Assembly (NCBI GenBank): GCA_963762565.1
Contig: CAVXLD010000004.1
Coordinates: 96,001-160,000, forward strand
Reading direction: 5' to 3'
Origin: an uncultured Verrucomicrobiae bacterium
Lineage (GTDB): Bacteria; Verrucomicrobiota; Verrucomicrobiia; Chthoniobacterales; JAFAMB01
Length of the DNA stretch: 64,000 nucleotides
Numbering within the stretch: the first letter of the stretch is position 1; each line of letters starts with the position of its first letter. The position numbers were made by a program, and so were the translations under genes. This document shows positions 1 to 64,000 of the stretch, one piece after another. Under the pieces are notes generated by a model. The model did no database searches, was not told the origin of the DNA, and saw only the letters and a program-made list of their open reading frames with translations.

Positions 1-35
1 GGTTTCAAAGCGTGACGAATTAGGGTCACGCTTTT

Positions 36-878
36 TTAGAGATAACCCGCGGGGGCGACGCTGCGTACAAATGCGAGCCTGTCTTTGGCTTCAGCCGGTT
101 GCAGCGCATGCAGAATGATCGTTCCCTCGAAACCGGATTTCCTCAGAAGTTCCAGGTAGTAGGGATAATCCAGCCGTCCCCGTCCGGCCGCGAGATGCCC
201 AGCCTCCCCGTCCTTATCAAGATCTTTCGCGTGCGCCAGAGCAATGTCGGGACCGAGAAGATCGAATGCTTCGTCGAGTACTTTCCGCATATTCGGCAAT
301 TGGCCAGGTTGAAAAATATTGGCTCCGTCCATCACGATTTTCAGCTGCGACGACCTCACTTCGTCGAGAAGCCGTCGAGCTTTCTGTACCGAGTTTATCG
401 TGTTACCGATCTCAGGTTCGACCCCGAGCGTTACGCCGTATTTTTCGGCGACTTTTGCCGCCCTCTCGATCTGTACGAGCAGATCCGACCAAGCCTCAGG
501 TGAGTTGTTACCCGGGTGCTTGCGCCACATGCTCTCGGGGTCGCGCGACCCGGTGCACAAGGTGACAACTTCGGTGCCGAGGCGAGGAGCCCATGCAATC
601 AAGCGGTCCAAGTCTTCCGCTCCCTCCAAACGCGCCTGCGGATCGGGGTCGATCATATTATAGGTACCGGAGAGGGCGGCCAGCGTAAGCTGGCGTCGAG
701 AGAAGCCTTCAGTAATGACCTCGATCGTACGTGCTGAAAGCTCGGCTGGAAAACTGTGACCCACGGCAGAAACCAGATCGAATTGGACCCCGGTCGCGCC
801 CGTCGCCGCGATCGCGTCGAGGTTTGCGTCGAGAGAGACAGTCGGAAATTCGGGGGAAAACAATCCTAGTGTGGCCAT
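36..878 (-). CDS. Sugar phosphate isomerase/epimerase (xylose-isomerase-like TIM barrel, AP_endonuc_2 family)
   Basis: 280 aa ORF with family motifs GVEPE, VMDGAN, HAKD and G.G.LDY. Confidence 0.85.
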   Translation of the reverse strand: MATLGLFSPEFPTVSLDANLDAIAATGATGVQFDLVSAVGHSFPAELSARTIEVITEGFSRRQLTLAALSGTYNMIDPDPQARLEGAEDLDRLIAWAPRLGTEVVTLCTGSRDPESMWRKHPGNNSPEAWSDLLVQIERAAKVAEKYGVTLGVEPEIGNTINSVQKARRLLDEVRSSQLKIVMDGANIFQPGQLPNMRKVLDEAFDLLGPDIALAHAKDLDKDGEAGHLAAGRGRLDYPYYLELLRKSGFEGTIILHALQPAEAKDRLAFVRSVAPAGYL

Positions 879-1181
879 GTTTTTGCTTGGATTTGGACGT
901 TCATTAATCGCCCTTTCACCGCCTCCAGCCCGCTACGCGGGTGCTTTTCGGACTTGGCGCAGTACTCCAACACTCCCACCTCCCCCCCAACACTTCGCGT
1001 AGCGATGCGGGCGGGCATCACTCCGCGTGGCCGGATTCGAGGACGACGACGAGGACGAGAACGAAGCGCCTTGTGAGGATTGTGACAACCGGAGCGGTCC
1101 GGGTCAAGAAGCGCGCATCGAAAGCCCACCCTAGGGCCGTCGTCTTTACAATCGGAAAGCGTTTTGCTTCCCTTGAGATCC

Positions 1182-1851
1182 ATGGACAGCGAAGGCGCGA
1201 GGATTGGATGGAATCTTCGACAGCGTATAGTCGCGGCAATAGGCCTGGTATTGGCTTTTGGGTTCGTTCTCCGAAAGTTGATAGTCCCAGTATCAATCCA
1301 ATCCACTGCACGAGGCGGCGCTGTCGATCTTGGTTCAGTGGGTGACGACCGGCATCGTCGCATCATCGCGTTATGGTTGCGTCTAAATCCCACCGAATTG
1401 GGGTTACGTGTACCGCGACTGTTGATTGGCCAATTCTCTCGCCACCCTTGTGGTCGGAATGTCGCAGCAGGAGTTTCCAGCGCGTTCCCAGCTCCGCTCC
1501 GCAAAGTCCTTCGTGAAAACGATTATTTCTTTGCCGTTACCGTTCCGCATCGTGCTCGTTATCACCGCCGGTGTTTGCGAAGAATTTTTGTTTCGAGGAT
1601 TCGGAATTACTGTTCTAACCCGGCTTATAGGGAACCGCTGGTTATCCGGGCTATTGTCACTGGCCGCTTTTACGGTTGCAAATGCAGGACTCTTTGGCTG
1701 GACTTCCAGTCTTCTGACCCCGTGCGTGCTAGGACTTTTCCTCACACTTCTATTTCTACTGCGGAAAAATCTAATCATCGGCATGGTGGTACACGCACTG
1801 GTCGATGCGATCGGCCTGATATTGGTTCCTATGGCTTCGACGAAGGGTTGA
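1182..1851 (+). pseudogene. CPBP/CAAX intramembrane glutamic protease, frameshifted
   Basis: C-terminal frame (1426-1851) has CEEFLFRG and HALVD motifs. The hydrophobic N-terminus (MDSEGARIGW...) lies in another frame. Pseudogene or sequencing indels. Confidence 0.7.
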
Positions 1852-2023
1852 TTTAGGGACGCCAGCGGCTGGGGCAAACGTCATCTTCTAAGTAATCAGT
1901 AATCATTGTGTCAGCAATCAGTTCTCACGCCGATCGAAAACCGGAATCACCCAAGTGACTTGAACGCCATGCGCTCGGTTTGCGTCGGATGGCGTGCCAC
2001 GAGTAAGCCTCAGGCGCGTCGAA

Positions 2024-2067
2024 TGGCTACCGCGCATGGATTCGAACCATGAATAACGCCTCCAAAG
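2024..2067 (-). repeat. att site: 44-bp duplication of the tRNA-Gln 3' half (distal island boundary)
   Basis: tggctaccgcgcatggattcgaaccatgaataacgcctccaaag is identical to 17010-17053. Confidence 0.97.
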
Positions 2068-2154
2068 AGCATTATATTCCCTAGCAATCTTGAAAAAAGC
2101 AGCAGTATGCAGCAATTCGAGATTTTTAGCTATTGGTTTCTGGCATACCTACTC

Positions 2155-2775
2155 TTAAGCCGAATCGCCACGTTGAGCCGGCAGCGTTAAGAGCGGAGCT
2201 GGGGGAGGTTGCGCCAGCATAGCGTTGAGGGCGGAACGGCGTTGTAGGTCACGGAGTTGTAGATCGTGAACAATCGGTTGTGGAAGATAAACGCGCGCGA
2301 AATCGTCGGGTCGGAAATCAAGACCGACGTCCCTTGCGATACTCATAAGCAATTCCGTGCGCCTCTGATCGATTAATGGCGTGGGCCCCGCAGCCGGAAA
2401 ATTGCGCGGGTCATTAAGCGCTGAATAGAGATGTGCCCAAGTATCCCGCACACTCGGAACATCGTGAAAAACAGTATCGATAAGGTTAAGAGCCTTCACG
2501 CATTCGGGTTCGGCTATGAAATGGCGATGCTGCATGATGGTGGCGAATACCCACATTTTTACTCGCGCTTTTTCGGTGGCGGATTGCATTGACGCAGTTA
2601 GCTGCGCCGCGTCCAAAGGTGCTTTTTTTGTAGCGGCAACCGCTTTTGACGTCGCTATCGCCGCCCAGGTCGTGGCGATAGCCGCCCATATTGCTGCGAT
2701 TGCAGCGATCCATTCGGAGGACATTTGCGAGCCGAAAGGTACCACAATCGCCACAAAAACAAAGAGGCTCGTCAA
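2155..2775 (-). CDS. Membrane-anchored hypothetical protein, DUF6680-like
   Basis: N-terminal hydrophobic helix, then VFATIMQHR...VKALNLIDTVF...YLPQ, recalled as the DUF6680 pattern. Confidence 0.6.
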   Translation of the reverse strand: MTSLFVFVAIVVPFGSQMSSEWIAAIAAIWAAIATTWAAIATSKAVAATKKAPLDAAQLTASMQSATEKARVKMWVFATIMQHRHFIAEPECVKALNLIDTVFHDVPSVRDTWAHLYSALNDPRNFPAAGPTPLIDQRRTELLMSIARDVGLDFRPDDFARVYLPQPIVHDLQLRDLQRRSALNAMLAQPPPAPLLTLPAQRGDSA

Positions 2776-2914
2776 TTCCGGGTACGATGGCCGAGATTTC
2801 GCGAATATCCTGAACTTCGAGGACTCAGACGGATTAGGAAGAGATAGCTGAAGTCACGGGAGCAAATCCTCCTCGCTTTTATCTCTCCTTGTAATTTGTG
2901 TTCAGAAGCACATA

Positions 2915-3718
2915 TTGTGGACCTCGATCCCAATGAAGCCATTTCCACTCAACAAGGCAGACATACCCGTAGAGGATTTCTGGAATATGTCGCCCGAGCG
3001 ACGTTCTCAGATTGTGCTCTTGGGTGTGTTTTTGAACGAAACAAATTGGCTCATGCACCTTTTGGTAAAAGCCGCTCATGGTGTGCAAGATACTCCGCCA
3101 AGTCGTTTAACCCCAGAGGAGGAGGCAAGTGAAGCTGTTACCGCCTTGCTTGCTACAACGCTTGTCGGAAAAGTCTTTGAAAGCTGGAAATGTCTGATTA
3201 GGGGCGAGCGCGACAACAAAAGCGTCTTGGAAAAGCTTCCATTATCGGACAGGACCAAGCAGCTCAGAGACGTGGTCAGAAAGAAGGTTATGAGCAAACT
3301 GTTCCGTGAGATTCGCAACCATCTCGGGTTTCACTACGCCGCCGAGGAGATAAATATCGATCGACTTAAGGGCGTTATCACGGATCGAGATTCCCACATC
3401 TTTATTCATCCTCAAGGTTGCATCGGCTTTACGTTGTCGCGCCTGTCAACGCTCGCCATCCTTGAAGGTATTGTCGGAAAGAATTCCGCCAAAAACCGCA
3501 TCCAAGCTTTTGAGGACACCATAGCGAAGATCTTTGAGACAACAGGACCATACTCTGAATTTCTCTCGGGGGCGTTAATTGACGTGATACAAAGCGAGTT
3601 CGGGAAACGAAAACTTGGCGGCAAGAGGCTCTCGATTCAAGGCGCGCCAACAGACGAAGAAGTCGGGCCTCTCCGTTTCTTTACCCACCCACCGCAAGAA
3701 TTCTCGCCCAATCAATAG
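2915..3718 (+). CDS. Hypothetical helical protein with HEPN-like RxxxxxH motif
   Basis: 267 aa ORF containing FREIRNHLGFHY. Confidence 0.55.
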   Translation: MWTSIPMKPFPLNKADIPVEDFWNMSPERRSQIVLLGVFLNETNWLMHLLVKAAHGVQDTPPSRLTPEEEASEAVTALLATTLVGKVFESWKCLIRGERDNKSVLEKLPLSDRTKQLRDVVRKKVMSKLFREIRNHLGFHYAAEEINIDRLKGVITDRDSHIFIHPQGCIGFTLSRLSTLAILEGIVGKNSAKNRIQAFEDTIAKIFETTGPYSEFLSGALIDVIQSEFGKRKLGGKRLSIQGAPTDEEVGPLRFFTHPPQEFSPNQ

Positions 3719-3734
3719 CCAGAAAACGAAAATC

Positions 3735-3998
3735 ATGAACTTCGAAGAAGAGTCAAAAAGGGCTTTAAGAATAACGATCGAGTGGGCCGTAGAATATAAA
3801 CGACCTGGGGCCGGAACAATCCGCGAACAACTCCCTGCCGATTCTGTCTCAGAAGTGTGCACAAAATCGGGTTTTAATCCGCCCGAAGACCACGACTTTC
3901 GGGCACAAAAACTGCGGGTTATCGAATATCACAGTCACACGAAAACAAATTTCCCGGAAGGCGAATGGATTAGTTATTCCCCGCCGCCAACGGCTTAA
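3735..3998 (+). CDS. Hypothetical protein
   Basis: ATG at 3735 (MNFEEES...), directly downstream of the previous gene; protein-like composition. Confidence 0.45.
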   Translation: MNFEEESKRALRITIEWAVEYKRPGAGTIREQLPADSVSEVCTKSGFNPPEDHDFRAQKLRVIEYHSHTKTNFPEGEWISYSPPPTA

Positions 3999-4017
3999 AA
4001 ATACCGATGCGGACGAG

Positions 4018-4188
4018 CTAAACTGGATTCCGCTTCAGGTAATCGTTGATTTTAGCGACGGTCTCCTTTCGCCCAACCGTGCGCCCAGTCATCCAAGCGC
4101 GAACGCCGTCAACGTTTGCGCCTAATTCGGCGGCTAGCTCAGTCTTCGTCATCCCGCAACGGATGCGAACAGCTTCGACTTTGCGCAT
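4018..4188 (-). CDS. Small XRE/Cro-like helix-turn-helix protein (not in ORF track)
   Basis: Hand translation MRKVEAVRIRCGMTKTELAAELGANVDGVRAWMTGRTVGRKETVAKINDYLKRNPV, a classic Cro/XRE pattern. The frame continues upstream through one TGA. Confidence 0.7.
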   Translation of the reverse strand: MRKVEAVRIRCGMTKTELAAELGANVDGVRAWMTGRTVGRKETVAKINDYLKRNPV

Positions 4189-4651
4189 TAAAGCGGCGAA
4201 CTGCTTCCGTTCTTCGTCAGGACGACCCGGTCGCCGTATCCAGCCAGGCCGTCAAAAAGAAAAAGCCATTGCCATCGCCATCTGTACTGGGCTCATGGCC
4301 ATAATCTAATTCTTGGAATATTCTTCCTCTTGTGCCTTTTTTGTTTGCTTCTGTCTACAGTGAGCCCGCTTCCCGGCGCGATGTGGTTTAAGTCGTCCCA
4401 TAATTATTTGTTCCTGTCTTCGTATTTATCCCACGCTTCAAGAAAAGGCTCATACACAGCCGCGGGCGGTTTTTGCAAATTCACCAAAGACATGGGCGCG
4501 AATCGAACCAACTACTATCGAGCAATATCAGCAAACATGCAATAACTGCAATCAGCCTCAAAAGCAATTTGCAATAAGTGCAATAGATTGCAACATTCTT
4601 TGTGTCTGTATCTTTCTTTTTGCGTTCTCGTTAGGTTACTGTTCCACGCCA

Positions 4652-4813
4652 ATGAAAACCCACCAAATAACATTGGCTCCCGAACCGAACCGAGACCGCG
4701 AATTCCGGGTGAGCGCCCGCGCCGAGGATAGAGGCCCTTACGACAGATATTTGGCCGTAGAAACACAACGGCCTAATGGCAAATGGCGAAGCGTGTTATC
4801 CGATGTGCTTTAA
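4652..4813 (+). CDS. Small hypothetical protein, possibly truncated; similar to 5079-5261
   Basis: Hand translation MKTHQITLAPEPNRDREFRVSAR...QRPNGKWRSVLSDVL. Confidence 0.35.
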   Translation: MKTHQITLAPEPNRDREFRVSARAEDRGPYDRYLAVETQRPNGKWRSVLSDVL

Positions 4814-5078
4814 GGATTAGCGGAAGAAGGAGGAGGGGGCGGGAGGAGCCGAAGAAACAATCCGTATGATTCGCAGCGGCCAGATAAAATCTTTGGGGAG
4901 GCGATATGGCGACGCTGGCGCAATACGTGATCGCAAGTCAGGAGGGCATGACCCCGTTAGTTACCGCAGCAAACAAGAAAGAGGCACAGAAGTTTAGCAG
5001 GCAGGCCCGAATGTTGGGTTTTAGCGGTCGGATCGTTTTTCAGCCTCCGACGGTAAAGATGAGTTCAGCCCTCCCGTT

Positions 5079-5261
5079 ATGATCCAAATCGGTGACCGCA
5101 CGTTTCGCGGGTCTGAGCGCAAGGAACACGGCTACTCGATTTGTCGCCAGCGCGCCAATGGAAGCTGGCAACGCTGGATGCGGTTACATCATCTGAATGA
5201 CCAGGGCGACGTAGAGACAGCTATCCAGCTAATCCGCGCAAGCTTGCCCGCGCTTGTTTGA
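5079..5261 (+). CDS. Small hypothetical protein
   Basis: 60 aa ORF sharing DRxFRxSxR and QRxNGxW motifs with the 4652 ORF. Confidence 0.45.
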   Translation: MIQIGDRTFRGSERKEHGYSICRQRANGSWQRWMRLHHLNDQGDVETAIQLIRASLPALV

Positions 5262-6521
5262 TCTTCACACCATCTGTCTGGGCTGGAATAAGCAGCCCCC
5301 TGATATTCATGTCTAAGCCGAAGCCATTTATGCCTTGATCCTACGGAAATCGGTGATACCCTTTTCCAGCTCAATCCCCCCGCAGAAGGACGACAACCCT
5401 CCCTTCGAAATAGTTCGATAGAGGGTTGTATTCTAACTTTTTCGTCATCACCCTTTGGATCACTTCTTCCCAGCGATCCCACAACATCTAGATAACGCGT
5501 AAATATTCCACAAAAGCTTCATCTGGTCCTAAGCCTAGGGTCGTGTATATCCACAGACCTTCTTGTTAAAGTCCAGTTTATCATCTACAAGTGGATTGCC
5601 AATACCTGATTGGCTACCACTTTAATTGCTGCCCGCAACACCAGGTAGCTTAAGGTCACCTACAGTTTCTCCAGTTTGCTGATTTCCACGGCAAGCCATA
5701 GTTCTCTGTCTTCTAGCGATTGCTTCGACCTTGTACGACTAAGTCGTTGTAATTAATTGAAGCTTTAGGCCCGCGATCTTCAAATGTGGCGTCATGCCAC
5801 TCAATGATTGCTTCAGCGCCAGCTTCGAGAGGCGGACAACCCTAAGCCGATTTTTGCGCCATTTAGACAAAGTTGCTTTGTTAACACCTATCTGTTTTGC
5901 GATCTCGGACGCTGTTGCCGGGGGTATCTATCTTGTCACCAACTACTCTGGCAACTAAGAGAAAGAATTCTTAGTTTCTCTAGAGAAAAGTCAAACAACT
6001 GTTTGAAAGTTGCGCCGAGTTGCTGTTTCTAATGAAATTTCAGAAATCTTGAAAACGTAAGTGACGTACTCGCTTCGCACGCGCAAGCATGCTTACCAGA
6101 AATTTGAAGTAGCATCACGTGGGGGTGTGTTGAGACAATCCCCAAAGAACGACTTTGTAGGACTTGATTGGTGAACGTTATCACTTCATCCAATAACTAC
6201 GCTTAAGAATGTTACAGACTCGCCTTTGTGCGGAACAGATGCGTGGCGTGCCAAGCGTTTTGCTTACTGAATACAAGCCCAATTCCTTTCGGTATCCAGT
6301 TCCGCTGTTGCGCGACTTCCGTGGGCGGATTGGGCGGCGTTGAACAAACCAGTTATAACCCATTTTAATACTGGCTGCGATATCGTCGTTAAAAGTGGAA
6401 TAGTTTATACTTACAACAGGTACGAAATTCACCGATCTAAAGCTGCTACCGAGACTTTATCGAATGACAGTGCCGTAATTCGCGATCCCACCAGCCCATT
6501 ACATGTTTAAGATCGTGTCGT

Positions 6522-6710
6522 TTATGGACGTTCCGAAAGCCTCTTCGCTACAGCATTACGAACCCGCTCTTCAGGATCACTCTTAAGGGCCTCCAGGCTT
6601 TCGCGCTTGGCCGGGCCGAGCGATTGTAGACTGCCCGCGTTCAATCTGACCATTGTCATCACGCAGCAGCCCGTCCAGTACCTCACTAGGACATGATCGG
6701 TTTCGTGCAA
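6522..6710 (-). pseudogene. Fragment ending in a HEAT-like repeat
   Basis: C-terminus LEALKSDPEERVRNAVAKRL resembles a HEAT repeat; N-terminus not convincing. Confidence 0.35.
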
Positions 6711-6988
6711 CCTCTGTCCGGACTGATAAGCTTTGGTCAGTTGCCAGCAAACACAACTGACCGATGGAAGCTCTCAGACTTTCTCGCCGCAGAGAAACGG
6801 ACTAATTCGTCGGAATCAAGAGCGGGATCGGCGTTAGTATCTCGATCATGCGAATCCAAATAAGCGTCAAATGATCGCGAAAGGCGGGGTGCGGCCGGTC
6901 GCCACCTGAAGGCCCGAAAATCTGATTTCTCTTTCAGTGATGTCCAAAACTTAAGCCAAAATGGCGCGATATTTTAGACTCTGAAATT

Positions 6989-7885
6989 TTAATCATTTTT
7001 GCGCTCTAGAGTGTCGCCGAATTTCCCACGCGCTTTAAGCAAGAGGATTAGTCGTTCGTGCCACGACATGGGATTCCCAGGCTCCACAACACACAACGCC
7101 AGGACGTATTCCAAACATTCAATTGAGAACGCTTGAATCGTTTTATCAACTACTTGGCGAGTCACCTCCATTAAGGATACTAGTCCCAGAACGTCGAGAC
7201 CTTCTAGAGTTGCTAAATTTGAATCCACGATTCCGATAGATGTGTAGAGCTTGTTGGAGGTAGCCTCGGTGAGGTCGTCCATCGCCTCCAAAGCTTCTAG
7301 GAACGTCCGAGAAAAAGCCTCAAGATCCCAGACCGGCAGGGTAGCTATGTTCCCGGGGACCACAGCCCAATCGTGAAGAGAGTTGCGAACCGTTTCCGGG
7401 AGTCCGACCTTCGCTCCAAACTCAGCGAATGAAGTTCGAACGATCCCTTGCTCCTCGGGATCGGTGAATTTCGATATTAGGCGCTCCCAATTCGCCTCTA
7501 TGTCACCAACTGAAAGACACGCGGCACCGCGCAACCATAGTATCGAAAGCCATCCGCAATCGGAATAGACCTTATCTTGCCAGAGGGGTATAACCTCGTC
7601 CCTCAGCAGTGCCTCTAACGCTCGGGCGCGAAAAATGAGATCTATCGAACCGTCGTAATTTGGTGTGGGGCTATCTCCTACGGGTGCGTGGACGACAACA
7701 ACTTGATCGGCTTGGAATGACGCTGCCGGAATCGGACCTGAGGAGACATACTCAACAACCAGATCAATCAGGTTCAGCGAATTCTCCGCCTCAAGCCTAA
7801 TTTGAAACGCTTCGCTCTCGTCACGATTAAGTAGATATTTGGTCATCTCCGAAAACCTTTTGCGAAAGACCGGTCTCTGCAGCAC
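6989..7885 (-). CDS. Hypothetical protein, probably the C-terminal part of a longer frameshifted gene
   Basis: 298 aa acidic ORF with a weak start; protein-like fragments continue upstream in other frames. Confidence 0.55.
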   Translation of the reverse strand: MLQRPVFRKRFSEMTKYLLNRDESEAFQIRLEAENSLNLIDLVVEYVSSGPIPAASFQADQVVVVHAPVGDSPTPNYDGSIDLIFRARALEALLRDEVIPLWQDKVYSDCGWLSILWLRGAACLSVGDIEANWERLISKFTDPEEQGIVRTSFAEFGAKVGLPETVRNSLHDWAVVPGNIATLPVWDLEAFSRTFLEALEAMDDLTEATSNKLYTSIGIVDSNLATLEGLDVLGLVSLMEVTRQVVDKTIQAFSIECLEYVLALCVVEPGNPMSWHERLILLLKARGKFGDTLERKND

Positions 7886-8708
7886 TCAGCGAATATTCCA
7901 GTTTTACTCGCGGACCCAGCAAATATTCAACCTCGGTGTGATTGTCTTTGAGAGACGCCAGTTTTAGCGCAGGTCTGGCCGTAATCTGGATCGGGACTCG
8001 CCACTATTCCGAATCGAAAAATTGAGGATAGGATATTTTTGATTTTGCTCGAAAACGATGACCGGTTCGCGGCCGCTCGACATGGCTTTTCAGAGACAGA
8101 CTATGCCCAAAGTGCTGGTACACGATGACGTCATGGCCTGCATAGACCTGATGAAGGCTAACGTTTTGCCCCGGCTCCGGGGCTATGCTTTTTTTGGTCC
8201 AGAATCGCTGTCGCTCGCACCACTGGAAACGTTTATATCCTTCTCAAGATCTACTCTCTGAACATGAGCACCCCTGGAGGTCTTGTCGGTCGCAGTGAGA
8301 CCGCCTTGCCTGCTTACGGCATCTTCGACTCTCACAGCCGCTTGAGGGCCAGTAGAGCGGCCTGAGTCTTTGGACTCGTTTGAGCCTTCGATGCTGTCTC
8401 ACCAAGCCGGGTCTTTAAAACCCATTTATAGATTTTCTGTAGGCAAGGAAGGCGCACAGGCCAGCAATTACGAGTACTACAAGGCCAATCAGCATGACAG
8501 TCTGCGTGTCCACGGCGGGCGATGCTAGCAAGTTGCAATGCTTATTGCAAGATCGGAAATTTCGCAGTCTTTCCTGCTTCAATCAGCTTCCATGCTTCTG
8601 GATACAAGTGGCAGATTGGGAGTTTTCGACGAAGGGCGAACGGCTACCGATCTAATGAAACAATTCACTGAACCGCCAAGATTGATTCCTCACGAAATTC
8701 CGACATCA

Positions 8709-8984
8709 TTACGCACCCGCTATTGGCATATTATCGCGGTGCTGCTTCCAAACATGCCAGACAGCCTCAGAAGCCAGTTTCAGACCAATCAACTCAAACC
8801 TCAAATCGAAGAGTTCTCGCTCGCGTTGAATCTCTGCAACCTCGCCGTTTCCTCTGCGAAAATAGTTTGTCAAAATCTCGTAGTGCACGTCGTCCAATCG
8901 CTTCAATTCTTTGGATGCTGAAAGGAACCAATCGCGAAAATCGGCGTGTGTATGTTTTATTTCTAGGGGATCACACAGAGTCAT
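8709..8984 (-). CDS. Hypothetical protein
   Basis: 91 aa, ATG start, tightly packed after the upstream minus-strand genes. Confidence 0.55.
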   Translation of the reverse strand: MTLCDPLEIKHTHADFRDWFLSASKELKRLDDVHYEILTNYFRRGNGEVAEIQRERELFDLRFELIGLKLASEAVWHVWKQHRDNMPIAGA

Positions 8985-8993
8985 AATATTTAA

Positions 8994-9981
8994 TTATTGT
9001 ATACCAGCGTTGGCTGTTAACCTGTTCTGCAATTTGATAGACTTAGCGCCCAAGCGGGTGAATGCCGCTTGAATAGCTGATTTGTTTTTTTGGTAGAAGC
9101 GCGACCGTTCGGTATCGTCAGTTATACCGTCTAGCGCCGCTAATATACCAACACCTTCGGTTGGTTGCGGCTCGGGCAAGCGGCTCAATTGATTCCGGTT
9201 TTTGCTAAGAGGCGACAGGCTAACACATTAGCTTGCTTCTCGAATTTTTCCGTTAACTCGACTCGTTGCGCTTCAAGCCTAGCCTGGAATTGCTGCTCTG
9301 TCGGAACGCTAGAAACATTATCCTTTGGCTCCAGCGATTCACAAAGCTTGTCTAACCGATCGGCTGCGTTATCGTGGAACGCTGCCAAGCGGCTTAGAAA
9401 CTGCGTCGTCTCGGCACATTGAGGACACTGGATTTGTACTGCACCCTTGCGCTTGTGCCCGCTCGGTACAACTTGAGCCGGAACAACTGTCGAGAGTTAG
9501 TAGCGGCTAAACCACCGTCAGAAAATAATCCACTGGTCGCGGCTGGGTCACTTACGATCGCAGCCCCGCTAATTGACTCACACCGCACAAAGTCTTTGCC
9601 GCCGATAGTTTGCGTCGTTGGGACGAACTCGACCGACAGCCCAAATTCCTTGGGCATTCGATCCGCGATTTCGAGTACATAATTTCGATGCTCGGATGAC
9701 TGAAGAAGTTGTAAATCTGCGCGCAGAGAATCGCCGTCCAACCGGAAATTACTCAGCGTTCCTACGAAGCTTGCGGCAGAATTTTGATGATCTAGTTTGC
9801 AACGCAAAGTCTTTTTGCTTTGGCAAGCCGTTAGAAAGCTCTGCAACGTTTTTGAATCAATGTGCAGATTGTGGCCAGCGGCAACACCCGTTTTGCTGGA
9901 TATCAGACAAACGCCCTTTATAAGACCTGCCGCACGGTCAATTTGTGATGCGCCGAATTTAGTTGTATAGGTTGTCATCAC
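8994..9981 (-). CDS. Phage prohead-protease-like protein with scaffold-like C-terminal extension, split across three frames (9394-9981, 9185-~9497, 8994-9188)
   Basis: Protease-like motifs KLDH...VG.L...LRADL...FGLSVEF...AIVSDPA. Two successive -1 shifts join it to a CPQC/coiled-coil segment and a terminal ERSRFYQKNK segment. Confidence 0.6.
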
Positions 9982-10505
9982 AATTTTGCGGCGTGGACGA
10001 TACGCGAAGTTAGTTGCGTTTGTTTGCGAGCAGCGTTTTCTAAGTCCGCAACACTGATGTACTTTTGCGGCCCAGCGTTTGAAGCCGCCGTGTTGTCTCC
10101 GACATGCAATGGCGGTCTTGTATTTCCGTCTGGATTCGGCACACCTTTTTGCATTCCGCTAGTAACTGTCTTTTTGAGCGCATCGCTCGTTGAGGCCCAG
10201 ATGTTTAGCAAATCGGCGTTACCTAAACTTTCGATGTGCTTCTGCAAAATATCGATCGCACCATAGATTGGGCTATCGTCGTTAGAACCTTCCATAGGAA
10301 CGCTGCCGTCAAAATCGCTATCGCCAATGTCGTCTTGGTCAACTCGTTGCGTATCGACGGGAGCGTTGCCTACATCAAATTGCTTGGTGCCCATCACATC
10401 GTTAAACCCCGATTGATGATTGAGAATGTAGCTTGTTCGACGGCCAGCCTTCAGCCAATTCTTTGCGGCTCGATTAAACTGTTGTTCTTGGATTGTTGTA
10501 CTCAT
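9978..10505 (-). CDS. Hypothetical protein
   Basis: 175 aa ORF whose stop overlaps the protease start (translational coupling). Confidence 0.65.
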   Translation of the reverse strand: MSTTIQEQQFNRAAKNWLKAGRRTSYILNHQSGFNDVMGTKQFDVGNAPVDTQRVDQDDIGDSDFDGSVPMEGSNDDSPIYGAIDILQKHIESLGNADLLNIWASTSDALKKTVTSGMQKGVPNPDGNTRPPLHVGDNTAASNAGPQKYISVADLENAARKQTQLTSRIVHAAKL

Positions 10506-10569
10506 ATCAAATTCGTTTTCTCTTGAATCGCTTTAAACTCGGCTTGACGCATCTCGCCTTGTAAGTTGG

Positions 10570-10866
10570 TTAGATACTCTTTGGTGTCCGCCATATCTGA
10601 TCGGTTAAGTCAAGATCCGGCAGTGGCTTAGAATAGCTTGTGTTGTGAAGAATCCTCGCGCCTTTATTCGGGTTAATCCAAGGCGCGGACGTAAACGCGT
10701 TCAGCCGGGTGAAGTTAGCTACGCTCAAACCAACGTCGTTAGCTAGGAAGCCCGACAGCAAACCTTCGCTAAAACCTAACGTGCGAGATAAACGGGCTTG
10801 GCTACATTGATTCTCGAAAAGCCACTCTTTTACCTGGCGTCGAAGTTGGAAATAAGGATCTTGCAT
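10570..10866 (-). CDS. XRE-like helix-turn-helix protein
   Basis: CSQARLSRTLGFSEGLLSGFL pattern. Confidence 0.65.
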   Translation of the reverse strand: MQDPYFQLRRQVKEWLFENQCSQARLSRTLGFSEGLLSGFLANDVGLSVANFTRLNAFTSAPWINPNKGARILHNTSYSKPLPDLDLTDQIWRTPKSI

Positions 10867-11179
10867 AATTCTAAATACACTTCAGTCTCGTTGAAGGCTT
10901 AACTGTATTTGAAATAGAGACTCTCGGATCTACATAGGTGCAAAACGATGCGCCACCCGTTGCTAAATTCGGGATGAATCGTACGAGAGCTTGTTAATCG
11001 ATGTCGGTGCGCGCGGTAAGTTATGGTTTTGGCAAAATGTCAAACGGGTTCCTTGTAAGCCTAAAGAAAATGTAACCGCGCGGGCCGCATCGAGGAGATT
11101 GTTAGTTAGTTGCTGCAAGAGCCTCGATCGTCCTTGGTTAGCGATCGAGGTTCACTGTTTTAGAATTACGATTTCAAGC

Positions 11180-11719
11180 ATGAGTACGCCGAATAAAATC
11201 GATTCCATCGTTGGCGATCCACGAGTTCACGCAATTTTAGCCGCCGCGTCCTTCAACGGATTGATCTGGTTAACGCCAGACGGCAAACGCTATCCGATCT
11301 TACAGAGAATCGCCGAACTATACCCAACCGCTTCGCGATCCTTGCGCCAACACGTTGTGCGTCGCCTTAGCGGACGAGAGCGTAAGCCCGTTAAACGCAC
11401 TGCCAGCCCACCGAAACGCGCGGACGTCGCTAGAGTGTCGAGGCTACCCAAGCCGCCCAAATGTCGCGCCAGAGTCAAACTTGCAATTGCAACGGCAGCA
11501 CCGCAAATTACGTTGCCGCCGATTAAAGAGGTGGAGCATCGAGCACAGAAACGCACTAGCTTTTCGTTTCTAGGCCCAGATGGGTTTACAGGCTATTCGT
11601 TCGACTCTTTTGGCGAGGCGAGGCAGGCCCGCGAGGCTCTAAGGCCAGAATACACTCAGGCTGAGATTTTCAACCAAGTGAAACGCGCACCCGGTAGGCC
11701 CTGCGGCTCGGACGAGTAG
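11180..11719 (+). CDS. Basic hypothetical protein
   Basis: ATG at 11180 (MSTPNKID) within ORF 10991-11719, followed by a terminator-like hairpin. Confidence 0.5.
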   Translation: MSTPNKIDSIVGDPRVHAILAAASFNGLIWLTPDGKRYPILQRIAELYPTASRSLRQHVVRRLSGRERKPVKRTASPPKRADVARVSRLPKPPKCRARVKLAIATAAPQITLPPIKEVEHRAQKRTSFSFLGPDGFTGYSFDSFGEARQAREALRPEYTQAEIFNQVKRAPGRPCGSDE

Positions 11720-11751
11720 TAACGACGGGCGGCCCGGATCTTTTGAAAGAC

Positions 11752-11784
11752 AAGGAGCCCGAATTTTCTCCGGGCTCCTTCTTC
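11752..11784 (+). terminator. Intrinsic terminator-like hairpin
   Basis: aaggagcccg-aattttctc-cgggctcctt followed by cttc. Confidence 0.55.
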
Positions 11785-12726
11785 GTGCTCAGTCTAAGAA
11801 TGTACGGTCAGATCATCAATTCAAAGGCTGCCCACGGATTTGGGGGGGGATCTAAGATTTCCCTAACAAGGCGTCGCCCTCCAATATGTATTTGAAAGTC
11901 TTGTAAAAGCTTTTGCGTATTGCAGAAGGTCAAGCGAAAGCTGATCGCGCCGTCAGCCGGTCGGCATGGGGCCAGCAACGCGGACGAGGCTCTCGCCAAT
12001 CGCTGCGGCTTTTGCGTTCGGGCTCGCCGCCTACAAGTCAGGCCTGTGCGCTTCCAATAGCTGGCATTCTTGCTCAAGCCACAGTCGGACATAAGGCGCG
12101 ATCGTTGGCACGGAGCTAGAGAGATGATTCATCGAATTAAGCCAAGCCTCTTGTTCCAAGTCAGTGGATGACCGGCCCTGAGAGCTGAACGTCACAGTCG
12201 AGCCGTCCTTGTGTCTCCATATAAACAAAAAATTCTCGGTTCCCATCCCTGGGTTGGATTCTAAATTCGAAAAATGTTAGCGAACACGCTTTGAAGGGGA
12301 GTCTTCCAGAGCGCCCTGCAACCCTCCAATATGTAATGCAAAGCGTTGTGAGAGCTTTTGGGTATGGCAAAACGTGAACCCAAAGCTGATTGCAACGCCA
12401 GAACGCTGCAAGTCTTGTAGGCGATTCGGAACGTCTTTAGAGATTCTAGGACAAAAAAAGAGACAGAGGCGCAAGGAGCGGCGAACTAGAATAGGAGCCC
12501 GGGGGACCGTGCACGGACGCATTGCCCGACTTCGCATCTGGGTGCCTCCATGAGGTGCCCGGTGCCTGCTCCCGAACAAGGGAACGCGGATCGTTCGGGC
12601 GCTTAACGGTTAGAGGGGGGGGAAAAGGTCATTCTGCTGGAGCAGAGTGACCTTTTCATTGTTGAGCCGCCCACAAGCCCCTCCAGACGTTCGCAAATCG
12701 CTTAGCGCATGCTTCGGCGGTCCACT

Positions 12727-14034
12727 TCATTTTTTCAATCCGCGTTCCAATTCAGCCTCTAGTCTCTCGATTTTATTAGCCGCAATTGCTGCTTCGTTTG
12801 GGGTGCACCCGCGATCCACTGTCATTTTCTTTATTTTGAGATAACGCATTAAGTCCGCTTTTCTCTCGTCGATTTGTTCTTGTCTGACAGCAAATTCCTC
12901 TTTTGTTAGTCTTCGCGGTACATCGGGCACATCGGTCACCGGTTCCGGCGTTTGTGGATCACCGCAAACCATTTTCACAACTTCTGCAACGTCCTCGGCA
13001 TGCTGACGGGCTTTCTCAGACTTGATAGCCTTCGCCTTTGTCACCTCGGCTGGTTCGACATAGTTTTTTCCCTTCCATCGGCGGCGTCCGACTCTGACGA
13101 CGGGCATCATGTTTTCGTCTCTCACGCTGTTGCAGAGGTTGCGCCATTTGTAGTGCGCATACTCCTCCAGATCCATTTCTCGAATCTCTGTTGACGGTGA
13201 GGACGCTTGAAACTGCTCTAGAATACCGATTCGCTGCGGGTCCTTAATAACCCAACCTGGTATATCGTTGACGTGCGTTTCTGGCATCGCGCCGAACAAT
13301 ATCCAAAGCTTGACCTGAACGTCGGTCTTCGGTTTGCGGCTCGCTTTCTCTTGGGCTAGCGCTGCTCTCGCCTTTTCAATCTCGGCATCGCTCGGGTTAG
13401 CAACGCTGGGGTGAGTGCCCGACCAAAGACTGGAGCCGTGAGAAACGAAGAATCCTTTTTTGTTCCTTCCTGTGTGGTGAATTGATTCCGCAGCTTCACG
13501 GTCACAACCGCAAATCTTCATTATTTCTTCTAACAGAGCAGCCAATGACCTGACTGTTATTTTGCTAAATTTATCTCGGTGTGTGTCTTCAACCTTCCAG
13601 TCGCCGATTTTGCCGGACTTCGGCGAGATACCGAACCGAAAACTTGGCTCGGTGCCGTGGTACGACAACCATTGTCCGGTGCCCTTCTTAGCCCGGTTAT
13701 TCTGTGCGTCCCATTCAATAACGAATATCTTGGAATCCAACTCAGGACATTTAATCGGGCGGCCTCGTGTGAGTGCTCTCCTGGCTGCTAACGCGGCTTG
13801 ACTTGGTCCCGCAAGAATATTGTTCCAATAGTCATTGCAAAAAGCTAACTGCTCTTTGCTCAGCATATCAACTTCGATCTCGCTAAATTGACACCCCGGA
13901 CATAACGAATAGAAACCGGGGTACTTTATTTTGGCGTGCTCTCTAGCTATCGCTACCAACCAATCGTTTTCGTTTCGTATCGACCAGCCGCTAGCAAATG
14001 TTGATGGGTCTACCTTTTTGACTTCAGCTGTCAT
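12727..14034 (-). CDS. Hypothetical protein with C-terminal DUF2786-like helical motif
   Basis: 435 aa ORF; terminal KIKKM...TPNEAAIAANKIERL resembles DUF2786. Confidence 0.7.
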   Translation of the reverse strand: MTAEVKKVDPSTFASGWSIRNENDWLVAIAREHAKIKYPGFYSLCPGCQFSEIEVDMLSKEQLAFCNDYWNNILAGPSQAALAARRALTRGRPIKCPELDSKIFVIEWDAQNNRAKKGTGQWLSYHGTEPSFRFGISPKSGKIGDWKVEDTHRDKFSKITVRSLAALLEEIMKICGCDREAAESIHHTGRNKKGFFVSHGSSLWSGTHPSVANPSDAEIEKARAALAQEKASRKPKTDVQVKLWILFGAMPETHVNDIPGWVIKDPQRIGILEQFQASSPSTEIREMDLEEYAHYKWRNLCNSVRDENMMPVVRVGRRRWKGKNYVEPAEVTKAKAIKSEKARQHAEDVAEVVKMVCGDPQTPEPVTDVPDVPRRLTKEEFAVRQEQIDERKADLMRYLKIKKMTVDRGCTPNEAAIAANKIERLEAELERGLKK

Positions 14035-14273
14035 CCGAGACCCCTTCTATTAAAAAGCGCGATGGGGTCCGAACGCGTGCCCCCCCTTGCGGGGGAGGCG
14101 CGGTAGCGCCAGCGTTTGGTGCCCCGGAGCGCAATCGTTCGATAGAGAGTCAGTCAGTCTCGAAAAGATAATTCCTCTTAAGGCTTCTTGGGTACTGCAC
14201 AACGCGACTCCGTCGCCCGCGTTGGGAGCGGCTGCGGTTGCGCAGTACCTAAGAAGATATGAGACATGCTCGC

Positions 14274-14468
14274 ATGTCTCGCTGGCGCTGTACTGACTCA
14301 TGCTAAAATGTCTCGCTAGACTATACAGACCAGTACCGGATATGTCTCGCTGGTTAGACTGACCAGTACCAAAACATCTCGCTGGCGTGCAGTCACGATA
14401 TCCGACAGCATTGTCTCGGGAGATCATGACTACATAGTCACGGTAAACGTCTCCGAAAAGAGACGTTT
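14274..14468. repeat. Array of ~34-bp-period repeats (core ATGTCTCGCT), iteron-like
   Basis: Cores at 14274, 14308, 14342, 14374; degenerate copies at 14411 and 14447. Confidence 0.75.
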
Positions 14469-14584
14469 GCGAAAGACTCCGCTTGCAAACCGACGAGAAT
14501 AGTTTACCATCGAAACACTTTAGTTTGTTTTGTTGCTGCTCGGATCCGCTCACCTTCGCTCGGTGAGCGTTTCCATTTATAGGC

Positions 14585-14824
14585 TCATCGGGCGGGCTCA
14601 TGTTTGCGGTCCTTTCGTGGTCGTCCTCGCTTGAATTCTCCTGCGTCTCGCCGGTTCAGATAATCTCTGGAATCTTCTGGCATGATAAAGAATCGTCCGC
14701 CAACACGGGTGGCCTGCAGCTTCCCTTTGTGGATGTGGTATATGACCATCAGTTTCGAGATACCCGCCTGACGAGCCATTTTCTCAGTAGTGACTAGGTC
14801 GTTCGGATTAAATTGGTAGTTCAT
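14585..14824 (-). CDS. Excisionase-like HTH DNA-binding protein
   Basis: LVTTEKMARQAGIS...IHKGKLQATRVGGRFFI is the typical Xis/HTH_17 pattern; ends in an AT-hook-like RGRPRK. Confidence 0.85.
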   Translation of the reverse strand: MNYQFNPNDLVTTEKMARQAGISKLMVIYHIHKGKLQATRVGGRFFIMPEDSRDYLNRRDAGEFKRGRPRKDRKHEPAR

Positions 14825-15090
14825 CGTGATAATTAACTTTTTGTCGTTTAATATTAACTACACCATTAGACGTGCGAAGACGCCGAGGGTTCAAAAGTTA
14901 GTTGAAGGTTAAAGACGATTTTAAAGCATAAGAAAGTTAGACGAAACTAACTTGGATTTGTATAGTCAAAACAACAAGTGACTGTTGTCATTTCAAACTA
15001 TTTGTTAATCTAACAAATGTCACGACGAGCCTAGTTGCGGACTGAATGTAATAAGCTTGAAACGTATGGCAGTCCGACCGAAAATCGGCT

Positions 15091-15534
15091 ATGGATAGAC
15101 CCCCCACTTCAGAAGAAGAACGATTCGCGAAACTGCTAGAAGCGGAAATCGAACCTAGATTTTACCTCAGAGTAAAACGCGAACGCCAAGCGGAGACGCT
15201 AGAAGAAGTTCATGATTCTTACCGACTTCTTATGAGAGCCACGGATGTTTCGGGATGGACACCCGAGAGATGCCATTTCTCAAGTCAATTAAACATAACA
15301 ACCATTGGCGGAGATATCTTGAAGATGTGGGTACGAACCGTCGCCGACTTAGTTGTCGAAAGGCTTCTTAGTATTATTCCGAAATCGGAAGGCAGAATCG
15401 TGTTAATGGTGACTTCGCTTGTTTTCTTGGCAGATCCGAAAGATCCTGGCGCTGAGATATTTAATAATTATATCTCATTTCAGTATCATGTCGACGAGGT
15501 GGGTATCAGAGGCGTCCGCTGGTCGCCTGCATAG
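15091..15534 (+). CDS. Hypothetical protein, divergent from the xis operon
   Basis: 147 aa ORF with ATG start, in the position usually held by a repressor. Confidence 0.55.
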   Translation: MDRPPTSEEERFAKLLEAEIEPRFYLRVKRERQAETLEEVHDSYRLLMRATDVSGWTPERCHFSSQLNITTIGGDILKMWVRTVADLVVERLLSIIPKSEGRIVLMVTSLVFLADPKDPGAEIFNNYISFQYHVDEVGIRGVRWSPA

Positions 15535-15570
15535 GCTGTTCGAACCACCACGGCGCTGTCATTATGACAA

Positions 15571-15600
15571 CAAAAAGGCCGGATTGATTACCGGCCTGTT
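15571..15600 (-). terminator. Intrinsic terminator downstream of the integrase
   Basis: On the minus strand: aggccgg-taatcaat-ccggcct followed by a T-run. Confidence 0.65.
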
Positions 15601-15601
15601 G

Positions 15602-16882
15602 TCAGGAGATTTTGTGCTTTACCTCGTCGGATTCGGGCTTTTCTTGCCCGAGTAAATGATTCAGCGCCTCGCCTAACTCCTCGGGACTTTCGACCATGCG
15701 CAACTTGAACCATTGCGCGCCAGTCTCCGGAGTCAGCACTTCTAAGTAGTGCCTTTTGATGGTCGCCTCCGACGTGCCCGCCCAACGCGACAATTGCGCA
15801 ATTCCCGCATCAGGATTCGCGGCCAGCCAATGCGATATCGCTGAACGTCGCAAGCCGTTGTGGATAATCTGGACGTCGGCAATCTGATGCACCAACCGCA
15901 ACCATTTGCTGAACTCAACATGCATCACCGGCACGATTGGTCCGGCGCTGCCTTTGTATGGCTCAATCCACCGCAATAGAGCGTCGGTTATCGGCACAAA
16001 TCTTTCGTTGCCTGCCTTGCGTTTTGTTGCTTTGCCGACGCTAGCGCGAACGTGAATGCGCTTATTTTTCCAGTCTACATCTTCCCATTTCAGAACGTCT
16101 TCGGCAGCATACAGTTTGACCAGTTCAGAGGTCCGAAACCAGCCAAACCCTTGCAGCGCCAATGCGGGGATCAACCAACTTGGAAGCTTTTCGCTATTGC
16201 CTGCCACATGTATCAACAGCTCGCCGAATTTAATGCCGGTATAGACTTGCTGTGCCACGTGTGGAACGTCGGGCGCTTTCAGTAAATCAATCGGGTTCTC
16301 AATCAACCATCGATGCCGCACACCATAGTCAAACAATGGCTTGATTCTCTTGAAGTAGCTTCTGATGGTCCACGGTTCCGCTGGTACCTCTCTCTTTTTC
16401 TTCCCCTTCCCTTTCTTAACTTTTAGACCGTGTAACCAAGTCTCAAGTTCGCCGCTGTGAATCTGGTGCATTAAGCGGTCGGGAAATGCTTCAGAAAACG
16501 TCTTTTGGCGGTGGCGTATGTCTGATGCGGTTCGCTTGCTAACCTTCGGCAAATGCCATTCCTGAAATGCTACAACAGCATCCTGTACAGTAATAGGCTC
16601 GATCGATCCCGAACCTGTCGCCTTCCAATGCGCGATGACTTCGGCAAGCTTTCCGAGATCGCCCAATTGCTGACGCGCAAAACAAATCCAAGTCCGTTCT
16701 TCTGCGGTCACCATAGAGCGCCCGTGCTCTTCGACATCGCCCGCTCTTTTCTTAATATCCTTTTTAGCCGCGTCTTCGCTCTCGAAATACGCCATCTCGC
16801 GCTTACCGGCTTTATTGGAAAGCCTGACAGGATATTGCACTACCCAGCGGCCATCTTTCTTGAATGGTTTGGGACGCTTCAT
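15602..16882 (-). CDS. int: Tyrosine recombinase/integrase
   Basis: GWFRTSEL (Arg), VGKAT (Lys), NGLRRS, WAGTS and RHY (Tyr) motifs; adjacent to the tRNA att site; likely start MKRPKP at 16882. Confidence 0.92.
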   Translation of the reverse strand: MKRPKPFKKDGRWVVQYPVRLSNKAGKREMAYFESEDAAKKDIKKRAGDVEEHGRSMVTAEERTWICFARQQLGDLGKLAEVIAHWKATGSGSIEPITVQDAVVAFQEWHLPKVSKRTASDIRHRQKTFSEAFPDRLMHQIHSGELETWLHGLKVKKGKGKKKREVPAEPWTIRSYFKRIKPLFDYGVRHRWLIENPIDLLKAPDVPHVAQQVYTGIKFGELLIHVAGNSEKLPSWLIPALALQGFGWFRTSELVKLYAAEDVLKWEDVDWKNKRIHVRASVGKATKRKAGNERFVPITDALLRWIEPYKGSAGPIVPVMHVEFSKWLRLVHQIADVQIIHNGLRRSAISHWLAANPDAGIAQLSRWAGTSEATIKRHYLEVLTPETGAQWFKLRMVESPEELGEALNHLLGQEKPESDEVKHKIS

Positions 16883-17009
16883 GTTGTGCCGCAGTTTACA
16901 GCATGTACGCAGCAAACGCAGCAAATTTTACGAGAAGAGAGATGGCGACCCACTTTCTACCTTGTGTTATTAAGCGCCAGTAACCGATTGATTAACAGCT
17001 ACTTAAGTC

Positions 17010-17083
17010 TGGCTACCGCGCATGGATTCGAACCATGAATAACGCCTCCAAAGGGCGCTGTGTTACCGTTACACCACGCGGTA
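17010..17083 (-). tRNA. tRNA-Gln (anticodon TTG)
   Basis: taccgcg acceptor stem, D-arm, anticodon loop CT-TTG-GA, GGTTCGAATCC T-loop and encoded CCA. Confidence 0.97.
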
Positions 17084-17379
17084 AAGCGAGGACGAAACAC
17101 TTAAGGCAAAACCCCGGATTCGCAAGGGGCAATATTGTGCCGGCAGCGAGACAGAAAACGCATTTCACAGAAGATCACAAAGGACACAAAGACAGATTCA
17201 ACAGAAGTAACAGAGGCAACGGAGGCTTTGGAGGGGGTGCAAATCTGGGCACAGCTGTGGTTGGGTTTTCACCTGTTTTCGTTCGTACCCTGTCGGACTT
17301 TTTTGCGATCTTTGCGATCTTTCGTGGCTATTATTGTCTTTTTTTGGCCCACGTCGATTCGGCTTTGTGTCGAAGCCCG

Positions 17380-17649
17380 CTAAGTGGGCAAAAGTTCCAT
17401 TGTCCAACAATCACAGCCCTGATTTACCCTTGGCAGGTTTGGGAGCGCATCCTCCTTATACGGCTCAGGATTGTAAATGGTGACCCGTCGCTCCGTGGTA
17501 TGCTTGGCTAGAAAAACGGTTTGCACGAACGCCTGCGCTGAGTCGCTCTTAGTAAGCTGATGAAGGCCGCATTCGATACCGACAAGATAGTGGTAGGTCT
17601 CGCCCCCTTCTCCCGTTTCTACCCGGACAGAGTAGACGTTTTCGGGCAT
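17380..17649 (-). CDS. Small hypothetical protein
   Basis: Likely start MPENVYSV at 17649; the longer ORF in the track runs through a repeat. Confidence 0.45.
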   Translation of the reverse strand: MPENVYSVRVETGEGGETYHYLVGIECGLHQLTKSDSAQAFVQTVFLAKHTTERRVTIYNPEPYKEDALPNLPRVNQGCDCWTMELLPT

Positions 17650-17817
17650 GGAGAGAAGTATAGCACTTCTGCGGGCGATTTTCGGTCGCATGTGCTGGAA
17701 AATGTTGGAATTCTGAGAGACGTCGACCTCTAGAAGATTACGTTCTTTGGGGCACATTCTTTGGCACCGGAGTCGACGACCAATCGCCAGGGGAACGTTA
17801 CCTCCGAGGACGCTCCT

Positions 17818-17910
17818 CATACCGTACCCTCCGGGACGGATCTCGGTTTGCACGTGTCCCAGGCAGTAAACTGCCTGGCTACCCTCAGTCAGTCCCTCCG
17901 GGACGAAGTC
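17818..17910. repeat. REP-like palindromic repeat (gtccctccgggac family)
   Basis: Two gt(a)ccctccgggacg palindromes around a ccaggcagt/actgcctgg hairpin; related element at ~42580-42665. Confidence 0.6.
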
Positions 17911-17942
17911 CCAGTAGCACCCATGCCGACTCCAGACCTCGT

Positions 17943-20099
17943 TCAATTGATCATCACAACCTTCAGGCCACCTGGCCGGTCAGCGGGACTGAGGGTAACG
18001 CCTTCGCTCGACCGATGTATTTCGAGATCGATGGAAGTCTGTCCCACTCTAAGCCCCCGGATACGCACCTCCGGTAACGATTCTGGTAACCGTGGATAGC
18101 GGAAATAAAGGGTTGCTTCCGACGCGCGAATACTGAGACCTAGACAGGCTTGCAGGAGCAGGAATACGGCTCCAGCTGCCCAGGCTTGGGGAGAACAAGC
18201 CGTCGGATAAAGCGTAGGTCCTATTCCTGGTTGTCTCGAGAAACCGCAAAACAACTCTGGCAACCGATGCAGATCGAGGAAAACGGAAGCATCGAATAGG
18301 CCGGCCAAAATTTGGCAGGCAAGCTCTTTATGCGGCGTCTGGGCACAACCAAACCCGATCAACGCGTTGTCGTGCGGCCAGACAGAACCATTGTGATAGG
18401 ACATGGGGCTAAAACGTTTTTCGGAGCTGGCAATCGTGCGAACACCCCAGCCCGAAAAGAAGCTTTCTCCAGAGAAAGCATCGATCAGTTCCCGCGCTCG
18501 ATCCGGCTGGGCAATCCCCGTGAAAAGACAATGACCAGCGTTCGAACTGCGTACCCGGCATTGACGTTTATCTCGATCTAAGGCTAACGCGTAAAAGGAA
18601 ATTTCCTGACACCAAAACGCGTCCTCGAACCGTTGACGGAGCGACTCAGCTTCACGCTCTAAGCGCTCCGCTTGCGCATTGTGCCCTAAGACCCTTGCCA
18701 AACCAGCGATCCCTCGTTTTGCGGCATAGACATAAGCTTGCAGCTCACAAATCGCGATCGGCCCCTCAGCCAGTTCACCATCGGCGTGGAAAACGGAATC
18801 AGACGAATCTTTCCAGGACTGATGGATCAAGCCATTTTGCGATCGGCGGCCATACTCGATAAAACCGTCACCGTCCCGATCTCCAAATTGATCGATCCAT
18901 CTCAGAGCCAGCTCGATATTTGGCCAGATCGCTTTGATGCAATCCAGGTCTCCGGTTCGTTCGAAATAAGCCGCCGCGAGGTACAAGAACAATGGGGTCG
19001 AATCCGCACTTCCGTAATAGCGGCCAAACGGAACTTCTCCGATTCGAGCTAGTTCACTCTGGCGGGTTTCGTGCAGGATCTTACCCGGTTCGGCGTCCTG
19101 GTTCGGGTTGTGCTCCGTCGCTTGGGTGGCGGCCAGATAGCGGAGAACGCCCTTGGCGAGCTCAGGATAGACCCAGAGATATTCTAAGGCCGTTATGATG
19201 CCGTCTCGTCCGAAGGGAGTGCTGAACCAGGGAATCCCGGCATAAGGATATAAGCCCTCCGGCGTGCGCGTGATCAGCATCTGAAGATCCGCTCGAGAAC
19301 GGTCAATCCAGTCATTGAACTTTTCGTTTGATGTCCGAATCTCGCAGCTATCTCTTTCGATCTGCTCATGTGCAGACGTCCTGACGTTGCCGTGATGACG
19401 AGATGATGACTGTTCCCCACCTGCCGAACAGGAGACCGATAGACTGAATACCTTTTCCTCCTGCGGCTCGAGCTCGATCGGGAAACGCATTTCTGAAGCG
19501 CCAACCACTACCGGTTTTAACGTTGATGCGATCGTTGTTTTTCGCAGGATTTTGTCCAGGCCTTGATACGAGAAGCTAAGAGAGGCTTGGCCTATCTCGG
19601 GGCTGAGCAGTTGCCTCTGTTTGTTACTCGGATACCCTCGAACTTCAAATATATCCGCGAAATCGGCTTCCAGCTCTAAGACCAACTCTAAGCCAACTGG
19701 GAGGAGGCTATAGTTGCGGACGCAAATTTCTTCTCGGCACTCGTTTTCCAGAAGAAACTTGGTTCGTTGAACATGGACAGCGCGGGGACGCAATCTACGG
19801 TCACCCGGTAACTCGAGATCTGAATTTGTCAGATCGACGAGCAGCCGGGCGTTATCTTCTGTAACCATCGAACTCAGCAATACGAGCGAACCGTTCGCCA
19901 ATCGCAGCACCGATTTCGAAAGATGCCTCGATTCATTGTAGAAGAGACCATGTCCGCCGGTCGCGAGCGCACGGAGATCGCCGCATCGGTCAAAGACCGC
20001 GAACAGATCGCCCCGCATCAAGACATGCGTCTGGATATCGATCAGCGAAGATTCGGCGTGAATATAAAGCTCGTTCCCGAGCTCGATGAAGTCGGGCAT
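17943..20099 (-). CDS. Amylo-alpha-1,6-glucosidase / glycogen debranching enzyme family
   Basis: YAGIPWFSTPFGRDGI, EPGKILHE, WKDS and YHNGSVWPHDN motifs. Confidence 0.93.
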   Translation of the reverse strand: MPDFIELGNELYIHAESSLIDIQTHVLMRGDLFAVFDRCGDLRALATGGHGLFYNESRHLSKSVLRLANGSLVLLSSMVTEDNARLLVDLTNSDLELPGDRRLRPRAVHVQRTKFLLENECREEICVRNYSLLPVGLELVLELEADFADIFEVRGYPSNKQRQLLSPEIGQASLSFSYQGLDKILRKTTIASTLKPVVVGASEMRFPIELEPQEEKVFSLSVSCSAGGEQSSSRHHGNVRTSAHEQIERDSCEIRTSNEKFNDWIDRSRADLQMLITRTPEGLYPYAGIPWFSTPFGRDGIITALEYLWVYPELAKGVLRYLAATQATEHNPNQDAEPGKILHETRQSELARIGEVPFGRYYGSADSTPLFLYLAAAYFERTGDLDCIKAIWPNIELALRWIDQFGDRDGDGFIEYGRRSQNGLIHQSWKDSSDSVFHADGELAEGPIAICELQAYVYAAKRGIAGLARVLGHNAQAERLEREAESLRQRFEDAFWCQEISFYALALDRDKRQCRVRSSNAGHCLFTGIAQPDRARELIDAFSGESFFSGWGVRTIASSEKRFSPMSYHNGSVWPHDNALIGFGCAQTPHKELACQILAGLFDASVFLDLHRLPELFCGFSRQPGIGPTLYPTACSPQAWAAGAVFLLLQACLGLSIRASEATLYFRYPRLPESLPEVRIRGLRVGQTSIDLEIHRSSEGVTLSPADRPGGLKVVMIN

Positions 20100-20167
20100 A
20101 GGTGGTTAGCGTTAGGTACTCGTAGCAAGTTCAACTTCGGGCATCCAGGTTGCAATTGGCCGCGCGA

Positions 20168-20432
20168 CCCGAAGGGGTCGCCACCCGTGGAGCGCTGCCT
20201 CGCTTGCGAGGCCGTGGTGAGCAGGGAGATATAGCTTTCCGCACCCAACTTTTTTGTCTGCGCTCTGTTGCGGTCGATAGGAGACTCTAGATCACCACCT
20301 GGTTCCAACGACCTCGTGTAAATCTCGCGTCCGAGCTACATGCGCCACGATAGAGCACGGCACGGGTCGGGGCATGACATGACGCTCTCTCCCTGTTCAC
20401 AACGGCCTCGCCAGCGAGGCAGCGCTCCACGG
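20168..20432. repeat. REPIN-like element of the gtggagcgctgcctcgc family
   Basis: gtggagcgctgcctcgcttgcgaggccg at ~20188 with an inverted partner at ~20403-20431. Confidence 0.7.
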
Positions 20433-20702
20433 TTCCGACCGATTCACCCCCAATTTCCGGTTGCTCCGCTGCAACTCACCACCTAGGGTGATGCATTCCT
20501 GATAGGTAGCTAGGGTTCCGTCGCACTTGGGAACGAGCGCGGGCCTGGACCAAGCGCTACAGAAAGCTGTCGTCGCTCGCTTTCAAAGGAGCCCAACGAT
20601 GGCTGGCACCTGATGGCATAAAAGGCTCGGGGGGATCACGGATGCAGATACGGCTTGTCCTGTCTGCAACCTGAAACCAGTAACTCTGACTTTGTGCCTT
20701 AG

Positions 20703-21563
20703 ATGATCCCCACGATTTTTGCTCTGGTCGTTCTCGCCGCCTTTATTCACGCCTTTTGGAACATCTTACTTAAACGCGTTCAGGGCGGATTATCGTTTAC
20801 TTGGTCCGTTAGCATCTTTCAGACGGTCGTCTTTGCGCCCTGGGTCGTCTGGGTGATCTGGACAGAAAGACCGGCTCTGGGCTCCGTCGAATTGGCCTTT
20901 ATCGCGGGGAGCGCGGTGATCCACATCGCTTACTACTATTTTCTTCAATGGGGTTATCGGGTCGGTGATATTTCATTAGTGTATCCGATCGCCCGGGGGA
21001 GCGGCCCCATGCTTTCCTCGTTGGCAGCAATCATTATCTTAGGCGAGCGGCCGGGATGGTTTGGAATTCTCGGGATTGTAGCCATCGGTGTTGGTATCTT
21101 CTTTTTGACCAATGGGGGCAGGACAGATGGGCGACCAAGGATCACTGCTGCGGTCGTTGCCGGCCTCTTAACCGGCCTGTCGATCGCCGCTTATACGGTC
21201 TGGGACAAATACGCGGTCAGCTCGGTCAAGGTTTCGCCGGTTCTGTTAGATCTGTTGGCCAATCCAATCCTGGCGTTGCTGTTGACACCAACGGTTTGGT
21301 ATCAGCGGAAAGATATCGTCCGGTACTGGACGAAGAACCGAGCTGAGTTATTGGGTGTGACCCTCGCAAATCCGATCTCTTACATCCTGATCCTAACCGT
21401 GATGACTGTCGCTCCAGTTAGCCAGATCGCTCCCATGCGCGAAGTCAGCACGTTGATCGGCGCGTTTATTGGTGGCCATTTGTTCGCTGAGAAAAATCTG
21501 AACCGACGCTTGGCGGCGGCTTCGATTATCGTGCTGGGCGTGTTAGTAATAGCTCATGGATAG
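20703..21563 (+). CDS. EamA/DMT family transporter
   Basis: About 10 transmembrane segments; YRVGDISLVYPIARG and APMREVS motifs. Confidence 0.92.
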   Translation: MIPTIFALVVLAAFIHAFWNILLKRVQGGLSFTWSVSIFQTVVFAPWVVWVIWTERPALGSVELAFIAGSAVIHIAYYYFLQWGYRVGDISLVYPIARGSGPMLSSLAAIIILGERPGWFGILGIVAIGVGIFFLTNGGRTDGRPRITAAVVAGLLTGLSIAAYTVWDKYAVSSVKVSPVLLDLLANPILALLLTPTVWYQRKDIVRYWTKNRAELLGVTLANPISYILILTVMTVAPVSQIAPMREVSTLIGAFIGGHLFAEKNLNRRLAAASIIVLGVLVIAHG

Positions 21564-21570
21564 CGACTAA

Positions 21571-21602
21571 ACGTACGTGTTGTGATTGATTTTGACGTAC
21601 GT
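21571..21602 (+). promoter_or_regulatory. Putative toxin-antitoxin operator/promoter
   Basis: Palindrome ACGTACGT occurs twice (21571, 21595); the second overlaps a TTGACG -35-like hexamer. Confidence 0.5.
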
Positions 21603-21626
21603 TTCGGTGAGTGTTATCGATTAGAC

Positions 21627-21857
21627 ATGGTCGTAAAGCCTTCTCAGCTGCGGGCAGATCTTTATCGGCTACTTGATCGCGTGCTCAAGACTGGGGAACC
21701 AATCGAGATCGACCGGGGTGGGAAAACGCTTCTTTTGGTCCCCAAAGAAAAGAAAAGTAAGCTGGATAATCTCGTCAAACGTAACGTGATTGTCGGGGAC
21801 CCTGAAGATTTGGTTCACATGGATTGGTCGAAGGGTTGGCGCGGTGATCTACCTTGA
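21627..21857 (+). CDS. Phd/YefM family antitoxin
   Basis: SQLRADLYRLLDRVLKTGEPIEIDRGG; overlaps the PIN toxin start. Confidence 0.85.
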   Translation: MVVKPSQLRADLYRLLDRVLKTGEPIEIDRGGKTLLLVPKEKKSKLDNLVKRNVIVGDPEDLVHMDWSKGWRGDLP

Positions 21858-22218
21858 TACACACGTCGTCGTTTGGCTATATGCCGGCGAACACGCGCGT
21901 CTGAGCCGCGCCGTTAGAAGGCTTCTCGAATCAGAGCCATTGCTAATCTCACCGATATTGTTGCTCGAATTGGCGTTATTGGAGGAGACTAGCCGAATAC
22001 AAATCGGACCTGAGACCATCTTCAAAGAACTCGAAGCTTCGCTCGGCCTTTCATTGTGCGACCTGCCATTTGCCGAGGTGGCGGCAGCTTCTTTGCCACA
22101 AAGATGGACCCGAGATCCATTTGACCGGCTAATGGTGGGACAGGCGATAGCTCGGGGAGTGAGACTAATCACAAAAGATCGCCTTATCCGGCAGCACTTC
22201 CGAGGCGCGATCTGGTAA
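21844..22218 (+). CDS. vapC: PIN-domain VapC toxin
   Basis: YLDTHVVVW, ISPILLLEL, RDPFDR and LITKD motifs; GTG start at 21844. Confidence 0.92.
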   Translation: MIYLDTHVVVWLYAGEHARLSRAVRRLLESEPLLISPILLLELALLEETSRIQIGPETIFKELEASLGLSLCDLPFAEVAAASLPQRWTRDPFDRLMVGQAIARGVRLITKDRLIRQHFRGAIW

Positions 22219-22330
22219 GACGGTATCCAGGCAGAGGTTGAGGGCTGGGGCGATTATTACCGGCATTTGCAATTGACTCACGCCCATAGGGTTGTGCTAG
22301 AGTTGCACTTCCTTCCTAGAGGACCCGACT

Positions 22331-22951
22331 ATGTCATCTTCAGCTCCGTTGTCCTGGGATTTCGACGCAGATTATCTCCAGGCTTGTAATTGCGATTACG
22401 GGTGCCCGTGCGAGTTTAACGCTCCGCCGACACCCGGTTTCTGTGAAGGCACAGGGACATGGCGAATTAAAACCGGTAAATGCGGGAACGTTTCGTTGGA
22501 TGGCCTCTGCCTGGGTTTTGCCGCGCATTGGCCAAAGGCGATCCACTTGGGCGGCGGAACCGTTACGATCTTCATCGACGAACGCGCCAATCAAGAGCAA
22601 CGTGAGGCACTAGAGAATATCGCCTTCGGCAAGCTGGGAGGGCTCCCGTTCGAGATCCTGGCCACGACCTTCTCTGCCGTTCAACCGACCCGTTTTGTTC
22701 CTTTCGAATTTCATTTGGATGGGCGTAATAGCCGGGCGCGAATCGGCGAGGATATCGCTTTCAATTTGGAGCCCGTTAAAAATCCGGTCACAGGTGATCC
22801 GGAATTTGTCCGGATCGAACACGCTACGGGATTTATTTTTAAGGGTGCAGAAGTGGTTTCGGCAAACGATCTCCGCGTCTCGAGCGGCACGATCAATTTC
22901 CAATACACGAATAAGGCAGGCTTCGTGACCGATGTCCATTACCACAACTAG
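22331..22951 (+). CDS. DUF1326 domain protein
   Basis: CNCDYGCPC...PTPGFC motif. Confidence 0.88.
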   Translation: MSSSAPLSWDFDADYLQACNCDYGCPCEFNAPPTPGFCEGTGTWRIKTGKCGNVSLDGLCLGFAAHWPKAIHLGGGTVTIFIDERANQEQREALENIAFGKLGGLPFEILATTFSAVQPTRFVPFEFHLDGRNSRARIGEDIAFNLEPVKNPVTGDPEFVRIEHATGFIFKGAEVVSANDLRVSSGTINFQYTNKAGFVTDVHYHN

Positions 22952-22976
22952 CGCCGGCTAGCCGAAGTGCGGTCAA

Positions 22977-23783
22977 ATGGAAACCGTGATCCAGGCGGTG
23001 GCGCAGCGGGACCGTTTAGTGGTTGGCGTTGCGCTGGTCGGTATTGCCGGCGTGACATGGTATAACCTGGCGGACGAGGCAGCAAAATTCTCCGCCACTG
23101 GCGTCTGCCACTGCGCGTCAATGATGCTCGGCGGGCCAGACGCCTCGCCCTGGTCACCGGTAACTCTAGTACCGCTTTTCCTGATGTGGACGGAGATGAT
23201 GGTGGCAATGATGCTGCCGGCAGTCACGCCATTGGTTCTGCTTTTTTCGAAGGTTGCACGTACCCGAGCCGAACGCGGGCAACCCTATGTTTCCACGGCA
23301 TTCTTTGTTTCCGGATATTTTGCCGTGTGGACCGCGTTCAGTCTCGGCGCCGCTGTGGCCCAATGGATCCTACACGGCGCCACGCTCCTATCCCCGCAGA
23401 TGACCACTAATAACTCGCTGGTTAGCGGCGCATTTCTGATTGCCGCCGGCGCCTTCCAGTTTTCGCCTCTAAAAAGCGCGTGTCTGGCTCATTGCCGATC
23501 ACCCTTGACCTTCCTCATGACCGATTGGCGCAACGGGCGCGCCGGAGCGTTTTTTATGGGATGGAAGCACGGATGGTTCTGCACCGCATGCTGCTGGCTG
23601 TTGATGGTCCTGCTCTTCGTGGTCGGTGTTATGAATCTCCTTTGGATTGCGCTGCTTGCCTTGTTCGCTCTGTCGGAACGCATCGCGCCAAAGAGCTGGC
23701 GCCTGTCACAGATAACAGGCTTGGTTCTAGTCTGTGCCGGGGTGTGGTTCCTGGCGTCGCCGCTATTTGTTACAACGCGCTAA
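22977..23783 (+). CDS. DUF2182 predicted metal-binding membrane protein
   Basis: MWxxMMVAMMLP, QFSPLKSACLAHCRSP and CCWLLM motifs; usual partner of DUF1326. Confidence 0.9.
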   Translation: METVIQAVAQRDRLVVGVALVGIAGVTWYNLADEAAKFSATGVCHCASMMLGGPDASPWSPVTLVPLFLMWTEMMVAMMLPAVTPLVLLFSKVARTRAERGQPYVSTAFFVSGYFAVWTAFSLGAAVAQWILHGATLLSPQMTTNNSLVSGAFLIAAGAFQFSPLKSACLAHCRSPLTFLMTDWRNGRAGAFFMGWKHGWFCTACCWLLMVLLFVVGVMNLLWIALLALFALSERIAPKSWRLSQITGLVLVCAGVWFLASPLFVTTR

Positions 23784-23911
23784 GTCTGCGGTGGCTGCTA
23801 GTGTTGGAAAGATCAGCGCTGCGGGCTCTGGTAAAGGATGGGACCTATACGACCTATAGGACTTATAGGTTCGGAGCGGCTTGGATTGCCCGGCGACAGT
23901 GGAATGCCCCG

Positions 23912-25444
23912 CTACTTCTTCTGCAGCAGACTATGGCCGGTCATTTGCTTTGGCTGTGATAACCCTAGCATTTCTAACAAAGTCGGAGCCACATCGGCTA
24001 AGATGCCGTCCTTCAGAGTGAACTGATCGGCATCGGCAGCGACATAAAGGAAATGAACGAGGTTAGTGGTATGAGCAGTGTTCGGTGATCCGTCCGGGTT
24101 CCGCATCAACTCACAGTTGCCATGATCGGCAGTAACCAAGGCTTTGCCATCTACGCGGAGCACTTCCTCGATCACTTGACGCACACAATCGTCGATCGTC
24201 TCCACTGCCGTAATACCGGCCTCAACCACTCCGGTATGGCCCACCATGTCCGGGTTAGCAAAATTCAATATCACCAGATCATAATCTTTGAGCCGCTTCA
24301 CGACTTCGCTGGTGACTTCCCTCGCGCTCATTTCCGGCCTCAGATCGTAAGTGGCCACCTTTGGCGAAGGGATGATCACCCGGTCTTCCTTGTCGAATGG
24401 TTTCTCAACGCCACCATTAAAGAAGTAAGTAACGTGCGGGTATTTCTCCGTCTCGGCGATCCGCAATTGGCGCTTCCCGGTATCGCTCACCACTTTCCCC
24501 AGGATCTCCTCCAACGATTGCGGATGAAAAACCACCGGACATTGATAGGTCTCATCGTAGACCGTTAGGGTCACGTAGTGCACGCGCACAAAGGCTCCCC
24601 GATCGAAGTCAGAGAAATCCGGAAACAGAAATGCGCGGGAAAGTTGTCGAGCCCGGTCCGCGCGAAAATTAAAGAAGAACACCACGTCACCGTCACGAAC
24701 CCGTTGCTGATCAGGCAGATCAAAGATTAACGGCTTCAGGAATTCGTCGGTCTCGCCGGTTTCGTAGCGTTTGCGAACCGCCGCTTCTGCGTCCGACTGG
24801 CTAACCTCGCCTTTCCCCCAAACAATAGCATCCCATGCGAGTTTGGTTCGGTCCCAGCGTTTATCGCGGTCCATTGCGAAATAACGCCCGATCACCGTCG
24901 CGATCTTAGCGCCGGTATCATGGATACCTTTTTGAACCGTCTCGAGATAACCAGCGCCACCGGTGGGTGAAGTATCGCGGCCATCGGTGACGGCGTGGAT
25001 AAGGATGTCTTTCACTCCCGCTTTAGCAGCAGCCTGTACCAAGCCGATCAAATGATCCTGATGGCTATGAACACCACCATCCGAAACTAGCCCCAGAAAA
25101 TGTAACCGTGCTTGTTTCGCTTGGGAAAAAACTTCCGCCAAAACCGGGTTCCGATTTAGCTCTCCTTCCTCAATCGCTTTATTAATCCGGGTAAGATCTT
25201 GGTACACAATCCGGCCAGCGCCGAGATTCAGGTGACCCACTTCGGAATTACCCATCTGTCCGTCCGGCAATCCGACGTCCATCCCGCTGGCGCTCAAACG
25301 GCTCATCGGATACGTCTTGTACAGCTGATCGTGAAATGGCGTTCGAGCGAGTAAGGTCGCGTTCCCATCCGCTTCGGCGCCTTCTTTACCGTGAGGATTA
25401 ATCCCCCAACCGTCCCGGATGATCAGAATAACGGGTTTACCCAT
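23912..25444 (-). CDS. gpmI: 2,3-bisphosphoglycerate-independent phosphoglycerate mutase
   Basis: DGWG, GQMGNSEVGH, AETEKYPHVT, NPDMVGH and TADHGN; likely start MGKPVIL at 25444. Confidence 0.97.
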   Translation of the reverse strand: MGKPVILIIRDGWGINPHGKEGAEADGNATLLARTPFHDQLYKTYPMSRLSASGMDVGLPDGQMGNSEVGHLNLGAGRIVYQDLTRINKAIEEGELNRNPVLAEVFSQAKQARLHFLGLVSDGGVHSHQDHLIGLVQAAAKAGVKDILIHAVTDGRDTSPTGGAGYLETVQKGIHDTGAKIATVIGRYFAMDRDKRWDRTKLAWDAIVWGKGEVSQSDAEAAVRKRYETGETDEFLKPLIFDLPDQQRVRDGDVVFFFNFRADRARQLSRAFLFPDFSDFDRGAFVRVHYVTLTVYDETYQCPVVFHPQSLEEILGKVVSDTGKRQLRIAETEKYPHVTYFFNGGVEKPFDKEDRVIIPSPKVATYDLRPEMSAREVTSEVVKRLKDYDLVILNFANPDMVGHTGVVEAGITAVETIDDCVRQVIEEVLRVDGKALVTADHGNCELMRNPDGSPNTAHTTNLVHFLYVAADADQFTLKDGILADVAPTLLEMLGLSQPKQMTGHSLLQKK

Positions 25445-25519
25445 CGGTGAGACGTGAGAAGTGAGAGGTGAGGAGTGATTGGTGGAAGCGGCCAGCCTCG
25501 CCTTGGGCTCGCTCACATC

Positions 25520-25592
25520 GCGATAGCCGAAAGCCAATAGCCAAAAATCAATGCCAGTTCTTGGCTATCGGCTATTTAGCTATTGGCTATTC
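25520..25592. repeat. Inverted heptamer arrays (atagcc(a/g) / ggctatt)
   Basis: gatagccgaaagccaatagccaa faces ttggctatcggctatttagctattggctat; same family at 39868-39960. Confidence 0.7.
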
Positions 25593-25614
25593 GAACGAGC
25601 CTGAGGCGAGTTCG

Positions 25615-25707
25615 TTAGCGTTTAGCGGCTTTGGCTGCGTTTTTCTTTCTCTGCAGATAGTCGCGACGGCGACGGCGCTTTTCGACTTTGTTGAGCTGTT
25701 TTCCCAT
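25615..25707 (-). CDS. 30-aa highly basic small protein (not in ORF track)
   Basis: Hand translation MGKQLNKVEKRRRRRDYLQRKKNAAKAAKR; aagggc SD-like sequence upstream. Confidence 0.65.
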   Translation of the reverse strand: MGKQLNKVEKRRRRRDYLQRKKNAAKAAKR

Positions 25708-25767
25708 TGAGTCTGCCCTTACGTGACCGGGCCGACGATGTCAAATGCGATGCATCCTTGGTGGGGT

Positions 25768-26028
25768 GAGGCGAATGGGCGAAACGGCGAATGGGCGAAA
25801 CGGCGATGGGGCGATCTGAGCTGCGAAGCGCTGGCTAGATTGAAGCCTCGGGTGAGTCTGCGCGCCCCAGGTATGGTTTTAGAAAGGCGTTCCGAACTGA
25901 AGGTGCGAAAAAGACAGGGGTCGTATCCTACAATAAGTTTGCACTCTGAATAGGCGCGTTCTGCCGCACCTTGAGCGCGTCGCGCCTCCTAATCGCCCCT
26001 TCGCCCATTCGCCCATTCGCCGTTTCGC
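25768..26028. repeat. Element bounded by inverted gcgaa(t/a)(g/c)gg tandem repeats
   Basis: ggcgaatgggcgaaacggcgaatgggcgaaacggcg, with its reverse complement at ~26000-26028. Confidence 0.7.
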
Positions 26029-26038
26029 TCCTACTCCC

Positions 26039-27778
26039 CTACCGCGCTACCAACTCACCCTCGCGCGGCGCTTCCACGTGAAACTGTTCCGGCTTCGGCC
26101 GCGGACCGTTCACATGGGCTCTGCCCCAATAATCGGTAAAGGTTTCGCCTTGGAATCGTTCCCGAACAAACTCTTCAAGAAGGTCCCGGACTCGGTCCGG
26201 GATCTCTGCCAGCGTGATAGATTTTTGCTGAAGACCAACCAAGCGTTCGCCGGTAAGCGCGCCGCCAACATAAAGCGCATATTTCCCTGGCGCCCGGCCA
26301 ACGAAGGCGATATCCGCATTATAAGGGCGGGCACAGCCGTTGGGACATCCAGTCATCCGGATCAGAATCGGTTCTTCAGAAAGTCCCAGGTCGGTCATAA
26401 CCGCTTCGATCTTATCGAGGACCCCGGGAAAAACTCTCTCGCTCTCTGCCAGCGCCATACCGCAGGTCGGCAACGCCACACAGGCCTGGGCCAGCTGACG
26501 CACCGGAGTGAGGTCTTCCGGCCGCGGGATACCATGCTCAACCAGGATCTTATCAACCGCCGCTTTCTGCGATGGATCGATATTGTAAAAGCTCAGGTTA
26601 CAATTGGTAGTCAATCGAACAGGAAACCCGAACTCGGTTGCAATTTTGGCAAAAGCGCTCCGAATGTTCGTCCCCTCGCCGTCCTTGATCCTTCCCTCCT
26701 GGATCCAAATCCCGCAGAACAGTTTTCCGTCGCCCTGCTCGTGCCAACCCAATAGATCGCTAACCGTGTCCCACCGAACCTCCTTGGGAGCCTGGAGAGC
26801 GAAAGACAAGCGAGCCTGTACCTCCTGTTTGAACCACTCAATCCCTTTCTCTTCGATCAGATATTTCAGCCGGGCACGCTTCCGATCCGTTCGATTACCA
26901 AAGTCGCGTTGCACCGTAACCACGGCGACCGCGGTCTGGATCACTTGGTCGCGTTGTACATAGGCTAATGGTTTGGCCAACGCCGGATAAGTATCCTGTT
27001 TGCCGTGGGTCATGCCGAAGCCGCCGCCTGCTACAACGGTATACCCTTTAACCTCGCCTTTTTCGACGTGGGCTAGAAAGCCGAGGTCGTTTGCGTAAAC
27101 GTCGACATCGTTCCGAGGTGGAATGGCGATCGCGATCTTAAATTTACGAGGCAGATACTGCTTTCCGTAGACCGGTTCTTCGCTCGCGCCCGCCACCTCG
27201 GATGAGCCAGAGCTCGTCTCCACAGGAATTTTCTCGCCGTTCAGCCAGATATCGGCGTAAGCCGTTGACCTCGGCAGGAATGCCTGGCTGATCTCCTTAG
27301 CCAACCGCTGGGTATCGCGATGGGGGGCATCGTTGATCGGCGTAGCCGGAGCGATCGTATTTCGTACCACGTCGCCGCAAGCGCCCCAAGTTGTCACTCC
27401 GGACTCGTTGATCCGCCGGATGCATTCTTTCAAATCGCCCTTCAGGACACCGTGCGTTTGGAAGCCTTGACGGGTCGTGATGCGCAAGGTGCCGTTCCCG
27501 AGATCTCCTGCGAGCTTGTCGTGTTCGAGATATTGGGCCGCGGTCAAATCTCCGCCGGGCAATTTCGATCGCACCATGAACATCCAGGCTTTATCTTGAT
27601 TTTGGGCTTTTCGGGCGGCCCGCTGATCGCGATCGTCCTGTTGATAGGTTCCGTGGAACTTCAATAGCTGATATTCGTCCTCGGGAAAGTGGCTAGAGTC
27701 ATCGGCCAGGGTCTCCTGGATCGTGCCCCTCAGCGATCGGCTTTCAGCCTTGATTTCCTCAACGTTCTTTGATGACAT
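26039..27778 (-). CDS. cysI: Sulfite reductase hemoprotein subunit (siroheme, 4Fe-4S)
   Basis: KFHGTYQQD, LPRKFKIA, ACVALPTC and TGCPNGC; likely start MSSKNVEE at 27778. Confidence 0.92.
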   Translation of the reverse strand: MSSKNVEEIKAESRSLRGTIQETLADDSSHFPEDEYQLLKFHGTYQQDDRDQRAARKAQNQDKAWMFMVRSKLPGGDLTAAQYLEHDKLAGDLGNGTLRITTRQGFQTHGVLKGDLKECIRRINESGVTTWGACGDVVRNTIAPATPINDAPHRDTQRLAKEISQAFLPRSTAYADIWLNGEKIPVETSSGSSEVAGASEEPVYGKQYLPRKFKIAIAIPPRNDVDVYANDLGFLAHVEKGEVKGYTVVAGGGFGMTHGKQDTYPALAKPLAYVQRDQVIQTAVAVVTVQRDFGNRTDRKRARLKYLIEEKGIEWFKQEVQARLSFALQAPKEVRWDTVSDLLGWHEQGDGKLFCGIWIQEGRIKDGEGTNIRSAFAKIATEFGFPVRLTTNCNLSFYNIDPSQKAAVDKILVEHGIPRPEDLTPVRQLAQACVALPTCGMALAESERVFPGVLDKIEAVMTDLGLSEEPILIRMTGCPNGCARPYNADIAFVGRAPGKYALYVGGALTGERLVGLQQKSITLAEIPDRVRDLLEEFVRERFQGETFTDYWGRAHVNGPRPKPEQFHVEAPREGELVAR

Positions 27779-27894
27779 GGCGACTAATCCTAGAAAATAC
27801 TTATTCTCCCTAGGGATATAGTCTATTTGCCTCAAGGTGCAAACTGAATCGGTGAGCGCCGTGCGTCCACAAGGAAGGACAAACTCGGTTCGCA

Positions 27895-28153
27895 CTCGTT
27901 CTCGTCCTCGTCCTCGACTTTGCTAGGGCGAGGCTCCCGAATTGTCCAACGGTTCGAACGAAGCGTTCGGTAATACCCGCCTCTATCGCGCCGTTACGTC
28001 TGGAATCGCGCCGAGCCGTGGTCCATCGTGGGCCACGGCTCGGCGCGTCTTTCGGCCTTGCTCATTCAACTCTCGGCGTTCGCACGGTGCACCCTTGGTC
28101 AATCGTCGCGCTATTCGGGAGCCTCGCCCTACCAAAGTCGAGGACGAGAACGA
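27895..28153. repeat. REPIN-like element (tagggcgaggctccc ... gggagcctcgccctacc) nested in tcgtcc/ggacga repeats
   Basis: Inverted arms at ~27924 and ~28117; internal gccgagccg/cggctcggc hairpin. Confidence 0.85.
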
Positions 28154-28242
28154 TTGACGGGGGTGCGTGCACAGCTGGTGGATCCATCACAAATCATTTG
28201 GACCTTTAGATCCTCCATGTCCCTCACATGCGTACCTATAAC

Positions 28243-28635
28243 ATGAAACGATTGATCCTTTTAGGCTGGCTATTCTGGGCGGTGATCGCTAACGCGGGAC
28301 AGCCAGTATTACAGTTCAACATGACGAGCACCGGCGGCGCACCGGTTACTTACGTCTTCAATCTTCCAGACGACTATCTTGCAGCTCAGCCCCCGGTCGA
28401 AGACCTGCATGGGAAGCTACAACATCAAGCTGGTGTCGCCGCAATAACTTGGGCAAAGGACTTTTACGGCGCCCGTGATGTGTTTCTGACCGGCGTTGAT
28501 CTTAAAGAATCACCAGCTCCTTATTTCTTGGCGAAGTTCAATGGTGAGGTCGGCGGTCAACGCCAAGAATTTTACGCTGTGGTACTTGTGTCCGGTACGA
28601 TAGTGGAGCCAAGCCAACTGGTAGCCGCTCAATAG
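28243..28635 (+). CDS. Secreted hypothetical protein
   Basis: Signal peptide MKRLILLGWLFWAVIANA. Confidence 0.75.
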   Translation: MKRLILLGWLFWAVIANAGQPVLQFNMTSTGGAPVTYVFNLPDDYLAAQPPVEDLHGKLQHQAGVAAITWAKDFYGARDVFLTGVDLKESPAPYFLAKFNGEVGGQRQEFYAVVLVSGTIVEPSQLVAAQ

Positions 28636-28651
28636 CCAGCCCGCCAGCCCT

Positions 28652-29482
28652 CTATTTAAGTCCGGCGGCAGCCATCACGCCTTGCGTGACCCTCTTTTGG
28701 AACAACAGATAAGCGGCTGCCGTCGGAATCGATGCTAAAACACCTGTGGCGCAGATTTTAGCAAAAGCGACCCCGTAAGCTGACTGAACCTGAGTCATCC
28801 CGACCGGAACCGTGAGCATCGGAGTCGAGTTGGTAACAATCAGCGGCCACAAGAAATTGTTCCAAGCGCCGATAAAGATGATGATGCTCATCGCCCAGAC
28901 AATGCTCCAGTTAACGGGTAGATAAATCTTGAAGAGAATCTTGAACTCGCTCGCCCCATCGATCAGGGCGGCGTCACGAAAATCGCGAGGCACTTCGTCG
29001 AAGAACTGCTTAAAGACGATCACCGCCAACGGAGTAGCCACTTGCGGAGCAATTAAACCGGCAAAGGTATTCACGAAATTGAGCTGCGTCATAAACATAA
29101 ACAGCGGAACCGCCATCGTGGCGAAGGGCAGCATAAAACCCACCAGCAAGGCCGCATAAAGCAACCGTTTTCCCCAAAACTCAAGCCGGGAGAGCGCGTA
29201 CGCGCACATGAGGGAACAGAGAATACATAAGAAAGTCACACTAACTGACGTGATGACAGTATTGAGGTACCAGCGAAAGAACGGGCTATTCTGGATAATA
29301 TAGACAAAAGCGTCAAAGTTAGGCGGCCAGGGAAAAAGGGTGGGCGGGTTAACAATCGTATCCGTTTCAGCTTTCAGAGAGGTGGCTCCCATCCAATAGA
29401 CCGGAAAGAGCCACGCGATCGCGAGGATCACCGTAAAGACAGTGCAAACAATTCCTAAGATCGATGGTTTTCCGGTTTTCAT
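28652..29482 (-). CDS. Carbohydrate ABC transporter permease (MalG-like)
   Basis: DAALIDGASE EAA loop; AWNNFLWPL. Confidence 0.95.
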   Translation of the reverse strand: MKTGKPSILGIVCTVFTVILAIAWLFPVYWMGATSLKAETDTIVNPPTLFPWPPNFDAFVYIIQNSPFFRWYLNTVITSVSVTFLCILCSLMCAYALSRLEFWGKRLLYAALLVGFMLPFATMAVPLFMFMTQLNFVNTFAGLIAPQVATPLAVIVFKQFFDEVPRDFRDAALIDGASEFKILFKIYLPVNWSIVWAMSIIIFIGAWNNFLWPLIVTNSTPMLTVPVGMTQVQSAYGVAFAKICATGVLASIPTAAAYLLFQKRVTQGVMAAAGLK

Positions 29483-30369
29483 CTGACCGGTTTGACGCGC
29501 AGCAGGCGCGACTGAACAAGGGAGACAACTACAATGATTACTACGAGAGCTATCGCCACCGCGGAGGCGTATCCTCCTCGACCCTGTTGGAATGCCTCTC
29601 GGTACATGTAAAGCAGCACCACCGTGGTAGCATTGGACGGCCCGCCGAATGTCAGCAGATAGACCTGATCAAAGATTTTAAATTGAGCGATCAGCTGCAG
29701 AATCAGAACCAGGCTAGCCACAGGCCAGATCAAAGGACAGGTCACAAATAGAAACCGCTGGAAACCGGTAGCCCCATCGAGAGCTGCGGCTTCGTAGTAT
29801 TCGAGCGGAATATTTTGGAGCCCGGCGATAAACAGCAGCATGTTAAACCCAACCGTCCACCAGATGGTAACCAAAGCGACGCCCGGCATGGCAAAACCAG
29901 CATCTCCGAACCAAGCGGTGTTGGTCCCGAGCAGATTATTCACGATGCCAAAATTCGCATCTAACATCCAAAGAGCGATGCAGTTGGTAACAACGCTCAC
30001 GGGAAGCACGTAGGGCAAGAAAAGAGCCGATAAGATCGGCAGACGCAGGCGCTTCAACCGCAACACAAGCAGCGCTAAAAAGAACCCGACGGCGGTGTTA
30101 GGAACCACCGTCAAAACAACAAAATAAACGGTGTGCCCCACCGCCACCCAAAATTCCTGGTCGAAAATTAGTTCGTGGTAGTTAGCCAGCCCAGTGAAAT
30201 GGCCCTGTCCGGCGATGTCGGAGTTCGTTAAACTCAGGTAAACGACCCGCAACGCCGGATAAATCAGGAACAATACGTAGAACAACAGAAACGGGCCAAC
30301 AAACGCGTACGCGACCCAGGCATTCCTCTTCCGCTTATTCTGTGAGCCGTTCGGTTCAGCTGGCGGCAT
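29479..30369 (-). CDS. Carbohydrate ABC transporter permease (MalF-like)
   Basis: AGLQNIPLEYYEAAALDGA; FDQVYLLTFGGP. Confidence 0.95.
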   Translation of the reverse strand: MPPAEPNGSQNKRKRNAWVAYAFVGPFLLFYVLFLIYPALRVVYLSLTNSDIAGQGHFTGLANYHELIFDQEFWVAVGHTVYFVVLTVVPNTAVGFFLALLVLRLKRLRLPILSALFLPYVLPVSVVTNCIALWMLDANFGIVNNLLGTNTAWFGDAGFAMPGVALVTIWWTVGFNMLLFIAGLQNIPLEYYEAAALDGATGFQRFLFVTCPLIWPVASLVLILQLIAQFKIFDQVYLLTFGGPSNATTVVLLYMYREAFQQGRGGYASAVAIALVVIIVVVSLVQSRLLRVKPVR

Positions 30370-30425
30370 TGCGGGAGGAACCGACTCTGAGTAAGTTTGG
30401 GAACGCGTAGCGCGTTACTTGACTG

Positions 30426-31733
30426 TTACTGTTGCTGCTTCTGGAATTTTTCCAGCTCGTCCGTGAACTGTTTCATGGACTGATCGACGGGGGCCTGTCC
30501 ATTGACCGCCGGCACCAAGAAGTTGCTGATGGGAACAAATGTCGGTCCACCAACACCGAAAATTGGCAGCGTCGGCTCGAACGCCAGATCTTTGGCTGCC
30601 TGAGCACTATATTCGTTGTTGGGAACCATCTGCTTAAAAGCGTCACTCTCTTGTACCGGCAGATAGGCAGGGATATGACCGCCGCCAGCCCAATCCACTT
30701 GTTTAACCACGAAGGCGATAAACTTGAGCGCCGCTGCCACTTTTTCCGGAGTAGGCGGAGTTTTGTCGTTGTTGGGAATCGCCAACTGATGAGAATCGGC
30801 CCAGGTTTCTTGGTTATCGAACAGCTTAGGGAAAGCCACCACTCCGTAGTCGAAAGGCAACTTACCCGACTTTTTCAGGTCAACGAGGGTCGGCACCTCC
30901 CAGTTACCATTGATCATGAAATCGGACCGTGCGGCCGTAAAAAGAGCCACCATTGACGCGTAACCGACGTTTTTCGGAATCAGGCCTTCCTTGGACCAGT
31001 CCGCCATGATCTGTAACGACTTAATTCCCTGAACGTTCACATCGTCAAAGCTGAGTTTGCCGTTTTTAACGAAATCCCCGCCCTGCTGTACGAAGAAGGT
31101 GTACCAGATGCGCCAAAGAGAGGCTGGATCCTGAGAGAAAATATTGGCCGAAATTGGGATTAAATGAGTCTTGGTCTTAGCATCCGTTAACATCTTGGTA
31201 AACGCCGCGAGACTATCGAGACCGGTGGGTTTACCGTCAGCATCGAGCAAGCCTGCTTTACCTAGAGCGGTCTTATTGTAATACAGGACGAGGGTATGGA
31301 TATCCAGAGGGACGCCAAACAGTTGATCGGTTCCTCCATACGTCTTGCTAATTTCAAGAGATCTTTGAACCAACGAAGCCTGGAAATCAGAAGCTTTGAG
31401 ACCGGCTGCCGCTAGTTCTTCCGTGGTAAACGGCCGCAAATCTTTGGCCTGAATACCCGCCGGAAAATGCGACAGATGGTAGGTCATCACATCCGGGGTC
31501 TGGCCGGCAACCACACCGGTATGGACCTTGGTGTAGAATGGCTCGCCCCAAGTCAGAGTCGATTCATTGACATGAATGTCGCTCTGACTTTTGTTGAACG
31601 CTTCAACAATCTGTTTCATGCGGATGCCATCTCCGCCACCAAGGAAGTCCCAATAAGTCAGTTCCAACGGCGCTGCGGAAGCGAACGCCGAAAGGCAAAA
31701 AGCACCAGCAATAGCGGGAATAACTGTTTTCAT
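30426..31733 (-). CDS. Carbohydrate ABC transporter substrate-binding protein
   Basis: Signal peptide from MKTVIPA (31733); family-1 SBP motifs (PDV, LYYNK). Confidence 0.92.
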   Translation of the reverse strand: MKTVIPAIAGAFCLSAFASAAPLELTYWDFLGGGDGIRMKQIVEAFNKSQSDIHVNESTLTWGEPFYTKVHTGVVAGQTPDVMTYHLSHFPAGIQAKDLRPFTTEELAAAGLKASDFQASLVQRSLEISKTYGGTDQLFGVPLDIHTLVLYYNKTALGKAGLLDADGKPTGLDSLAAFTKMLTDAKTKTHLIPISANIFSQDPASLWRIWYTFFVQQGGDFVKNGKLSFDDVNVQGIKSLQIMADWSKEGLIPKNVGYASMVALFTAARSDFMINGNWEVPTLVDLKKSGKLPFDYGVVAFPKLFDNQETWADSHQLAIPNNDKTPPTPEKVAAALKFIAFVVKQVDWAGGGHIPAYLPVQESDAFKQMVPNNEYSAQAAKDLAFEPTLPIFGVGGPTFVPISNFLVPAVNGQAPVDQSMKQFTDELEKFQKQQQ

Positions 31734-31823
31734 GGAAGGGGAACGGGGGATTATTTCGATATAAAAAGAAAAAGGTCCGTCTTCAAGGGATGATTTGTAA
31801 AAGTCCACGCTTCAGCAGGTTTT

Positions 31824-33329
31824 TCAGTAGCTAAGGGTCAGTACATCCCAAGACAGCGCCGGCATTCGCAGCGTGAAGCTATCACCGCGCAACGAGAAAT
31901 CCTGATGGGCTTGGGGCACAACCGCGTCTGGAGCACTGGCGGTGTTCGTCTGTTGCAAATTGCTTCCAGTCACTCTTTGCCCGGCGGCTTTGCCGAAAGC
32001 GGGAAACCCTCGTAATAAGCCATCCACCTCAATCTCGGTATCCGGGTTCCGGTTCAAAATAAATAGGGTCACGGCCTGCTTGGCCGGATTAGAAACGGCG
32101 CTGACCACGAGCCCAGGCACTTCTCCCGCGGTTGTCGTATTCATCCTCGGCGCATCGATCTTGGCTTGAAGCACGCTGCCATGGGCCAGCTCCGCCACCA
32201 GCTTGAATGGATGGAAAATGGTTTGCCGCCAGGCCGGACCACCGGGCTCAGTTTTGATGGCGCCGATAACGTTCACAAGTTGAGCCAGACAGGCGCACTT
32301 TACCCGGTCTGCATTGTTTAAAAGGGTGATGAGAGCTCCCCCCACCATCAGCGCATCCATAAGGTCGTAAACCTCTTCCACTAATCGCGGCGCAGCCGGC
32401 CACCCGGGTTGCTGATGGTCCTCATCCGAACGCGCCTTGTACCAAACATTCCATTCGTCAAACGAAAGGCTCATTCGTTTCAGTGACCGCCGCTTAGCCG
32501 CTACTGCATCGCAAACCGCCGCTGCTTCTTTGATGAAGCGATCCATGATGTCGATATTCGCAAAAAACTCTGAACTATCCTTGTGCGGGTTCGCGAAATA
32601 CATGTGCAGCGATAAGAAGTCGACATGGTCAAAGGTGTGCTCCATCACCTCGTATTCCCAGGCGCCGAAAGTCGGCATCGCCCGGTGCGATGATCCGCAA
32701 GCCGCTAATTGGATAGACGAATCCACCCATTTCATGACCTTGGCAGCTTCCGTTGCTGCCCGTCCGTACTCGGTCGCGGTTTTCTGGCAGATCTGCCAAG
32801 GTCCATCCATTTCGTTTCCCAGACACCAAAACTTAACTCCGTGCGGCCAGTCATACCCGTGACTCTTGCGGAGGTCGCTAAGCCGGGTACCGCCTGGATG
32901 ATTGCAATATTCGAGCAGCTCGCGCGCTTCGTCCGGACCCCGAGTTCCTAAATTGACGCCCAGCATCGGTTCGATCCCGGCTAAGCGGCACCAGGTGATA
33001 AATTCGTTAGTACCAAACTGGTTGGATTCAGTGCTGGCCCAAGCCAGATCCAGCCGAGCCGGCCGAGATTCGACTGGGCCAACGCCATCTTCCCAATTGT
33101 AGCCGGAGAGAAAATTTCCTCCCGGATATCGCATGATGGTCGGTCCCAATTCCCGCACCAGTTCAAGCACGTCCGAGCGGAACCCGTGCTTGTCTGCGGT
33201 CGGATGACCCGGTTCAAAGATTCCTGTGTAGACACAACGCCCCAGGTGCTCGACAAAAGCCCCAAACAGGCGGCGATCGATTTCGGCAACGGTAAAATCG
33301 GAGTCAAGAATGATGCGAGCTTTATTCAT
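31824..33329 (-). CDS. abfA: Alpha-L-arabinofuranosidase, GH51
   Basis: FVEHLGR, RYPGGNF, WCLGNEMDG and FDEWNVW. Confidence 0.95.
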   Translation of the reverse strand: MNKARIILDSDFTVAEIDRRLFGAFVEHLGRCVYTGIFEPGHPTADKHGFRSDVLELVRELGPTIMRYPGGNFLSGYNWEDGVGPVESRPARLDLAWASTESNQFGTNEFITWCRLAGIEPMLGVNLGTRGPDEARELLEYCNHPGGTRLSDLRKSHGYDWPHGVKFWCLGNEMDGPWQICQKTATEYGRAATEAAKVMKWVDSSIQLAACGSSHRAMPTFGAWEYEVMEHTFDHVDFLSLHMYFANPHKDSSEFFANIDIMDRFIKEAAAVCDAVAAKRRSLKRMSLSFDEWNVWYKARSDEDHQQPGWPAAPRLVEEVYDLMDALMVGGALITLLNNADRVKCACLAQLVNVIGAIKTEPGGPAWRQTIFHPFKLVAELAHGSVLQAKIDAPRMNTTTAGEVPGLVVSAVSNPAKQAVTLFILNRNPDTEIEVDGLLRGFPAFGKAAGQRVTGSNLQQTNTASAPDAVVPQAHQDFSLRGDSFTLRMPALSWDVLTLSY

Positions 33330-33449
33330 GATGGATTGTTCAGGGGTTGATAGGGAGGGCCGCTATGCGGCAATAACAAATAGCAGATAGCAGATAGCAA
33401 AAGGAAGGTCCCGGGGAATTGTCGTCATCCGTGGTGAACGGCCCCCGGA

Positions 33450-33615
33450 AATCGTCCTCGTTCTCGTCGTCGTCCTCGTCCTCGACAGTTCACCCAGGGC
33501 GTGCCGCTTACCAGCGCGATGACCGATCCAGCGCAAAGGCATCGACAGTCGTTCGGCACCGCTGGACCACGGCAATGCGCATCGAATCGAGGACGAGGAC
33601 GACGACGAGGACGAA
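33450..33615. repeat. Element bounded by inverted tcgtcctcg/cgaggacga repeats
   Basis: tcgtcctcgttctcgtcgtcgtcctcg ... gaggacgaggacgacgacgaggacga; family also at ~1038, ~42783 and ~48256-48400. Confidence 0.75.
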
Positions 33616-33644
33616 TACGATTCCCGCGGCTTCGCGATGACCCG

Positions 33645-34427
33645 CTACTTCTGCCCTAGGAGCTCCGGGCGGTATTCGAAATGCATTGTATCGTAGTGAT
33701 ACCATTTGCCGCCCCAGACAAATCCGTGCCGTTCAAAAATCTCGACGATGGAATGGGGTATCCGATTTCGATAGACTATTTTGCCGTCACCGCTGGGTTT
33801 GGCCCAACGCCAGTAATCCGAGTATTGGCTGTTAATATCGATCGCGATACCGAACGAGTGAGCGCTCAGCTGATCGCTTCCGGCAATCGGTCGCCAGTTA
33901 TAGGTTCCCGAGGTGGTGGTAACGTACTTTTTCTGTTCTTCCGGGAGCTGATCCAGTTCGGCTGATACCGCTGCTAACGCTCGATCCACGCCGTTGATCG
34001 AGGTGATCCGGACCTTGGCATGAGTCGACTGCGGCATCCAAGGAATGGTCACCAAATGGGCTTCGACCTCGCTGGGGCTGCTTCCATACATCGCCCGAAA
34101 GAAGGCGGCACACCGAAAGCGGCCGGGATCATAATTGTATGCTGGCGCCTGGTAGGAATCAGGGCCCATTGGGTACGTTTGTGCGAGTTCGTTTAATGGA
34201 GTGGCCTGGGCCAAGAGCTCGTCGAAACCCTTCTTTTTGCCGTCATCGAACTCTACTTTTGCACCGTTCTGGAACAAAAGTTGGTTATTGCTGAACCCGG
34301 TCAGGGTGGTAGGGTAACAGCGCAGAAAAAGGGCAGCCGCGGCCGGTACGGCTTCGGTCTGCGCAAAAGCCAAGCGCCCGGCCAGAATCAGTGACCAGAT
34401 CGTCAGACTGATTGCTCGCATGACCAA
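33645..34427 (-). CDS. M15 family metallopeptidase (D-Ala-D-Ala carboxypeptidase-like)
   Basis: R...SAHSFGIAIDIN and WGGKWYHYDTMHFEY; signal peptide. Confidence 0.92.
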   Translation of the reverse strand: MVMRAISLTIWSLILAGRLAFAQTEAVPAAAALFLRCYPTTLTGFSNNQLLFQNGAKVEFDDGKKKGFDELLAQATPLNELAQTYPMGPDSYQAPAYNYDPGRFRCAAFFRAMYGSSPSEVEAHLVTIPWMPQSTHAKVRITSINGVDRALAAVSAELDQLPEEQKKYVTTTSGTYNWRPIAGSDQLSAHSFGIAIDINSQYSDYWRWAKPSGDGKIVYRNRIPHSIVEIFERHGFVWGGKWYHYDTMHFEYRPELLGQK

Positions 34428-34428
34428 A

Positions 34429-34839
34429 TCAGTCCGAAACTACGGTGACGTTTAGAAAGTTCCGGTAGACGTCGACCCGGATAACAGGGGTCCCGTTCAC
34501 CACGCGCCGGATCGCCATCGGATCACTTCGTCCGCGTTCAAGCATGCTCTCGAGCAGAGCGCGATTTTCTTTGCTTTGGAAAAATGAATCGGCTTCGTCT
34601 TCGGGATCGCGTATTCCGTAGACGTAAAAATTCGCTCGATCTTGCCGAATGATGGCGGCCGCCGAAGTCAGCCTTTGCCCGTTACTGTTGAAGTGATCCC
34701 TCGCGCTAAGCCGGGCGACGTAGCTCTCGATCGGGCCGTCAATGTCGCTCTGAGCAGGTGCCGGGGCCGCCAGAAGAAAAAGAAAGAGCAGCGAAAACAG
34801 AAGCGTTTTTATCGCGGCCCGATTAGTGCAAATAACCAT
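34429..34839 (-). CDS. Secreted conserved hypothetical protein
   Basis: Signal peptide; YVARLSARDHFNSNGQRL...IIRQDRAN; operonic with the M15 peptidase. Confidence 0.75.
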   Translation of the reverse strand: MVICTNRAAIKTLLFSLLFLFLLAAPAPAQSDIDGPIESYVARLSARDHFNSNGQRLTSAAAIIRQDRANFYVYGIRDPEDEADSFFQSKENRALLESMLERGRSDPMAIRRVVNGTPVIRVDVYRNFLNVTVVSD

Positions 34840-35056
34840 CTCTGCTGTTAGACGACACGGTTAAGCACTCTTGCGTGAAAACTAAAACCAAGAGGCGCTA
34901 TCCCTTCTCGCTCCCGGATTCAGACACGATCACGCTACAGACCAGCGGCTCGGCACGACTATCGGCCTAATGTTACACTTCGACATCGAAACACATTAAA
35001 CCCTGGTAAATTCCTAGATCGTTCGGGAGCCTCGCACTACCATTCCTACTCTGATA

Positions 35057-36229
35057 ATGAGCGACTTTTTCCAGCATGGTTTGATCAGCACGCTTCACCG
35101 GCTCAACCCAGCGGAGACGGTCGAAAGTGAAGGTCTAAACGAAACCGGCCTTGGATTGCTGTTGCCCTGTCATCTTCGGGATATCGGCAGCAAAGCACTC
35201 GCCGATATGATCCAGACGCTCAACCGGCTCACCTGCTTCGAACACGTCATCGTTTCGGTTAATGGAGCTGGGAACTCGAGGCTCTCCGAGACGTCGGATG
35301 TGGGCGAGGCGCTTCAGTTCTGGACTCAACTTCGGACTCCGCACACTGTCCTGGGGAACGATTCACCAGCCTTCGTTTCCTGGCTGCGAGACCGCAATCT
35401 ACCGGCGGTTCCTGGAAAGGGATTAAATCTCTGGACCGGCCTCGGCTTTGCCTTGTGCCACACTGAATTGCAGGCATTGATCATCCACGACTGCGATATC
35501 CAAAATTATACGGCTTCCTTGCCGGTTTCTCTGGCGATACCCGTGGCTAGGCTGGAGTACCAGTTCTGCAAGGGTTTTTATAGCCGGGTACAAGAGCAGC
35601 TTTACGGGCGGGCGACCCGGCTTTTCATGATCCCACTGGTGCGCGCTTTAGGCCGCACCCTTGGTCACGTCCCGCTACTCGACTTTATCGATTCGTTTCG
35701 TTACCCGCTTGCGGGTGAGTGCGCGCTTTCCACCGGGGTGGCGGCCAGTTTATCGGTGGAAAACGGTTGGGGCGTGGAAATCGGCTGGCTCTGCGAAGCT
35801 TACCGGTTAATCGATCCGGAAGAGATCTGCCAGGTGGATCTGGCAATGCGCTACCATCACCGGCATCAAAGCATTGATCCAGGGCGGCCAGCCGAGGGTC
35901 TCCTCGGAATGGTCGCCGATATCGCTCTTTCCCTTTTCACCCATCTGGAAAAAGAAGGCTGCCGCCTCGACTCGTCGATCTTGGAGGAGGTTGTGTCGGG
36001 GTACGAACAGACCGCGAACGATATGATCCGCCGGTATCGAGATGTCGCCGAGTTCAACAAGCTGCCTTTCGCACGAGATGAAGAACGCCAAACGGCGCGG
36101 TTGTTCCAGGAAAGGCTTCGATTTGTGGCCGATGAATTCAGCAGCGGCGCCCGGATGCGGAGTTTGCCCCCCTGGGATCAATTCTTGCGCGAAGCGAGTT
36201 ATCCGGTGGACGAGATCGTTTTGCGGTAG
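35057..36229 (+). CDS. Glucosyl-3-phosphoglycerate synthase-like glycosyltransferase
   Basis: GKG..W, HDCDI, FCKGFYSR, FRYPLAGE, WGVEIG and HRHQ motifs. Confidence 0.82.
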   Translation: MSDFFQHGLISTLHRLNPAETVESEGLNETGLGLLLPCHLRDIGSKALADMIQTLNRLTCFEHVIVSVNGAGNSRLSETSDVGEALQFWTQLRTPHTVLGNDSPAFVSWLRDRNLPAVPGKGLNLWTGLGFALCHTELQALIIHDCDIQNYTASLPVSLAIPVARLEYQFCKGFYSRVQEQLYGRATRLFMIPLVRALGRTLGHVPLLDFIDSFRYPLAGECALSTGVAASLSVENGWGVEIGWLCEAYRLIDPEEICQVDLAMRYHHRHQSIDPGRPAEGLLGMVADIALSLFTHLEKEGCRLDSSILEEVVSGYEQTANDMIRRYRDVAEFNKLPFARDEERQTARLFQERLRFVADEFSSGARMRSLPPWDQFLREASYPVDEIVLR

Positions 36230-36462
36230 GGCGAGGCTCCCAAAAGACCGAGTTCGTTACCAGGGTCCAGTGCGCATCGCTGCTCGTGCGCGTCGCTGGG
36301 TCGAGAGGTCCGCCGAGCCGCGGTCTGCAGTGTGATCGCGGCCCAAGAAGTGGCACATCAGGGGTAGCGGCTCGGCACGCCTATCGGCCAAGCATCACCT
36401 ACAGTAACGGACCATTCCGAACCCTGGCGATGCGCGGGTAGTGCGGGAGCCTCGCCCTACCA
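36225..36462. repeat. REPIN-like element (GTAG family)
   Basis: ggtagggcgaggctccc at 36225 and gggagcctcgccctacc at 36445; supplies the TAG stop of the upstream gene. Confidence 0.85.
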
Positions 36463-36510
36463 TTGATTTCGCGTTTGAGAGCAGCCCCAATCTGCCGTAC
36501 AGAACCAGAC

Positions 36511-37386
36511 ATGTTCACTGGCACTTACACCGCCATCGTTACTCCGTTTAAGAATGGTGCAATCGACGAGGGCGCATTTCGAAAACTGATCGATTTTCAG
36601 ATCCAAAATGGGGTCGACGGTATTGTGCCGGTTGGGTCTACCGGTGAGGCAGCGACCTTAGGTCACGATGAACATTTACAGGTGATCAAGATCGCCGTGG
36701 AACAGGCGGCGAAACGTTGCAAAATCGTTGCCGGCACTGGCTCAAATTCGACCAGGGAAGCGATCGATCTATCGGTAGGTGCGGCGGCGCTTGGCGTCGA
36801 TGGGATCTTGTTAGCCAGCCCTTATTACAATAAACCGACCCAGGAAGGGATGTACCGGCATTTCAAGGCCATCAGCGAGCAAGCCAAGGTACCCGTGATG
36901 CTATATAACGTGCCGAGCCGCACTGCCAGCGAGATTGCGGTCGAAACCTGCGTTCGCCTCGTGCGCGAATGCCCGAATATCGTGTCGATTAAAGAAGCCG
37001 GAGGCAGTTGCGATCGGGTTGCGCTGCTCCGGAACGCTCTTCCACCCAGCTTCACTATTCTTTCCGGAGACGACCCGTTAACCATCCCGTTCATGGCGTC
37101 AGGAGCCGTTGGCGTAGTCAGTGTCGCCTCTAACATTATCCCGAAGCAGATCGCCGACATGGTGAACGCGTTTTCAGCCGGCAGGGTGCAAGAAGCTCGA
37201 GATCTTCACCTCCGTTGGTACCCGATATTCAAGGACCTTTTCATCGAATCCAATCCGATCCCGGTGAAAGCGGCGCTTCATCTCATGGGAATGATTGAAG
37301 AGGAGTACCGCTTGCCGCTTTGTGAGATGAACGAAACAAATCTCGTTCGCCTCAAGAAGACACTGACCGCCAGCAAGCTGATATGA
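36511..37386 (+). CDS. dapA: 4-hydroxy-tetrahydrodipicolinate synthase
   Basis: GSTGE, PYYNKP, LYNVPSRT, SIKEA and NPIPVK. Confidence 0.97.
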   Translation: MFTGTYTAIVTPFKNGAIDEGAFRKLIDFQIQNGVDGIVPVGSTGEAATLGHDEHLQVIKIAVEQAAKRCKIVAGTGSNSTREAIDLSVGAAALGVDGILLASPYYNKPTQEGMYRHFKAISEQAKVPVMLYNVPSRTASEIAVETCVRLVRECPNIVSIKEAGGSCDRVALLRNALPPSFTILSGDDPLTIPFMASGAVGVVSVASNIIPKQIADMVNAFSAGRVQEARDLHLRWYPIFKDLFIESNPIPVKAALHLMGMIEEEYRLPLCEMNETNLVRLKKTLTASKLI

Positions 37387-38243
37387 GTCAGCCGGCTGTG
37401 GAGCGCGCCTCGCTTGCGAGGCCGACGGGGTCGCCACCCCCGGAGGGTTCGCCAATTGTGGAGCGCGCCTCGCTTGCGAGGCCGAAGGGGTCGCCACCCC
37501 CGGCGTTCAGGCTTCTTGTTAATGGGGCCTTGGGACGGCTCGGAAAGATTATCGTTGAGATAGCCGAAGGTCAGCCCGATTTAGCTGTCAAAGGGGCGAC
37601 TCGAGAAGATCCAGTCGACAAGTTGATCATGTCGGCTGACGTCGTGATCGACGTAACCTCGCCGGCCGCCACGATTGCCGTTGCCAGGCTTTGCTCCGAA
37701 AATCAGACCCCCTTGGTCGTTGGCACCACAGGGCACACTCAAGAACAAATCGAAGCTCTTCATCTTGTGTCGCAGAGATGTCCTGTGCTTCTTGCTCCGA
37801 ACTTCAGCCTGGGAGTAAATCTCCTCTTCTGGATGGCTGAGACTGCGGCAGCCAAGCTAGGCCAAGATTTTGACGTGGAAATCGTTGAGTCACATCACCG
37901 GCTAAAGAAAGATGCTCCCAGCGGCACGGCTAAAAGACTGGCGGAACTGATCGCCGCAGCCCGCCATTTGAGCTATGAGAAAAACACCCGGCACGGCCGT
38001 GAAGGTTTAGTGGGCCAGCGGCCGGTTGACGAGATCGGGATCCATGCCGTTCGCGGCGGCGATATCATCGGTGAACATACTGTGTTATTTGCCGGCCTCG
38101 GTGAACGCTTCGAGTTGACCCACAAGGCTTCGAGCCGCGAAACGTTTGCTCGCGGAGCAATCCAAGCGGCCAGGTGGATCGCCGGCCGTAGTCCGGGGCT
38201 GTATGAGATGCGGGATGTGCTTGGTTTAGGAGCTAGGAGTTAG
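37383..38243 (+). CDS. dapB: 4-hydroxy-tetrahydrodipicolinate reductase with repeat-derived N-terminal insertion
   Basis: GALGRLG, VGTTG and ESHHRLKKDAPSGTA; ATGA overlap with dapA. Confidence 0.96.
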   Translation: MSQPAVERASLARPTGSPPPEGSPIVERASLARPKGSPPPAFRLLVNGALGRLGKIIVEIAEGQPDLAVKGATREDPVDKLIMSADVVIDVTSPAATIAVARLCSENQTPLVVGTTGHTQEQIEALHLVSQRCPVLLAPNFSLGVNLLFWMAETAAAKLGQDFDVEIVESHHRLKKDAPSGTAKRLAELIAAARHLSYEKNTRHGREGLVGQRPVDEIGIHAVRGGDIIGEHTVLFAGLGERFELTHKASSRETFARGAIQAARWIAGRSPGLYEMRDVLGLGARS

Positions 38244-38577
38244 AATCTAGGAGCTAGGAGGAGACTTATGGGCTGTCGACACATTGGTGGGGCGAGGCTC
38301 CCGAGAGACCGAACATCATTACCAGGGTTTAGGGCGATTCGCTGCTTTTACATACGGAAGGGCCCAAACGCGAGCCGAGCCGTTATGCGTGCCACCGTTC
38401 TGGGGCGACTACGTTACAGACCTCCGGCTCGGCACTTCAATCGACCTCATACTCCTCAAGGGCGTCGACGCACTTTGGACCCTATTGCTATTCTGGGTCT
38501 TTCGGGAGCCTCGCCCCACCAAAATGGGCTCGCCCCGACACGCCCTCCTAGCTCCTAGATTCTAGCTCCTAGCTCCT
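38228..38577. repeat. REPIN-like element (GTGG variant) flanked by inverted ctaggag heptamers
   Basis: ttggtggggcgaggctcccg at 38284 and gggagcctcgccccaccaaaa at 38504. Confidence 0.85.
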
Positions 38578-38584
38578 TTCCCCC

Positions 38585-39091
38585 ATGCGTTCCGGAATTG
38601 CCCTAGGTTCCAATGTCGGCGATCGATTGGCTAATCTCAGGGCAGCCTATCGCAACGTTGCCAATCTCAGCTCGGATCCGGCTGCCGTCCGGTGCTCTTC
38701 AATTTATGAAACCAGTCCGGTGGACAGTCCTCCTGGCGTTTCTTCTTATCTCAACGCCGTAATGGAGATTGAATACGACAGACCCGCGATCGCTCTGTTG
38801 GATTCACTATTGCAAATCGAGCGGGCCCTTGGCCGGCCTTCGAAACGTCCCCGCAACGCTCCTCGTTCTATCGATCTGGACCTGCTTTACGTCGGCAATT
38901 CGACGCTGAACAGTCCTGAAATCATCATCCCGCATCCACGAATCACGCAGAGGCGATTTGTGCTGGAGCCGCTGGCTGAAGTTGTCCCCGACTTAGTATT
39001 GCCCGGGCAAGCCCATTCGATCCGCCATTTACTGATGGGTTTGAAAACTGAGGAAGAAGTGACGAAGGTTCCCCAGGAACTCTGTACATGA
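38585..39091 (+). CDS. folK: 2-amino-4-hydroxy-6-hydroxymethyldihydropteridine diphosphokinase
   Basis: IALGSNVGDR, PRSIDLDLL and IPHPR..RRFVL. Confidence 0.96.
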   Translation: MRSGIALGSNVGDRLANLRAAYRNVANLSSDPAAVRCSSIYETSPVDSPPGVSSYLNAVMEIEYDRPAIALLDSLLQIERALGRPSKRPRNAPRSIDLDLLYVGNSTLNSPEIIIPHPRITQRRFVLEPLAEVVPDLVLPGQAHSIRHLLMGLKTEEEVTKVPQELCT

Positions 39092-39852
39092 ATCGCATTA
39101 CTCCTGACATCGTCCGGAAAGCGAAAAGCCAAGGGATTACTGCATTAACCGCTTACGACTATCCGACTGCTCGTCTCCTTGATGAAGCCGGGATAGAAGT
39201 GCTGCTGGTTGGGGATTCCATGGGCATGGTTGTGTTAGGTCGACCAGACACAACTGAGGTTCGACTCGAAGACATTTTGCACCATTTGCGGGCGGTCTCC
39301 CGCGGCGTCCAGCGCGCACTCCTAGTGGCCGACTTGCCAATCGATACGTATCGCGATTCCGCTGAAGCTGTCGCCAATGCGAAAACGCTCATTTCTGCTG
39401 GTGCTAACGCAGTGAAATTAGAGGGCGGCGCAAAACGGGTGGAACAGATCAAGGCGATAGCCGGTGCGGGCGTGCCGGTGATGGCGCACATCGGGATGTT
39501 GCCGCAGCATATCCGCGAAGAAGGCGGTTATAAAATCAAAGGTAAAACACCGGTTGAGAGCCAACTACTCCTGGAGGATGCAAAAGCTGTCGAGGACGCC
39601 GGCGCCTTCGCGGTCGTTTTAGAGTTAGTGACGCCCAGGGTTGCCAACGAGATCACCCACTCGATTAAGATACCAACCATCGGCATTGGATCAGGCAAAG
39701 ATTGTGACGGCCAAATCTTAGTGTTCCACGATCTGGTTGGTTATTCTCCGTGGTTCATCCCTAAGCATGTCCACCCCGAAGCCATGGTAGGAGAAGCGAT
39801 CAGTAAGGCGGCGGCAGCCTATATCGCGAGGGTCAAAGGCGGGCTCGCCTGA
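39088..39852 (+). CDS. panB: 3-methyl-2-oxobutanoate hydroxymethyltransferase
   Basis: LTAYDY, LVGDS, VKLEGG and PTIGIGSG..CDGQILV. Confidence 0.97.
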   Translation: MNRITPDIVRKAKSQGITALTAYDYPTARLLDEAGIEVLLVGDSMGMVVLGRPDTTEVRLEDILHHLRAVSRGVQRALLVADLPIDTYRDSAEAVANAKTLISAGANAVKLEGGAKRVEQIKAIAGAGVPVMAHIGMLPQHIREEGGYKIKGKTPVESQLLLEDAKAVEDAGAFAVVLELVTPRVANEITHSIKIPTIGIGSGKDCDGQILVFHDLVGYSPWFIPKHVHPEAMVGEAISKAAAAYIARVKGGLA

Positions 39853-39867
39853 GGCTCGCCCGCATGA

Positions 39868-39960
39868 CCGATAGCCGATAGCCAATAGCCAACCATCGTC
39901 GCTGGTTGATCAACGCTGCTCGTATATCGGGTTGGCTATTGGCTATTGGCTATTGGCTAT
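39868..39960. repeat. Inverted heptamer arrays between convergent panB and accA (possible bidirectional terminator)
   Basis: gatagccgatagccaatagccaacc faces ggttggctattggctattggctattggctat. Confidence 0.7.
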
Positions 39961-39984
39961 ACGGACGAGCCTCAGGCGAGGCCG

Positions 39985-40938
39985 TCAGCTTTCCAGCACC
40001 TGGCCCATCGCTCTGAACTTCTGATAGCGTTCCTCGAGCAAGAGTTTCTTTGACTTCTTGCTGAGTTCGTCCAGCTGCCGGAGCACGGCGGTCTTGAAGT
40101 TATCGGCTGCTTTTTCGTGGTCTTTATGAGCGCCGCCAAGCGGTTCCTCAATCACTTCATCGATAACGTTGAACTCTTTCAGGTCCCGGGCCGTCAGTTT
40201 GAGTGCTTCCGCCGCTTCCGGTGCATGACTCCGATGCCTCCAAAGGATCGCTGCGCACCCTTCCGGGCTGATAACCGAGTAATAGGCGTTCTCCAGCATC
40301 AACACTCTGTCGGCAACCCCGATCCCTAATGCGCCGCCTGACCCCCCCTCGCCAATAACCACCGCAACGATCGGGACCGGTAACAACATCATTTCCCGTA
40401 AGTTCACCGCAATCGATTCTGAGATATGCCGTTCCTCTGCGCCGACGCCCGGATAAGCGCCGGGCGTATCAATCAGAGCAACGATCGGCAGACCGAATTT
40501 GGCGGCCAAGCGCATGACGCGAAGCGCTTTGCGGTATCCTTCAGGATGGGCGCTCCCGAAATTGCGGCGGATATTTTCTTTTGTACCCCGACCTTTTTGA
40601 TGGCTCACAACCACACATCGGTAACTACCCAAACACGCCAGACCGCAAGGCATTGCCTGGTCGTCGCCAAACAGCCGGTCTCCATGCAACTCCGTAAAAT
40701 CGGTGAAAGCCAGATTCAAGTAATCCAAGGCAAACGGACGCTGGTCCAACCTTGCCACCTGCACTCGCTCCCAGGCTTTCAGATTTTCATAGATCTGCTT
40801 ACGGGTGGCCTCAATCTTGTGCTCCATCCCGGCGATCTCGTTCGCGAGGTCGACGCCCTGCAACTTCGAGTGTTTCTTGAGCTCCTCCAGCTGCCTCTCC
40901 AGGTCGACGATCGGTTTCTCAAATTCTAAAGGTTTCAT
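39985..40938 (-). CDS. accA: Acetyl-CoA carboxylase carboxyltransferase alpha
   Basis: PEGYRKALR, IDTPGAYPG, GEGGSGGAL and YSVISPEGCA. Confidence 0.97.
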   Translation of the reverse strand: MKPLEFEKPIVDLERQLEELKKHSKLQGVDLANEIAGMEHKIEATRKQIYENLKAWERVQVARLDQRPFALDYLNLAFTDFTELHGDRLFGDDQAMPCGLACLGSYRCVVVSHQKGRGTKENIRRNFGSAHPEGYRKALRVMRLAAKFGLPIVALIDTPGAYPGVGAEERHISESIAVNLREMMLLPVPIVAVVIGEGGSGGALGIGVADRVLMLENAYYSVISPEGCAAILWRHRSHAPEAAEALKLTARDLKEFNVIDEVIEEPLGGAHKDHEKAADNFKTAVLRQLDELSKKSKKLLLEERYQKFRAMGQVLES

Positions 40939-41774
40939 TTGCTAATCGTGACCAGTGTTTCCTTCGGCAAGAGAGCAAACAGCTCCTCCATGTCCTCTGG
41001 AGCCAGCTGAATGCCGAATCGTGGTTTCGTGACATTTGGTATGTTGGGCGAGGTTTCAGAATACAAAGTTATCCCGTTTTGGCTAAGTACGACCCAGCGA
41101 CTGCTGCCAATGAATTTCCTCTCGCCGAAAGACACTCGGGCGTTTCCCGACCAGGCTTCTTTACCTATGACCTTTAATTGACCCGGTTTAATATTAGGCG
41201 GCAGATTAAAGTCGAGAGACTTATACCACAGAAAAAACTGGCCATGATTCAGGAGCTCAACCGCCTGAGCTCCCAGGAAAATCTGAAGGGTAAATTGTCC
41301 ACTAGGAATAATAAATTTCTGTCCAGGCTGGATCATTAGCCCCTCGAGACCGTTCGCCTTGAAAATCAACTCGGGCGCAGCCTTTGTCTTGGCGGCTATT
41401 TTGGCGATAGAGTCCCCTCGAGCTACGATATACTCCTTCTTATCCGCCGAGGGTTGAGGGGAAAAAAAGTCCTGAATATTCATATCCCCAATCGTCTTTC
41501 TGGCCTCATCGGCTTTTACCGATTTTGGGAAACTTTGAAAAATCGAAATCAGAAGGCGCTTACCATTTTCGATATCGCCCTTAGCGATCAATTGTTTTCC
41601 TTGTTCCAACAGGGCGATTCCAGGGTCGGGTGTCGGAGTAACGACTGCCTGGTTACCCTTGGCGGGCGTGCGGGTGGCTTTCTTAATAAACAGTTCATAG
41701 GTAGCAAAACCTCCGCCGCCAAAGATCACTAAAACCAAACCGGCAAGGACCCCGAGTTTCCAAAGAAGGCTCAT
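40935..41774 (-). CDS. Membrane-anchored LysM domain protein
   Basis: N-terminal TM helix; YIVARGDSIAKIA...IQPGQKFIIP LysM. Confidence 0.85.
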   Translation of the reverse strand: MSLLWKLGVLAGLVLVIFGGGGFATYELFIKKATRTPAKGNQAVVTPTPDPGIALLEQGKQLIAKGDIENGKRLLISIFQSFPKSVKADEARKTIGDMNIQDFFSPQPSADKKEYIVARGDSIAKIAAKTKAAPELIFKANGLEGLMIQPGQKFIIPSGQFTLQIFLGAQAVELLNHGQFFLWYKSLDFNLPPNIKPGQLKVIGKEAWSGNARVSFGERKFIGSSRWVVLSQNGITLYSETSPNIPNVTKPRFGIQLAPEDMEELFALLPKETLVTISK

Positions 41775-41897
41775 TCAGTTGCTCAGGCTACTCCTCCTTT
41801 GCTCGTGCCCTGTCCGCGAAATAACATGGCTTTTGTCCGGCAGCTGCCGGGCCCATTTTGATCGCAACGAAAGCCATGCTATTTCGCGGACAGGGCA

Positions 41898-42416
41898 CTA
41901 CAGCAAACCGCGTCGCCGTAGATCAAACCAATTAATTCGTGCTGATTGTTCGACCAATTCCAAAGTGAACTTCAACAGGCAGATTTCCCAGCCTTCGTCA
42001 ACCCCTTGGATGATAGCGCTCCCACCTCTTTGACCTTCCGGAACGTCCTGATTTACCCGATCCACCACCGCCGGCAAAGAATCATGAAGGATATGCTCGC
42101 TGACACCGTCCTTACGAATTTGAAAGCCGTACTTCAGGAAGGCTGCGTTCCTTGACTGAAGAAGCTGCGCGAATTGGTTGGCGGCCTCACCAAAGCCTTC
42201 TAGAAGCAATTTGGCCATGTTCTCCGGAGTAACCAATTGCGGTCTGTCCGCCTGGATGCGACCCGAACGAACTCGGATCTCGTTTACACGATCCATGAGC
42301 TCGGATATCAAATAAAAATCGAAACTGGTGACTCCAAAGGTTTCGATCCGCCGGTCGGGCGCATGGATGACTTTAGTGTTCTCTAGCGCGTATTGAAGAT
42401 CGTCCCCATTATACAT
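41898..42416 (-). CDS. Conserved hypothetical protein
   Basis: Clean ORF with protein-like composition, co-oriented with acpP and accA. Confidence 0.75.
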   Translation of the reverse strand: MYNGDDLQYALENTKVIHAPDRRIETFGVTSFDFYLISELMDRVNEIRVRSGRIQADRPQLVTPENMAKLLLEGFGEAANQFAQLLQSRNAAFLKYGFQIRKDGVSEHILHDSLPAVVDRVNQDVPEGQRGGSAIIQGVDEGWEICLLKFTLELVEQSARINWFDLRRRGLL

Positions 42417-42888
42417 AGGCGGCAAAAGACCTGAACAGTAGCCGATTTCTCAGGAGGAACAAATCTCTTCCCTTATCGGCATCCTTACAAGGGTTTTACG
42501 CGAGCGGGGTGTAAGGGGTCTCGTCCTCGAGAGTTTGGGTGGGGGTGGAGTCGATTTTGCGGACAGGTGTCAGGGAGGTTTTTGTCCCGAAGGGACGACA
42601 GGACTCAGCCTGGGGTTTTAACCCCAGGAATACATTCCAAAACGATCCGCCCTGAACGGGCGGCAGATAGTTGGGACCGGCGGCTTGTTTGGCGCCATAT
42701 CACGTTTCGGCGGTGTGTCACCTTTACGATAGATGACCTGGCAAGTCGCGCCTTGGTCGTTGAGAGAGCAAAGGCCAACTTTACGAGGACGCGGACGAAG
42801 AACGAGAACGATTGGTCGCCGCTCGTGCAGATTCTGAATCGAAACTGCGAACTGGCCCCATGAAGAGGCCAGTGATGAGACCAAGGAA

Positions 42889-43131
42889 TTACTTCGCTCG
42901 CTCTTCGATATAGCGGATAACGTCGCCGACGGTTTGGAGCTTCTCGGCATCTTCGTCCGGAACTTCGACGGAGAATTCTTCTTCGAAGGCCATTACGAGT
43001 TCTACCGTATCCAGCGAGTCAGCGCCGAGGTCCTCAATGAAAGAAGCGTTAGGAGTCACCTGTTCAGGATTCACGCCGAGTTGCTCGACGATGATCTCCT
43101 TCACTTTCTCTTCGATGGATTTCTCTGACAT
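42889..43131 (-). CDS. acpP: Acyl carrier protein
   Basis: [20 protein letters not shown]. Confidence 0.98.
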
Positions 43132-43387
43132 AAGTCGCGGTTTCTTCTCTTTTGGTTAAGACTCGGCTACGCTTAATAACGAAGCCTAAGGTTGGCAACT
43201 AAAATAATTGCACTAAATAGCAACTATTTTCTTGGGGTCAGTCGCCCGAGCGTGTTTCGACCTTCTTTCGACACTTTTTGTGTTGACCTATCTGCCGGAT
43301 TAGCCAACCTAGACCCTCTTTCATCCACTACAATCGGCTCGCGAGTAGTTTACTTTTTACCCTGAACTTGTTACCTGTATCCCGACC

Positions 43388-45406
43388 ATGGCGGATCCCC
43401 TCCCCTCGCTCGATCTTCGTTTAACGCCCGATTGGCTAAAGGAATCGGAATCGGCAAACCGTTACGCGGATTATGCGGACGTAGAACCCGAGGGTCGAGG
43501 CAATCGGGCCCGAAGGGAAAGACGCGACGACCGACCGGGTCGGCCAACTCAGAATCGCCAACGGCGAGATGGAGGTCCCGGAGGTCCCGCTCGGCGGAAC
43601 GCCACCGGTCAAAATCGTCCGGCTTCAGCTTCACAGACGCGGCCGGTGCGGCCACCCGGCCAATCGAACCGAGACGCATCCTCACATCCTGAACGAGTTA
43701 GCGACGGAGCCCGCCGGGGCCGCGACGAACCAGTTCAGGACCAAGTCGAGCCGGCAGCCGTTCAGGTGGACTTTTTGCCAGAGGAACGCGCTTTCTCAAA
43801 AGTGATCCAACAGATCAAGCAGGGGCACGCTGCTTATCCGTTATTTGGTCTGGCAAGGATGTTCCTGGAACGACCGGAGCGGCACCGGGTCCGGATCCGT
43901 TCCCTGAACGATTCGGTAATGATCTATCAGCTCAGTGACGATGGTCCGGTAGCGATGGAGATGTCCGCCCTGGAGCGAATCGCGTTTAGCGAAAAAAAGG
44001 ATGACTTTTATACAAGCGATATCGTTGAAAAGGAGCCAATTAAGGGAAATTTCACTTCCGTAGCCCGGTGTGGCCTTTCCGGACGGCTGCTCGGACCAAC
44101 GAATTATCATACTTTTCAGAAGGTAATCCGTGCTCTGTACGAACAGCGATTTAGCCGGCGGATGAGTTTTGAGGAATACCGCCGCAGTATCGAGATCACG
44201 AGCGACCCGGAATTGGTTAACCAATGGAAAGAAGAAGCTCGTAAGATCGTCACCTACACGACAAAAGATGAGGAGAATCCTGCTGCTTTTGAAAGCGCGG
44301 CAGCGATGGAGCAACATTTCCGGGTCAATCACCTCGAGAAATTGATCAAGCCCTGTTTGGCCGCCGAGGTATCGGGAGACGTCGCCCGCCATCTTCCCGA
44401 CCGCTCAATTATTGCAGCCATTCGCCGGGCCCGCGAACGGGAAAATCGGTTCCCGGCCCAGATGGCAGGAGCGCTTCGACACGGCTTAAATCAGGCCGGT
44501 TTGCATGTGTTCAAACACAAGAAACGCATTCTCTACATCTCAACGATCCGGCCTCAACTCTTTGACCCGAACCAAGCCAAAGTGTCGCCGGGCTTGGAAG
44601 CGATACTCGCGACTCTGCGATCTTACCCCAGAATTACCCGGAAACAGTTGGCGGAGAAGGTCCTGAAACGGCTGCTGGGCGACAAGAGTACCGACGACCA
44701 ATCGCCCGAATACCAACAGGCAAAAAATATTCTGCCGACGGATTTGCTTTGGTTAGCAAAAGCGGGCCATGTGATTGAGTTCGCTGATGGCACCCTAGAC
44801 TTGCCTTTACCGCCAAAAATGGTCGAGAAACCGGGTGCGAGCCAAGAGCCCGACGCTCAAGAAGAGGCCGCCACAGATGAGGCATATGAGGCCGAAGGCG
44901 CAACAGAGGTCGTAACTACCGAAGAACCTGCACGCGACGTCGAGGCGGCAACACAAGCGCCTATCGAGCATGCGCCGGTTGACCAACAAGCGGTTGAGGA
45001 GCATGCGCCGGTTGAACAACTTGAAGAGCACGCGACCATTCAAGAGCACGCTCGGGTTAAGGAACACCCAACTGTCGAAGCGCATGCAACCGTCCAAGAG
45101 CACGCTCCGATTGAGGAACACCCAATTGTCGAAGAACACGGAACCGTTCAAGAGCACGCCCCGGTTAATGAACAGGAGATTCAGGCTACCGAAAGCGTAG
45201 TAACTGAGGCGCCGCTCAATCCGGAACCGGAACCAGCTTCCAAGGAGTCTTCAAACCCCAAGGTAGAATCCGCCGAAGCCGGCCAAACGCTGACTTCCGC
45301 TGGCTCAGAACCTGACGGAAGCACGCCGGTCGAGCCGGCGGCCCTGACCAAAAGTCACGACCAAAGTCCCACCACCAAAGCGGAGTGGGCGACCGCGGAG
45401 TCGTAA
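43388..45406 (+). CDS. Hypothetical protein: Arg-rich N-terminus, globular core, acidic tail with EH(A/P)xV hexapeptide repeats
   Basis: 672 aa ORF with ATG start. Confidence 0.85.
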   Translation: MADPLPSLDLRLTPDWLKESESANRYADYADVEPEGRGNRARRERRDDRPGRPTQNRQRRDGGPGGPARRNATGQNRPASASQTRPVRPPGQSNRDASSHPERVSDGARRGRDEPVQDQVEPAAVQVDFLPEERAFSKVIQQIKQGHAAYPLFGLARMFLERPERHRVRIRSLNDSVMIYQLSDDGPVAMEMSALERIAFSEKKDDFYTSDIVEKEPIKGNFTSVARCGLSGRLLGPTNYHTFQKVIRALYEQRFSRRMSFEEYRRSIEITSDPELVNQWKEEARKIVTYTTKDEENPAAFESAAAMEQHFRVNHLEKLIKPCLAAEVSGDVARHLPDRSIIAAIRRARERENRFPAQMAGALRHGLNQAGLHVFKHKKRILYISTIRPQLFDPNQAKVSPGLEAILATLRSYPRITRKQLAEKVLKRLLGDKSTDDQSPEYQQAKNILPTDLLWLAKAGHVIEFADGTLDLPLPPKMVEKPGASQEPDAQEEAATDEAYEAEGATEVVTTEEPARDVEAATQAPIEHAPVDQQAVEEHAPVEQLEEHATIQEHARVKEHPTVEAHATVQEHAPIEEHPIVEEHGTVQEHAPVNEQEIQATESVVTEAPLNPEPEPASKESSNPKVESAEAGQTLTSAGSEPDGSTPVEPAALTKSHDQSPTTKAEWATAES

Positions 45407-45465
45407 GTGGCGAGGCGTGAGAAGTGATTGGTGATTGGTGAATAGTGATTGGTGGCGGCGATGCC

Positions 45466-45704
45466 TTGGTAGGGCGAGGCTCCCGAAAGACGCAAAGCTA
45501 ATGCCAGCGCTCGACCTGTTTCGACGCTGAAGAATAAGGGTGCGCTGACAATCGTGCCGAGCCGTTTCGCCTGATGTGGCAACTTCCGGGGTGTGCACCT
45601 GCTATAGACCACGGCTCGGCGCATGTATCGGTGCGGCAAAAGATGGATTCGTCAGAACTGCCCTCCTTTGCGAGGCTTTCTAAGTCTTTTGGGAGCCTCG
45701 CCCC
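45466..45704. repeat. REPIN-like element whose right arm is interrupted by the IS
   Basis: ttggtagggcgaggctcccgaaagac at 45466; right arm gtcttttgggagcctcgcccc ends at 45704 and resumes as accaaaa at 47315. Confidence 0.88.
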
Positions 45705-45839
45705 CCTATGGTGTTGTCAAGCTACCCAGCGTGTTTTTAGCGGTTTGTCATCTTTTGTAGAGCAACGTAGTTGCCAAAATTTTTAGTTCAGAGATCGAGC
45801 CGGTTTGCGACGGTTGGTACGTTTCCTCTTGTGGCTCAT

Positions 45840-46150
45840 GTCTCCGAGCTCGATTGGGACAAGGCAGCCTCCTATCCGGCCTGTCAGGGTTTGACAGCGC
45901 AAGATGCTCTATACGCATCGCTCAAGAGGAACGAGCGCGCCCAATCTACCAACGGGCTTTTAAAGCCCAGGGGCGAGCACGAGCGCGCGCCGTTCCAAAG
46001 TCCAGAGTTAAAATGTTTAGTCTAGTGCTGTGTCAGCTTCTCCCTTAACCATGGGGCCTCTTTAGAGGCGCCAGCTTGCTCCTGTTTCCCCCGAACCGGG
46101 GTTTGGGGCAGAGCCCCAAGTTAAAACCCGAGTCTTCGGGTCACTTCTAA
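45840..46150 (-). ncRNA. Predicted bridge/seek RNA of the IS1111 element
   Basis: Target-binding stem-loop at 45928-45996 and donor-binding stem-loop at 45846-45923, with guide segments matching the insertion site and the circle junction. Exact transcript ends are unknown. Confidence 0.8.
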
Positions 46151-46157
46151 AATGGTT

Positions 46158-47264
46158 TTAGCCCTCGATCATGATGAGACCCAATTGCTGGGCAGTAATA
46201 CGACCGGTTTGTAGCCGCCAGATATCGACGATCAGTTGCCGGCCGATGGCCACCACGGCTTTTTTCTTCAGTCCTCGGTTAGAGCCCTCCAGTAGCTCAC
46301 GCCATTTTTGCACCGCTTTATACTCGGGCTGGAAGAGGATCATCCGCCAGACCATCTCGGTGATGATGCGCCGCAGAGCCGGTAGTCCCACTTTGGTGAT
46401 TGCACCCAAGCGTTGGCTCTCTCCGCTGCTCCATTCACTGGGCACCATCCCGGCTAAGCAGCCGATCTTGCGTTCAGTTGAGTAAAGATTCCAATCCAGT
46501 ACTTCAGCATTCAATTGCGCCAAGCTGGGAGCTCCCATCCCCTTTGGCCGTGGGCCTTGGTACTGCTTGGTTAGCTCTGCCTTGGCTTGCTCAATTTGCT
46601 GGTCTAGCTCGCGTAATATCCCAACCCAGCGACCAAGATGTTTTACAATCCAAGGCGCCACCCCCTTGCTTAAGTGCTCAAAAGCTTTGGGCCGCCACCA
46701 ATTGCTCCAGCTCTGGTAGCCCTGGCTCAGCAAAAGGGAGTTGCCCATGACGCCGATGCGCTGGCGTTCTTGCACCAGCGCATCGTGCTGGCGACTTTCC
46801 ACTCGAGCCTGCTCTTGAGCCTCCCTCGGTATTCTGACCAGTTGCAGCGCTTGCTCATTGCCATTGAGATAATTGCTCAGATCACTGGTTAAGGTTCGCG
46901 CATCAATTGAGTTGTTCTTGCCCCGCTTCCTCTTCTGCTCTCCGCTGCGGGGTGCACAGACCAGGCACTCAATCCCGCTTGCCTTTAACTGCCGATACAG
47001 CGAGTACCCCAGCGGCCCGGCTTCGTAGACCACCACCACTTCCTTGGCTTGCTCTCGCTGCTTCTCAACGTAAAGCAACAACGCTTCCTTGCTCCCGAAT
47101 GTCTGGGCTACTCCCACAGCCCCGTTATCGATCTTGCGGGCCGCCTGATAGCTCTTTAGGTGCGCATCGACTCCCAGCACGATCCGGTTTGCCTTCGCTT
47201 CCTTTTGGCTGTTCTTTTCCTGGCTTACGGCGGTCGGTGCCGCCTTGAGTTTGTATTCAATCAT
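46158..47264 (-). CDS. IS110 family recombinase (RuvC-like DEDD domain plus Tnp_20 domain)
   Basis: LGVDAH, YEAGPLG, KNNSIDA, AGMVPSEWSSG, ITKVG and AVVAIGRQL. Confidence 0.95.
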   Translation of the reverse strand: MIEYKLKAAPTAVSQEKNSQKEAKANRIVLGVDAHLKSYQAARKIDNGAVGVAQTFGSKEALLLYVEKQREQAKEVVVVYEAGPLGYSLYRQLKASGIECLVCAPRSGEQKRKRGKNNSIDARTLTSDLSNYLNGNEQALQLVRIPREAQEQARVESRQHDALVQERQRIGVMGNSLLLSQGYQSWSNWWRPKAFEHLSKGVAPWIVKHLGRWVGILRELDQQIEQAKAELTKQYQGPRPKGMGAPSLAQLNAEVLDWNLYSTERKIGCLAGMVPSEWSSGESQRLGAITKVGLPALRRIITEMVWRMILFQPEYKAVQKWRELLEGSNRGLKKKAVVAIGRQLIVDIWRLQTGRITAQQLGLIMIEG

Positions 47265-47427
47265 TGTTTGTCAGGCTGCTGTTGATCCGGCAGCCTGACA
47301 ACACCATGGCATCTACCAAAAGAGGGGCCCCGCCCCAAATCACCAATCACCAATCACCTTTCACCTCTCATCTCTCACCCTCCCCCTCCCCCTTGCCCCC
47401 ACCCCCCTCCTCCCTTATGGGTTAGGG

Positions 47428-48240
47428 ATGCGCATTGTCCGTTACCTGGCACAGGATGGAAACGTTCGCCACGCTGCAGAACAGAAGAACGGCACCTGCC
47501 TCGATATTCTCGGCGACCTGCTTCATAGCTTCGAAGTGACAGACCGGGAAGCCAAGATGGTGAAAATGCTGTCACCGATCGAGCCGCGAGTCATCCTCGG
47601 CATTGGGCTCAACTACCGAGGGCACGCTCAGGAACAAGGGATCCAGCTTCCTCAACGCCCTATGCTTTTCATAAAGGCGCCCAATAGCCTCTCCAATCCC
47701 GGCGATCCGATCGTGATTCCAACCCGTCTCCCCAGCACTGAAGTCGATTATGAAGGCGAGTTAGCGGTGGTGATCGGTCGCGATTGCAAGAACGTGAGTA
47801 AGGCTAACGCCCTCGACTTTGTCCTTGGCTATACTATCGCAAATGACGTCTCGGCCAGAGATTGGCAGAAAAAATTCGGCGGAGGCCAATTTTGCCGGGG
47901 AAAAAGCTTCGATACATTTGCCCCCATGGGGCCGGTCCTGGTCACGAAGGACGAAATTCCGAACCCCGGTGAGCTGCACCTTCAAACTCGAGTTAACGGA
48001 GAAAAACGTCAGGATACTAATACCAGCGATCTGATCTTTGATGTACCTGCTTTGATCGAGTTCTTGAGTGGCTCCACAACGTTGTTGGCCGGATCGGTTA
48101 TTTTGACGGGTACACCCAGTGGGGTCGGAAATTACATGAACCCGCCTCAATACCTGAAGGCGGGTGACGTGGTTGAGATCGAGATCGAAAAGATAGGGGT
48201 TCTAAGTAATCCCGTGACGGTCGAGGACAAGTATGGATGA
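47428..48240 (+). CDS. Fumarylacetoacetate hydrolase family protein
   Basis: GLNYRGH, DYEGEL, NDVSARD, GKSFDTF and TGTPSGVG. Confidence 0.95.
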   Translation: MRIVRYLAQDGNVRHAAEQKNGTCLDILGDLLHSFEVTDREAKMVKMLSPIEPRVILGIGLNYRGHAQEQGIQLPQRPMLFIKAPNSLSNPGDPIVIPTRLPSTEVDYEGELAVVIGRDCKNVSKANALDFVLGYTIANDVSARDWQKKFGGGQFCRGKSFDTFAPMGPVLVTKDEIPNPGELHLQTRVNGEKRQDTNTSDLIFDVPALIEFLSGSTTLLAGSVILTGTPSGVGNYMNPPQYLKAGDVVEIEIEKIGVLSNPVTVEDKYG

Positions 48241-48424
48241 TATCATCCAATCGTAATCGTCCTCGTCGTCGTCCTCGTCCTCGACAACCCAGCGCTCCGC
48301 AGCGATTGTAGGTCAAGCGTCGAATCAGGAGTCGGTTTCGATCACGGGGCTGCATCATCAAAGTTCGAGGACGAGGACGACGACGAGAACGAGAACGAAA
48401 AAGCGCCGTAACCGGCATATTAGA

Positions 48425-50605
48425 ATGTCATTCCAACTTTCTTCTGAATATACCCTTAAAGGTGACCAAGAGTCTGCGGTCGAACAATTGGTGCGCTCGC
48501 TGGAAGCCGGTAACCGTCATCAAACACTTCTAGGGGTTACAGGTTCTGGCAAAACCTTCACTGCCGCGAACGTAGTGGCAACCTTGGATAGGCCGACCCT
48601 GGTAATCTCTCATAACAAGACTTTAGCCGCTCAGCTCTACAGCGAGTTTAAACAGTTTTTCCCTAAGAATGCGGTCGAATATTTCGTCAGTTACTTCGAC
48701 TACTATCAGCCCGAGGCGTACATCCCCAGGACTGACACTTACATTGAAAAAGACTCATCCATCAATGAGGAGATCGAACGGCTGCGGCTTTCTACCACGA
48801 GTTCCCTCCTCTCCCGGCGTGATGTGATCGTGGTTGCCAGTGTCTCCTGCATATACGGATTGGGTTCGCCGGAGGATTACGCCAACATGGTCTGCAACGT
48901 GTTCAAGGGCCAACCGTTATCTCGCGAGCTCTTCCTGGCCAAGCTGGTCGATATGCTTTACGAACGAAACGATGTGGCGCTGACTCGAGGGAAGTTTCGG
49001 GTTCGCGGCGACGTAGTGGAAGTTCATCCGGCCACAGCAGACGAAGAAGCCATTCGGGTCGAATTTTTCGGCGATGAAATCGATCTGATTACCTGCTTCG
49101 ATCCATTGACTGGCTCACCAAATGAGAGTCTCGATCGCTACACATTTTTCCCGGCTAAACAATTCGTCACACCTTACGAAAAGATGCGGCGAGCATTGAC
49201 CGCCATCCGGGGGGAGCTCGACGAGCGCGTGGTTTGGTTTGAGGCTAATCACAAGCTGCTTGAGGCCCAACGGATCAAGATGCGGACCGAGTTTGACCTG
49301 GAGATGCTTTCGGAGATGGGATTTTGCAGCGGCATCGAGAATTATTCACGGCATTTAAGCGGACGCGAGCCGGGCTCACGTCCTTACACGCTGCTCGACT
49401 TCTTCCCCAAAGATTTCTTCCTGATTGTTGACGAATCGCATGCCACGATTCCGCAGATCGGCGGGATGTATGAAGGTGACCGGTCCCGAAAGACCACCCT
49501 GGTCGAATACGGCTTTCGGTTACCGAGCGCGTTGGATAACCGGCCGCTGAATTTTCCCGAATTCATGGAGATGACCAACCAGATTCTCTACATCAGCGCG
49601 ACCCCGGCCGACTTTGAGGTCCAGAACAGCATCGTGGGAAACGCGTCTTATATTCCCCACGCCCGAGACCGGATTGGCCGGGAAGAAACCGAGCCCGTCC
49701 TGTTACCGATGCTAACCGGACGCGCGGCTGGCCAGCTTGCTGTGCATACTCCCGGAACTCGTTTAGTCGTGCAGCAGATTATCCGCCCAACCGGGTTATT
49801 GGATCCCCGCATCACAATCCGCCCTTTGAAAAATCAAATCGATGAAACCATCGAGTTGTGCCGCGGCCGGTCGGAGAAGGGTGAACGAGTGCTGATTACG
49901 ACCCTGACCAAACGGACGGCAGAAGATTTGACGGACTATTTGCGGGATGTCGGCCTCAAGGTTCGCTATCTGCACAGCGAGATCGACGCGATCGAACGCG
50001 TAGAAATTCTTCGATCGTTACGCGCCGGCGATTTCGATATTCTAGTGGGTATCAATCTTTTGCGAGAAGGCCTCGATTTACCGGAGGTTAGCCTGGTTTG
50101 TATCCTTGATGCCGACAAGGAAGGTTTTCTCCGCAGCCAGACTTCCTTGATCCAGACAGCGGGGCGAGCTGCTCGCCATGTTAACGGCGAGGTCGTCCTC
50201 TTCGCCGACATCCTCACCGAGAGTATCCAACGCCTGGTCGCCATCACGGATTTCCGGCGCGCCAAACAGGCCGAGTATAACGAACAACATGGGATCACCC
50301 CTAAGAGCGTTCGTCGCGCCGTCCAGGAAAGCCTTCACACGATGCTCCGAGGTAAACAACTCGAGGAATCTATCGTTCGCGAATCCGGCGCCGATTTTGA
50401 TTTGACCGAGGTTCTTCGCGAGCTGGAAGAAGAAATGCAATTAGCCGCTGCCAATCTGGAGTATGAGCGGGCCGCCCTACTGCGCGATCAAATCCTCGAG
50501 CTCAAGAACGGAACCGGTGTCACGAAGATCGAGCCCAAGAGACGGCCCATCAAATACACCCGTCCCAGCGGGCGAGCGACCGCCAAGTCTAAACGGAACC
50601 GCTGA
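48425..50605 (+). CDS. uvrB: Excinuclease ABC subunit B
   Basis: GVTGSGKT, YYQPEAY, DESH, GINLLREGLD and QTAGRAARH; C-terminal UVR domain. Confidence 0.98.
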   Translation: MSFQLSSEYTLKGDQESAVEQLVRSLEAGNRHQTLLGVTGSGKTFTAANVVATLDRPTLVISHNKTLAAQLYSEFKQFFPKNAVEYFVSYFDYYQPEAYIPRTDTYIEKDSSINEEIERLRLSTTSSLLSRRDVIVVASVSCIYGLGSPEDYANMVCNVFKGQPLSRELFLAKLVDMLYERNDVALTRGKFRVRGDVVEVHPATADEEAIRVEFFGDEIDLITCFDPLTGSPNESLDRYTFFPAKQFVTPYEKMRRALTAIRGELDERVVWFEANHKLLEAQRIKMRTEFDLEMLSEMGFCSGIENYSRHLSGREPGSRPYTLLDFFPKDFFLIVDESHATIPQIGGMYEGDRSRKTTLVEYGFRLPSALDNRPLNFPEFMEMTNQILYISATPADFEVQNSIVGNASYIPHARDRIGREETEPVLLPMLTGRAAGQLAVHTPGTRLVVQQIIRPTGLLDPRITIRPLKNQIDETIELCRGRSEKGERVLITTLTKRTAEDLTDYLRDVGLKVRYLHSEIDAIERVEILRSLRAGDFDILVGINLLREGLDLPEVSLVCILDADKEGFLRSQTSLIQTAGRAARHVNGEVVLFADILTESIQRLVAITDFRRAKQAEYNEQHGITPKSVRRAVQESLHTMLRGKQLEESIVRESGADFDLTEVLRELEEEMQLAAANLEYERAALLRDQILELKNGTGVTKIEPKRRPIKYTRPSGRATAKSKRNR

Positions 50606-50614
50606 TTTAAGTAA

Positions 50615-50828
50615 TATCCGCAGATTTCGCAGATTACGGTCGGAGCTTCGGTTGAGTCCAAGCGGCCAGACAAGGTTGGTTGTATAGCGGCTGCGGACTC
50701 GGCAGTTGCCGATCGCTGTCAGATCCAATCCGACAACCAGGCGTCATCCCGACCGAAAAGTTTTCTACCTTGCCAGATGCCCCGGACCTAAAACCGTAAT
50801 CTGCGTAATCTGCGAAATCTGCGGATAT
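50615..50828. repeat. Element bounded by inverted cgcagatt/aatctgcg 9-mer repeats
   Basis: atccgcagatttcgcagatt ... aatctgcgtaatctgcgaaatctgcggat; second copy at ~57943-58158. Confidence 0.75.
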
Positions 50829-50830
50829 TA

Positions 50831-51220
50831 TTAAGTCTGCGGTTTGGGTTGCTTTCGTGATTTCCGGACCGTGAAAGAAAAAGTGCCCACCGTCATGTGA
50901 TTATCACTGGAAACAGCTCTCCAACTGACTTTATATCTTCCCCTAGCTAGAGCGGGAACCGATAGCGTCAACAGGGACGGGTCATCGGAGTCAACCGTGG
51001 CGCGGTCTTGAGTAACCACCGGCCTTCCGCGATGATCGAAGAGTTGAATCTGACAGAACGCGGGCTCCAGACTTTCTGTAAACCAGATCTTAATCTCGGT
51101 CGGCGGCGTATCAACCGTGCTTCCCACGGCCGGTTCAGCGTGATCGAGAAAAGCGCTCGCCCATACGTTCGTCGCAGCTAATAACAAAGCGATTACGGCT
51201 AGTCGAGGAGTCGGTTTCAT
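50831..51220 (-). CDS. copC: CopC family copper-binding protein; N-terminal His replaced by Ser
   Basis: xAFLDHAEPAVGS...YKVSWRAVSSDNH; signal peptide. Confidence 0.82.
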   Translation of the reverse strand: MKPTPRLAVIALLLAATNVWASAFLDHAEPAVGSTVDTPPTEIKIWFTESLEPAFCQIQLFDHRGRPVVTQDRATVDSDDPSLLTLSVPALARGRYKVSWRAVSSDNHMTVGTFSFTVRKSRKQPKPQT

Positions 51221-51275
51221 AGCAATGGTTCGTTGAAAATGCGTGAACGATGAAAAAGGCGGAGAACTGCATACC

Positions 51276-52220
51276 TTAGTGCATCGGTGGTGGAGTGGCG
51301 CCAAGAAATCCGATCACCAGAAGGACGCCGCCAGCCAAAAAAGTCTCGCAGGCCACACTTCGGATCAGCAACCGGATTGGCGTCGCGTCCGATTCAGCGG
51401 TTTGGCTTTCTACAATGGCGGCGCGAAACAATCGTGGTTTTAAGACCAACAAGTTCCAGGCGCCAAGACACAGCATCAGGACGAATAAGGCAATTTTGAA
51501 GAGCAACAATCGGCCATAGTCTGTCATGAACAGCGCTCCAAGGCTGCCGACAATAAAATAAGTATTGAGAAGCCCCGTCGCTACCAGCAACCCGACTACC
51601 ATTAAGCTTAGGGCGGAAAAGCGTCGAACTACATCCGCGGCAAACCGATTAGTACTTTGGTTAAGACCTCGATATTGCCCAAAAAGTAAGAGCAAAAGTG
51701 GCAGTAGTCCACCAGGCCAAAAGGCTGCTGCGATAAGGTGACCGATGTCACCTATCAATGGCAGCGGTCCGCCGCTTCCGACAATCGCACCGGCGTGCCC
51801 TGCGGCCGCCAATGAAGCGAGAATTGCGAACGACAAGGCCGCGGTGAGTACCTCGTCAAATCCGATGAAAATCAGTATTCCAAGAATGAGGCAGCCGCCC
51901 ACCCGGAACGCCCATAAATTTCCAAAGTGAGTCTGCAGCAGGACGGTCTGAAGCGTGTCCGGAGTGACGTCAAGCAACGTGGCTGCGCCGCTCATTGAAA
52001 CAGTCACCAAGCCGAACCACACCAAAGCGGACAGGACCATTGTAGACCAACTAACCAGCGCTAGGCGGCCCCACCTGCCTTTGAACCTCGGCTGAAATTG
52101 GTCAACGCGTCCGTGCCGTGCTGCCACTGGCGCCAGCACGACTAGTCTGAACGCAAACACTCCCGCCAACAATATCGACGCCCCGATATGTATCGCCCGT
52201 GCTAACGCCAGCCAGAGCAT
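51276..52220 (-). CDS. copD: CopD family copper transport membrane protein
   Basis: GHA, HLIAAAFWPGGL, RRFS and TDYGRLLLFKI. Confidence 0.9.
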   Translation of the reverse strand: MLWLALARAIHIGASILLAGVFAFRLVVLAPVAARHGRVDQFQPRFKGRWGRLALVSWSTMVLSALVWFGLVTVSMSGAATLLDVTPDTLQTVLLQTHFGNLWAFRVGGCLILGILIFIGFDEVLTAALSFAILASLAAAGHAGAIVGSGGPLPLIGDIGHLIAAAFWPGGLLPLLLLLFGQYRGLNQSTNRFAADVVRRFSALSLMVVGLLVATGLLNTYFIVGSLGALFMTDYGRLLLFKIALFVLMLCLGAWNLLVLKPRLFRAAIVESQTAESDATPIRLLIRSVACETFLAGGVLLVIGFLGATPPPMH

Positions 52221-52352
52221 GATTAGTTCAGAAACGATCTCGTTCGTTGCTGGTCAGGAACCGAGCCCGTACCAATGCCCAAGCGCTTCCAGACTGCATT
52301 CCCGGCCCTGTCGGCGTTGTCGGCGACGTCGGCGTTGTCGGCGTTGCTAAGC

Positions 52353-52703
52353 TCATTGGATGGTAAAATCGAACGTGCCAGACGTTCTGTGGGTATCGAT
52401 GGCCACGACCTGCCAAGAAACCCGGTATTTCCCCTCGACCAGCTTTGGCAGGGAAACCGTCATAGTGTTCCCATTGACCTTGGTATTTTTGTTATCCACT
52501 TCGGCGCCCTTAGCGTCGAAAACCTGGAGCTTGCTAAACGCGGGCTCCAGACCCTCGGTCATCCAGACGGTTACCTGGGAGGGAGGTTCGTGGATGGTGC
52601 TCCCGACCTTAGGATCTGCATGATCGAGAAAGGCGTGCGCATCCGCGATGCGTGTAAAAACTAGTGAGAGTGCTAAAAGAATGATTAGGTGTTTGGTATT
52701 CAT
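52353..52703 (-). CDS. copC: CopC copper-binding protein
   Basis: Signal peptide, then HAFLDHADP...WQVVAIDTH. Confidence 0.92.
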   Translation of the reverse strand: MNTKHLIILLALSLVFTRIADAHAFLDHADPKVGSTIHEPPSQVTVWMTEGLEPAFSKLQVFDAKGAEVDNKNTKVNGNTMTVSLPKLVEGKYRVSWQVVAIDTHRTSGTFDFTIQ

Positions 52704-53626
52704 TTGGATTCTCTAAAGAAAAGAGGGTAACCGAAAATCTTGGGCCAGATGTCATCGATGTAGACTTGGACCTGAACAACCGCGCCGACGTTTGGACCAG
52801 TAGCCCGGTTCACTGGGATAACTGCCTCGGCGCCGAGTTGAAAATAGCGCGATTCCCAGAGAAATCCGGGATTGACCGTCCCGGTAGTGTATCCGCCGCC
52901 ATGGTTCAAAGGACTGGTCATGGCGAACTCCACTAACGGGAAAACGTTGCGCACAGGGCGCAGCCAATCGATCTCCTGGATGTGTTGTTCTAGATAGGGA
53001 ATGCTATATTCGACCGCTAATCCCCAACTGATCGCATTGGGATTGACGGATTCCCCTGGCACGACATATCCGAGCGTGCCCGTGACAGCCAATGGCTTAA
53101 TAAATTTGAGAGAGTCAGGTAGATCGCCGAAGCCCTTGCCGACGTAAAGGGTCGGCGTGTAGGTACTGAACGACTGGGCGCCTATCGCCTGACTGCCAGT
53201 CCCGCCAACGTCGACTTCTCCACCGACCGAGAAGATGAACTCATGCGGCGCGTTCTCGAATAGTTGATACTTAAAATTGAACCCAAGATCGTCGAAGCCT
53301 GCATGGTAGGACTGCCCCTGGGGCTTGAGAACGATGTAGTTGAAAATAATTCCTACCGCGAACTTCGGGAAAATTTCCTTATCAAACTCCGAGCTGATGT
53401 CGATGTTCAGAGTCTTCGGAGCGCCACCTCCAGCAGGATTATTGAAAAAGGAGATGATTGGCAACGAAAGTTCATCAACGGCAAAAGGATCGTCGGTTTG
53501 AATCGTTGGAGGGAAAAACCGATCTCCCTCGAATCCATGTGCACCGAGCTTGGTGGTGAGACTGAAAAAAACCAGTGTAGCAACGACAAGGGTTGCCAAC
53601 ACTCTCACTGAATAAATTGAATACAT
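52700..53626 (-). CDS. Putative outer-membrane beta-barrel protein of the copper cluster
   Basis: Signal peptide, mature N-terminal His (HGFEGDRFFP..DDP), alternating beta-strand pattern. Confidence 0.7.
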   Translation of the reverse strand: MYSIYSVRVLATLVVATLVFFSLTTKLGAHGFEGDRFFPPTIQTDDPFAVDELSLPIISFFNNPAGGGAPKTLNIDISSEFDKEIFPKFAVGIIFNYIVLKPQGQSYHAGFDDLGFNFKYQLFENAPHEFIFSVGGEVDVGGTGSQAIGAQSFSTYTPTLYVGKGFGDLPDSLKFIKPLAVTGTLGYVVPGESVNPNAISWGLAVEYSIPYLEQHIQEIDWLRPVRNVFPLVEFAMTSPLNHGGGYTTGTVNPGFLWESRYFQLGAEAVIPVNRATGPNVGAVVQVQVYIDDIWPKIFGYPLFFRESK

Positions 53627-53742
53627 GAAACCCCTAGTAAATTTGTTGTCGAACGGATAGGGCTAGGCACGGTAGTACCGGGAGATGCCTTAGTGGAACC
53701 CGAGCTCGCGAATGGCGAGCTCTCCGACCTCGAACGATTTAA

Positions 53743-54144
53743 CTAGGAGCGGGGTGGCGGAACCGCAGGCTCAGTAACAATGCCCCGAAGCTGTTCCGCA
53801 AATTCGGGATAAACGACTTGAGTCGATTCCCGCCAGATTCGGAATTTGTTCCAGGTGGCTAAGTAATCTTTTTTCAGCTCCGTTGTCAGAAACGGCGCCT
53901 TTTTTTGCTCTCGGTTCTTACCGTCTTGGATGGCCTTACAAACGGGGCACTGGTGCACCCCATCGAAGGTTTGGGAAAGGCCGGCTATCAACCCGCCTTG
54001 CTCGCTATACGACACAACCATGCCTGCCCAGGCTCCCACTTGGAGAATTGCCCAGTGACCTCCCAGAAGCTGCAGGAAGGCCAGCGAGCAGAACAAGAAT
54101 CCGATACGGGAACGTAGCCAAGCCACTAAGGCATGCTCGACCAC
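53743..54144 (-). CDS. Small membrane protein with CxxC and Pro-rich C-terminus (DUF2946-like leader)
   Basis: FDGVHQCPVC and terminal EPAVPPPRS; first gene of the copper cluster. Confidence 0.65.
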   Translation of the reverse strand: MVEHALVAWLRSRIGFLFCSLAFLQLLGGHWAILQVGAWAGMVVSYSEQGGLIAGLSQTFDGVHQCPVCKAIQDGKNREQKKAPFLTTELKKDYLATWNKFRIWRESTQVVYPEFAEQLRGIVTEPAVPPPRS

Positions 54145-54437
54145 GCCAGCGCCGAAAGCAAGAATTTCGCTTAAGGGACAAATACTTTAGCTGATTATCA
54201 GCCATTCGATGGTTGATTCTCGATCGTGTTCGTCCCTCGGAATCTCACTGACAGTCCCTGGCCGGGCACGATGTCACCGGATTATGAGCACTCGCAGAGG
54301 CAGTCGGAAAGAAATGGGTTCGCGGTGTCGTTTTGTATACGGGTGTTGATGTTATTCCCTTCGCAGAGGATCTGCATGGCATTCCACTGCAGACGCCGTG
54401 GAGCTAGCTGACCAAGCGGTTGAGAAAATGGGGATGG

Positions 54438-55148
54438 CTAGCCGGAGCTCGGCTCCTCGAGGGCTTTCCGGCTGCGTGGCAGTGCAAAAGCCACTAAAAT
54501 CATCCAGATGAATCCGGGAAATCTGGTGAGGGGAATGAGGGGAAGAGTCCATGAAAAGACAAGGTTAAGCGAACTCAACTCCCCTAAAACGGCAAGAACG
54601 ACGCCCAGAATAGCGATCCAATTAGGGACTAGCCTCAAAATCCCTGCGGGAATTGACACTCCGGCGATCAAAAGACCGAACGGTACTGAAAAGCCGGGTC
54701 CGCCCAGCGCGTATGAAAGGTAATAGAGCGCGTTCACGAGCATTGGGTTCTCCGCGATGCCGGGATGCGCGCCAGCCCAGAGCACGAGCGCCGATGTCGC
54801 CACGTTAAAGGCTGTCATCAAGCCGCCGAAAAATGCAATATTAGGACCGGCCGCGCGAACACCTAGAAAGTAGAGCTGGCTCACGATCGTGGCGGTGAAA
54901 ATACCGAGCGTTATGGAAGCCCCAAAATGAAAAAAGGCAGAGACTACCAGGGATTCAGGACGCCATCGAAAGAAGTTAGCGATAGTATTCGGTGTCTCCC
55001 AGGAGCCAGGGAAGTAAGGGCTCCCGCCGAACATCGTTACCGGATAAAGTCCGGCTAGAAAGAGAACCACAAAGACAGTGGCGACGAAGCCGAGATGGGG
55101 ACCACGATGGCGAGGAGCGCTGGGACGAGATGATGGTGGCGGGTTCAT
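54438..55148 (-). CDS. Integral membrane protein (DUF4386-like)
   Basis: Multiple TM helices; divergent from the MarR gene. Confidence 0.7.
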   Translation of the reverse strand: MNPPPSSRPSAPRHRGPHLGFVATVFVVLFLAGLYPVTMFGGSPYFPGSWETPNTIANFFRWRPESLVVSAFFHFGASITLGIFTATIVSQLYFLGVRAAGPNIAFFGGLMTAFNVATSALVLWAGAHPGIAENPMLVNALYYLSYALGGPGFSVPFGLLIAGVSIPAGILRLVPNWIAILGVVLAVLGELSSLNLVFSWTLPLIPLTRFPGFIWMILVAFALPRSRKALEEPSSG

Positions 55149-55161
55149 AGTGGAGGCTCCG

Positions 55162-55215
55162 AAATTAGTTATTATTATTTATAGTTATATTTAATAATCA
55201 TTATCATACGTTACT
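55162..55215. promoter_or_regulatory. AT-rich divergent promoter with imperfect palindrome (putative MarR operator)
   Basis: attattatttatagttatatttaataat between divergent genes. Confidence 0.45.
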
Positions 55216-55731
55216 ATGTCAAGAGTTCCCTCAACATCCGCTCACACCGTGGGCGTTGATTTTCTGCTAGCTCAGATCGGCGCGCACGCCGCCACCCTAT
55301 TTGCCGAGAGGTTGAAGCCGCTTAAGCTCACTCCAGCACACGCCGGAATTCTTCGGATCATCAATGCTGAGAACGGGATCAGTCAAAAGGGCGTCGCGAA
55401 ACGTCTGGGCATGTACGAGAGCCGGCTGGTTTCGGTCTTGGATGAGATGCAGCGCATGAATCTGGTCGAGCGCAAAGCCAGCCCCAATGATCGACGCTTT
55501 TACGCACTGCATCTTACTGCGCGCGGGAAAAAGAAATTGCAGGCGATTGCCGAAGTCGCGCAGGATCACCGTGCCGCGCTATGCTCGGGATTAACAGAAA
55601 AGGAGACGGATACCCTCTGGGTATTGTTGGACAAAATTGCACAACAACAGCGTCTGACTCCCGGCGTCCATCCCGGCTACCGCGAGATTGGCAAGAAGAG
55701 TGTCGAGTCTGGCGAAACGCATAACTGTTAG
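55216..55731 (+). CDS. MarR family transcriptional regulator
   Basis: ISQKGVAKRL...LVERKASPNDRRFYALHLTARG. Confidence 0.93.
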   Translation: MSRVPSTSAHTVGVDFLLAQIGAHAATLFAERLKPLKLTPAHAGILRIINAENGISQKGVAKRLGMYESRLVSVLDEMQRMNLVERKASPNDRRFYALHLTARGKKKLQAIAEVAQDHRAALCSGLTEKETDTLWVLLDKIAQQQRLTPGVHPGYREIGKKSVESGETHNC

Positions 55732-55950
55732 ACGCCGAGTAAACAAATAGCAGCGGATCTACATCGTCTCTTTGGAATGACGCGTTAGCAAAATCGCGAC
55801 ACGTTCAATTGTGCTCGCAAAACTTCTCTATGAGAACCGAGGGACGTCGCGATTCTCTTTGTAGCGTGGGAAATATCGGGATCTCAACTAGCGGGAGCAA
55901 TCGCGCGCGTAAATGTCCGAAACGCGCCCGCTCATTCGTTGTCCAGTTGC

Positions 55951-56787
55951 ATGAATCATCGACCGACGCGTAAACCCGCAACTCAAATACCGCGACCAGA
56001 AAAACTGTTCTCGAGGGATGGCACTGCAATTGCTTTCGAGCGCGTCGGTGACGGACCGCCTGTGGTTTTGGTCGACGGCGCGCTCTGCTATCGAGGCTTA
56101 GGGCCGAGTAAGCCGCTCGCCGAACTGCTGGCGCAACACTTTACCGTCTTCACCTACGATCGTCGGGGGCGAGGCGACAGCGGTAATGCGGCGCCCTATG
56201 CGGTAGAGCGTGAGGTCGAAGACATTGAAGCCCTCGTCAACGAAGCGGGTGGCGCTGCGTTTATCTGGGGCATTTCCTCCGGTGCAGTTCTTGCGCTCGA
56301 GGCGACAAATCGCCTCACTGGCATCAAGAAGGCCGCGCTGTACGAAGCGCCATTCATCGTGGACGACAGCCATCCGGCAATGACGGACGATTGGGTCCGA
56401 ATCAAAGAGGCGGTGGCGGCAAATCGCCGAAGTGACGCGGTCAAGTTCTTCTTGAAGGCGGTTGGTCTGCCAGGGTTCGTCATCGCACTAATGCGATTGA
56501 TGCCCGTGTGGTCCAAGCTCAAAGCCGTTGCCCACACGCTCCCTTACGACGGCGCGATCGTGCAAGACAATCAGCGAGGAGAGCCGCTGCCGGCCAACAG
56601 GTGGACGTGCGTCACGGTACCAACGCTCGTCATGGACGGTGGGAAAAGCCCTGCGTGGATGCGCCACGCGAATCGGTCGCTCGCGAACGTCTTGCCGAAT
56701 GCGCGGCACCGTACGCTTGAGGGCCAGACGCACATGGTGAAGGCGGAGGCGCATGCTCCGACGTTGGTGGAGTTCTTCAACGGTTAG
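55951..56787 (+). CDS. Alpha/beta fold hydrolase
   Basis: SRDGTAIAF, YDRRGRGDS, GISSG nucleophile motif and GQTH; start uncertain. Confidence 0.9.
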   Translation: MNHRPTRKPATQIPRPEKLFSRDGTAIAFERVGDGPPVVLVDGALCYRGLGPSKPLAELLAQHFTVFTYDRRGRGDSGNAAPYAVEREVEDIEALVNEAGGAAFIWGISSGAVLALEATNRLTGIKKAALYEAPFIVDDSHPAMTDDWVRIKEAVAANRRSDAVKFFLKAVGLPGFVIALMRLMPVWSKLKAVAHTLPYDGAIVQDNQRGEPLPANRWTCVTVPTLVMDGGKSPAWMRHANRSLANVLPNARHRTLEGQTHMVKAEAHAPTLVEFFNG

Positions 56788-57027
56788 AACACACCGGGTC
56801 AGAGAATCGGACGGCACCTCACTATACCGATCGTCACAGTTCTTCGCGCAATTTCTGATTGGAAGCAGACAATGGAGGAACAACGCCGTCAACGCCGAGA
56901 TCGCCGGGAACGCCGGCTTGTCCGACGACGCTTCTGGAGTTTCAGACGACAGAGCGAAGTCGGAGAACGACCAGTCGCAAGTCACGCATCGTTTCTGCCT
57001 GCCTCCACCCCGGTTTCCCGAGTTGGG

Positions 57028-57585
57028 CTACTTCTCACGTTCACCCTGTAGCCAGGCAGTTTGATTCATCCGGTACAGCACATGAGGTCGAAGGCGATGC
57101 CCTTCCGGCAAACTCGGATGGTCAAAATCATCTTGCGGGGTGTGGGTCATGCCGAGGCGTTCCATGACTCTGCGGGATCTCAGGTTTCCGACAAAAGTGA
57201 AAGAAACGATCTGATCCAGCTTGAGCTCGTGAAAGCCGTAATCGAGAGCCAGGCGGGCAGCTTCAGTAGCATAACCGAATCCCCAAAATTTCCGGGCTAA
57301 CCTCCAGGCGATCTCGACGCACGGAGTAAAATGCGTTTCGTAGGACGGCACCGAAAGTCCGGTGAAGCCGATAAAGTCGGCCACCCCAAGGACTTCGACT
57401 GCCCAGAAACCAAAACCACGCCGCTCAATACCCTCCCGGATCCGTCCTGCGGACGCATCGCTTTCTTCTCGACTAAGGCATTTGGGGAAGAACTCCATGA
57501 CCTCAGGATCCGCATTGAGAGCAGCGAAAGCCGGAAAATCTTCCTCTCGCCAAGGACGTAGTCGGAGACGGGCGGAATTCAGCAT
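57028..57585 (-). CDS. GNAT family N-acetyltransferase (RimJ/RimL-like)
   Basis: RLRLRPWR, WGFGYATEAA and N.RSRRVMERLGM. Confidence 0.93.
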   Translation of the reverse strand: MLNSARLRLRPWREEDFPAFAALNADPEVMEFFPKCLSREESDASAGRIREGIERRGFGFWAVEVLGVADFIGFTGLSVPSYETHFTPCVEIAWRLARKFWGFGYATEAARLALDYGFHELKLDQIVSFTFVGNLRSRRVMERLGMTHTPQDDFDHPSLPEGHRLRPHVLYRMNQTAWLQGEREK

Positions 57586-58191
57586 AAGGGCGAAAGATAA
57601 ATGACAAATGACAGATGGCAGATGACAAATTCAGATGGCCGATGTCGCTGAGCAAGTCGTCGCCACCGATCCTTGTCCACAACTGCTCGATCACGGTCGC
57701 CAGCTCAATTTGCCGAATACACAATGGATACATGGTATCCCTCCGCCATCATGACGACGGCCGGCCGATTGAAGTTGTCGATACTTACCTTACAGAAGAA
57801 TCGGTTAGTGAACTGTTAGCTGGAAAAGGCCGAGACCTGGAGATCATCCTAAAGCCATGGTGATGGGTTAGTTACCAAGTGGCGTAGCTGGAGGGGGCTG
57901 TAGATCCTTTAATCCCGAGAACCGAAATCAGAGGGTGTTAATATCCGCAGATTTCGCAGATTTCGGTTAGAGGCCTAATGAAGCGGATGAGGTCTGGCCA
58001 ATGATTGTCTTCGGATTAAGCGCTGGGCCCAATTTTTGTCGCCGCAGATCACTGTTAGAATGTCTGGGCCATGAATCCGAAGGCGCATTTTTCGCTAGCT
58101 CTGCACCCGTGGATAGGCCTCTAACCGAAATCTGCGTAATCTGCGTAATCTGCGGATAATTCGAGTTCGGGATGTAAGTCATATCTCGGCT

Positions 58192-58740
58192 TTACCGCAG
58201 CGCGCGGTCGACTGCTGCTATCGCGGTTGAGCGTAAAGCCTCATTACCGCCCTGCATCCGCTCTAATGCGTCTGCTGCTTCTCTCGTGTAGACTTCGCCA
58301 AAGTTCGGGCCGAGAACCGAAACACTTTCCAGGTTCGATACGAGGTCAGCGTATTTTATCGTCTTCGCTCGGTCGCTAATTTTGGATAAACGTTGCATTT
58401 CCTTTGCCTTCCGCTGGCGTCGATTCAAGCCCGGATAGTTGTGCTTGGTAAACCTGTCCGTGAGCTCCTGGACAAGTTTGGCTACATCCGCGCCGAACAC
58501 CATCCGGATATGATTTAGAGACACTGGCGTATCCTCGACCACGTCGTGAAGCCAAGCGGCTGCGACTTGGGCTTCGTCGCCACCGCCATTAGCGACCAGT
58601 TTGGCGACCTCAGCAAGATGCTTGGTGTAAGGCTCGTTTGATCCTTTCCGTCGCTGCCCCAGTTGGTCTTGGCTGTTCAAAACCAAACCGTGAGCCAGCT
58701 TGGCAAAGCGTCTGGCTTTTTGGACTAATGTTTTGGACAT
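58192..58740 (-). CDS. Stand-alone HD-domain protein of the SpoT/Mesh1 (small alarmone hydrolase-like) type
   Basis: AH...QRRK...PY..H, AAWLHDVVEDT and IKYAD..SN. Confidence 0.85.
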   Translation of the reverse strand: MSKTLVQKARRFAKLAHGLVLNSQDQLGQRRKGSNEPYTKHLAEVAKLVANGGGDEAQVAAAWLHDVVEDTPVSLNHIRMVFGADVAKLVQELTDRFTKHNYPGLNRRQRKAKEMQRLSKISDRAKTIKYADLVSNLESVSVLGPNFGEVYTREAADALERMQGGNEALRSTAIAAVDRALR

Positions 58741-58975
58741 TGCAATCGCGGCAGGTGTTGCTGATAAAGGCTAACGGCGCAACCCGGTTTTCCGTGCGAC
58801 GGAACGGCAGCGCCGCAAAAGCTTTTCGTAATATGTTACCAAAGGAACTTTCAGGTGTTCAGCGAGTGCCACGAATTCAGCATCGTAGCCCGCACATCCG
58901 GCCCGCGCCTTTAACGGTAATATGCATCTGACGGTTTTGCTATAGTTCTAAAATGGTGCCGTTTCCACGCGCGAA

Positions 58976-59188
58976 ATGAGTCAATCCGCGGACGCCGAGA
59001 CCTTACGCTTCTACGATAACGAAGCTGAAGCGTATTGCCAAAGGACGGGCGCTCTTCCATCACTGGACGATCTACGAAAGATTTTCCAGGGTGCGGCGAG
59101 TTGGACATCACTGGAGATCGAGCGCTCTTCTGGACGCGCCTACGACGACGCACCCGTGAGCTGGCTCAACTGTTTCGCAACGAAATGA
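58976..59188 (+). pseudogene. Internally deleted class I SAM methyltransferase remnant
   Basis: N-terminus ETLRFYDNEAEAY is joined directly to a C-terminal-type segment; no GxG SAM motif. Confidence 0.5.
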
Positions 59189-59191
59189 GTG

Positions 59192-59690
59192 CCGTGGAGC
59201 GCTGCCTCGCTTGCGGCCGAGGGACGAGGCCGTGGTGAACAGAGCGTGGCGCTTCGTTCTCGTTTTTGTCTTCGGATCCGGCCCGCATAAGCGACCCAAG
59301 ACCTGGAGGGGAGCCGCTTTGCAACGTTGCAGTTCTATTGGATGCTAGCAGGCGGCTCCCGGGAGCTTCTCCACGAGTCGTTTTGCCCAACGGTTCGGTG
59401 CTATGTCGCATCGCTTGACGGACACCCGATAGAGCTGCAACACCATGGATAATTCCCGGGAGCCGCCTGCTACTAACCTGCAGAGCTGCCTAGCTACAAA
59501 GCGGCTCCCCTCCAGGCCCTGGGGATGCGATGCCGCGGGTTCATCAGGAGGGTGGGAACGAAGCGCCAGCCCCCTGTTCACCACGGCCTCGCAACCTGTC
59601 GCGCCGTAGGCTTGGCGAAGGCGGAAGCGAGGCAGCGCTCCACGGGTGGCGACCCCTTCGGCCTCGCAAGCGAGGCAACGCTCCACGGAA
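59192..59690. repeat. Cluster of gtggagcgctgcctcgc-family REP repeats
   Basis: Copy at ~59194; inverted copies at ~59627-59643 and ~59660-59686. Confidence 0.7.
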
Positions 59691-59753
59691 AGCGCCACTA
59701 TCGAGCCATGCTACGATAGTGGCGCCCCCTAGTTTGCCCTAAACTAATTTGCC

Positions 59754-62717
59754 TTACTGCCTAATCATGGGAACCCCCGTGCTAATCGACGGAGGCGCAG
59801 TCAGGCCCCACTTCGTGTTGGGGGTGGATTGGAGGCTCACACTCAACGAGCCGCCGGCTTGTATCTGACTCGCGGTTATCCAAGGATTTGTCTGCGAGAT
59901 GCCACTAAGTTCCGCTGAACCGATATAAACGTCGGTATCGGACTCCTTGGCAGCTTGGAATATGAATTCTTTTCCTGGATATGGAGAGGTCAGGGTTAGC
60001 ACCACTCGCGGGAATAACGGGCTGGTTAGCTCGAAATAAGGTAATGACGGATCGACTTGATAGATGCCCAGAGCACTGAGCACAAACCAAGCACTCATGG
60101 TTCCTAAATCATCATTGCCCGGGATACCGCCAGTGGTCGTGTTGTAAACTTGGGTCTGCAAGAGCCGCGTCACGGCTTGCGTCTGCCAAGGTTCACCGCT
60201 GTAGATATATAAAAACGGAGCCTCGAGATCGGGCTCGTTATAGGCGTTGTAATACGCGCCTTCGAAGTTGAATTGTAACGTTGGATCGTTGAAAAACGTG
60301 TCCAGGCGTTGGTTGAACGTACCGGCTCCGCCTTGGAGTTGGATCAGCGCAGCTTCATCCTGTGGGACTAACCACAGATAATGCCAGGCGGATCCTTCAA
60401 TGTATCCATCATAATAGTTTGCTTCGATCAAAGTCGGATCGAAATTTGCCCGCCAGCTTCCATCCGGATAACGCGGCTCAAGGAAGCCGGTGGACGGATT
60501 ATAGATATTAGCCTCTTTGGTAGCCAGGCTCCGCAATTTCACTGCGTCGGCCGACTTGCCCAGAGAATCGGCAACCGTGGCTAACGCGGCGTACGATTCC
60601 ATGTCCTCTTCCATGGTGGACGGATCGGTAAGCCAACCGACCTTTTGGATCACTTCTGCGTCACCGCTCATCGCTTCCTGCCACATCCCTTTATAGGCAG
60701 TCCCGATATCGAAGTTATGCAGGCCCGCATTCCAGATCTCCGAGAGAATGATGGTCATCGGATAACCGGTCATTACTCCGGTGGGGAAATTAGCGAATGG
60801 CCAACGATCCATGTACCCAAGCTGCTCGTACATCTCAACGATCGTCTCGGCCAGGTCCTCTGCCATTTTTGGTTCAACTAAGGTCAGAAGAGGAACTTCA
60901 GAGCGATAAATATCCCAACCCGAGATATTGGCATAAATAGCATTATGCCCCGATGGCACTGTGTGAACCTGTTGATCATAACCAAGATAGCGGCCATCAA
61001 AATCGCTCCAGGTTGTTGGACCTAACAGCGCATGATAGAGCGCCGTATAGAACACAGTATAATCAGCATCTATGCCGTTGCTCGTTGCCTTGAGTTTGCT
61101 CAATTCCTGTTCCCAAGTGGCTTGGGCCGCAGCCGCGACCGTCGCGAAATCAAAGTTAGGAATTTCTTGAGTAACATTGTTCTTGGCGCCATTTGCGTCG
61201 ACGTAGGAAATTCCGATCCTCGCCTGGACCACAAGCGGTGAATTAGAGCTCTGCGGGAACGTAACGTAAGCGCCGACCTGGGTACTGGAATCAGATTGGG
61301 TCGCACTAGATGAGCCGGGTGTAACCGTGCTGTTTGTCCAGGTGCCATAAGCTTGGAAGGGCTGATCAAACTGCATACAAAAATAAACCTTTACGTTCCC
61401 TCCCCAATTTCCCGCGACTACATACCCGTCTATCTCGTTGTTTCCGGTGATTTGGACTTGCGCTGATTGGCTCGATTGGGTCGCCGTCTGGCTGATGGGG
61501 ACCATTACATTTGCCATTTGTCCGGCAGGAAACGTGAACCTGGCCATCGCCGAATGCAGCGCGCTGGTAACCTCTACATTCGTAAGCCAATTCCGGAGAA
61601 ACACTTGATAGTACCCGGGAGATGCCGATTCTCCGGCAGTAGAGAATGGAGAACTGATCTTGGTGGGATCGGTAAACGCACCCGTGGTGGCGGTGAACCA
61701 AACATCACCATAATCAGGGATCCCTGGACCGCTGAGCATGTTCAGCGCCAACGCCTGCAGAGTGGTCGGCGTATTCTCATCGTAACCACCGATCTGGTTC
61801 ACATCATCTATTGGAGTCGCCTGCACCATTCCGAATGGAACCACTGCTCCAGGGTAGGTATTTCCGCCGTTACCGGTACCGATGAATGGATCGACCGACG
61901 CAGAAACCGGTACCTTGCCGATGGGCGGAGCACTTTCAGGGGTTTCATCCCAGGTCCACGCCACAATGTTCTGGATGGAGGTCAAGTCTCCACAGGCACC
62001 CGTGAAACCGGCGTAAGCGCTGGTTGCTCCGATGAAGGATTTCAAATTGACCTTATAGTCCTGTCGCGCCGATTTTCCGATCGTGGTGTCGGTCTCGATC
62101 ACGGTCAAAGTTTTGCCATCATAGTAGACATCCACGTTGACTTGATCACCCGCGATCATGTCGATCCCACTGTGATTGAAGTTCGATTCCCAGAAAGGAG
62201 AGACACTGCCGTCGGCAATAAAACTCGTTGTCGGGATCAGAGTTCCGTTTCCATAAATGTCGAACGCCACCGCCGCACTGTGACCGATATCAGCGAACCC
62301 GAGGTTGCTTCCCTGGCCCGGCGCGCCAAGCGCCGTGGTAGCATCGTTCTGCAAACAGAAAGTAAATCCGTCTGCGGTCGCGTTGCTCAATTGTATAGTG
62401 AAGTGAGTTGAGAATTTACTGGTACTGACCTTTTGAGTGTAAAAGGCGCTTCCATTTTCGTTCGGCGATCCGTTTACCAACTGGATGGCGCCGTTAACTA
62501 TCTGGGCGCTACCGTTGACTTGAGAATCCGATATCGGCGAGATCGTTCCGCCGGCGACCAACGGCGACGCGCTAAGCATCAAACCGGCCGTTGCTAAAGC
62601 GAGGGAGCGAGTGGTTTTGCCGAGGCTTGCTGCAGCAAGATGCGCCGTCGTGATTTGCGACGGTCGTAGACGTAGCCTTTGTTCAAGACGTCCGTGTGAT
62701 GGGGCTTTGTTTTTCAT
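59754..62717 (-). CDS. GH92 alpha-mannosidase with N-terminal legume-lectin-like domain
   Basis: ADGFTF...GFTGACG lectin motifs; VDPFIGT, PGAVVPFGMVQ, GWDIYRS, NEPD and GNDDLGTMSAW. Confidence 0.93.
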   Translation of the reverse strand: MKNKAPSHGRLEQRLRLRPSQITTAHLAAASLGKTTRSLALATAGLMLSASPLVAGGTISPISDSQVNGSAQIVNGAIQLVNGSPNENGSAFYTQKVSTSKFSTHFTIQLSNATADGFTFCLQNDATTALGAPGQGSNLGFADIGHSAAVAFDIYGNGTLIPTTSFIADGSVSPFWESNFNHSGIDMIAGDQVNVDVYYDGKTLTVIETDTTIGKSARQDYKVNLKSFIGATSAYAGFTGACGDLTSIQNIVAWTWDETPESAPPIGKVPVSASVDPFIGTGNGGNTYPGAVVPFGMVQATPIDDVNQIGGYDENTPTTLQALALNMLSGPGIPDYGDVWFTATTGAFTDPTKISSPFSTAGESASPGYYQVFLRNWLTNVEVTSALHSAMARFTFPAGQMANVMVPISQTATQSSQSAQVQITGNNEIDGYVVAGNWGGNVKVYFCMQFDQPFQAYGTWTNSTVTPGSSSATQSDSSTQVGAYVTFPQSSNSPLVVQARIGISYVDANGAKNNVTQEIPNFDFATVAAAAQATWEQELSKLKATSNGIDADYTVFYTALYHALLGPTTWSDFDGRYLGYDQQVHTVPSGHNAIYANISGWDIYRSEVPLLTLVEPKMAEDLAETIVEMYEQLGYMDRWPFANFPTGVMTGYPMTIILSEIWNAGLHNFDIGTAYKGMWQEAMSGDAEVIQKVGWLTDPSTMEEDMESYAALATVADSLGKSADAVKLRSLATKEANIYNPSTGFLEPRYPDGSWRANFDPTLIEANYYDGYIEGSAWHYLWLVPQDEAALIQLQGGAGTFNQRLDTFFNDPTLQFNFEGAYYNAYNEPDLEAPFLYIYSGEPWQTQAVTRLLQTQVYNTTTGGIPGNDDLGTMSAWFVLSALGIYQVDPSLPYFELTSPLFPRVVLTLTSPYPGKEFIFQAAKESDTDVYIGSAELSGISQTNPWITASQIQAGGSLSVSLQSTPNTKWGLTAPPSISTGVPMIRQ

Positions 62718-63221
62718 TGCGGTTTAAGCAAAGAAAGGAGGGCTTCGGGATGAGGCCTTCCTTGGGTTTATAAGAGCTCAACAACTCTGCGTTGAGCTAG
62801 GAGGAGGAAAGATAAATGGCGTCCGCCGCGCGACCGTGGACTTGGAGGTACTTCCCGCGAGAATCCTGGGGGAGACATATGAACGCATTTTCAATCGATC
62901 CATGGTTGAAAAAGAGTTGGTGCACCGAACACGCCGGGAGAAGTGGCGCTGTTAACGCACTCTCTGGACGGCATCCTTGCTGGCGATTCAACCGGCCATC
63001 AGGCCGAGAGGACACTGGCTCCTGCTCTCAGATCTAATAGGGTCTGGGGGGTAAACGTCAGAAAGGAGTTTCGGAAGCGAGCCGTTATTATTCCATTCAA
63101 TCGAATAAGACAAGGCAAAAACTCACCAAATATGCAGAATTCATTGGTTTATTTGCCTAATTTCCGATGTACTATCCTGACGATTCATTCCACTTAATGG
63201 AATCTCGTCGGCCGGTTCTTT

Positions 63222-64000
63222 ATGATCCCTTCTGGTACCAACCTTCTCAAGGTCAAAGACTACAATCTCGCAGTCGTTCTCAATCTGATTCGAAAATGCA
63301 AACCGATTTCGCGCCGCGACATTTCTGACCGGACCGGTCTCAGCTTCCAAACCGTTACCAATATCACCGGTAATCTGCTCGATTCCGGTCTCATCCGAGA
63401 AGGCGCCGAACCGCTAGGAGATGGTGTTCGGCAATCGCGCTCACTTGAAATCAATCCGAATGCTGCCTATGCCGTCGGGATTCATATTGACCGGGCCAAG
63501 CTCACGATCGTTCTCACGAATTTCGATGCCCAGGTTCTCTGGCGCAGCCGAACTCCAATGACCGCCGATTTGAATGCGCAGGCGGCCATGGCTGTGATTC
63601 AACAGGCCATTAACGAGGCGTTATCAAATACAGGAATTACCAGAGAATCAGTGCTTGGCGCAGGCCTCGCAGTACCGGGGCCGTTGGACATCGAAGCCGG
63701 TTGTCTACTGGCGGTTCCCAACCTGAGAGACTGGGTCAACCATCCAATCCGCTCTGAGCTCGAAGAGCTATTGCGATTTCCCGTGGTATTGGATGAAGAC
63801 GTAACCGCCATCATCCTCGGAGAACAATGGTGCCGGCACGGAGATAATTACCTTAATGTGTTGTATCTCTATGTCGGGATCGGGATCGGCCTGGGTATTT
63901 TGGTTGACGGTCACCCGGTGCGAGGCTGGAGAGGCAACATCGGTCAGATCGGGCATATCGTCATTGACCCAAATGGGCCGCGGTGTCATTGCGGAAAACG
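63222..64000 (+). CDS. ROK family transcriptional regulator (runs off the window end)
   Basis: Hand translation: HTH ISRRDISDRTGLSFQTVTNI, AVPGPLD, GIGLG, IGHI and CHCGKR. Confidence 0.9.
   Translation, partial: MIPSGTNLLKVKDYNLAVVLNLIRKCKPISRRDISDRTGLSFQTVTNITGNLLDSGLIREGAEPLGDGVRQSRSLEINPNAAYAVGIHIDRAKLTIVLTNFDAQVLWRSRTPMTADLNAQAAMAVIQQAINEALSNTGITRESVLGAGLAVPGPLDIEAGCLLAVPNLRDWVNHPIRSELEELLRFPVVLDEDVTAIILGEQWCRHGDNYLNVLYLYVGIGIGLGILVDGHPVRGWRGNIGQIGHIVIDPNGPRCHCGK

Follow-up and report, generated by a model that had tools for sequence, protein, structure and literature searches.

Elements that move by means of a bridge (seek) RNA usually carry an identical CT core in donor, target and both junctions, but an insertion sequence (IS) in an uncultured Verrucomicrobiae bacterium (GenBank assembly GCA_963762565.1) is flanked by CC on its left and CT on its right. 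How could one insertion come by two different cores, and which part of the guide follows the target? We analysed a 64,000-nucleotide stretch of contig CAVXLD010000004.1 (positions 96,001 to 160,000 of the forward strand; hereafter the window, to which coordinates refer unless stated otherwise), together with 43 genomes of the same family and loci from metagenomes, so that the whole account rests on comparison of assemblies.

An IS1111-type element with unequal junctions

Window sequence and domain searches identify positions 45705–47314 as a 1610-bp insertion sequence of the IS1111 type of the IS110 family. The left junction reads gggagcctcgcc-CC/CCTATGG and the right junction GGCAT-CT/accaaaa, the slash marking the point at which the IS begins (45705) or ends (47314). 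The element and its flanks are laid out as follows:

45691–45702, plus strand: left target (LT), the initial 12 bases of the interrupted repeat arm
45703–45704, plus strand: left-junction core CC, read as target-derived
45705–47314, minus strand: insertion sequence, IS1111 type, IS110 family, one of four copies in the genome
45705–45707, plus strand: right donor (RD), three-base extension CCT outside the subterminal repeat, paired by the right donor guide
45708–45719, plus strand: subterminal inverted repeat at the transposase-distal end, ATGGTGTTGTCA
46158–47264, minus strand: transposase (recombinase) gene, 368 aa, DEDD
47296–47307, plus strand: subterminal inverted repeat at the end adjoining the transposase start, TGACAACACCAT
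47308–47312, plus strand: left donor (LD) extension GGCAT
47313–47314, plus strand: right-junction core CT, read as donor-derived
47315–47321, plus strand: right target (RT), remainder of the interrupted arm, ACCAAAA

This arrangement—12-bp subterminal repeats with three- and seven-base extensions outside them—is characteristic of IS1111 elements and recurs in the relatives. The window copy also has the long non-coding stretch of that group downstream of the transposase gene (453 bp, versus 50 bp upstream), which holds the guides. The predicted protein appears to combine the RuvC-like DEDD domain (PF01548) and the Tnp domain (PF02371) by which the IS110 family is recognised: PF02371 scored 46.4 bits, above its cut-off of 21.3, PF01548 28.3 bits, slightly below its cut-off of 29, and NF033542 (‘IS110 family RNA-guided transposase’), aligned end to end (29–351), 134.7 bits, slightly below its cut-off of 140. 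No solved structure similar to the transposase was found by phmmer at E-values up to 0.01.

All four copies in the genome encode 100% identical transposase proteins and occupy one arm position of the repeat in one orientation; in 4/4 the left core is CC and the right core CT. A preliminary description of the window had reported these unequal cores for the window copy, had noted that excising 45705–47314 restores a 21-mer found at 38504–38524 and had named copies outside the repeat family as evidence that would count against it; the first two observations hold, and no copy in the genome lies outside the family. Tabulating both cores in further copies, the check suggested there, revealed that the inequality recurs, the left junction being CC in 8/8 cases among the 43 family genomes (four in this genome and four spread over three further genomes within the genus). 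A search with CYCCTATGGTGTTG gave a sole CT match (C8:16620), which was dismissed as it sits in unrelated sequence.

Predicted guides and their covariation with the junctions

The downstream non-coding stretch encodes a candidate bridge RNA on the transposase strand, with these parts:

45846–45923, minus strand: donor-binding part of the predicted bridge RNA, from fold and relatives
45869–45875, minus strand: right donor guide (RDG) AUAGG-AG, complementary to the CT-CCTAT expected at the circle junction
45902–45907, minus strand: left donor guide (LDG) GCAU-CU, in the sense of GCAT-CT of the IS end adjoining the transposase start
45928–45996, minus strand: target-binding hairpin of the predicted bridge RNA, with an outer stem, two guide strands and an inner stem-loop
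45946–45952, minus strand: right target guide (RTG) UUGGU-AG, complementary to CT-ACCAA
45970–45977, minus strand: left target guide (LTG) CUCGCC-CC, same sense as CTCGCC-CC of the arm

Both target guides proposed in the preliminary description are present, the left in the CC form (GGGGCGAG at 45970–45977 on the plus strand, CUCGCCCC in the RNA) and the right in the CT form (CTACCAA at 45946–45952, UUGGUAG in the RNA). Matches to DNA are complete for all four guides (LTG 8/8, RTG 7/7 to the right junction, LDG 6/6, RDG 7/7), so that the transcript would qualify as a two-loop bridge (seek) RNA whose strands match both the target site and the abutted ends of the IS; the AU that follows the RTG in the RNA (45945–45944) can also pair with the AT preceding the donor core. 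The transposase strand folds at −71.6 kcal/mol (z −3.53, 0/200 shuffles as good) with all four guides within loops, and the opposite strand at −61.5 kcal/mol (z −2.26, 5/200 shuffles as good). The target hairpin is kept in seven relatives. Rfam returned no family at its gathering score; a match to Ysr251 at 45798–45971 on the minus strand was weak (17 bits versus 100, E 0.13).

Guide and junction change together among relatives. Elements of this genus (g1) pair an LTG ending in CC-CC with a left junction of CC, and relatives in three other genomes (G023, G012 and G020) pair an LTG ending in CC-CU with a left junction ending in cc-CT; in G012 an intact target with a two-base CT overlap lies near the IS. 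Covariation extends beyond the core, to the LT bases (UUCGCC versus CUCGCC) and the RDG (AGG versus AGC), each with its DNA partner. A second LT type, CCCGTC-CC, from metagenome loci and with a protein about 65% identical, has a CC guide with a CC junction in 3/3 cases. Metagenomes contributed 39 of 78 loci, those with a recognisable target loop and junction (38 distinct flanks; the other 39 were excluded), with a left junction of CC in 26 of the 39 contigs; over the distinct flanks, LTG core against left-junction core was CC/CC in 25, CU/CT in 12, CC/CT in one and CU/CC in none, although the CC forms are limited to two LT types, so this covariation rests on few independent changes. The 12 CU-reading relatives thus do show equal CT cores. 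The RTG core is AG in every relative, whatever the target. Core bases of the LDG vary in relatives (CU, CA, AA), which implies that not every guide in the group reads the core.

The repeat arm and its two variants

Within the window, GGGAGCCTCGCCCYACCA was matched nine times at up to two mismatches, against zero expected from 100 shuffles: eight uninterrupted arms (27921, 28117, 35025, 36224, 36445, 38285, 38504 and 45467), consistent with the at least seven counted earlier, and the interrupted ninth at 45691. Cores are CT in the arms at 28117 and 36445 and CC in those at 38285 and 38504. The earlier proposal that a guide pair aims the IS at this arm is supported. One further feature completes the unit that was hit:

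45467–45484, minus strand: partner arm (CT variant)

With 45691–45704 and 47315–47318, this arm makes up one inverted-repeat unit of roughly 240 bp, the outer end of such units carrying GTAG or GTGG, as in intergenic inverted repeats of the REP/REPIN kind.

The genome as a whole contains 616 matches to the arm core (about 600 arms), among them 228 of CC type (CCCACCA) and 221 of CT type (CCTACC[A/G/T/C]), and 186 inverted arm pairs at a median spacing of 187.5 bp, 154 of which are concordant in core. The repeat family was found in 5/5 genomes of the genus, where CC/CT counts in the others are 166/71 (G002), 42/28 (G003), 116/13 (G004) and 84/56 (G005), giving a CT share of 49% here and 10–40% in G002–G005. 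CC arms are abundant in this genus and stand at control level in genus g8, home of the CU form of the IS.

Since the arms of one unit mostly agree, the partner of a hit arm speaks to what the target was before insertion. Partners are CC in 11 of 14 cases (5/7 in genomes, 6/7 in metagenome loci), which points to a CC target, even though the partner of the window’s own hit arm is CT.

That last arm could also be taken to favour an alternative built on the preliminary description, in which a hybrid guide pair, reading CC with its left member and CT with its right, would use GTGG and GTAG arms about equally and so double the safe landing sites. The left and right guides do differ in the variant they read, and one metagenome copy (L113) combines a CC-reading LTG with a left junction of CT, indicating that a CT arm is usable. 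It is, however, the single such case in 34: CC-reading elements sit in CC arms in the other 33 distinct-flank insertions (8 in genomes, 25 in metagenomes), despite the plentiful CT arms just described, while all 12 CU-reading relatives sit in CT arms and the invariant AG of the RTG gives no sign of tuning to either variant. We consider equal use unlikely, and the earlier suggestion that one guide pair serves both variants is mostly unsupported.

Proposed top-strand exchange, its rivals and known systems

We think it likely that a CC target was joined to a CT donor, the left junction keeping the core of the target and the right junction that of the donor, by a bridge-RNA-guided IS1111-type element whose LTG has been retuned from CU to CC. 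The element would move as a circle with joined ends GGCAT-CT-CCTATGG, and a two-loop bridge RNA would be transcribed downstream of the gene and on the same strand. Its donor loop, through GCAU-CU and AUAGG-AG, would fit the CT-core circle junction, and UUGGU-AG would pair with the top strand from the CT core onward. The change of the LTG from CU to CC in this lineage would aim the IS at the GTGG (CC) sub-family of arms, belonging to a repeat that has expanded in this genus, and the right guide, by keeping AG, would fit the donor CT when exchange has brought it next to the right-hand part of the target. If the product carries top-strand information, with the target core on the left and the donor core on the right, entry of a CT donor into a CC target through that strand would give every copy a left CC and a right CT. 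The earlier idea that the enzyme may tolerate a mismatch at the second core position gains support from LTG covariation, from donor guides that fit a CT circle junction and from the CC partner arms.

This pattern of outcomes fits published top-strand-driven integration. As set out in the accessible parts of the sources, the LTG pairs with the bottom strand and the RTG with the top strand, the core being included in both (PMC11208160); cleavage of the top strand follows core position 9, the RTG then uses its core bases to pair anew with the incoming donor core, and the bottom-strand cut falls four bases away, which makes a mismatched overlap normal (PMC11208158). According to the available portions of two preprints, integration via the top strand is >1300-fold better than via the bottom strand (10.1101/2025.10.25.684509) and excision of IS621 proceeds mainly on a single strand (10.64898/2026.08.31.748434). 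Against a CC target, those same portions of the IS621 papers state that the T at the second core base is nearly invariant and contacted by protein (PMC11208158) and that core guide mismatches are poorly tolerated (PMC11208160); in a CC target the RTG would also face a C·A mismatch before exchange, and the recombinase would have to cut after C at the second target core position.

At none of the four sites was an empty allele with a CC arm recovered, and we thus infer the CC target. Among three genomes of the genus, the spacer orthologous to the window locus holds a left half-unit without the right arm in G002 and no unit in G003 and G001. The sole IS-less form of the window locus came from one contig of run X2 (depth 18, shorter side 20 letters), which joins 45707 to 47318 and so skips exactly 1610 bases; it keeps CCT, is without ACC and is not a canonical arm, and its junction string was not found elsewhere in the genome. 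The read contigs examined contained no back-joined circle junction.

Exchange of both strands over a mismatched two-base (or four-base) overlap, with the heteroduplex later resolved by replication or mismatch repair, is quite improbable in our view. Bottom-strand cleavage is seen in IS621 structures, and repair of mismatches in the cell has been proposed (PMC11208158, in its accessible part), but random resolution should give the reciprocal pair (CT left, CC right) in roughly every second insertion, and none was seen. In the metagenomes the right-junction core is CT in 62/63 and CC in 0/63, the exception being TG; it is CT in 7/7 of the inspected genome places whose rows carry the subterminal repeat, as in all four copies of this genome. 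A right-end pattern search of the 43 genomes with CCATGGCATCYRCC gave, among the 66 matches listed, 53 CTACC, three CTGCC, three CCACC and seven CCGCC (counted by hand); the three CCACC places lack an IS end, as do two CTACC places, and inspection left out the CCGCC places. The earlier phrase ‘recombination across a mismatched core’ needs narrowing, the outcome being constant (target core left, donor core right) and unlike a mixed resolution of a heteroduplex.

A very improbable reading dispenses with a shared core altogether, both strands being cut at one place (zero-base overlap), after CCCC in the arm and after CT in the IS. With a CC target, flanks and IS ends have, as we read them, no common base at the junction, and no duplication by IS1111 elements is recorded by the Hall group in the accessible part of their account (PMC11187229). 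This scheme and top-strand-only joining leave the same sequence; against zero overlap, CU-reading relatives, next to which an uninterrupted target lies, display a clean two-base CT overlap, and all four guides retain two core-reading bases in register with the IS621 scheme. Finally, an assembly or sequencing error in the run of six C, a miscall of CT that the preliminary description had allowed for, is negligible even though the junction falls in a homopolymer, as the same letters recur in the four copies, in four junctions of three other genomes and in the 26 metagenome contigs (25 distinct flanks) drawn from many records, and agree with a guide located elsewhere in the element. A direction-setting role for the core mismatch was also considered and rejected, since counts of guide–DNA pairs before and after exchange give the same net change as for a matched core.

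Returning to top-strand joining, we are evenly divided over a broader proposition: that donor and target may differ in core in this IS1111-type clade, that only the LTG would read the second core base of the target, that the recombinase would cut the top strand with C there and that at least two guide lineages acquired the change while the host repeat was diversifying. The element would then keep pace with its host repeat, one guide base following the change from GTAG to GTGG. Bridge (seek) RNA recombinases are under development as programmable genome-writing tools in which the CT core is treated as fixed and as the same in donor and target; a natural CT-donor, CC-target lineage with one changed guide base offers a test case for whether core identity is needed, whether T is required at the second position of the target and whether one strand sets the product. 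If the proposition is true, the fixed CT core would be a habit of known elements and not a rule of chemistry, and natural junctions would amount to evidence from the field that the product is determined by the top strand alone.

IS621 of E. coli (IS110 group), as portrayed in the accessible parts of PMC11208160, PMC11208158 and PMC13626964, resembles the window IS in its recombinase with DEDD and Tnp domains, its CT donor core, its two-loop RNA (left guide in top-strand sense, right guide complementary, two core-reading bases each), a handshake-like AU after the RTG and a target at the GTAG end of a REP, where in our reading ATCAGGC-CT-AC complements GTAG (PMC11208160). It differs in having its RNA upstream of the gene, whereas the window IS has its RNA downstream and long subterminal repeats, and in a CT core in donor and target that those parts call invariant, whereas here the target core would be CC and only the LTG has followed. 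IS1111-group elements with a seekRNA (ISEc11, IS4321/IS5075) share subterminal inverted repeats, a long downstream non-coding region as the source of the guide RNA, the absence of a true target duplication, a seven-base transposase-proximal extension and site-specific, single-orientation insertion; unequal junction cores are not described in the accessible part of that account (PMC11187229), and the window IS differs in its host, a soil member of the Verrucomicrobiota, and in targeting another repeat family. The main-text literature on IS110 elements yielded no account in which the cores of donor and target differ.

Closer in habit are ISPpu9 and ISPpu10 of Pseudomonas putida (PMC12288879; preprint 10.64898/2026.03.19.712850), which are RNA-guided, insert at one REP position at the AG (= CT) of a conserved end and likewise find in REP targets many harmless intergenic landing sites. 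ISPpu9, however, has ‘an invariant AG dinucleotide’ at both ends and ISPpu10 a ‘duplicated CT dinucleotide’, whereas the window IS has unequal ends, AG at one and GG at the other in the direction of the transposase gene. The repeat itself resembles REP/REPIN systems with a RAYT in being an abundant intergenic inverted-repeat unit with GTAG or GTGG at its outer end. It departs from them in that none of 12 matches to the RAYT Y1 transposase (PF01797) in this genome has an arm within 1.5 kb, and in that its units far exceed classical REP doublets in size.

The insertion sequence and its predicted guide RNA

The genome to which the window belongs (G000; 15 contigs, 6.1 Mb, with the window at C4:96001-160000) contains an abundant intergenic inverted-repeat unit, one arm of which is interrupted in the window by an insertion sequence (IS).

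Features of the element (window coordinates)
45705-47314: insertion sequence, 1610 bp
47264 to 46158, minus strand: 368-aa open reading frame (transposase)
45708-45719 and 47296-47307: subterminal inverted repeats, 12 bp each
45928-45996: first hairpin of the predicted bridge RNA, with two single strands running between its outer stem and its inner stem-loop
Left target guide (LTG) strand, first hairpin: CUCGCC-CC, same sense as the arm through the left-junction core
Right target guide (RTG) strand, first hairpin: UUGGU-AG, complement of CT-ACCAA
Left donor guide (LDG) strand, second part of the RNA: GCAU-CU, same sense as the IS end GCAT-CT
Right donor guide (RDG) strand, second part of the RNA: AUAGG-AG, complement of CT-CCTAT

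The protein matched PF02371 at 46.4 bits (cut-off 21.3), PF01548 at 28.3 bits, slightly below the cut-off of 29, and the NCBIfam model NF033542 (‘IS110 family RNA-guided transposase’) at 134.7 bits against a cut-off of 140 (29-351 aligned); a phmmer search of solved structures returned none at E up to 0.01. The subterminal repeats are extended outwards by CCT (three bases) and GGCATCT (seven bases), and the main non-coding stretch of 453 bp lies downstream of the transposase gene. Such repeats, extensions and downstream non-coding regions mark the IS1111 group (PMC11187229, PMC11208160), and the 1610-bp element is an IS1111-type, RNA-guided IS within a REP-like arm, a known kind of element.

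On the transposase strand, 45846-45996 folds at −71.6 kcal/mol (z −3.53; 0/200 shuffles equal or better); the opposite strand folds at −61.5 (z −2.26; 5/200). The guide layout is that of the IS621 bridge RNA, in which, according to PMC11208160, left guides pair with the bottom strand, right guides with the top strand and all four include the core. The donor guides fit the circle junction GGCAT-CT-CCTATGG, which makes the donor core CT. The core-reading bases of the LDG vary (CU in the window’s genus, CA in G023, AA in G012 and G020, all three being relatives from another genus) while the donor core is CT in all, which suggests that some members of this group do not read the donor’s bottom-strand core. 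In Rfam, the stretch 45798-45971 (minus strand), which overlaps the bridge RNA, has a weak hit to Ysr251, listed as a Yersinia ‘antisense sRNA’ (17 bits, gathering score 100, E 0.13), and the target hairpin falls within the alignment; Ysr251 may itself represent the guide RNA of a Yersinia element belonging to the present IS family.

Junction cores and the guides that read them

The genome holds four copies with 100% identical proteins, all at the identical position and orientation within one and the same repeat arm. The left junction (window plus strand) reads ..gggagcctcgcc-CC|CCTATGG.. in all four; the right reads ..GGCAT-CT|acca.. in three, and the C9 copy, with an altered end, still has CT ahead of acca. 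The letters, coordinates and arm count of the preliminary description were correct when the window was re-checked, and the possibility it named, that the left CC was a miscall, can be set aside: among nine matches to CYCCTATGGTGTTG in 43 family genomes, eight were arm-IS junctions from four genomes, every one CC (four in G000, two in G002 and one each in G003 and G005, other members of the genus; the G003 copy has one C less and an A within the arm). The ninth, reading CT, was rejected as a junction, with unrelated sequence around it. Right ends bearing the subterminal repeat gave CT in 7/7 rows, and 17 of 18 right-end alignment rows read ...GCATCT where the flank begins, the exception being L026, a diverged copy whose alignment halted before the end; three CC matches in the right-end pattern search were not IS ends. 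The observation of CC on the left and CT on the right is confirmed as real.

The C9 copy in G000 reads ..CAACAC-AGCT-CT at its transposase-start end (C9:31841-31860), not ..CAACAC-CATGGCAT-CT, and may be immobile because its subterminal repeat is truncated and its match to the left donor guide lost; its protein is intact. At C6:44490-44540 in the same genome (minus strand; arm at C6:44533), a CC arm holds a 14-base insert, CCTATGG (the first seven IS bases) then ACTGCCC, ahead of the remaining arm; this string occurs nowhere else in the genome and resembles a footprint or remnant left by this IS or a relative.

Full copies in the other genus (G012, G020, G023) read ..cc-CT- on the left and -CT-acc.. 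on the right, and their LTGs end in CU; about 90 bp away in G012 lies an intact target with a 2-base CT overlap. Left target bases and RDG covary with their DNA partners in relatives. A metagenome search gave 78 related loci, and a script recognised target loop and distal junction in 39 (38 distinct outer flanks), so that the counts below leave out the 39 of 78 with no recognisable loop or junction.

LTG core and left-junction core in metagenome loci
LTG CC, junction CC: 25 distinct flanks
LTG CU, junction CT: 12 distinct flanks
LTG CC, junction CT: 1 distinct flank (L113, whose repeat is degenerate)
LTG CU, junction CC: 0 distinct flanks

CC was also paired with CC in 3/3 loci carrying another type of guide, CCCGTC-CC, whose protein is about 65% identical; as the CC state occurs in only two guide types, few independent events lie behind it. 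The RTG core was AG in all loci counted, and the transposase-start junction was CT in 62/63 (TG in one).

Arm variants and the original target

G000 has 616 occurrences of the arm core (up to one mismatch); CCCACCA comes next in 228 (CC arms) and CCTACC plus A, G, T or C in 221 (CT arms). Because the arm ends in GGT-GG-GG or GGT-AG-GG on the opposite strand, the IS lies within a GTGG/GTAG motif; IS621 likewise sits in the GTAG motif of E. coli REPs (target letters from PMC11208160, interpretation our own). Of the 186 inverted arm pairs (median spacing 187.5 bp), 154 have the same variant in both arms (83 CC/CC, 71 CT/CT). None of the 12 Y1-transposase matches in the genome lies within 1.5 kb of any arm. 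Mirrored arrays of 7-base words (GTGATTG and CAATCAC types) bound the window’s repeat unit at 45423-45455 and 47338-47380, and many contigs of the metagenome run X2 branch at 47338.

The earlier suggestion that a single guide pair opens both arm variants does not seem to hold: counted by distinct flanks, CC-reading elements have entered CC arms in 33 of 34 insertions, and G000 has the two variants in about equal numbers. No empty allele was found in orthologous spacers of three genomes of the genus, and the partner arm served as an indirect test, given the 83% agreement within units. Partners of hit arms read CC in 5/7 cases from genomes and 6/7 metagenome loci; the combined 11/14 is close to 83%, the share predicted had the targets been CC, and far from the share predicted for CT targets, roughly 17%. 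CC arms outnumber CT arms in G002 (166/71), G003 (42/28), G004 (116/13) and G005 (84/56), and are no commoner than control in the genus carrying the CU form, a host composition that fits CC-form elements with CC arms. Among the 14 partner arms, that of the window’s own copy, at 45467, is one of the exceptions and reads CT.

One X2 contig (depth 18) joins 45707 to 47318, lacking exactly 1610 bases, with the join 3 bases rightward of the IS borders: CCT is kept and ACC lost, leaving ..CGCCCCCCT|AAAAGAGG.., which is not the canonical arm sequence. Excision in a shifted register or an artefact of assembly could account for it; its shorter side is only 20 letters, which is weak support for a join.

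Proposed mechanism and published elements

The core is described as the same at both ends of IS621 (‘invariant’; PMC13626964), ISPpu9 (‘invariant AG dinucleotide’; PMC12288879) and ISPpu10 (‘duplicated CT dinucleotide’; preprint 10.64898/2026.03.19.712850), unlike the CC and CT found here. One analysis by Durrant et al. was filtered for ‘CT core guides’, implying that other core guides exist, and in the main texts of the literature searched no element turned up whose donor core was said to differ from its target core. The new twist, as read from these sequences, is a target core that appears to differ from the donor core and to be followed by one guide base.

The most likely working of the IS, on our analysis, is by top-strand exchange. 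In IS621 (PMC11208158), cleavage of the top strands follows core position 9, the strands are exchanged, and the RTG core bases then pair with the donor core that comes in; bottom-strand cleavage lies 4 bases off, leaving an overlap that already has mismatches, and the authors suggest repair. Two preprints report integration almost solely via the top strand (10.1101/2025.10.25.684509) and excision yielding mostly a single strand (10.64898/2026.08.31.748434). Under such a scheme the left junction would take target bases through the core and the right junction those of the donor, giving target core on the left and donor core on the right, as in every copy. The LTG would read the target bottom strand, while the AG of the RTG would still have to fit donor CT after the swap, which would explain why only the LTG has changed. 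Random resolution of a mismatched heteroduplex is unlikely, as the reciprocal pattern (left CT, right CC) was never observed.

Top-strand exchange would have the enzyme take C at the second core position of the target, with a harmless C.A mismatch to the RTG before exchange, as we infer from the sequences; the corresponding T of IS621 is almost invariant and protein-contacted (PMC11208158). Two palindromic mini-elements of about 100 bp, L040 (G042:C351) and L041 (G003:C415), consist of two inverted copies of the transposase-start IS end with CT-ACC at both flanks; they look like gene-less derivatives and may be mobilised by the same enzyme.

Follow-up and report, generated by a model that had tools for sequence, protein, structure and literature searches.

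We analyzed a window of 64,000 nucleotides from an uncultured soil Verrucomicrobiota bacterium (contig CAVXLD010000004.1, positions 96,001 to 160,000 of the forward strand). The window contains an insertion sequence whose recombinase gene is followed by a non-coding region with short words that recur at the insertion site and at the ends of the element. In window positions, the features are as follows.

47313..47319, minus strand: left junction, made up of the TTGGT half of the target (47315-47319) and a copy of the AG core (47313-47314)
45705..47314, minus strand: whole insertion sequence, 1610 bp with the 2-nt core counted once
47289..47307: left-end arm of the subterminal inverted repeat (pair I1, 19 nt, 89% complementary to 45708-45726)
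46158..47264, minus strand: recombinase gene, 368 aa plus stop; open reading frame with PF02371 and a weak PF01548 match
46088..46119, minus strand: pair of short G+C hairpins, past the stop codon and before the target domain, kept in relatives at ~65% protein identity
45824..45996, minus strand: predicted bridge (seek) RNA with target- and donor-binding domains, ~173 nt, from folds and from a 51-sequence alignment with its consensus fold
45928..45996, minus strand: predicted target-binding domain, with an outer stem, an internal loop holding two guides, and an inner hairpin (45953-45969)
45970..45977, minus strand: predicted 5' target guide, CUCGCCCC, complementary to the 8 nt after the element, at 45697-45704 in minus-strand reading
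45944..45952, minus strand: predicted 3' target guide, UUGGUAG (45946-45952), and the AU that follows it (45944-45945)
45902..45907, minus strand: predicted 5' donor guide, GCAUCU; its complement is the core with the 4 nt that open the left end
45867..45875, minus strand: predicted 3' donor guide, AUAGGAG (45869-45875), then GC (45867-45868); same sense as the final 5 nt of the right end with the core
45708..45726: right-end arm of the subterminal inverted repeat, with TTGACA inside it reading toward the element end
45691..45704, minus strand: right half of the interrupted REP-like target, GGGGCGAGGCTCCC, identical at all 4 copies of the element

Read on the minus strand, the insertion sequence starts with AGATGCC and finishes with CCATAGG. 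Beyond the repeat arms it extends by 3 nt on the right and, on the left, by 5 nt and the core. These ends have the form by which we recognized IS1111 elements, namely, subterminal inverted repeats of about 7 to 17 bp with short terminal extensions. The distribution of non-coding sequence, with 453 nt 3' of the gene versus roughly 48 nt 5' of it, is also that of an IS1111 element, in which the long non-coding region lies downstream. Using positions 45705-47312 as a 1608-bp query, we found four copies in the genome, a 6.1-Mb assembly of 15 contigs. The three further copies show 100% identity wherever they align (in one of them the alignment begins only at query base 9), and all four have the same junctions, with TTGGTAG on the left and GGGGCGAGGCTCCC on the right. 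In the copy at C9:30251-31858 (locus L004), the first eight bases are replaced by four others; having lost the left-end sequence that the donor guide would read, this copy is probably immobile. A solo piece on contig C6 (about 44490-44540, plus strand) resembles the last eight bases of the right end. It is placed between a partial REP start of the G variant (described below) and a full REP right half and may be the remnant of a deleted copy.

Several other observations concern the ends and the surroundings of the element. The TTGACA in the right-end repeat (45711-45716, minus strand) is a perfect, outward-facing -35-like hexamer. In a circular form it would point toward the left end, lying 16 nt ahead of CATGGT, and could contribute to a junction promoter with a weak -10 element; a promoter scan of the linear element found no sigma-70-like promoter. 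No circle junction was found in contigs from four DNA runs. One metagenome contig, from run X1, joins position 45707 to 47318 and thereby the right flank to the left flank, skipping 1610 bases. This joint skips exactly the length of the element but sits 3 nt off the precise excision product, and the joined form is absent from the assembled genome. A search of 41 genomes, including the element's own, with the left flank gave no readable orthologous empty site; in genomes of the same genus, the neighboring gene matches at 75-83% identity, without conservation of the intergenic REP. A terminator-like G+C hairpin with a T run after it (47336-47324, minus strand) lies just upstream of the insertion point, and a similar GGGCCC..T-rich context occurs at two other copies of the element, which may mean that the preferred REP subclass follows terminators. 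For the two short hairpins at 46088-46119, processing and protein binding are both possibilities.

The recombinase belongs to the IS110 family by several measures. It scores 46.4 bits against PF02371, the C-terminal transposase domain (cut-off, 21.3), and 28.3 bits against PF01548, the N-terminal RuvC-like domain, just under the cut-off of 29. Its motif residues are D36, E81, N118, and D121, together with G272..P275....S280-G281. Within the latter motif, G--P----S/T-G, which contains the conserved nucleophile, G272, P275, and G281 are invariant, while residue 280 is serine here and threonine in most relatives. A structure model with a mean pLDDT of 70.3 retrieved IS621 (8WT6 and 8WT9) and ISCro4 (9T56) chains as its top 10 matches among PDB structures (E values of 5e-8 to 8e-7, probability of 1.00, 352-375 aligned columns), which places the protein in the IS621 fold of RuvC, coiled coil, and Tnp. 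TM-scores were low (0.26-0.31), probably owing to domain placement. A sequence search of the PDB with the recombinase returned nothing at an E value of 0.01, and the best tblastn matches in a plasmid collection were 26-33% identical to it. Taken with the subterminal repeats and the 3' region, these data bear out the IS1111-type assignment proposed in an earlier note that was made from the sequence of the window.

One catalytic position departs from the expected pattern. Two annotated IS110-family transposases, 27-29% identical, have the counterparts of D36, E81, and D121, and the third DEDD position is Asn118, in the context KNNSIDA versus KTDxxDA in the annotated relatives (codons K116-N117-N118 at 46908-46916, minus strand). 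Asparagine occupies this position in 43 of the 45 clade members with intact reading frames; aspartate does so in one (L053). In IS621, according to the available text of PMC11208158, the equivalent residue, D102, hydrogen-bonds the glycine beside the catalytic serine, and its mutation abolished activity. By analogy, Asn118 could keep that hydrogen bond. The clade offers a handle on the question of whether the third DEDD residue needs to be acidic.

The target of the element is a repeat of the host. The genome contains 488 members of a REP-like family, GGT[A/G]GGGCGAGG, of which 239 have A and 249 have G, and the flanking consensus differs slightly between the two variants. The sequence TTGGTAGGGCGAGG was counted at 117 sites. 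The view, put forward in the earlier note, that the element is programmed against a host REP family is supported.

The words that suggest an RNA guide lie in two stem-loops downstream of the recombinase stop codon. On the plus strand, positions 45970-45977 read GGGGCGAG, the reverse complement of the flank at 45697-45704, and CTACCAA at 45946-45952 is identical to the flank at 47313-47319. Both words sit in the internal loop of the target domain, on either side of the inner hairpin (45954-45960 paired with 45962-45968). The earlier note had described this loop, its outer stem at 45928-45996, and the identity of its words with the insertion flanks, and each of these points was upheld. The AU after UUGGUAG is handshake-like: it matches the two bases with which the element's left end begins. 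At this position, 66 of 76 aligned rows have AU, eight have GU, and two have UU. The second loop carries, in plus-strand reading, AGATGC at 45902-45907 and CTCCTAT at 45869-45875, with an inner hairpin between them (45881-45886 paired with 45892-45897). As had been claimed, these words match the element ends together with the core, GCAUCU at the left end and AUAGGAG at the right end. The same claim had placed the words and the inner hairpin correctly and had given the loop too small an extent, 45846-45923: the closing stem of the donor domain pairs about 45930-45923 with 45831-45824, and it is common to all relatives. Judged from sequence matches, each loop thus holds two guides that read opposite strands and overlap at the core, one loop for the target and one for the donor.

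Such an arrangement is not expected by chance. All four guide words occurred together in none of 20,000 dinucleotide-preserving shuffles of the 453-nt 3' region, and both target words occurred together once in those shuffles. Folding of the minus-strand RNA, which the earlier note had suggested as a check, showed it to be more stable than shuffled sequences (z = -3.2, 0 of 100 shuffles; z = -3.5, 0 of 200 shuffles). An Rfam scan of 45400-47600 at E values up to 1 assigned no family and gave two chance-level matches only. In both the minimum-energy and the consensus folds, GCAUC is paired with GAUGC (45919-45915) in an invariant hairpin, and part of AUAGGAG is tied to a downstream run; neither of these donor-guide helices has covariation. 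Because of the GCAUC/GAUGC pairing, the donor loop as modeled in silico does not form a clean internal loop.

To characterize the conservation of the RNA and its guides, we collected relatives with protein-seeded scans, which yielded 11 loci from species genomes and 78 from metagenomes; the sources were Verrucomicrobiota genome bins and soil metagenomes. In the structure test, which used 51 distinct aligned sequences, the target domain behaved as a conserved RNA. Its 18 pairs were paired in 99.3% of cells, compared with 37-61% when partners were slid, and no shuffle gave a covariation score as high as the one observed. Compensatory changes were found at 4 of the 18 target-stem pairs (e.g., AU 27 and GC 22 at one pair; UA 20, CG 16, and UG 14 at another). 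At four positions, G-U pairs are fixed in 49 to 51 of the 51 sequences. On the opposite strand these would be A-C mismatches, and the structure can therefore be assigned to the gene-strand transcript. The donor domain is almost invariant across the 51 sequences and provides no covariation for its fold.

The target guides change with the insertion site. The target loop could be located by its stem sequences in 72 of the 89 loci, the others being cut by a contig end or lacking the motif, and in these 72 loci the eight bases past the 5' stem strand track the eight bases past the element. Among the guide classes, each given as 5' guide and right flank, are the following.

CTCGCCCC, right flank GGGGCGAG
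TTCGCCCT, right flank AGGGCGAA
CTCGCCCT, right flank AGGGCGAG
CCCACTCT, right flank AGAGTGGG
CCTACTCT, right flank AGAGTAGG
CCCGTCCC, right flank GGGACGGG
CTCTCCCT, right flank AGGGAGAG
CTCACCCT, right flank AGGGTGAG

We evaluated this relationship at the level of classes, taking one modal flank for each of 11 guide classes and permuting flanks among them. The 5' guide and the right flank were complementary at 84 of 88 positions, against a permuted mean of 58.9, and none of 100,000 permutations reached 84. This was the covariation in homologues that the earlier note had named as a check, and the target loop passed it. The 3' guide tracked the left flank more weakly (33 of 49 positions versus 24.9 when permuted; 1,297 of 100,000 permutations as high), with clear pairs in GGAAG-gggaag, TTCCAG-ctccag, and TCGGTAG-gcggtag. 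Misses between guide and flank, at one to three positions each, were seen at two sites of the CCCACTCT class and at L062, L085, L047, and L050. Altogether, pairing each guide with its 45-nt right flank gives 56 distinct combinations among the relatives. A sister subfamily at ~65% protein identity (L012, L049, L055-L066, L072, L083, L085, and L088) has been retargeted to a different G-rich repeat, with GGGAAG on the left and AGAGTGGGGG on the right; both of its target guides have changed and its donor guides have been kept. With 11 guide classes and at least four repeat types, the relatives form a natural reprogramming series.

The donor guides and the element ends are invariant in the relatives, apart from the last base of GCAUC[U/A], whose alternation follows no change in the element ends; AUAGGAG is the same in all 51 aligned sequences. 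Since the donor loop and the ends never vary, it is the sequence match that supports the donor half of the system.

We consider it highly probable that the locus is an active or recently active insertion sequence of the IS1111 group whose 3' region encodes a bridge (seek) RNA. The anatomy of the element, the sequence matches, the covariation of the target guides with their flanks, and the RNA-type covariation of stems in the target loop are observed. By analogy with the family, the RNA would be made and bound by the recombinase, the chemistry would be that of related elements, and the donor loop would read the joined ends. In such a scheme, the RNA would probably be co-transcribed with the recombinase message, as in IS621 and ISEc11. 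A recombinase tetramer would then bind the RNA and hold two DNAs at once. The target loop would pair with both strands of the REP-like site, CUCGCCCC with the strand that carries GGGGCGAG and UUGGUAG with the strand opposite TTGGT plus the core, and the donor loop would pair likewise with the joined ends of the excised element. Exchange would take place at the 2-nt core, AG on the gene strand and CT on the plus strand of the window. If the site is read in the frame that the guide order sets, the plus strand of the window is the top strand. In that frame, the parts are as follows.

Core: CT, as in IS621
Target: left arm CTCGCC, right arm ACCAA
Donor: left arm ending in CAT, right arm beginning with CCTAT

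The two bases that end the left donor arm, and not those of the target, are complementary to the AU after UUGGUAG.

Alternatively, the matches in the 3' region could exist at the level of DNA, as protein-binding sites or recombination scars that encode no guide. The invariance of the donor domain is what a protein-binding site might show. However, the half-matches lie on opposite strands around a hairpin, the stems keep their pairing through compensatory changes, and the fixed G-U pairs at four positions (49 to 51 of 51 sequences) are a strand-specific signature of RNA; moreover, the arrangement equals that of IS1111 RNAs shown experimentally, as described in the accessible parts of PMC11187229. 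We regard a DNA-level origin as very improbable. We give equally little credence to the possibility that the 3' structure does no more than regulate or terminate the transposase message and resembles the flanks incidentally. Hairpins do follow the stop codon, and the small RNAs of ISPpu9 are regulatory and were once proposed to tune the transposase, according to the text seen of PMC12288879. Against this, none of the 100,000 permutations across 11 guide classes matched the flanks as well as the observed guides, and none of the four terminator-like sites reported by a terminator scan falls inside the RNA region. Both a chance origin of the guide words and a simple terminator were rejected by the shuffles, the guide-flank covariation, and the stem covariation.

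It is also conceivable, though unlikely, that the RNA is real and that the copies in this genome are immobile relics of old, inherited insertions. The left end is damaged in one of the four copies, the third DEDD residue is asparagine, and the four DNA runs yielded no circle-junction contig. But where the four copies align, their identity is 100% (one lacks its first 8 nt), and the 56 distinct guide and right-flank combinations among relatives speak for mobility. The retention of asparagine in 43 of 45 clade members likewise points to function rather than decay.

The core of the site differs between donor and target in the subfamily to which the window's element belongs. Its 5' guide ends in CC rather than CU, and at 23 of 24 distinct sites a G rather than an A adjoins the right end. 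Both junctions are known at 19 sites, and every one of these combines AG on the left with GG on the right. L069 is the exception in this subfamily, with AG on both sides. A second subfamily (guide CCCGTCCC) has G at three of four sites. In contrast, where the 5' guide of a subfamily finishes with U, the right junction carries AG in 28 of 28 cases and the left one carries AG wherever it is readable. The identical core in donor and target that would be expected of such a system was not found here.

We then asked which variant of the repeat the element occupies. At three sites in its own genome, the flanks were G-variant-like, with log10 likelihood ratios of +2.06, +3.19, and +1.56 compared with a 95th percentile of 1.41 for A-type repeats, by a classifier that is 72% accurate and that scores the A-core L069 as G-like. 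Downstream flanks scored positive, that is, G-variant-like, at 17 of 21 sites. Because the flanks of occupied sites resemble G-variant REPs, the target core is read as CC and the donor core as CT. The alternative that the 117 TTGGTAGGGCGAGG sites are the empty targets and that the right-hand GG was inherited from the donor was dropped, given that the G variant is equally common (249 versus 239 copies) and that the occupied flanks are G-variant-like.

If the element cuts as IS621 does, the top-strand product would keep the target core with the left target arm and the donor core with the left donor arm. The observed junctions have the pattern expected from the top strand alone, and the reciprocal pattern was seen at none of the 19 sites. 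A full double-strand exchange would leave mismatched cores, which without biased repair would segregate at about 1:1 after replication. One possible explanation, which we hold tentatively, is that a U-to-C change at the core position has altered the 5' target guide, that the element sits in the G variant of the REP, and that the top strand alone decides the product; the one-strand part leans on the classifier of 72% accuracy, on distinct sites from related genomes, and on the assumption that mismatch repair is unbiased. Two IS110 preprints, in the text available from them, propose a single-strand transfer model from in vitro work. Were the same to hold here, natural insertions would provide population-level evidence for IS1111-type bridge recombination decided by a single strand, and identity of the cores would not be required. 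The subfamily offers a handle on whether donor and target cores must match and on which strand decides the product. In a limited search of the partly accessible IS110/IS1111 literature, we found no description of unlike donor and target cores.

The class of system to which this element belongs has been known since 2024, as the earlier note recognized in pointing to the IS1111 seekRNAs, and such RNAs are predicted for most IS1111 elements (93% of the ISfinder-catalogued elements examined, according to the portion of PMC11208160 that was available). The accessible text of PMC11187229 describes an IS1111 seekRNA that derives from the 3' non-coding region, is recovered together with the transposase on purification, and is needed for movement, and whose guides are ordered with the top-strand match 5' of the bottom-strand match. 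Like ISEc11, ISPa11, ISKpn4, and ISPst6, as described there (Siddiquee et al. 2024), the window's element has a long 3' non-coding region, subterminal inverted repeats, and the S/T-G motif. Its predicted RNA shares with those seekRNAs the succession of stem, internal loop, and hairpin, the guide order, and the overlap of the two matches in the target, and its length of ~173 nt is near the 145-170 nt of the "long seekRNA" in the same source. Natural retargeting between close relatives is common to both. It differs from those four elements, in the details that the source provides, in its Verrucomicrobiota host and its different repeat target, and it is known from sequence alone; the figure of 26-33% identity given above refers to matches in the plasmid collection and not to these four elements themselves.

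The comparison with IS621 extends to the sites. In the available text of PMC11208160 (Durrant et al. 2024), each IS621 loop carries a pair of guides, one reading the bottom strand on the left of the core and the other the top strand on its right, and the core is part of all four guides. According to PMC11208158 (Hiraizumi et al. 2024), again as far as its available text goes, cleavage of the top strands falls 3' of the CT core, and a phosphoserine link is formed to the next base. The window's element likewise has four predicted core-including guides in two loops, a CT core in the frame set by the guide order, REP targets, and the same recombinase fold. A further likeness lies in the handshake reported for IS621 in the text seen of PMC13626964 (Hiraizumi et al. 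2026), in which an RNA AU meets a donor AT and pairing is gained only after top-strand exchange: here, too, AU after the top-strand target guide matches donor AT. Unlike IS621, however, the RNA lies 3' of the gene, the frame of the site is inverted relative to the gene, and long subterminal repeats are present. The recombinases are 13-17% identical in structural alignment, and the equivalent of D102 is asparagine. Moreover, the cores are CT in the donor and CC in the target in the window's subfamily, whereas the published IS621 accounts, in the parts available, describe CT as conserved in both.

ISPpu9 and ISPpu10 of Pseudomonas putida resemble the window's element as IS110-family members that insert at AG within a REP, often in REP clusters, as reported in the accessible part of PMC12288879. 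By the same source, they are of the IS110 group, without long subterminal repeats and with the bridge RNA upstream, unlike the element described here. This IS1111 member looks to be undescribed. It is a fully readable natural bridge-RNA system in a phylum and a recombinase clade far from those that have been studied and thus a useful specimen of a general principle that is already known.
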